From IMG/VR virus record IMGVR_UViG_3300030339_000027: a DNA stretch of 20,000 bases, one strand, 5' to 3'. Source of the stretch: an uncultured virus (IMG/VR IMGVR_UViG_3300030339_000027) (taxonomy: Duplodnaviria > Heunggongvirae > Uroviricota > Caudoviricetes). Positions 1 to 20,000 of the stretch are shown in pieces. A program made the translations under genes and the position numbers. The notes beneath the pieces were generated by a model, which saw nothing but the letters and a program-made list of their open reading frames with translations, was not told the DNA's origin and did no database searches. Each line of letters starts with the position of its first letter. Positions within the stretch are counted from its first letter, which is position 1.

Positions 1-2
1 AG

Positions 3-722
3 TATAAAGAACATCCTCTTCTAAAAAACAATGCTTTTATACATTCATTCGATATTGATAAGAAAAGAGATCCTTTAACTGGTAAAAACAATAAGTTCTA
101 TAAGCTTCCTATGAATATATTAAATGTAAATGAAGCTAATACTCATAAGTTTAATAGTTACTTAATTGGATTTTCAGACTTAGCTAAAATTGAGTATAAT
201 GGAGTTAATATACAGAATTTATTATTCTTATATAATACTTTTATTCACAGGGATAAAATTAATAGAGACTCTTTAACAAAATTGTTTGAATCTTCTACCT
301 CTGGTATTGAACATACTATGATGGGTGATTTTATTAAATGGGCTGGAGATTTTGATTGGAATGAAAAAGAATTACAATCTTTATCCGAATCTAAAGAGTA
401 TGATTATGATATAGACGATATTATAATTAAAGGATTGGCTACTAAGATCTTCTCAAAAAACTTGGATAGAAATGTAGGAAAATATGCTTATGCAGTCTTG
501 TATAATGCTTCTACAGGAGAGTCTACAAAGCAATATTATGAGTGGAACAATAGTGCTAGTACTTATCAAAAATATGATCACTTTAGTAGTGATTTAGCAA
601 TAGCTTCTAGTGCGGGATCACAAATTGGAGTACAAAGAGGAAATGCAAATGACTTTAATGCTACTTTAAGAGAAATCTCAAATAGAGGAATAATAATAAA
701 CAATGTAAAAATAGAATGTTAA
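3..722 (+). CDS. C-terminal part of a large phage protein (5' truncated); by position possibly the virion RNA polymerase or a related cargo protein
   Basis: The frame is open from base 3 (YKEHPLLKNNAFIHSF...) through the listed Met at 111, so the gene starts before the window. It ends ...NNVKIEC-TAA, 1 nt before the next ATG. No catalytic motif is visible. Confidence 0.7.
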   Translation, partial: YKEHPLLKNNAFIHSFDIDKKRDPLTGKNNKFYKLPMNILNVNEANTHKFNSYLIGFSDLAKIEYNGVNIQNLLFLYNTFIHRDKINRDSLTKLFESSTSGIEHTMMGDFIKWAGDFDWNEKELQSLSESKEYDYDIDDIIIKGLATKIFSKNLDRNVGKYAYAVLYNASTGESTKQYYEWNNSASTYQKYDHFSSDLAIASSAGSQIGVQRGNANDFNATLREISNRGIIINNVKIEC

Positions 723-723
723 C

Positions 724-3700
724 ATGGCATGTACACTAACGTTCACTTTAGGTGGAATAAAATATAATATACCTGCAGAAGGTAATCTTGCTGATTATGA
801 CGGAAAAAACCTCACAGATATATTAGGATCTTTAGATTCTCATACACAAATTAATTTATTAGAGAATATTTTAAAATATTCTAACATTCAGCCGTATGAT
901 TATGAAGAAAATCCAACTGTAACTAATTTAATAGCTTCTAATAATATTCCGAATATTAGTGTAAGCAAGTTAACAGAAAAATTAGGAGATTTAGTTTTAC
1001 CTGATGGATCTAATCATTTTAAATTACGTCAAGTAGTTTTAAGTATGTTAAATGAAAAGACTGATAAAATATCTTTAGTTTCTGCACAAATCACAGATGG
1101 TTCCAAAAAAGGACATGGAGTATTTATTTCACAAACTGGAAGTATCTATGTGCATGCTAAACCTAATGATAAAATTGATACTCTTGAGGATTATTTTTTA
1201 GGAAAGGATAGCAAAGTCTTACTAGAACGTCTTGCTCATGAATTAACTCATAGTAAATTAGATGCATTAATGGTTAATCAACCAGAACTTGCCAAGGAAT
1301 TAGTTGAGGAATGGAATTCAAAAAAAGGAGGATTATCTGATGAATTTAAGAGTATTAAAAGTAGTATTGACAAGTTAAAAACAAATGAAGCAAAAGCAAA
1401 CGAAATTATTGCTTATTACTTTAGTGATTTCCAATTACAAGGGGCTTATCAAAGTAAAACACTAGAAGATGCTTTTAAAAGTATGGTTTCAAATATAATT
1501 CCATTAGAAACAATAGTTTCTACTTCTACTCCTGGCTATTTTGATTCTTCCAATCCATATGAGGATTATGACCATTCTAGATATAAGAATCATTGGGATG
1601 ATCCTGTTTGGCAATATAGACATCCTGAATTAGAACCTCCATTCACAGGAGATACTAATGCTTCTCTTCAAAAAATGGTTGCAGAGATAGATCCAACTTC
1701 TGAGAATTACCAAGCAGATAAAGCTAAACAAATCTTAGCTAGATTTAATGCTAATACCTCTGATATTCAAGAAAATTCTGAATTTAAATACCAGAAATAT
1801 GATGTTTCTTATGGAGCACCTATTGTTATTGATGATTTTAATAGAGATATTCAAATCTTAAGATTAGCAGAAAATGACTTGGTATTAGTAAGTAAAGATA
1901 TCTTCCTAAATCCCAAAACAAAAGAATGGGAAGCTAGGCCTACTAAAAAAGGTGAGGAAAAGTCTTCATATCGTCCTGTTATTAGTACTTATATTAATGC
2001 TAATAATGAAGTAATGATTAATCTACCTATTAAAGATGGTAGTGGTAAAACATATTCTCTACCAGCTAAGTTTGTAGAAAGTTTACGTAAATATGATGGA
2101 GATTTAATAGATACTCCTTATAATAAAGAAAAAGCTAAAGAATATGCAGATTGGATGGTTGCTAATGTAAATTCAGCATATGGTGATGATCCTGCCGATA
2201 GTTCTATAATTAGAACTATAGATATTACTTCTAAAACTGGAAAAAGCTTTCAAATTTCAGTGGCTTCTAACTATGAATCTTATGGATTTAAATTTTATAA
2301 CCAAGAATCTGCTAGAGAAATCTATGATGGAGCTGAAGTTGGAGATGTAGTTAAAGTGTTTATAAAAGAAAAAGGAGATAAGAAAGCGGGAGGATATCGC
2401 GCTAAAATACTACGTAAATTTGGAAACTCAGTTGAAGTAGTTACTTCTAAAGGTGCTGTACTTATTGTAAAACCCTCTGCTATCAATGAGGTAATCTATT
2501 TAAAAGAAAATCATCCAGACTTTTTATCACAAGTAGAAAATATTGATAAAGGGACTATTAGCCAAGATCTTATTGATGATGGTAATAGTCAATTTAGAAA
2601 ATATCGTAAAGTAAATTTTGTATCACAAAATAAAAAAGATGGGGAATTTCAAGATAAGATTAATGATTATTTTGATATTTATTCAAAAGAAGATTCTGCT
2701 ATTAAAGTAGAGAGACGTCGCGCTGAAGTTAAAAAACTTAAAGCCGGAGATCTTATAAAGGTTAAATGGTATTACACAGATACAAAAACTAAAGAAGATA
2801 GAGAAGTGTCACACTGGTATCCAGTAGTTACTAAAACCTCTGATTTAGTTTACTATTACAATTCTACTTCTGAGAAAGTATCTTCTGTGAATATTTTAGA
2901 TGGTAAAGGATATGAAATCTATGGATTAGCTATAAATAATACAAATTCTTCTAAATTATTTGATGAATTTAATGAAATCAGAAAAAGTATAGAAGGATTA
3001 CGTAGAGATGATACTGGTACATTACTCTCAGATGATGCTATTAAAAATAACTTAGGAGAAGCTCTTAGAAATGCAGAACCATCTAGTTTACAAGACATTT
3101 ATCATATCACAGAAATAGAAGATGTAGATGAAGTAGCAGCTGGAGAAGATAATGACCTTAAATTATCAGTATCTCAAGTACAAAGAGGTAGTATTGTTAA
3201 AGCCTATGTATTTGATATAGATGAAGAAGGTAGAGACAAAAAAACTAAAATTTATAAATGGTTTGTAGTAACTGGCTTTGATGAAAACACTGGAAGACCT
3301 ATATGTGTTACACAAACTAAAGATAAAAATGGTAAAACTGGTGTATATAAAGAATATCCAATTGAATTTCAGAATATTAAAGCAATAGGTCATAGATTAA
3401 CTGATAATGCTGATTTAGGAATTTATGGAAATAAAACTCTAAAAGAATACTTAGATAAGTTAAGAAAAACTTTTGATACTATTAGTGAACCTATTTTTAT
3501 TACTCAAGCTGAAACTCCTAAATATGAGAGATCAAATAGAACTTTTAACACAGCTTTATATGGTTTACTTAAAAACGGAAAGATGGGTTATGCAGTGTCT
3601 GATAAATATGTAATAGAACAATTTAAAGATAAGACTGATTTTGAAGAATGGAAGAAAAATACACCAGAAGCTAAAGGATTAACCTGGACTTATACTGAAC

Positions 3701-4908
3701 CTAAGTTGTATATTTTAAGAGGTAAACAATATATGAAGAAACTCTATATGAATTACTTAGAAGTACACGGTTTACTTAATTATGAACCCAACATACATGA
3801 TAGTGTAAGAATTGGTGATATAGTTACTGAAACATGGAAGTACCAAGGAGATGATGTTAAAATGGACTCTATGATTACTGCTAAAACTCCTACAGGATTA
3901 TGGGTGGAACGTTTAGGAAAAAGTCCTTCAGGGGATTCTATTTCGGTTAGAAAAAAGATATATAGACATAGAGAAGGAGTTGAATATCCTCAGATCTCAG
4001 ATGTATACTTACATAAAAAACGTGATACTACCTCAACTTCTAGAGAAGACGCTAAAAGTAGACAAACTAATCTTTTAATTGGTAATACTCAGTATGAAGA
4101 GAAGATTAAAAATCTAGATCAGGAAACTAAAGAAAGAAAAGCAAGTACTTTAAAAAAACCACTTAAAGCTTCTTTAGATACTGATAATTTCTATAAGAGT
4201 AGAGATTCGGAAAGTAAGATTATGGAAATTGTAGATAAACTACAATCTACTTATAATGTGCCTATTATAATGCTTAGAACTAATGAGATTGCTCAAAGTT
4301 TTGGTGATATTTTAGGAACTGATGCTACTAAAGTTAGAGGATTTATAAATGAGGGTAAAGTTTATATAAATTTAGATAAAGCTTCTTCTGCAGAACCTCT
4401 ACATGAGATGGCACATATTATATTAGAGAGTATTAAAGCCAATGACTATAATTTATATCAAACGGTTATTAATTCTGTTAAGTCTCATCCATACTATGAT
4501 GCTATAGCTAAAAATTATCCTAATAGGGCCCCGGAAGACTTAGATGAAGAAGTATTTGTTTCTATTTTTGGAGAAAAATATAGAACAGTTACTCATAATC
4601 AATATAATAAGTCTTGGTATGATCAAAATGAAAGTATATTTACAAATATCTGGAATTATATGAAAAATACTTTTGCTTCTATTTTTGACAATAAATCTAT
4701 CTTGGATATTCCAAATGAAAAGCTTGCTATGATGCCTTTAGACGAATTAATTAGTACCTTTGGGGACAATTTGATGGAAGGTAAATTTAAACACGTTTTA
4801 AATTATGATACATCAACTCTTGAGAGAAAAGTGACCAATTTAAAGACAAATCTTTTATCAAATGAAGATGAATCAGAAAGTTACCTTAGAAAAACTTGTA
4901 ATACTTAA
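724..4908 (+). CDS. Large (1394 aa) putative virion cargo protein with two zincin-like HExxH domains and internal SH3/KOW-like repeats
   Basis: LAHELTH at 1237-1251 with downstream ANEIIA. PLHEMAH at 4402-4416 preceded by RGFINEGKVYINLD and followed by DEEVFV. Repeated (G/N)D/S-hydrophobic beta-strand motifs lie between them. Confidence 0.8.
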   Translation: MACTLTFTLGGIKYNIPAEGNLADYDGKNLTDILGSLDSHTQINLLENILKYSNIQPYDYEENPTVTNLIASNNIPNISVSKLTEKLGDLVLPDGSNHFKLRQVVLSMLNEKTDKISLVSAQITDGSKKGHGVFISQTGSIYVHAKPNDKIDTLEDYFLGKDSKVLLERLAHELTHSKLDALMVNQPELAKELVEEWNSKKGGLSDEFKSIKSSIDKLKTNEAKANEIIAYYFSDFQLQGAYQSKTLEDAFKSMVSNIIPLETIVSTSTPGYFDSSNPYEDYDHSRYKNHWDDPVWQYRHPELEPPFTGDTNASLQKMVAEIDPTSENYQADKAKQILARFNANTSDIQENSEFKYQKYDVSYGAPIVIDDFNRDIQILRLAENDLVLVSKDIFLNPKTKEWEARPTKKGEEKSSYRPVISTYINANNEVMINLPIKDGSGKTYSLPAKFVESLRKYDGDLIDTPYNKEKAKEYADWMVANVNSAYGDDPADSSIIRTIDITSKTGKSFQISVASNYESYGFKFYNQESAREIYDGAEVGDVVKVFIKEKGDKKAGGYRAKILRKFGNSVEVVTSKGAVLIVKPSAINEVIYLKENHPDFLSQVENIDKGTISQDLIDDGNSQFRKYRKVNFVSQNKKDGEFQDKINDYFDIYSKEDSAIKVERRRAEVKKLKAGDLIKVKWYYTDTKTKEDREVSHWYPVVTKTSDLVYYYNSTSEKVSSVNILDGKGYEIYGLAINNTNSSKLFDEFNEIRKSIEGLRRDDTGTLLSDDAIKNNLGEALRNAEPSSLQDIYHITEIEDVDEVAAGEDNDLKLSVSQVQRGSIVKAYVFDIDEEGRDKKTKIYKWFVVTGFDENTGRPICVTQTKDKNGKTGVYKEYPIEFQNIKAIGHRLTDNADLGIYGNKTLKEYLDKLRKTFDTISEPIFITQAETPKYERSNRTFNTALYGLLKNGKMGYAVSDKYVIEQFKDKTDFEEWKKNTPEAKGLTWTYTEPKLYILRGKQYMKKLYMNYLEVHGLLNYEPNIHDSVRIGDIVTETWKYQGDDVKMDSMITAKTPTGLWVERLGKSPSGDSISVRKKIYRHREGVEYPQISDVYLHKKRDTTSTSREDAKSRQTNLLIGNTQYEEKIKNLDQETKERKASTLKKPLKASLDTDNFYKSRDSESKIMEIVDKLQSTYNVPIIMLRTNEIAQSFGDILGTDATKVRGFINEGKVYINLDKASSAEPLHEMAHIILESIKANDYNLYQTVINSVKSHPYYDAIAKNYPNRAPEDLDEEVFVSIFGEKYRTVTHNQYNKSWYDQNESIFTNIWNYMKNTFASIFDNKSILDIPNEKLAMMPLDELISTFGDNLMEGKFKHVLNYDTSTLERKVTNLKTNLLSNEDESESYLRKTCNT

Positions 4909-4918
4909 AATAATATAA

Positions 4919-7900
4919 ATGAGTAAATGTAAATTCACCTTAACAGTAAAAGGTAATAATATAGAATTTGATACTGAAGAACAATTAAATTCATATCTTA
5001 AAACCAATTATGACACTCTTTCTAGAGGTCATATTGGCGGAGATGTGGAATTATCTACTGTATTAGAAGGGAAAGAAAAGACAAAATTAGAACAAACTGT
5101 GGCTAAATTACAAACCATTGCTTCAAAGACTCCTGAGATAACTACTGTAGAGTTTAACGAGAATGGTGAGAGAGTAATTAAATCAGCCTATGAAGGTGTT
5201 ACTAAAAGAATAAAGCGTCTTGCAAAAGCCGGGGGATTACCTGTGACTTATTATGATGAAAAAAATTATATTGATAATAGATTGATTCAAATACGAAGCG
5301 CACTTCGTAGGGGGGTAGGTCCGGAAACTTTAAAGGCAGACTATGCTAATATTATCTCTAAATTTACCACAGGAGTTGAGCAATTAAAAGGAGCAGAGTC
5401 TGAAACTTATGATAAGCTAACTAAAGCTCTTATTATGCCTTTAATTATTAAAGAACAGGCACAAAGAAAATTATTGGGAACATTTGGAACAAACTTACAT
5501 AGAATGGCAGAGACATACTTTGCAAACAGATTAGAAAACTCAGATAAGTCTTTTTCCATTGGTAATTTCCCCGCAGGTATTACAAATCTTTCTACAGAAG
5601 GAAAAGAAAATTATTTACAGTATTTAAAAGAATTAACTAACTTTTTAAAGTCAGAACATGGAGATGATGTAGTTCTTCTCCCAGAATATAAAATATTTGA
5701 TGATGCTACCAAATTAGTAGGAATTATTGACTTATTAGCAATAGATAGTATGGGTAAAGTTCATATTTATGACTTTAAAGCCTCATATAAAGATCCTTCT
5801 GATTGGCATTCAGCTAAACAGATTGAATTTAAATATCAATTAGGCATTTATTCTAATATGTTGAAAAATAAAGGATTTGATGTACGTGGAATACAGGTTT
5901 TACCTATTACCATGCTTGATATTAATTTTGATGATGAAACTATTCCAAGATTAGCCGAACATCTTCCTTTTGATGCAAGTCCCTCTGAAGATATTAAATA
6001 TAATATCAATAATAGTGTTATTCCTTTAACAACTGCTGCTTTCTTTGAATCTACATCTAATAGTCATGCTATTATCACTGAAAATCTAAAAAAGGCTTGG
6101 GGATACAATTTAAAATTAAAATCATCCTACGCTAATGTTCAAGCTTTTAAAGATAGTAGTAGAGTTACAACTGATATAAATAAACCTGGAGTATTCACTT
6201 TCTGGGATAATATTAAACGTAAGTTTATTGATAATACTGCTGAGAGTTTAGATAAAAACATTGAGAATTACTTAAAATCAGAAGCTGAGGCAACCTCTTC
6301 TGAGTTACTCCGTTTTAAAGATTGGATGATTGCCTCTATTGCTGGGAAAAAACAACTTATAGACTTCAAAAGAAGAAGTGAGATAGGTAATATTCATATG
6401 GTAAGAGCTTTTGAAAAATATACTAAAGGAGGATGGACTTTAGTTGCAGATGATGCAGATCTAGATAGTTTAGGACTTTTAATGTTTGTAAATGAATCTA
6501 ATAAGTCCGTAGAATTTGTATCTTATACAGTAAATGCTTTAAATAAAAAGGTTAAACTTCCAATTGGTTCTACTATAGTAGGAAACTTTATTTCTGATGG
6601 TAAAGGACTTGAATTACCTGATTTATTACCAGCTACAAATGGCAACATAGAATTATTAAAGACTTATTTCTATATTAATGAAAATGCAGAAAAATTAAAA
6701 GATTTTACTGTAGGTAGAGTTATGGCTTATAATCCAATTAATTCTGAATTTGTAGTAAATAACAATGATGTGCTTAAAACTAATTTTGGATATTTAATCT
6801 CTAGATTAGAAGGTAAAAATACAACTTTAGAAGTAAATACTACTGATAAATTATTAGCTCTTCATAATCAATTTGTTGAAATTATAACTGAACCTTCTAC
6901 TTCACAATCAGAAAAAGATTTAGTGAATAAATACTTAACCACTTTAAATGATTACCAGAACACTGGCCGTATGGAGAGTCTTAAAATTATACAAAAAGAT
7001 TTACATATGTTATTGAACAAATATGGTCAACATAAAGTAAATAGTTTTATGTTATTTGAGGAAAAACTCTATGGTATGATCAGTGAGGCTATTGTAGCAG
7101 AAGCTGACTTAAGAATTTCTACCTCAGAAAAAGATATTCCTAAATATAGTGCAAATGGTACTATGCTTTCTAATCCTGGAAGTATTGGCTCTCGTAATTT
7201 ACGTGTATTTGTGGATGTAATTAAGTTATCTATGCATAAAATACGTAGAAGACAAACTGAATTCAAAGCAACTAACGTTGAGATCTTTGATAAGTATCTA
7301 ACTTCTAAAGGAAAAACTAATTTACGTAGAGCTACTGTTGGAGACAACATTAGGGCTTATGATTCTTTGTTTGAGGGAAATTCTCCTAATAAAGAACTTA
7401 TTTTAAAGAATCCATATGATAAAAATACTCCACTAAATAATGAGGAAAGAGAATTTTTAAAGTATTTCTTAAAAGAAATTAATTTTAGAAGATTTAACAC
7501 TCAATCTCTTGATTCTGAAACAGCTCAAGACATGATTTCAAGTAAGGAATGGTTTAAATTGCCTTTATTAAGAGCATCTAGTTCTTCAAAAGCTTCTAAT
7601 ATGAGTCTTAAAGGATTAAGAGATGCTACTACAGAAAATTGGAATAGTTTCTTAAATACTAATCACTTATTTGATGAGAAAGATGAACAAGCTGTAAAAA
7701 ACAGAAGTGAGGATATGTTTACTATGTTTAATGAGTTTAATTTTCATGCACATCCTGATGCTCGTATGAAATTGATCGAGCAGCAGAGTCCTAATGCATT
7801 TGAAACTAATTTAGAGAGAGTTTTAGACAATTTTGTATTTTCCGCTATTAGAAAAGAAGAATATGATGACATGTTACCTATTGCTAATGCTGTACGTACT

Positions 7901-9349
7901 ACTATCGCTTATAATGGATTTGGAGTAAACATTCCAGTTCCTAATGCCTTAGAATTTATGGATAAGTACTCACAAGCAGCTGTTTTCAATGAAAAATCTA
8001 TACCACCTGAATTAAGAGGAGTATACAAAGGGATTAGTATAATTAAGGATATTACTAGTAAAATGAACTTAGGTATTAACCCATTAAGTGGTTTTGTTAA
8101 TACTTTACAGGGTTTATGGGGTAATGTGTCTAGAATTACTGCTGGTAAGTACCCAAACATGTTCGGAAAAGAAGATTATTTTTGGGCTTTGAATCATTTT
8201 TGCAAAGATTCCTCTGAATCTATGACTAAATTGACTGTTTTGGAGAATTTAAACATGATTTATGGTATCAATAATATGGATATTAATATCCTCTCAGAGG
8301 TCATGTCAAAGAATAATAGTGGTCTTTTAAACTTCAAATCCAAGTATTTATACTGGATGGCGTATGCTCCTGACTATTTTAATCGTATGACTCTTTTTAT
8401 TGCTCAAATGCATAAAGATGGTTGTTTTGAAGCTCATAAGATGGTTGGAAACCAAATGGTATATGATTGGACACTTGATAAAAGATTCTCTGAGTATGCT
8501 AAAGGAAACACTTCACACCCAGACTATAATAATCAATTCTCTTTATATATGGCTGTTTTAGCTGATTTTAATAAAGAAGGGTATGCCTTAACAAAAGGAC
8601 AAGCACTACCTTATGCTTATACTGGAGCGCAAAGAGAGAGTATGAAAATGTTCTCTGATAGTATTCATGGTTACTATGACCATGAAAGTAAAACACTTGC
8701 AAATAATACTATTTTAGGGGTTTTATTCTTTCAGTTTAAGACCTGGATTACTGCTAAAAAAGATCAATGGGCTCTTCATCCTGATACATATGCTATTGGG
8801 GATTATGGACCACTTGTCTTAGATGGGGTAAAGCAATTTATAGATAAAGATGGAAATCAGACTACTGAAGATACTGGTATGCCTATGATGAAAATGCAAG
8901 GCTCTTTTCAAGAGGGTATATTATATTCATTAAAAGGTATGGCTCAAGATTTTCAAGAAGCTAAATGGGATATTGGTAAATTATGGGAAATGACGAAAGA
9001 ACATCCTGAGAGAATGTCTAATATGAAATTAATGCTTTTTGATTTAGGAGTAGTTATAGCTATGGCAATTACAACAGGTCTTATTGATTGGGATCAACTA
9101 AAAAAAGATGACACTTATGCTTATACTATGTATAGAGCCATTATCAGATCTAGTTCAGATTTAAATGTTTTAAATAACGTTACCACTGTATTAGATATGA
9201 AAAAGTCACCATTTATGTCGTTTAACTATATGGGAGATTTAATTTATGGGATGGGACCTGTATTAACAGGTGATCAAGATTTCTCTAAATATCTCTTCAC
9301 AAATACTGGTCTTTTGAGGCCGTTTACACCGCTGCTTGCAACAAAGTAA
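4919..9349 (+). CDS. Large (1476 aa) putative virion cargo protein with an N-proximal PD-(D/E)XK (RecB-like) nuclease domain and a hydrophobic C-terminus
   Basis: Motifs FGTNLH, PEYKI, GIIDLL, IYDFKAS and QLGIY at ~5483-5851. Hydrophobic segment LMLFDLGVVIAMAITTGLI at ~9029-9085. Confidence 0.8.
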   Translation: MSKCKFTLTVKGNNIEFDTEEQLNSYLKTNYDTLSRGHIGGDVELSTVLEGKEKTKLEQTVAKLQTIASKTPEITTVEFNENGERVIKSAYEGVTKRIKRLAKAGGLPVTYYDEKNYIDNRLIQIRSALRRGVGPETLKADYANIISKFTTGVEQLKGAESETYDKLTKALIMPLIIKEQAQRKLLGTFGTNLHRMAETYFANRLENSDKSFSIGNFPAGITNLSTEGKENYLQYLKELTNFLKSEHGDDVVLLPEYKIFDDATKLVGIIDLLAIDSMGKVHIYDFKASYKDPSDWHSAKQIEFKYQLGIYSNMLKNKGFDVRGIQVLPITMLDINFDDETIPRLAEHLPFDASPSEDIKYNINNSVIPLTTAAFFESTSNSHAIITENLKKAWGYNLKLKSSYANVQAFKDSSRVTTDINKPGVFTFWDNIKRKFIDNTAESLDKNIENYLKSEAEATSSELLRFKDWMIASIAGKKQLIDFKRRSEIGNIHMVRAFEKYTKGGWTLVADDADLDSLGLLMFVNESNKSVEFVSYTVNALNKKVKLPIGSTIVGNFISDGKGLELPDLLPATNGNIELLKTYFYINENAEKLKDFTVGRVMAYNPINSEFVVNNNDVLKTNFGYLISRLEGKNTTLEVNTTDKLLALHNQFVEIITEPSTSQSEKDLVNKYLTTLNDYQNTGRMESLKIIQKDLHMLLNKYGQHKVNSFMLFEEKLYGMISEAIVAEADLRISTSEKDIPKYSANGTMLSNPGSIGSRNLRVFVDVIKLSMHKIRRRQTEFKATNVEIFDKYLTSKGKTNLRRATVGDNIRAYDSLFEGNSPNKELILKNPYDKNTPLNNEEREFLKYFLKEINFRRFNTQSLDSETAQDMISSKEWFKLPLLRASSSSKASNMSLKGLRDATTENWNSFLNTNHLFDEKDEQAVKNRSEDMFTMFNEFNFHAHPDARMKLIEQQSPNAFETNLERVLDNFVFSAIRKEEYDDMLPIANAVRTTIAYNGFGVNIPVPNALEFMDKYSQAAVFNEKSIPPELRGVYKGISIIKDITSKMNLGINPLSGFVNTLQGLWGNVSRITAGKYPNMFGKEDYFWALNHFCKDSSESMTKLTVLENLNMIYGINNMDINILSEVMSKNNSGLLNFKSKYLYWMAYAPDYFNRMTLFIAQMHKDGCFEAHKMVGNQMVYDWTLDKRFSEYAKGNTSHPDYNNQFSLYMAVLADFNKEGYALTKGQALPYAYTGAQRESMKMFSDSIHGYYDHESKTLANNTILGVLFFQFKTWITAKKDQWALHPDTYAIGDYGPLVLDGVKQFIDKDGNQTTEDTGMPMMKMQGSFQEGILYSLKGMAQDFQEAKWDIGKLWEMTKEHPERMSNMKLMLFDLGVVIAMAITTGLIDWDQLKKDDTYAYTMYRAIIRSSSDLNVLNNVTTVLDMKKSPFMSFNYMGDLIYGMGPVLTGDQDFSKYLFTNTGLLRPFTPLLATK

Positions 9350-9388
9350 AAAAATAGCCCCTTAGAAATTTCTTTCTAAGGGGCTTTT
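9348..9388. terminator. Intrinsic terminator, probably bidirectional, between the convergent modules
   Basis: Perfect 13-bp inverted repeat AGCCCCTTAGAAA (9356-9368) / TTTCTAAGGGGCT (9373-9385), with a 4-nt loop (GAAA on the minus strand). A7 lies on the left and a short T-run on the right. Confidence 0.9.
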
Positions 9389-9392
9389 AATT

Positions 9393-10079
9393 TTATGAGG
9401 AAAACATTTTAAAATATTCAGTGATTGAGGTACCTAAAGCATCTACAAAACCTTTTTTAGCTCGATCTGAATGTTTAGTACCATCAAACCAATCTTTTAC
9501 TGTACCTGTGCCAAGTAAATGAGCTGCAGCAGCCATTCCATTCTCTGTAATTGGTATTCCTTTGAAACTAGTGCCTATATACTTCAAGTAAGGGGTCAAC
9601 TTTTTAAGATTAATAGTTTTATAATTCAAAGCAGCATTATGTTGTGCATTTAAATCTGTATCATAATCTTGAGCAAGAATACCCACAGTTTTTAAACTAT
9701 CATCATTAAATTGATATAGTCCTCTGTAAGATCCTTGTGTAGCAGTAGGTATTAAAGAGGATTCTCTTAATCCTAATTTATATAAATAGTCTTTATTATA
9801 CTCAGAAGTAGGTAACTGCTTTATTGATTGTATACTCTGTTGGACAGTTGGATTATTGGTATTAAAAGGGACTTTTTTCTTTACAGGATAAGGAGTTTCT
9901 TCAGTAGGTCCATCTATTTCAGTCGATCCACCAGCTATTCCAGGTAATCCTGCCATAAAGTCCATATATTCTTTTAAATAAGGAGAGGGTTCTGGTATAG
10001 TAGAATCTATGCTTGTGGGTTTCACACCATTACGATAATTATTGATTTTTTCTTTAGAGGATTGATTAAGTAGGTCCAT
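9393..10079 (-). CDS. Lysozyme-like / lytic transglycosylase-fold peptidoglycan hydrolase
   Basis: Catalytic-helix LRESS, then GLYQF, AAAAHLLGTG and DALGTSITEY motifs. The N-terminal ~75 aa are Pro-rich and low-complexity. Confidence 0.8.
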   Translation of the reverse strand: MDLLNQSSKEKINNYRNGVKPTSIDSTIPEPSPYLKEYMDFMAGLPGIAGGSTEIDGPTEETPYPVKKKVPFNTNNPTVQQSIQSIKQLPTSEYNKDYLYKLGLRESSLIPTATQGSYRGLYQFNDDSLKTVGILAQDYDTDLNAQHNAALNYKTINLKKLTPYLKYIGTSFKGIPITENGMAAAAHLLGTGTVKDWFDGTKHSDRAKKGFVDALGTSITEYFKMFSS

Positions 10080-10099
10080 GTTCTTAGTTTTTGTTCAGA

Positions 10100-10130
10100 C
10101 AAAAATACGAAAAAAAAATACCCCACGCAA
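10100..10130 (-). promoter_or_regulatory. Bacteroidota primary-sigma promoter (-33 TTG / -7 TAnnTTTG)
   Basis: On the minus strand: TTG (10130-10128), a 20-nt spacer, then TATTTTTG (10107-10100), 20 nt upstream of the ATG at 10079. Confidence 0.7.
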
Positions 10131-10153
10131 GACTTTCGTCTCACATGGGGTAT
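10110..10153 (-). terminator. Intrinsic terminator
   Basis: Minus-strand RNA AUACCCCAUGUGAGAC-GAAA-GUCUUGCGUGGGGUAU followed by U8. The 16-bp stem has 3 G-U wobbles that pair only on this strand. Confidence 0.92.
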
Positions 10154-10155
10154 AA

Positions 10156-10395
10156 TTATTTTTCAATAGGTTTTCTAAAGGATCTTTTGATTTGATTAGA
10201 AAAACTAGGCTTGATTATCTGTCGTTTCTGTTTCCTAGATAATGTCTGGAATTTTTCCATAGTCTCAAGCATTTTTTTGTAATTTTCAGAGCTGTTTTGA
10301 ACTTCTTCCATTGTAGTAGGAGTACTAAAATCAAACGCTGGATCTCTATCATTGAGATTGTTTTCTTCTGAGTAGTTTATTAGTCTATCTTGCAT
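10156..10395 (-). CDS. Hypothetical protein (79 aa)
   Basis: Fills the operon gap, has an A-rich leader, and its stop sits immediately before the terminator. Confidence 0.7.
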   Translation of the reverse strand: MQDRLINYSEENNLNDRDPAFDFSTPTTMEEVQNSSENYKKMLETMEKFQTLSRKQKRQIIKPSFSNQIKRSFRKPIEK

Positions 10396-10401
10396 TTTTT
10401 A

Positions 10402-10596
10402 TTAATTAATAAATAACTGCCCATCTTCATCGACTTTTATCGAGCATGCACAATTAATTCCTCGTACACCTTCATCCACTTCAATATCATCAGAAAGCTT
10501 ACCATTTCCAAATTTAATTTGAACAAAATAAGCAGACCAAAATCCTGGATAAATTCCAGGAGCTATTATTGGATATTTTTCTAAACTTTTAGCCAT
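10402..10596 (-). CDS. Hypothetical protein (64 aa)
   Basis: TAATG overlap with the helicase stop codon. Confidence 0.7.
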   Translation of the reverse strand: MAKSLEKYPIIAPGIYPGFWSAYFVQIKFGNGKLSDDIEVDEGVRGINCACSIKVDEDGQLFIN

Positions 10597-11984
10597 TATT
10601 TGTAAATATGTGCTTTATGAGAAGCTCTAGAATAAGCAACATACTTAATCTTGTTTTTCTCAGCAATGTTAATATTTTTATTGATATTAGGTTCACTTAT
10701 AAAAGTATTAATATAAGTACTACCTTGTGCTTTATGACAACTTACAGCATAACCGTAATCGATGTCTTTAGTCTTTTTACTACCACTAGTGCAGTCTTGC
10801 ATAAGAGAATGATTTTCTTTAAAAGGAAAGTATTCTTCTGAGAAGCATTTTCTTCTATTTTTACTTTTTGGTGCAAAATGAAGTGCTTTTTGTAGTAATT
10901 CATCATGAGTTCTTAAGTAAGCCCACTCTCCTTTTAATGTAGGTTCTACTATAAAAATCTCATGCACAGTTATTCCACCCACTTCTTGTAATCCAGTAAT
11001 ATATCCTGGAACATTAAATGGACTCATAGCCCACTCAACCTTTTTTACTAGATAATCTTCTGAATTTTTTATAATAGCACCAGTAGCATCTCTTCCAATA
11101 TTAGAGTAACTCATTAATACATCTCCTATTACTAAGGGAAGAGTTTCCTCTGGAAATCTCATCTGACGTATGATAGTGTTCCATTGCCTTACTGATGCAT
11201 TGGTCCATGTAAGTAATTTAGCATACAAAGGATTCTCAATATACTCTTTCGAGCAGAATTTTAAGGCAAGTTGTTGTTTAAACTCTTCTAGATTAAACAC
11301 TTCTAACCCTTCTCCTAATGTATTTAATATAGTTTTAATCTCTACTTCATCAAGACTTTTTGTAGAATCTCTTAGCATATCATTTAATATAAGTAAAGGA
11401 TTTCCATCATTTTGTCTCTCAATTTTTGTTAAGGAGAATCTGGAGAGTTTTTCAGTAAAAACTTTACTTATCTTTTCTTTTATAGGGGGAATTTGAGCAG
11501 AATCTCCAATGAAGATTATCTTAACTCTAGTTCTTTTAGCTATAATCTTCAAATAATCAAAGAGATCATCATTAATCATAGAGGCCTCATCAATGATGAG
11601 AATCTCATATAGACTAATTTCATCTCGACCTGTTGGGTCAAATTGTAAATTATTTATATCAAAGTTCTCTACGTTTAAATTAGGAGAAAGGCCAAGGAGA
11701 GACTGTAAAGTCCTTCCTTGTTCCCCCGTAAATTTAGAGATCACTTTTAATGCTTTATGAGTAGGTGCTGAAACTACAGCATCTAATTTTAAAGAGTCTA
11801 GTAGTTTTTTAATACTACAGCTCTTACCGGTACCAGCAAAACCTTCAAGAACAAACATTTGCTCCTTAGTTTGAAGCCATGCTTTTATTGTTTCTATTGC
11901 TTCTATCTGTTGAGGATTCAGAGTTATCAGAATCCCGGATGGAAGAAGTAATTGATCATCAGGTAAATTATTCGTCAGTTTCAC
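10596..11984 (-). CDS. dda: SF1B DNA helicase, Dda/RecD-like
   Basis: Walker A GFAGTGKS, APTHKA, IIDEASM, GDSAQIPP, LTKIERQ, YGYAVSCHKAQGST and YVAYSRA. The GTG start overlaps the ligase end. Confidence 0.92.
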   Translation of the reverse strand: MKLTNNLPDDQLLLPSGILITLNPQQIEAIETIKAWLQTKEQMFVLEGFAGTGKSCSIKKLLDSLKLDAVVSAPTHKALKVISKFTGEQGRTLQSLLGLSPNLNVENFDINNLQFDPTGRDEISLYEILIIDEASMINDDLFDYLKIIAKRTRVKIIFIGDSAQIPPIKEKISKVFTEKLSRFSLTKIERQNDGNPLLILNDMLRDSTKSLDEVEIKTILNTLGEGLEVFNLEEFKQQLALKFCSKEYIENPLYAKLLTWTNASVRQWNTIIRQMRFPEETLPLVIGDVLMSYSNIGRDATGAIIKNSEDYLVKKVEWAMSPFNVPGYITGLQEVGGITVHEIFIVEPTLKGEWAYLRTHDELLQKALHFAPKSKNRRKCFSEEYFPFKENHSLMQDCTSGSKKTKDIDYGYAVSCHKAQGSTYINTFISEPNINKNINIAEKNKIKYVAYSRASHKAHIYK

Positions 11985-13125
11985 GTATACACTTGAATAT
12001 AGGTAGATTAGGCACTCCTTTTGGTGAGAGATGGAAGAATTTAATAGTAGCCATTTTTCCTATATAATCTTTAATATTTTCAAGATATTCAACTCTTTTA
12101 GCCACATTACCTGTGGGTTTAGCTTCAAATGCTATTCCTTTATCAGTAACTAAAGTGAACACCATATCCTCAGGACGAAGTCCTTTAGAACAACCGGTAA
12201 TTTTAAACTCTGCATCTTGCATGAGTTTTACCTTAATCATACGTTTATCACGCCCACCTATTTTATATGTAGCAGAAGCGTCTCTCCAAATACCTCCTTC
12301 ATAACCTTCTGAAATCCATTGGTCGTGGAGTTTCATAATAGTATCTATATCTTCAGATTCAATCTTAATGTGTTCAACTATAACTACTTTATCAGTAGTA
12401 GGTTGGATTTCTTTAAGAATTTTAAGTCTCTGCTCAAAAGTTAAGTCATCTGCTACAATATCAAAAATCCAATACTGTAAAGCATCATGTCTCTCCGGAA
12501 TATATTCTCTTTTGCGGGCATGTCCAGAAATTTCATCTAAGAATTTCCCGTGACAATATATTTCACCATCTAGTTGATAATCTGGATACTTGTCAAAGAA
12601 AGTCTTAAAACAACCATCTTTAACTATTTCAGTACAAGCAGGATCATAGTCCTTACCTCCTCTGCTTACAGTACCCATAAGTTTTTTAACCATCCTTACT
12701 CCGTCAAGTTTACGTGAAAGATAACCTATCTTTCCATTAATTATACGTAGTATTCTAGTTATAATAATTTTTCTAGCCTCATCTTCAGAGACTAATGAAT
12801 CTATTTTACCTCTAGAATCTAGAGCTAACATAGGTTTTTTATTTCCGTTTCTATCTGTTTTGTGTTCAATAAGGTCAGTAATCTCATCTTTATATCCTTT
12901 GTCATAGGCTTTATTTATAAGACTATTAAATTCTAATTCCATTTGAGTTTTAATACATCTACCTGCTTTTCCTATCTTTATTTCTAAAGTAGGTTGAGAG
13001 ACATCTGTTCCTCCAACTAAACCAGAGGATCTTTTAATTTCATATCCAGGAAATTTATCAATAACTTGAAAAGACACATATCGTGTCTTTCCTTTGCTAT
13101 CAACATTATACAATGTTTTATCCAT
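11968..13125 (-). CDS. ATP-dependent DNA ligase
   Basis: Motif I RKLDGVR, III LDGEIY, IIIa YWIFD, IV EGGIWR and V IKVK, followed by an OB-fold C-terminus. Confidence 0.93.
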   Translation of the reverse strand: MDKTLYNVDSKGKTRYVSFQVIDKFPGYEIKRSSGLVGGTDVSQPTLEIKIGKAGRCIKTQMELEFNSLINKAYDKGYKDEITDLIEHKTDRNGNKKPMLALDSRGKIDSLVSEDEARKIIITRILRIINGKIGYLSRKLDGVRMVKKLMGTVSRGGKDYDPACTEIVKDGCFKTFFDKYPDYQLDGEIYCHGKFLDEISGHARKREYIPERHDALQYWIFDIVADDLTFEQRLKILKEIQPTTDKVVIVEHIKIESEDIDTIMKLHDQWISEGYEGGIWRDASATYKIGGRDKRMIKVKLMQDAEFKITGCSKGLRPEDMVFTLVTDKGIAFEAKPTGNVAKRVEYLENIKDYIGKMATIKFFHLSPKGVPNLPIFKCIRETDE

Positions 13126-13444
13126 TTTTGTGATCTTCTATAAATTTGTCTAATAAAGATAATGCTTTCATTCTATCAGAATAATATCCGGACATTATAG
13201 CAGTTTTTAATTCTTCATAAATATCTCTTAAAGTATTTATCGGCAAGGGTTTTATTACCATAGGAATTATTTCTTTATACATAATTCCAGTTTCATCACT
13301 TCTCTCTGAGGGTAAACAACATGTATTAGAACATTCCCCTTTATATTCAAAATAACATCCAGCACATCCTTCTAATGGGTCAGGCACAACCATAAGAGTA
13401 ATACCTTTATAATCAAATGTATCCCCAATTTTATGCTCTTCCAT
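13118..13444 (-). CDS. Hypothetical Cys-rich, probably metal-binding protein (108 aa)
   Basis: Motif GCAGCYF-x5-CSNTCC-x4-RSD. Overlaps both neighbouring genes. Confidence 0.75.
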   Translation of the reverse strand: MEEHKIGDTFDYKGITLMVVPDPLEGCAGCYFEYKGECSNTCCLPSERSDETGIMYKEIIPMVIKPLPINTLRDIYEELKTAIMSGYYSDRMKALSLLDKFIEDHKNG

Positions 13445-14303
13445 AAATTATAAGATTTCTTGGTATATTATAAGGATTATTTCGTTTGAAATCAGAAGCA
13501 TCATGTCGTTTTTTAATTTTCAAATATACTTCTTCTTTTACAGTTGTAGGAAATCTAACCATCTTTAAAAGACATTGATCTACTTCAGCATAACTAGAAG
13601 CACCTAGTTGATCTAAATCACTATTTGTAATGCCTAGACCATCTGTAGGAGTAGCATCTATACAAGCTCCTAAAGCATAAGCTTCAGCTTGTTTATCTTC
13701 TAATTCCAATTGATTTACTAAATACTTAGATAAACCATATACTTCTGTTTTCCAGAGATTTTGAAACATTCCATAGTCACCAACGTCACCATGTAAAGTC
13801 CAGAAACCTAATAGATACTCAGTAAAGTTATCTGTGGAGAGAACCATGCCTTTATTATACTGAGCTAGATTGTAAAGATAAATCATTCTCATACGAGCTT
13901 TAATGTTACCCATACGTATCTTTTTCTCAAATTCTGATTCTTTTTTTAAAGGATCTATAATAAAAGTATCCATAGTGTGAGATAATTGCTGAAAAGGAAA
14001 TCCCAGATCCATCTCATGAAATTGAGTACAAAAATGTTTACCTATACCTAAGGCACGATTAATCTCATCTTTGTGATTACTCTGAATCGGAATACTTACT
14101 CCAATTAAAGGTATATTTAATTCATCACAAATAGGTTTAGCTAAAACTGCGCATAAAGCAGAATCAATACCTCCTGAAATTCCTAATACTAGAGATTTTA
14201 ATCCACTATTAGATAAGTAATCCATCAATTCTTTTCTTATGTTATCACACATCAATTCATAATCAGTTTGAATTTCTAATTGATACGTTGTATCTGTTAT
14301 CAT
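13431..14303 (-). CDS. nadE: NH3-dependent NAD+ synthetase family protein (no glutaminase domain)
   Basis: PP-loop LGISGGIDSA, GNIKARMRM, STDNFTE, GFWTLHGD, KTEVY, PTDGL and DLDQLG. Confidence 0.93.
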   Translation of the reverse strand: MITDTTYQLEIQTDYELMCDNIRKELMDYLSNSGLKSLVLGISGGIDSALCAVLAKPICDELNIPLIGVSIPIQSNHKDEINRALGIGKHFCTQFHEMDLGFPFQQLSHTMDTFIIDPLKKESEFEKKIRMGNIKARMRMIYLYNLAQYNKGMVLSTDNFTEYLLGFWTLHGDVGDYGMFQNLWKTEVYGLSKYLVNQLELEDKQAEAYALGACIDATPTDGLGITNSDLDQLGASSYAEVDQCLLKMVRFPTTVKEEVYLKIKKRHDASDFKRNNPYNIPRNLIIYGRA

Positions 14304-15451
14304 AATTTTAATTCTTTTTTACAGGTTATTATTTCTTCCGAATCACCAGTATTTTTTCCCAGATCATCTGAGATTTTAACTGTATGCTTATCACCAACTT
14401 TACTTAATTTAATTACTATATTTAAAGGTTTTATTCCAGTAATATCATTGGTTATATAAGTACCCACACCATAAGTTTTATCCAAGGTGGCATTAGGTCT
14501 ATAAGAGTCAATTGCATTAATTTTCTCTAAATTTAGAGAATCACTATACATCACTCCTTTAGCTTTTGCAATTTTATTGTCAAGTAAATATTTCAAAACT
14601 AAATCAGTATAAATTAATGGATCACCACTATCTTGTCTAAAACCATCTAATTCTCTAGCATCTTTAGGATCTAAATTACTAAAGAAATGTGTAGAAGTAT
14701 AAGTGTCTGTTAAGACTATATTTAACTTTTTATCATACACAGTTTTCCAAGTTTTCATAGCTTTTTCATTAGCTAAGATATATCCAAATTTAGCACCATG
14801 AAACATTATCCATTCATGAGCAGTAGTTCCTTTAATAGGAAGATTATGGATCATTCCAAAATACATATTACTGGTTCCTCTTAAACCATTATTCATTTTT
14901 AGAATACTGATAGCTAAGGATTGTGCTAATTTAGAAAATCTTCTACGAGTCCCAAACTCAATAATATGATAGTCTTTTTCAGACATAATCCTTCCTTTTT
15001 CGGCAGTACGAGTTTTAAAATCACTTAAACTTGTATTAGGATTTTCAATTTCAAAATATACTTGTGAAATTATAGCCATAAGTGGAACTTCCCAAAGGAT
15101 AATATTTTTCCAATTTCCTTTAATTTTTATAGATAAATTAGAACCTGATCCTGTAATAATTACATCTTCCGGATTAAATCTATAATTTTTAATAAATTCA
15201 AAAAAATCTTCGTCAAATAGAGAACCTAAATCTTTTCTTAAAAAAAGTTCTTCTATTTGAGTTAAACTAATATTTGACATAAGTTTAACTTGTTCTCGAA
15301 TTTCTGCACATACTTCTGGGGAAAATTCTCTTTTATCTCTATTATGGAATGTATACTCAACCTGTTCTGTAGGATAAGTTTTTAGTACAGCATTCAACAT
15401 TGTGCATTTGTACAAATCATTGTCTAAAAGACTAGTTATTATTTGGTTCAT
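14300..15451 (-). CDS. pncB: Nicotinate phosphoribosyltransferase
   Basis: SLLDNDLYK, EFGTRRR, GTSN, GTTAHEW (phospho-His motif), LTDTY, RQDSGDP, SDSLN, GVGT, IVIK and KISD. These are PncB-type signatures, not NAMPT (DSYK/AxEHS). Confidence 0.93.
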   Translation of the reverse strand: MNQIITSLLDNDLYKCTMLNAVLKTYPTEQVEYTFHNRDKREFSPEVCAEIREQVKLMSNISLTQIEELFLRKDLGSLFDEDFFEFIKNYRFNPEDVIITGSGSNLSIKIKGNWKNIILWEVPLMAIISQVYFEIENPNTSLSDFKTRTAEKGRIMSEKDYHIIEFGTRRRFSKLAQSLAISILKMNNGLRGTSNMYFGMIHNLPIKGTTAHEWIMFHGAKFGYILANEKAMKTWKTVYDKKLNIVLTDTYTSTHFFSNLDPKDARELDGFRQDSGDPLIYTDLVLKYLLDNKIAKAKGVMYSDSLNLEKINAIDSYRPNATLDKTYGVGTYITNDITGIKPLNIVIKLSKVGDKHTVKISDDLGKNTGDSEEIITCKKELKL

Positions 15452-15912
15452 GATGGTCTCATTATGTATTTATTAGTATTTTCAATCTCAGGCATTTCGA
15501 ATCCCTGTTCTTTGGCTCTCATCTTTTTATATTCTATAAATCGATTATTATAAAGTTCAGCTAAATCAGTTTGTACTCTTCTAAGTACCTCTAACTCATG
15601 TTCGGACCAGTATTTAGCGGCAACTCCTGCTTTAAAAGCAGCGTCATCATTAAATGGAGTTCTAAAATGGCCATAAACTTTAATTAGTCTAAAATACCAC
15701 CACACTCTTCTTTTATGTCTTTCTGGCCATCCACTCCTTCCTGTATGTTGTACTGTTATGTTACTAAAACTTACTCCAGAAAATATATTTCCTGAACTAC
15801 TTGCAGTTAGAGTACCTGTTGAGGTAATATTCCCTGAACTACTTGCAGTTAGAGTATCTGTTGAGGTAATACTACCACTCATTGCATTAACTACTATTGC
15901 GGGTTGTGTCAT
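15448..15912 (-). CDS. Hypothetical protein (154 aa) with a Ser/Thr-rich N-terminal repeat
   Basis: ATGA overlap with pncB. The start is moved from 15963 to the ATG at 15912 because 15923-15955 is a terminator. Confidence 0.7.
   Translation of the reverse strand: MTQPAIVVNAMSGSITSTDTLTASSSGNITSTGTLTASSSGNIFSGVSFSNITVQHTGRSGWPERHKRRVWWYFRLIKVYGHFRTPFNDDAAFKAGVAAKYWSEHELEVLRRVQTDLAELYNNRFIEYKKMRAKEQGFEMPEIENTNKYIMRPS
15785..15871. repeat. In-frame tandem duplication, 42-bp unit x ~2
   Basis: CCTGAACTACTTGCAGTTAGAGTA(C/T)CTGTTGAGGTAATA starts at 15791 and 15833. It encodes GSITSTDTLTASSS/GNITSTGTLTASSS. Confidence 0.95.
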
Positions 15913-15922
15913 ATCTAAATTT

Positions 15923-15955
15923 AAAAAAATAGCGAATCGGTTTCCCAATTCGCTA
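15923..15955 (-). terminator. Intrinsic terminator
   Basis: Minus-strand RNA UAGCGAAUUGG-GAAA-CCGAUUCGCUA followed by U7; 11-bp stem with one G-U pair. Confidence 0.88.
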
Positions 15956-15966
15956 AAAAACATTAA

Positions 15967-16422
15967 TTAAAATGGTAAGTCATTTGTGACTTCTATTTTT
16001 TTTACTTGCATAAACAAGTTTACATTTTTTTGGATGAAATCAATTTGCTGAACTAAAATAGCATTTACCATCTCACGACCTAATGCTCCTCTAGACTCGG
16101 TAGAGATTTGCATCATTTGTTTATTAGGTTTTAAAGCCCTACCCTCTGCAATCATAGTACCTTTCACAACATCATACTTATCAGTAGGGTTAGTAATAGA
16201 CAATCCGATAGAAAGTTCTTTAACTATTCTATCTTCATTCCAACGGGTAATAGTTTGGACTGATTTGCCTTTAATCACATCCCATTTGGTTTTTTGATTA
16301 GGCTCTTGGTATTTGACAACCTCCAATACTCCAACTATTACTGCATTATGTTGCACTGCATTACTGTCTGTGATAATAAATTCTTTTACAATTGTTTCAT
16401 GCGAATCTGAATCTTTTTTCAT
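15967..16422 (-). CDS. Phage hypothetical protein with a G-x-S-x3-P-x-D-x5-G-x2-IA-x2-RA motif and C-terminal DLPF
   Basis: Contains IGLSITNPTDKYDVVKGTMIAEGRA and ends ...TNDLPF. Confidence 0.75.
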   Translation of the reverse strand: MKKDSDSHETIVKEFIITDSNAVQHNAVIVGVLEVVKYQEPNQKTKWDVIKGKSVQTITRWNEDRIVKELSIGLSITNPTDKYDVVKGTMIAEGRALKPNKQMMQISTESRGALGREMVNAILVQQIDFIQKNVNLFMQVKKIEVTNDLPF

Positions 16423-16433
16423 GATCTTATTTT

Positions 16434-16898
16434 TTAAATTAACGGGATTGAATCCCCATATTTTTTATTAAGTGCTTTATTTATACCATCCAGAATTACT
16501 CTTGTTTCTGGGGTTACTCCGTCTACACTTGTAAGACGAAACATTTTTTTCCATTCATATTTAGAACCACTTACATAAAAATCTGTTCTTATCCCTAGTG
16601 GTAAAATTTTGAAGGCTATTTTAGGGGAAACCCCTGCTGCAATCAAACTGAAGTAATTAACTTCTGCTGCTGCACATCCATCATGATATATTAATTCTGC
16701 TAAAGAATTTTCTATCATAGTTTCAGGAGTGATGATAGAGATTTCATCTGCCCTAATATCATCTGAGATTGTTTTAACTTCTATATAAGAACTTATTTCT
16801 CTACAAACTAATGCATCACTAGTTATTGCAACTATTATGTTATCAGTCTCTCTAGATAATAAATCTATAATTTCAAAATGTGGTGTTATATATTTCAC
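16434..16898 (-). CDS. Degenerate ThyX-fold protein, probably catalytically inactive
   Basis: YFSLIAAGVSPKIAFKILPLGIRT...EWKKMFRL...PETR follows the ThyX C-terminal pattern, but RHRxxS is absent. GTGA overlap at the start. Confidence 0.65.
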   Translation of the reverse strand: MKYITPHFEIIDLLSRETDNIIVAITSDALVCREISSYIEVKTISDDIRADEISIITPETMIENSLAELIYHDGCAAAEVNYFSLIAAGVSPKIAFKILPLGIRTDFYVSGSKYEWKKMFRLTSVDGVTPETRVILDGINKALNKKYGDSIPLI

Positions 16899-17155
16899 TC
16901 TTCATTGGTTTTATAAGTAAAAGTCTTAATATCTGCACTTTGATGAAAACCATTTGCTTGACAAGATGGTTTAAATACTGTAACTTTTATTTCATAACAG
17001 TCTTCCACTTCATTGTAAGATAATCTGGTTTCACTACCAATAGTCTCACATTTTACAGTAGTAATAACTCCATGATTTCTAGAACCTACTCTACTTGCAG
17101 TTCCTTTACTTCCATACACATCACCAAACATAAAAAGTCCTTTAGGTTTAGCCAT
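16895..17155 (-). CDS. Hypothetical protein (86 aa)
   Basis: The likely start is the ATG at 17155 (MAKPKG), overlapping the dut stop, rather than 17194. Confidence 0.65.
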   Translation of the reverse strand: MAKPKGLFMFGDVYGSKGTASRVGSRNHGVITTVKCETIGSETRLSYNEVEDCYEIKVTVFKPSCQANGFHQSADIKTFTYKTNEE

Positions 17156-17594
17156 TAGCTTTTCTCCCATCGGTACCAGTATGGCCAAAGCCACCCTCGC
17201 CTCTTTCTGTTTCAGATAGTTCTACTGATTTTTCCCATTCTATTGACAAGACTTCAGCCCAAACAAGTTGAGCAATTCTATCTCCAGGATTAATTGTAAA
17301 TGGATCTTTAGAGAGATTTACAAGAATTACTTTGATTTCTCCTCTGTAATCAGCATCTATGGTTCCTGGGCTATTTAAGACCGTTACACCATGTTTAAAA
17401 GCTATTCCAGACTTTGGTCTCACTTGTATCTCAGATCCCTTAGGAACCTCTACAAATAGACCTGTAGGAATAGCAGCTCTCTCAAGCATACCTAAAATAA
17501 TAGGTTCTGTAATATTGGCACTAACGTCCATTCCCGCTGCCCATCTAGTTTCATATCTAGGCAATGCATTATCTGATTTGTTTATAATTTTCAT
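17148..17594 (-). CDS. dut: Trimeric dUTPase
   Basis: All five motifs present: AGMDV, RPKSG, GTIDADYRGEI, RIAQLV and RGEGGFGHTG. Confidence 0.96.
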   Translation of the reverse strand: MKIINKSDNALPRYETRWAAGMDVSANITEPIILGMLERAAIPTGLFVEVPKGSEIQVRPKSGIAFKHGVTVLNSPGTIDADYRGEIKVILVNLSKDPFTINPGDRIAQLVWAEVLSIEWEKSVELSETERGEGGFGHTGTDGRKANG

Positions 17595-18613
17595 AACGGT
17601 TTTTGTATTAATTGTCTATATTGAATCCAACCTTTAAAATTTCCAGACCATAGATGACCTTTTGAGTCTGAATGTGTAAATCCACTTCCTACTCCTAAAT
17701 TATAATTACTAATTGTGGGAACTTGAGCACAATGTTCAAAAGGACTCATATGCTTATTTTCCAGTAAGTTATCATGCAATTGAATATCTTTATGATAATC
17801 TATCTTTCCATCAAAATTATTGTAAGATGTTCTTGCACAACGTGCTGTAGCTACTTTAAGTTTTAATTCATTTTCTAATGAACCATGCCAAATAGTAGTA
17901 CCAGATGGTATATTTTCTCTAATAAAATCTTTTAAATTAATTCTATCACCAAATGGCATATGCCATTCTCCAAGTTTTAAGGACTTAGGAGTGCTTTCTA
18001 TCATTGCATCATACATTGCTTCAGCTAAAGCTTGTATATGTATTTCTGCTCCAGAATGACTTAAGTTCCACCATTCCCATTCATTTAATTCATAAGGAAG
18101 TGTATGTACTTTTTCTAATTCTTTTCTTGATTTATAAAAAACATCAGGTTCAGTATTTACTGCATATTTTGGACATCTTAATTCAAAGAATCCGCTAAAT
18201 TCAGTAGCTGTTACCAGTACTTTATGCCATAAAAATGGCTCTAAAAGACGGTTACAAAGTTGTTTTGTTATATTACTTTCACTAAACTGTATTGCTGCTT
18301 TCAATGCTGATTCTTTTGCATTTATCCAACCCCAATAAGGACTATTTGGATTTTCTTTTCCTGGTAAATATTCTGTACCTTGCATTCCAGAATGATCTTT
18401 TTGCCACGCAATTGGAATAAAAGGATCTTCTATTACAGATGCCACCATTTTATAAAATGGAATAGCTCTAGAAGAAGCACTATTTCTACTAAAAACTCTA
18501 TGAGTCATTAGTTCCGAATGTATAAATCTCGGATATGTTAAAACATAAGTAGTGATCCTATCTCCCTTTGGGGACATAGAATCACATATTATTTCTGCAT
18601 TTATTTTGTTCAT
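17591..18613 (-). CDS. thyX: Flavin-dependent thymidylate synthase (ThyX/Thy1-like, phage type)
   Basis: YPRFIHSELMTHRVFSRNSASSRAIP, NRLLEPF, ARCARTSY and HMSPFEH. The likely start is 18613 (TAATG overlap with RNR). Confidence 0.85.
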   Translation of the reverse strand: MNKINAEIICDSMSPKGDRITTYVLTYPRFIHSELMTHRVFSRNSASSRAIPFYKMVASVIEDPFIPIAWQKDHSGMQGTEYLPGKENPNSPYWGWINAKESALKAAIQFSESNITKQLCNRLLEPFLWHKVLVTATEFSGFFELRCPKYAVNTEPDVFYKSRKELEKVHTLPYELNEWEWWNLSHSGAEIHIQALAEAMYDAMIESTPKSLKLGEWHMPFGDRINLKDFIRENIPSGTTIWHGSLENELKLKVATARCARTSYNNFDGKIDYHKDIQLHDNLLENKHMSPFEHCAQVPTISNYNLGVGSGFTHSDSKGHLWSGNFKGWIQYRQLIQKPL

Positions 18614-20000
18614 TAACCACATTTGTTATAACCACAATCCACATCAGAACATTTTACACATCCTTCAATACGAATCATTTTTTTACCACATTCAGGACAT
18701 TTTTCCTCTAAAATAGCCTCTATTGCATATTTTGCAAGAGTTCTTGTAATAGCTTTACAGAAAGCAGTCACAGAAGTTGGAACTTGTCCAAGTTGATCTA
18801 TGATAAAGTTTAAATCAATTCCTTGTCTTAAACCTAAAACAGAGATCATTCTTGTTAAAGCCTGCTCTTCATCACTTCCAAAATAATTTGCAATATTTTT
18901 TATAGTGACTGATTCAGTCTCTAAGTTATAATTTTTACCTACTTTTACTAAATTACCCTTTTTTACAGCTTTACCTAAAGAAATTTCCATTTCTTTAAAA
19001 GCAAAGATTTCATATGGTTTATCTTTAAATAATCCTACAATTACTAACCAATCATCTCCAGAGGCTTTCAAGTGATGTATATCACAAGGAAGTGTTTTAG
19101 GACGTTTAGTTGTTATTGTTTGAGGATCACTTTTTTCAACCTTTTTTAACACTGCAGACATAGTACCTGCTCGATAAGTAGTTAAACCTTTAATCGTCCC
19201 AGTTTTCCAAGCCTTAATATAAAGACTCTTAAAGTCTTCATAAGGATAGTCATTTGGTAAATTAATAGTCTTACTTAAAGCTGCGTCTACATAACTTGAA
19301 ACTATGGTCATGATACTTAAATGAGCATCTACATTTAACTGTTCAGTAGTTTTGGCCCACTCAGCTTTTGGATCCCACTCACCAATACTTTTAAGATAAT
19401 GTACAGCATAATCTTCAACTAAGGATTCTTTTACGTATCCTCCAGTTTGAGACCATTTATAAGTTATTCCGTCTAAAATAGTAGATTTAAATTGTGTATC
19501 ACCTTCCATTTTAGTACCAAGCCATTTATCATGAGTACCTAAATCTCTTGGTAACACGTCTACACCATGAGTTCTTATATATTCTGTCATAAAGACAGGT
19601 TCAAATCCCCCAGATATATTATTAGCTAAAATACCAGTATTTCCTGTTGGTTGTACTGAAGTTAAATGGCTATTTCTTAAGCCATAAAGCTTAATAAGAT
19701 CCATAGTTTCAGAAGTTAGAGCTTGAGTCCAAAAATCAGATTCTAAGAAATTCTCATAATTCCATAAAGGAAATGGTCCTTTTTCTTTAGCCAATAAAGC
19801 AGAGGCTTGATAAATTTGATTAGTTACAAATTCAAAGTACTTCTTAACTAAGAGTTTACTTTCTTCAGATCCATACTCAACTTTTAATATCATTAAAGCA
19901 GAACCTAAACCAGTTACACCGATTCCAATTCTTCTCTTATTCTGAATTTCTGTATATTGTTCTGGAAGTGGCATAAATGTCACATCTATTACATTATCTA
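18613..20000 (-). CDS. nrdJ: Class II (adenosylcobalamin-dependent) ribonucleotide reductase, C-terminal part (5' truncated)
   Basis: The frame is open to the window edge (DNVIDVTF). Motifs RRIGIGVTG, RNSHLTSVQPTG, SGGFEP, SKTINLP and KGLTTYR, then a C-terminal RPKTLPC domain and Zn-ribbon CPECG...EGCVKC...CG. No nrdB follows. Confidence 0.88.
   Translation of the reverse strand, partial: DNVIDVTFMPLPEQYTEIQNKRRIGIGVTGLGSALMILKVEYGSEESKLLVKKYFEFVTNQIYQASALLAKEKGPFPLWNYENFLESDFWTQALTSETMDLIKLYGLRNSHLTSVQPTGNTGILANNISGGFEPVFMTEYIRTHGVDVLPRDLGTHDKWLGTKMEGDTQFKSTILDGITYKWSQTGGYVKESLVEDYAVHYLKSIGEWDPKAEWAKTTEQLNVDAHLSIMTIVSSYVDAALSKTINLPNDYPYEDFKSLYIKAWKTGTIKGLTTYRAGTMSAVLKKVEKSDPQTITTKRPKTLPCDIHHLKASGDDWLVIVGLFKDKPYEIFAFKEMEISLGKAVKKGNLVKVGKNYNLETESVTIKNIANYFGSDEEQALTRMISVLGLRQGIDLNFIIDQLGQVPTSVTAFCKAITRTLAKYAIEAILEEKCPECGKKMIRIEGCVKCSDVDCGYNKCG

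Follow-up and report, generated by a model that had tools for sequence, protein, structure and literature searches.

Five giant proteins encoded in a row in a Crassvirales record (A to E) carry cysteines in pairs, one at the end of each protein and one at the start of the next. Such pairs are present at every true polypeptide break of this gene module, and they are absent at the outer ends of the row, at interruptions by introns or endonucleases, and in fused forms. The best reading of this pattern, and one that sequence comparison makes rather probable, is that the proteins would be the pieces of a fissioned cargo polyprotein, tethered head to tail by disulfide bonds.

The row of five giant genes

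The DNA analyzed here (the window, 20,000 nucleotides) is part of a 115.6 kb Crassvirales record with an estimated completeness of 65%. In the whole record, A-E are 2718, 2534, 835, 1394, and 1476 aa in length; the two junctions that fall inside the window are the last two of four, with A, B, and the start of C lying upstream (Table 1). The record encodes a crass-type major capsid protein (Pfam PF23898 Crass_capsid, E 1.6e-15) and a muzzle protein (Pfam PF25731 crAss_MUZ, E 2.6e-26). In addition, protein B has the DxDxD motif of virion RNA polymerases (RNAPs), as DYDID at residue 2265, and a profile of the region around it matches crAss001 gp50 (E 4.6e-12) and phi14:2 gp077, the RNAP whose structure has been solved (PDB 6VR4; E 3.6e-8). 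Because capsid and muzzle genes accompany a giant DxDxD protein related to virion RNAP, A-E are assigned to the Crassvirales virion transcription/cargo block, and these proteins, the RNAP included, are most likely cargo that a crAss-like phage packs into its capsid and injects before the DNA or along with it.

The polymerase itself is divided into B and C. Protein C corresponds to the C-terminal portion of the enzyme, since it aligns to the part that follows the B-like region in the continuous RNAP-like proteins of relatives; single-sequence phmmer searches of B and of C against the PDB gave no match. A search of A, C, and D against Pfam and PHROGs returned nothing above threshold. The nuclease domain of E has Foldseek matches to MGME1, Exo5, and Cas4, and the C-terminal part of E is related to crAss001 gp49 (BLAST E 3.9e-5; family HMM E 2.6e-9).

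Table 1. Features of the last two junctions of the row, in window coordinates.
Feature	Position	Strand	Remark or basis
Protein C, last 239 codons (835 aa total)	3..722	+	Gene start at record 57542, upstream of the window
Cys835 codon (TGT) of C, last residue, facing D	717..719	+	Stop codon at 720-722; kept as ..KIEC in L003/L011
Protein D, 1394 aa; Cys 3, 861, 1392	724..4908	+	Two HExxH motifs: HELTH at 172, HEMAH at 1227
Cys3 codon (TGT) of D (MACTLTF...)	730..732	+	Sequence
D C-terminal module: HExxH (zincin-like) domain, then a helix-like tail ending ..YLRKTCNT	4246..4905	+	Alignment A3
Cys1392 codon (TGT) of D, third residue from the end, facing E	4897..4899	+	Sequence
Protein E, 1476 aa, last of the row; Cys 4, 1095, 1169	4919..9349	+	N-terminal Cys, no C-terminal Cys
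Cys4 codon (TGT) of E	4928..4930	+	Invariant in alignments A2, A4, and A6
E predicted beta-hairpin (residues 6-10, 13-17) and helix (20-29); candidate docking element	4934..5005	+	AlphaFold2; family pattern
E PD-(D/E)XK nuclease domain, residues 186-341	5474..5941	+	Pfam PF12705, E 3.7e-6; PHROG 298 exonuclease

Terminal cysteines face the junctions

Protein A lacks an N-terminal Cys, and its C-terminus reads ..NTCN; B starts MRNNC.. and ends ..ENCNG; C starts MDKGC.. and ends ...NNVKIEC; D starts MACTLTFTLGG and ends ...YLRKTCNT; and E starts MSKCKFTLTVKG, with its Cys at residue 4, and lacks a C-terminal Cys. A Cys is found within 5 residues of 8/8 junction-facing ends and of 0/2 outer ends of the row. 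The Cys of the upstream protein is the last to third-last residue, and that of the downstream protein is residue 3 to 5. When Cys residues are placed randomly within each protein, the probability that all 8 junction-facing ends receive one is P = 2.4e-17. Among the other ORFs of at least 150 aa in the record, Cys occurs in the first 5 residues of 0/57 and in the last 5 residues of 4/57.

The terminal residues and codon positions that the first-pass annotation gave for both junctions in the window all agree with the sequence, as does its statement that Cys is very rare in the giant proteins (1 in the 239 visible residues of C, 3 in the 1394 of D, and 3 in the 1476 of E). Over the whole row, the Cys content is 0.18% (16/8957 residues), versus 0.96% elsewhere in the record.

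Conservation among relatives

Two scans yielded 159 viral loci that form 37 sequence clusters, each represented by one member; because of common ancestry these are not 37 independent events, and the independent signal lies in several transitions between split, fused, and interrupted forms. Among the 37 cluster representatives, a Cys lies within 6 residues on both sides of 70 of the 71 tight junctions. The sole exception (locus L011) is a start-codon artefact, in which the second Met yields MDKGC. For the E family, in the best 150 of 595 matches among 50%-identity cluster representatives, Cys is present in the first 6 residues of 134/150 and in the last 8 residues of 1/150. The absence of a C-terminal Cys from the last protein of the row, which had been noted from the window, extends to the E proteins of the 37 cluster representatives (0/37), and homologs of A in 5 other clusters have no Cys in the first 10 residues (0/5). 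Both terminal Cys are kept in all 3 homologs of D that were found (P0005-P0007), two of which (P0005 and P0006) have Gly at the site of the internal Cys861. Cys depletion is not universal: in some relatives, the large RNAP-like protein contains 8 to 20 Cys.

The terminal Cys are kept across the order, distant relatives included, down to 25-30% protein identity, and 18 cluster representatives have 71 of them, versus 2.03 expected. Together with the probability computed for this record, these figures refute the idea that terminal placement is a matter of chance or a by-product of composition; this idea has nothing in its favor beyond the fact that the Cys are few, and its probability is negligible.

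Breaks, fusions, and interruptions

At any break, the N-terminal and the C-terminal Cys are gained or lost jointly, and their count is always balanced. Eight loose breaks have no Cys on either side. These lie in genes that are unbroken in relatives, and the loose breaks examined either hold a LAGLIDADG ORF or match a group I intron model. (For two breaks in locus L024, Rfam gave no match; one of these holds a LAGLIDADG-like ORF, named by eye from its motifs.)

Genomes in which the genes are fused provide the complementary case. In this record the module is divided among five proteins, whereas some relatives carry stretches of it as single polypeptides. B and C form a single protein in such relatives, and Cys at the aligned break is found in 0/7. 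At one site, the split form (L061) reads ..KDLKEFCG followed by the new start MGCIYDYKGHVF, and the fused form (P0068) reads ..GKLTKAENGYILEGHLF. The sole difference between fused and split relatives is that a linker of ~5 residues replaces ..C(x) and M(x)C; that is, the Cys pair is absent from fusions and a short peptide linker stands in its place. The fused proteins P0154, P0147, and P0151 each contain a single Cys, which is N-terminal. Likewise, the C-terminal module seen in D forms the end of any protein that precedes E in relatives, over a range of protein lengths from 311 to ~2975 aa. The proposal in the first-pass annotation that the proteins are linked by complementary modules, as in a split polyprotein, thus has strong comparative support as far as the matched Cys at each C-terminus and the next N-terminus are concerned.

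The joint gain and loss of the two Cys also bears on another idea, that each terminal Cys binds a third party needed by every new end, for example a scaffold, a modifying group, or a protein of the portal or the capsid interior. The present data identify the ends and not the partner of each Cys, and the cargo proteins of crAss001 are described in the accessible part of its structural report as contacting the portal and tail barrel (PMC10172136). However, the count is balanced and the outer ends are bare: E lacks a C-terminal Cys in all 37 cluster representatives, and the N-terminus of A lacks Cys here and in 5/5 other clusters, as do those of crAss001 gp47 and phi14:2 gp078. Such a partner is therefore quite unlikely.

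A split intein with trans-splicing was considered and rejected. No Hint or intein Pfam match was found in C, D, or E, and fused and split relatives differ at the break merely by the ~5-residue linker. In addition, removal of the initiating Met depends on the residue after it, for which K, L, D, N, and E are frequent here; the Met therefore probably stays in place, and the mature protein would not begin with the Cys.

Cultured crassviruses and explanations at the DNA level

The same arrangement is found in two cultured crassviruses, in crAss001 gp47/gp50/gp49 and in phi14:2 gp078/077/076. In phi14:2, gp078, gp077, and gp076 contain 4 Cys in 5398 aa, all of which face a junction, and the N-terminus of gp078 has none; all three are annotated in the phi14:2 record as virion proteins detected by MS/MS. 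In crAss001, the only Cys of gp47 is at position -3, with none at its N-terminus; gp50 has Cys at 5, 1334, and -9; and the only Cys of gp49 is at 5. The C-terminal Cys of gp50 thus lies 9 residues from the end rather than 1 to 3, which counts against the disulfide proposal. According to the part of the crAss001 report available to us, the homologs are virion proteins by mass spectrometry, the virions hold disulfides between tail hub and ring proteins, and the RNAP-associated cargo proteins are not resolved in the virion map (PMC10172136).

The gene for gp47 lies on the strand opposite to gp50 and gp49, yet gp47 has the matching C-terminal Cys. Consequently, the order of the chain is that of the protein module and not strictly that of the genes; the earlier suggestion of a linkage in gene order needs this correction. 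This arrangement also argues against the idea of a programmed translational hop or frameshift that fuses adjacent genes, with the Cys codons as its take-off and landing sites. That idea draws on the spacing of the paired codons, which are 4 to 44 nt apart, and on the stop codon that often follows directly after the upstream one, as in the model case of bypassing, T4 gene 60, where the take-off codon directly precedes the stop. However, gp47 is encoded ~11.6 kb from the start of gp50, and 134/150 E-family representatives (the best 150 of 595) have an ATG 1 to 4 codons ahead of the downstream Cys. Furthermore, 77% of 70 junctions use the same Cys codon on both sides, versus 75% expected from usage, and the position of the Cys relative to the stop ranges from -1 to -9. 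Explanations at the DNA level fail on these points, and a hop is very improbable.

Motifs and structure beside the cysteines

Each junction type keeps its own motif adjoining the Cys, for example ..LKExC before E and MxxCxYxL..NG at the start of E, and this specificity fits cognate docking. The N-terminal pattern of the E family is C-x-[YF]-x-[LI]..(N)G..F-x-S-E-x-E-L. In the AlphaFold2 model of E residues 1-450 (mean pLDDT 80.9), strands are predicted right after Cys4, so that the beta-strand pattern proposed earlier for the N-termini of D and E finds support for E; an hhalign profile comparison of the two N-termini gives a probability of 44% over 19 columns. Prediction of a complex between E(1-450) and D(1175-1394) gave scores of 0.32, 0.06, and 0.20. 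In the alignment of the D C-terminal module (A3), C218 is invariant and H53, E54, H57, D98, E102, and E211 are nearly so.

The near-invariance of E211, a Glu 2-3 residues before the C-terminal Cys in proteins that precede E, would suit a different role for the pair, in which the Cys meet by docking but hold a metal (Zn, Fe, or Cu) or just pack, as a non-covalent clasp. Virions in anoxic, reducing surroundings may indeed stay unoxidized. Moreover, a Pfam search for a thioredoxin, glutaredoxin, DsbA, or Erv-type oxidase among 97 ORFs of the record, which is estimated to be 65% complete, found none. Known inter-chain metal clasps, such as the Rad50 zinc hook, use a CxxC from each chain. Here each end has one Cys with no conserved His or Cys next to it, and across 134 E-family sequences no conserved His, Cys, or Asp occurs within 20 residues past the N-terminal Cys; of the two alternatives first offered, disulfide or metal site, the metal is therefore the less likely. 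In fusions the pair gives way to a plain peptide linker, as expected if it represents covalent continuity, and the equivalent pair in cyanopodophage A4 is a disulfide in the portion of the report accessible to us (PMC12002296). Taken together, these observations make a metal or packing clasp unlikely.

A proposed disulfide chain

Under the disulfide reading, each junction Cys pair would form an intermolecular bond in the assembled particle, beside a short conserved docking element, and the five proteins would make up one head-to-tail thread, A-B-C-D-E, of ~9,000 residues. Such a thread could keep the proteins equimolar and hold them jointly in the cargo zone of the capsid, and during passage through the tail each protein might draw the following one along. 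Once in the host cytoplasm, which is reducing, the links would open and free the RNAP pieces and their partners. We infer the bond, the time of its formation, and what it does in packaging, ejection, and release from the comparisons above. The reducing bacterial cytoplasm and the low-oxygen surroundings of the human gut, whose most abundant phages are crassviruses, count against disulfide formation, as do the lack of a thiol oxidase or reductase among the 97 scanned ORFs and the higher Cys content of the large RNAP-like protein in some relatives.

A wider picture is offered tentatively, as possible rather than probable: the transcription machinery may be injected as a redox-cleavable thread of up to five giant proteins (~1 MDa here), joined by junction-specific docking and a disulfide, which would traverse the tail in a fixed order; reduction in the cytoplasm would then release them and allow the split RNAP to assemble. 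Because the Cys pair would replace a peptide bond, the module would be free to split and fuse, which could account for the great variability of its gene boundaries within the order.

Comparison with known systems

The arrangement bears on a general problem, namely how megadalton protein cargo is packed, ordered, and delivered by podophages. The ejection proteins of T7 (gp14/gp15/gp16), P22 (gp7/gp16/gp20), and N4 (gp51/gp52/vRNAP) are packed in the capsid and exit via the tail partly unfolded and in a defined sequence, either ahead of the DNA or together with it; covalent head-to-tail linkage is not described for them in the accessible parts of PMC10172136 and PMC13434306, and the words "disulfide" and "cysteine" do not occur in those of the N4 paper (PMC13434306). 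The module of crAss001 gp47/gp50/gp49 (Bayfield 2023, PMC10172136) and of the phi14:2 gp66 RNAP and its neighbors (Drobysheva 2020 preprint; PDB 6VR4) is the same genome module as A-E, but here it is cut into five and the polymerase is split into B and C. The word "cysteine" is absent from the available portion of PMC10172136, from the Drobysheva 2020 preprint, and from PMC7886860, and our literature search found no paper that describes terminal-Cys chaining for crassviruses. The Drobysheva 2020 preprint considers fused forms "likely cleaved"; the data here suggest the reverse, that split forms are re-joined.

As a simple sequence rule, the terminal Cys predict which ends touch, which makes the topology of the cargo testable in cultured crAss001 and phi14:2. 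It also allows true protein boundaries to be told apart from artefacts of introns, endonucleases, and recoding in genomes that are hard to annotate, and it offers a reason for the module's tolerance of frequent gene fission.

The closest precedent is cyanopodophage A4 (Anabaena phage A-4L). According to the accessible part of its cryo-EM report, Cys1715 of gp27 is disulfide-bonded to Cys5 of gp26 in the pre-ejectosome, where the C-terminal helix of gp27 inserts into gp26 and is fixed by the bond; there the bond is reported, but not as a rule across phages (PNAS 2025, PMC12002296). The ends are of the same type as in A-E: the upstream product has its Cys 3 residues from the C-terminus and the next product at residue 5, gp27 and gp26 have a single Cys each in proteins of >1000 aa, and A-E likewise combine near-terminal Cys with Cys-poor sequences. 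Both sets are capsid-packed ejection proteins, the packing of A-E being judged from relatives. Homology of A-E to gp26 or gp27 was not detected (best BLAST E 0.055, other profiles E >=0.17), and an HMM of the B N-terminus gave no match to A4 gp26, which is contained in PDB 9K3A; the precedent is therefore an analogy. A4, a T7-like podophage of 41.7 kb, has one link between two proteins, whereas the crassviruses would have 2 to 4 links that include the RNA polymerase. If the bond is real, they would inject proteins as a covalent chain with several links, which goes far beyond the one bond of A4.

The five-gene row and its junctions

The record has a G+C content of 31%, spans 115,598 bases and is estimated to be about 65% complete; its bases 59328-79327 make up the window. 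By its gene content it is a member of the Crassvirales, because it encodes a crass-type major capsid protein, a crassvirus muzzle protein, a large terminase and a portal. Five giant proteins, A through E, probably a transcription/cargo set, are encoded in a row, preceded by two genes (1364 and 605 aa) that are both Cys-free. The first-pass annotation had proposed that terminal Cys at two junctions, where the C-terminal end of one protein faces the N-terminal end of the next, join these proteins head to tail. All of its residues and coordinates are correct on recheck of the sequence, and a Cys stands on each side of both sites; the whole record has four such junctions rather than two. The outer ends of the row, the A N-terminus and the E C-terminus, lack Cys. 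A-E contain only 16 Cys in 8957 residues (0.18%), 8 of which face a junction, an arrangement with a probability of 2.4e-17 under random placement. In the 57 other ORFs of the record, where Cys content is 0.96%, Cys lies in the first 5 residues of none and in the last 5 of four.

Features of the row and of other genes in the window, with the terminal residues that face each junction
Feature	Coordinates	Strand	Length (aa)	N-terminus	C-terminus	Remark
A	record 41789-49945	+	2718		..NTCN	first of row
B	record 49945-57549	+	2534	MRNNC	..ENCNG	
C	record 57542-60049	+	835	MDKGC	..KIEC	last 239 codons alone within window
D	window 724-4908	+	1394	MAC	..KTCNT	
HELTH motif	window 1237-1251	+				first HExxH of D
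HEMAH motif	window 4402-4416	+				second HExxH of D
E	window 4919-9349	+	1476	MSKC		last of row
NAD synthase and nicotinate phosphoribosyltransferase	window 13431-15451	-				PF02540; PF04095, PF17767
Thy1 signal	window 16434-18622	-				divided over two ORFs
Thy1 ORF	window 16434-16898		154			profile positions 96-187
dUTPase gene	window 17148-17594					between Thy1 parts
Thy1 ORF	window 17591-18622		343			profile positions 13-58, at its end

Protein B has DYDID at residue 2265, and a profile of this region matches gp50 of crAss001 (E 4.6e-12) and gp077 of phi14:2 (E 3.6e-8), both cultured crassviruses. Because C continues the same polymerase as B, the RNA polymerase is, as judged from these sequences, divided between B and C in this lineage. 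D matches no Pfam or PHROG family. The second of its two HExxH motifs lies within a C-terminal module conserved across the order, in which H, E and H are nearly invariant, the terminal Cys is invariant, and an SDxDEE motif follows downstream. The module is likely a zincin-like metallopeptidase, in agreement with the zincin-like domain noted for a neighbor of the phi14:2 polymerase (2020 phi14:2 preprint). E begins with a predicted hairpin and helix followed by a Cas4/MGME1-like PD-(D/E)XK nuclease, and its C-terminal part is related to crAss001 gp49.

Conservation of the terminal cysteines

Conservation of the terminal Cys in homologues, which the first-pass annotation had put forward for checking, holds for all D homologues found and for most of those of E. 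The three D homologues (70%, 53% and 26% identity) each keep both terminal Cys; internal Cys861 is replaced by Gly in the two closer ones. A search with E residues 1-1200 against 1.84 billion cluster representatives gave 595 matches. Among the best 150 of these, overall Cys content is 0.34%; in 133 the first Cys lies at residue 2-5, 139 have it among the first 10 residues, and only one has Cys in its last 8 residues. Eleven of the 150 lack an early Cys; among them, P0012, P0015, P0101, P0112 and P0137 are N-terminally cut, as judged by length and matched range. A homologues in five other clusters start M..NDW.. and none has an N-terminal Cys. The A N-terminus (record 41789 onward) and loci L173-L177 share the motif M..(K)xNDW[LFV].A, kept in six clusters, which may serve to dock the free head of the chain.

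Junctions were then surveyed at loci of related viral contigs, leaving out ORFs <250 aa and taking the first ATG as start. A junction was called tight, as opposed to loose, when the gap between neighboring ORFs was -80 to +40 nt; Cys was counted if ≤6 residues from an end. A first scan with alignment A2 gave 80 loci, of which 6 without a whole E-like ORF were dropped and 74 fell into 18 clusters, each represented by the locus with most tight junctions, a choice that selects for complete rows, not for Cys. In the representatives, Cys is present on both sides of 35/36 tight junctions (on the upstream side only in the remaining one) and at 0/5 loose junctions; across all 74 loci the pair is found at 126/127 tight versus 0/50 loose junctions. 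None of the 18 E proteins has a C-terminal Cys, and 71 of the 216 Cys in the representatives lie ≤6 residues from an end, where 2.03 are expected. A second scan, of another clade (alignment A8), gave 79 loci, 76 with E; of these, 47 belong to clusters of the first scan and the other 29 make up 19 additional clusters. In the additional clusters each of the 35 tight junctions is flanked by Cys on either side, and a C-terminal Cys is absent from all 19 E proteins; the 5 loose junctions have no Cys in three cases, both in one and the upstream one only in one. Among odd cases, the second Met of L011 gives MDKGC; reading TAG as Q in L135 gives a 354-aa ORF, MASC...EEFCS; and in L143 ..ANCLIKD lies in frame directly after stops, suggesting that translation begins at a codon other than ATG.

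The record under study uses the standard code, unlike many relatives. In the first scan the giant genes are read through only with TGA=W in 42/80 loci (L024, L028, L042-L049, L052-L060, L062, L065-L080, L083, L087) and with TAG=Q in 1; in the second, TAG=Q applies to 29/79. TAG=Q loci include L050, L094 and L118-L143. L135 was read in the survey with table 11, and at least one of its genes needs TAG=Q.

Fused and interrupted genes

Genomes with the genes fused at these junctions, which the first-pass annotation had suggested looking for, exist for both B+C and the D module+E, and both lack the Cys pair. B and C are one protein in L012, L018, L026, L032, L078, L081 and L088, with Cys at the aligned break in 0/7; the B/C break of the record maps to a variable linker of these fused relatives. 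In homologues P0068 and P0087 the D C-terminal module is fused to E. Where the split form (L061) reads ..KDLKEFCG at one end and MGCIYDYKGHVF at the next, P0068 reads ..GKLTKAENGYILEGHLF at the same place; both fused proteins retain Cys at residue 4 of the new N-terminus. In each of the long forms P0154, P0147 and P0151 a single Cys is present, close to the N-terminus.

Cys is missing on both sides of the break in genes that are interrupted rather than split. The gap at 13568-14627 in MT835470 (L004) holds a LAGLIDADG_2 endonuclease ORF (E 2.3e-26) between two colinear, sub-threshold group I intron matches (E 0.0034 and 0.014), and the gene is unbroken in close relatives. The L056 gap (7378-7681) matches the group I intron model over its full length at 40.9 bits (E 5.8e-9), short of the Rfam cut-off of 50. 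One L024 gap (5313-6232) contains a LAGLIDADG-like ORF identified by eye; Rfam gave no match in the L024 gaps. The L024 break falls directly after the DxDxD catalytic motif. Group I intron/LAGLIDADG insertions in the RNA polymerase genes of relatives are present or absent between near-identical contigs.

Other genes

Between the two parts of the signal for flavin-dependent thymidylate synthase (Thy1) lie the dUTPase gene and a 99-aa ORF; this may reflect a thyX gene that is split or interrupted, or a pair of remnants. The adjacent NAD synthase and nicotinate phosphoribosyltransferase genes form an NAD salvage pair, with ligase, helicase and nucleotide-metabolism genes as neighbors. In L093 (1877-4110; record about 98877-101110, minus strand) a 464-aa ORF matches family A DNA polymerase over profile positions 30-197 of 381. 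This polymerase may also be split, because the partial match is followed by a 281-aa ORF without a Pfam match. In the early region of L093 (10042-13018, minus strand), a protein kinase-like gene (PF00069) lies near a PP2C phosphatase gene (PF13672).

What the cysteine pair may do

The Cys pair acts like a substitute for a peptide bond, because it comes with the split, goes with fusion and is missing at the outer ends, and because N- and C-terminal Cys counts balance. The link had been proposed as either a disulfide or a metal site. The split/fusion pattern fits a covalent stand-in; a metal clasp, in which the facing ends would jointly hold an ion, is disfavored, since each end offers a single Cys and no second ligand is conserved. 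A mechanism dependent on a free N-terminal Cys is also disfavored: K, L, D, N and E are frequent at residue 2 in the E family, Met is probably kept before them, and thus Cys would not be residue 1. Pfam showed no intein domain in C, D or E. Translational hopping was rejected as well: 134 of the best 150 E-family representatives have an ATG shortly ahead of the Cys, paired Cys codons are identical in 77% of cases versus 75% predicted from codon usage, and the crAss001 pair lies on opposite strands. An intermolecular disulfide at the junctions is thus the simplest remaining reading. A role of such links in ordering ejection, and the time and place at which the junction Cys would be oxidized, are matters of inference. 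A Pfam scan of 97 ORFs found no phage thiol oxidase in this roughly 65% complete record.

Comparison with known systems

The cultured crassviruses have similarly placed Cys. In crAss001, gp47 (2341 aa) has a single Cys, third from the C-terminal end; gp50 (2412 aa) carries Cys at residues 5, 1334 and 2404; and gp49 (1349 aa) has a single Cys at residue 5. gp47 is encoded on the strand opposite to gp50 and gp49. In phi14:2, gp078 (1797 aa) ends in its single Cys, and gp076 (1421 aa) has only Cys 3. The RNA polymerase with the solved structure 6VR4, gp077 (2180 aa), has only Cys 3 and 2179. The phi14:2 record annotates all three as virion proteins by MS/MS. According to Bayfield et al. (PMC10172136), the crAss001 cargo comprises gp45, gp46, gp47, gp49 and gp50, and in the virion the tail hub and ring proteins are joined by disulfides; the text makes no use of the word "cysteine". 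Neither "cysteine" nor "disulfide" occurs in the 2020 phi14:2 preprint, Yutin 2021 (PMC7886860) or the 2026 N4 paper (PMC13434306), and full-text searches on crassvirus virion/cargo proteins and phage ejection-protein disulfides listed no paper that points to a terminal-Cys rule.

In the cyanopodophage A4, as described in its structural report (PMC12002296), the C-terminal helix of gp27 is inserted into gp26 and fixed by a Cys1715-Cys5 disulfide. In the A-4L record, gp27 (1717 aa) and gp26 (1114 aa) contain no Cys besides that pair. Because BLAST and local profiles found no sequence homology of gp26/gp27 to A-E, the A4 pair serves as a working analogy rather than as a member of the same group. 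As such, it provides a direct structural precedent for a disulfide between a C-terminal Cys and an N-terminal Cys.

Follow-up and report, generated by a model that had tools for sequence, protein, structure and literature searches.

The window, a 20,000-nucleotide stretch of phage DNA, contains pncB and nadE as two intact open reading frames on the minus strand. The features of the locus are listed with the evidence on which each assignment rests.

13431-14303, minus strand: nadE, single-domain (predicted ammonia-dependent) NAD synthetase, 290 aa (NCBIfam, Pfam, PDB matches, dN/dS)
14300-14303, minus strand: ATGA stop/start overlap of pncB and nadE, 4 nt, TCAT on the plus strand (a common junction type in the block)
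14300-15451, minus strand: pncB, nicotinate phosphoribosyltransferase (PRTase) of the TIGR01514 type, 383 aa (NCBIfam, PDB matches, AlphaFold model, dN/dS)
15448-15963, minus strand: unassigned ORF upstream of pncB, overlapping it by 4 nt (ORF call, comparison with relatives)

As a sequence-only reading of this DNA had claimed, both genes are intact, overlap in an ATGA and retain their motifs, GTTAHEW in PncB (His212) and SGGIDS in NadE (residues 43-48), which are invariant or nearly so within close clades. Counted from longest-ORF starts, 10 of the window's 13 junctions on the minus strand are overlaps, four of the 13 by 4 nt. The ATGA overlap therefore does not mark out pncB-nadE from other genes in the block, and it was rejected as proof of a dedicated pair. 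No family match was found for the ORF upstream of pncB; a similar ORF lies 5' of pncB in three relatives (L006, L174 and L179). The location within a replication block, also proposed earlier, was confirmed, the neighbours being a class II ribonucleotide reductase (RNR), ThyX, a dUTPase, an ATP-dependent ligase and a Dda helicase. Two ThyX-family ORFs were seen in the window (16434-16898 and 17591-18622, minus strand), one full and one a 154-aa partial; a 305-309 aa protein occupies their site in L174 and L179. An SLT-like lytic enzyme is encoded at 9393-10079 (minus strand). A different-looking hydrolase is present at the equivalent site of L006, a 78% relative (L006:10328-10960), in which the rest of the block is complete apart from this exchange.

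The genome record of 74,131 bp ends within the RNR gene. A longer copy, G001 (115,598 bp, 65% complete by CheckV), was 98.8-100% identical to the phage across three stretches compared and extends the sequence by the terminase and a further 36 kb of the replication block. The phage belongs to Crassvirales, as it encodes capsid and muzzle proteins of the crassvirus type (PF23898, PF25731), a crAss-type terminase and giant injected proteins. Among 50,697 phage records, the top match of the terminase was MT835470.1 (44%), followed by named crAss-like phages (25-31%). Of the other 49 records searched, 10 had terminases 39-46% identical to it, and three of these 10 records are complete, with lengths of 178-190 kb. 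This length fits the Zeta group of crAss-like phages, given as 145-192 kb in the available text of PMC7886860, size being the sole criterion compared. With a close relative on a contig of 170,868 bp, the phage itself is probably under 200 kb. Other observations from these sequences include a split PolA gene (464 aa plus a 72-aa tail, about 640 bp between; L011:1016-3269, minus strand), which suggests an intron-like insertion, and consecutive rIIB-like, rIIA-like and dATP/dGTP diphosphohydrolase genes (L010:6547-11436, minus strand). Genes for tRNA-Met and tRNA-Gly, an endonuclease VII-like ORF and a multi-repeat protein (L011:15416-15785 and 17047-18597, minus strand) are situated upstream of a Nudix gene. 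Residues 1800-1917 of a 2534-aa giant protein (L334:8250-15851, plus strand) form a DUF7831 domain, a mostly viral family, for which a functional lead was sought and none found.

PncB matched the nicotinate PRTase equivalog TIGR01514 over its full length with 328.5 bits (cut-off 269.55). Pfam gave no NAMPT_N match, and the PHROG family 'nicotinamide PRTase' scored only 48 bits. The AlphaFold model (pLDDT 93.3) had TM scores of 0.90-0.95 to PncB/Npt1 structures and about 0.40 to NAMPT, and the closest solved relatives by sequence were all PncB/Npt1. With the score above the equivalog cut-off, the fold and the conserved His motif, the protein belongs to PncB. The HMM check thus bore out the nicotinate-type assignment, and Nampt/Namat was rejected as an identity for the PRTase. 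According to the accessible part of PMC4442680, one residue contributes to the choice between nicotinate and nicotinamide and explains it incompletely. NadE scored 124.8 bits with TIGR00552 (cut-off 63.65) and consists of the synthetase domain alone, with an SGGxDS loop and no glutaminase domain; no Pfam match to a nitrilase-family domain was found among the G001 ORFs scanned. Single-domain NadE enzymes use ammonia (PMC3376133, Table S4). The view of the partner as an amidating synthetase of deamidated chemistry was likewise upheld.

The pair had also been taken as a self-contained pathway, which it is not: PncA must act before PncB, and an adenylyltransferase must link PncB to NadE. A proposed search of the genome for these genes succeeded in part, with a likely PncA in G001 but no NadD/NadM, NadR or Prs. 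Two further features were located in the longer copy.

G001 110,713-111,552, minus strand: isochorismatase-family protein, likely nicotinamidase (PncA), 279 aa (NCBIfam, PDB, residues)
G001 113,524-114,042: Nudix hydrolase (with PncA, 36-39 kb from the pair)

The PncA gene is about 36 kb from pncB. Its top NCBIfam model was nicotinamidase, below the cut-off (36 versus 174 bits), and two of three weak PDB matches (E 0.001-0.04) were labelled nicotinamidase. The family's Asp12/Lys172/Cys222 triad and Asp71/His73/His138 are kept across 14 aligned phage and bacterial homologues. On these residues and matches the protein is likely a nicotinamidase; the long form of PncA likewise occurs in Bacteroidales pncA-pncB-nadE operons. 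Homologues of PncA (78% and 75%) were found on contigs of 170,868 and 86,934 bp. Contigs carrying close PncB and NadE homologues have these two lengths as well, and we infer that they are the same contigs. In G001 the gene heads a cassette with a vWA-like protein (labelled from a motif, Pfam giving no match), a PP2C phosphatase and a kinase (L011:10040-14553, minus strand, equal to G001 107,039-111,552), which possibly acts as a phosphorylation switch on nicotinamide entry. Of 58 dereplicated viral loci, 15 likewise have vWA/PP2C genes near PncB, as do some contigs of Spirochaetota (L319, L326). NadD/NadM, Prs and Nampt were not found in the 115.6 kb of this 65%-complete record. Because TIGR00482 (NadD) was matched by the control genome of Bacteroides thetaiotaomicron and nine of 21 near-complete PncB phages had no NadD match, the host NadD is a plausible source of the missing step.

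Selection on the pair was estimated by a simple counting method that is near saturation. Against L006 (about 78-80% identity), dN/dS was 0.126 for pncB and 0.134 for nadE, compared with 0.114 for the ligase and 0.110 for the helicase; against L174 the values were 0.31 and 0.22. These ratios indicate purifying selection on both genes. Their adjacency is preserved in L006, L174, L175 and L179, and synteny around the pair is shared by phages 65-78% identical. FastTree placed PncB (24 rows, support 99; L003 omitted) and NadE (17 rows, support 99; low-scoring NadE and about two thirds of the cellular rows omitted) in congruent close clades, distinct both from those of the gut cassette and from the cellular proteins sampled. 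The two genes have long travelled together. Their placement speaks at most weakly against inheritance of the pair from the gut-phage cassette, the backbone of the trees being weakly resolved. A host operon captured recently and neutrally, or a misjoin of host and phage contigs, would account for a pncB-nadE adjacency that is also found in Bacteroidales, but the identical synteny, dN/dS of 0.13-0.31, the separate clades and a GC content resembling that of the flanks largely refute this explanation, which we regard as very improbable.

A PncB profile retrieved 280 relatives from IMG/VR and a NadE profile at least 525; 80 of each were taken further. In 58 dereplicated PncB loci, covering up to 10 kb on each side, NadE was present in 39, PncA in 36, NadD/M in 11 and a Nudix gene in 14. 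The locus profiles were custom-built; when 18 sample matches were checked on NCBIfam, one Nudix remained without a match. The survey of pncB-nadE synteny suggested earlier showed an arrangement kept in the four relatives named above, and NadE within 400 bp of PncB in 12 of the 58 loci. A compact pncA-pncB-nadE-nadD-Nudix cassette was found in MT835470.1 and many gut records of related large crAss-like phages, with terminases 39-46% identical to that of the phage. Whole records were surveyed in a hand-picked set of 50 viral records of at least 109 kb with PncB, 32 of them fetched by PncB and 18 by NadE with PncB nearby. PncA was detected in 47 (21 of 21 at 90% completeness or more), four of the 50 having contributed to the PncA profile. 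NadE was detected in 44 (26 of the 32 fetched by PncB), NadD in 31 (12 of 21 near-complete; 13 above the cut-off) and a Prs/Adps-like gene in three (one of 21 near-complete). In GenBank, 20 records matched PncB and 43 matched NadE. Bacillus phage G has an isochorismatase, pncB, nadD and nadE within 6 kb, and in Sinorhizobium phage Phosso an adenylyltransferase gene accompanies nadE and pncB.

For a cellular control, 296 genome loci had a NadE of this clade, and the best 80 were inspected. pncB was found in 12 (10 of the 43 that extend 3 kb or more in each direction), mostly in Bacteroidales and often together with pncA and an NrtR-like gene, and the adjacency is therefore not phage-specific. 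Two nadE-nadD-Nudix clusters resembling the phage cassette (L256, L307) are on contigs labelled archaeal MAGs and may be mis-binned phage DNA. The phage genes resemble the Bacteroidales salvage operon (NrtR-like, pncA, pncB, nadE) in gene families, long-form PncA, a shared NadE clade (54-62% identity) and, in several genomes, adjoining pncB and nadE. They differ in three respects: the phage proteins group in separate clades, the phage pair has no NrtR-like regulator gene beside it, and the phage pncA has moved into the kinase/phosphatase cassette.

The available text of 10.1101/2024.02.11.579819 describes two phage pathways of NAD+ reconstitution, NARP1 (Adps + Namat) and NARP2 (Nampt + Nmnat); neither 'nicotinate' nor 'NAD synthetase' appears there. 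Neither Adps (PF14572) with Namat (PF18127+PF04095) nor Nampt with Nmnat was found in G001; the set is distinct from both, as had been stated. Like NARP1, it would recycle NADase products, but G001 lacks Adps and Namat. With NARP2 of Vibrio phage KVP40 it shares classical salvage enzymes, consumption of PRPP and a predicted nicotinamide start, whereas here the intermediates would be deamidated, the steps four, Nampt replaced by PncB, and PncA and NadE required. The designation as a 'third' enzymatic solution had to be dropped, since NARP3 already denotes PnuC + NadR (PMC13464706, in whose accessible text 'PncB', 'NadE' and 'crAss' do not occur). NARP3 also rebuilds NAD+ in phages with known enzyme families, but it imports nicotinamide riboside, and no Pfam match to PnuC or NadR was obtained among the ORFs scanned in the incomplete G001 record.

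Novelty of the gene set could not be maintained either. Besides the annotations of phages G and Phosso, pncB-nadD-nadE clusters of gut jumbo phages were reported from sequence in 2024 (PMC11662467), and the available text of PMC13384950 names pncB, nadD and nadE in the predicted gene content of a Xanthomonas phage and proposes a counter-defence role. Compared with this Preiss-Handler set, the phage has pncB and nadE, with nadD absent from what G001 covers. The jumbo phages Kuafu_71 and Kuafu_19 of PMC11662467 are similar in encoding the same enzymes, in their predicted Bacteroidota hosts and in resting on computation, according to the accessible section, which contains no defence test. Here, in contrast, the phage is crAss-like and probably smaller than 200 kb, nadD was not found, and the PncA entry step is apparent from co-occurrence. 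Section 3.6 of PMC9503650 deals with NadV, NadM and NadR only and gives a NadV rate of 22-33% in medium and jumbo phages. No NAD term was found in the text or searchable supplementary files of PMC7886860 on crAss-like phages, nor 'PncB' or 'nicotinate' in the accessible part of a November 2026 review (PMC13728456). In the literature searched, mostly open-access papers, we found neither an experimental test of a phage deamidated route or a 'NARP4' nor a paper on the spread of the route in large crAss-like phages.

Nampt/Namat was detected in none of the 50 PncB records, at first sight a marked contrast to the NadV rate of 22-33%; the KVP40 positive control was detected. For a lineage control, 49 loci were picked by a giant structural protein, without dereplication; 47 were searchable. 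PncB was above the cut-off in 24 of 47 (four of 13 near-complete), and the NAD pathway is therefore accessory in the lineage. Nampt/Namat was present in one of 47 (none of 13 near-complete). Mutual exclusion with NARP1/2 was rejected as strong evidence, because Nampt is rare in the lineage anyway and the records are related; nine of the 13 near-complete genomes have neither PncB nor Nampt, which weakens the argument further and leaves the absence of Nampt as weak evidence. The exception is G082 (62% complete), which had no PncB match and carries the following.

L384:6601-10037 (G082): NARP1-like pair, Nampt/Namat-type gene of 517 aa with a Prs-like gene of 267 aa 1 kb downstream

This single case hints that the route could be interchangeable with NARP1.

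The enzymes very probably constitute a route from nicotinamide via nicotinate, NaMN and NaAD to NAD+, with substrates and flux predicted from their families. A host NADase would split NAD+ into nicotinamide and ADP-ribose. Phage PncA would then convert nicotinamide to nicotinate, which PncB would combine with PRPP to NaMN. NaMN would be converted to NaAD by NadD, predicted to be the host's or a phage enzyme yet to be seen, and phage NadE would form NAD+ from NaAD, ammonia and ATP. The Nudix hydrolase might conceivably split ADP-ribose into AMP and ribose-5-phosphate for PRPP. The deamidated route costs PRPP and more ATP than NARP1. As to its main purpose, we lean slightly towards the offsetting of host defences that destroy NAD+. 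The family and fold of PncB agree with this, as do the co-occurrence of PncA and NadE with PncB, the compact cassettes of related phages and the accessory pattern with its NARP1-like pair in G082. Defence NADases release nicotinamide, as described in the available text of 10.1101/2024.02.11.579819, and a nearly universal PncA would make nicotinamide the entry point, which favours recycling of cleaved NAD+. NARP2, described in the same source, indicates that ordinary salvage enzymes can rescue phages. On the other side stand the lack of NadD/NadM in G001 and in nine of the 21 near-complete PncB records, and a PncA that scores below the nicotinamidase cut-off and is encoded in the vWA-like/PP2C/kinase cassette away from pncB. 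Furthermore, Bacteroidales already carry pncA-pncB-nadE operons, so that the phage genes may merely add flux.

A metabolic role fits the position of the pair among NADPH-using nucleotide genes (ThyX, RNR) equally well. The genes would in that case enlarge the pool of NAD(P)H available to ThyX and a thioredoxin-fed class II RNR for making dNTPs when the host grows slowly or is short of niacin, and would have no particular connection to immunity. The pair is placed between RNR/ThyX/dUTPase and ligase/helicase, it is under selection as strong as that on the ligase and helicase, and the accessible part of PMC11662467 interprets such clusters as complementing host pathways. Absence of PncB from nine of 13 near-complete lineage genomes, entry through PncA, which suggests recycling of cleaved NAD+, and the lack of a Pfam match to an NAD-consuming phage enzyme or NAD kinase among G001 ORFs of at least 70 aa argue against it. 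We consider it less likely than counter-defence; metabolic and anti-defence roles are not exclusive.

Two other proposals address the missing NadD. NadE could be an NMN synthetase that amidates NaMN directly, with a host NMN adenylyltransferase completing a two-step route. This would account for both the absence of NadD and the pncB-nadE adjacency maintained in L006, L174, L175 and L179, and the NMN synthetase 3FIU topped the structural and profile PDB searches with NadE. NadE Gln148 aligns with Gln133 of 3FIU, a specificity residue of that enzyme. However, the margin of 3FIU over ordinary NadE was small (E 2e-13 versus 6e-13; 25% identity), and Gln148 also occurs in three of 16 viral NadE with NadD in the same locus and is thus not diagnostic. 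In addition, residues of the NaAD adenosine site, listed for B. subtilis NadE in PMC3376133 Table S4 and mapped here by motif spacing and alignments, are retained (Tyr29, Tyr144, Asp176 and Lys273), Tyr29 in 132 of 133 clade members. An NMN synthetase is accordingly improbable. Alternatively, PncB could accept ADPR-PP instead of PRPP and yield NaAD directly. NARP1 chemistry can hide behind Pfam labels, according to the available text of 10.1101/2024.02.11.579819, and NadD is frequently absent. This shortcut was rejected as hardly credible given that a Prs/Adps-like gene was found in only three of 50 PncB records, one of 21 near-complete and none in G001, and that PncB has a canonical fold (TM 0.95).

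The textbook enzymes are known, and the gene set is in print for jumbo phages; what is added here is the crAss-like setting, a distant PncA for the first step, a distribution that marks the route as accessory, and a single case that looks like an exchange with NARP1. Returning to NAD+ reconstitution against defence, we tentatively propose, at less than even confidence, a fourth phage pathway, PncA-PncB-NadD-NadE plus Nudix, that would recycle both NADase products, act as the main NAD counter-defence of large gut and environmental crAss-like phages and be interchangeable with NARP1 in that lineage. In the branch of the present phage it would operate without a phage NadD, using that of the host or, much less probably, NadE as an NMN synthetase. 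An anti-defence result would be expected rather than surprising. If NAD+ is rescued, the known NARP set would gain a fourth chemistry, and the share of phages counted as having a counter-defence of this type, about 5% for NARP1/2, would be too low. Large crAss-like phages of Bacteroidota, an abundant gut group, would then have a concrete counter-defence.
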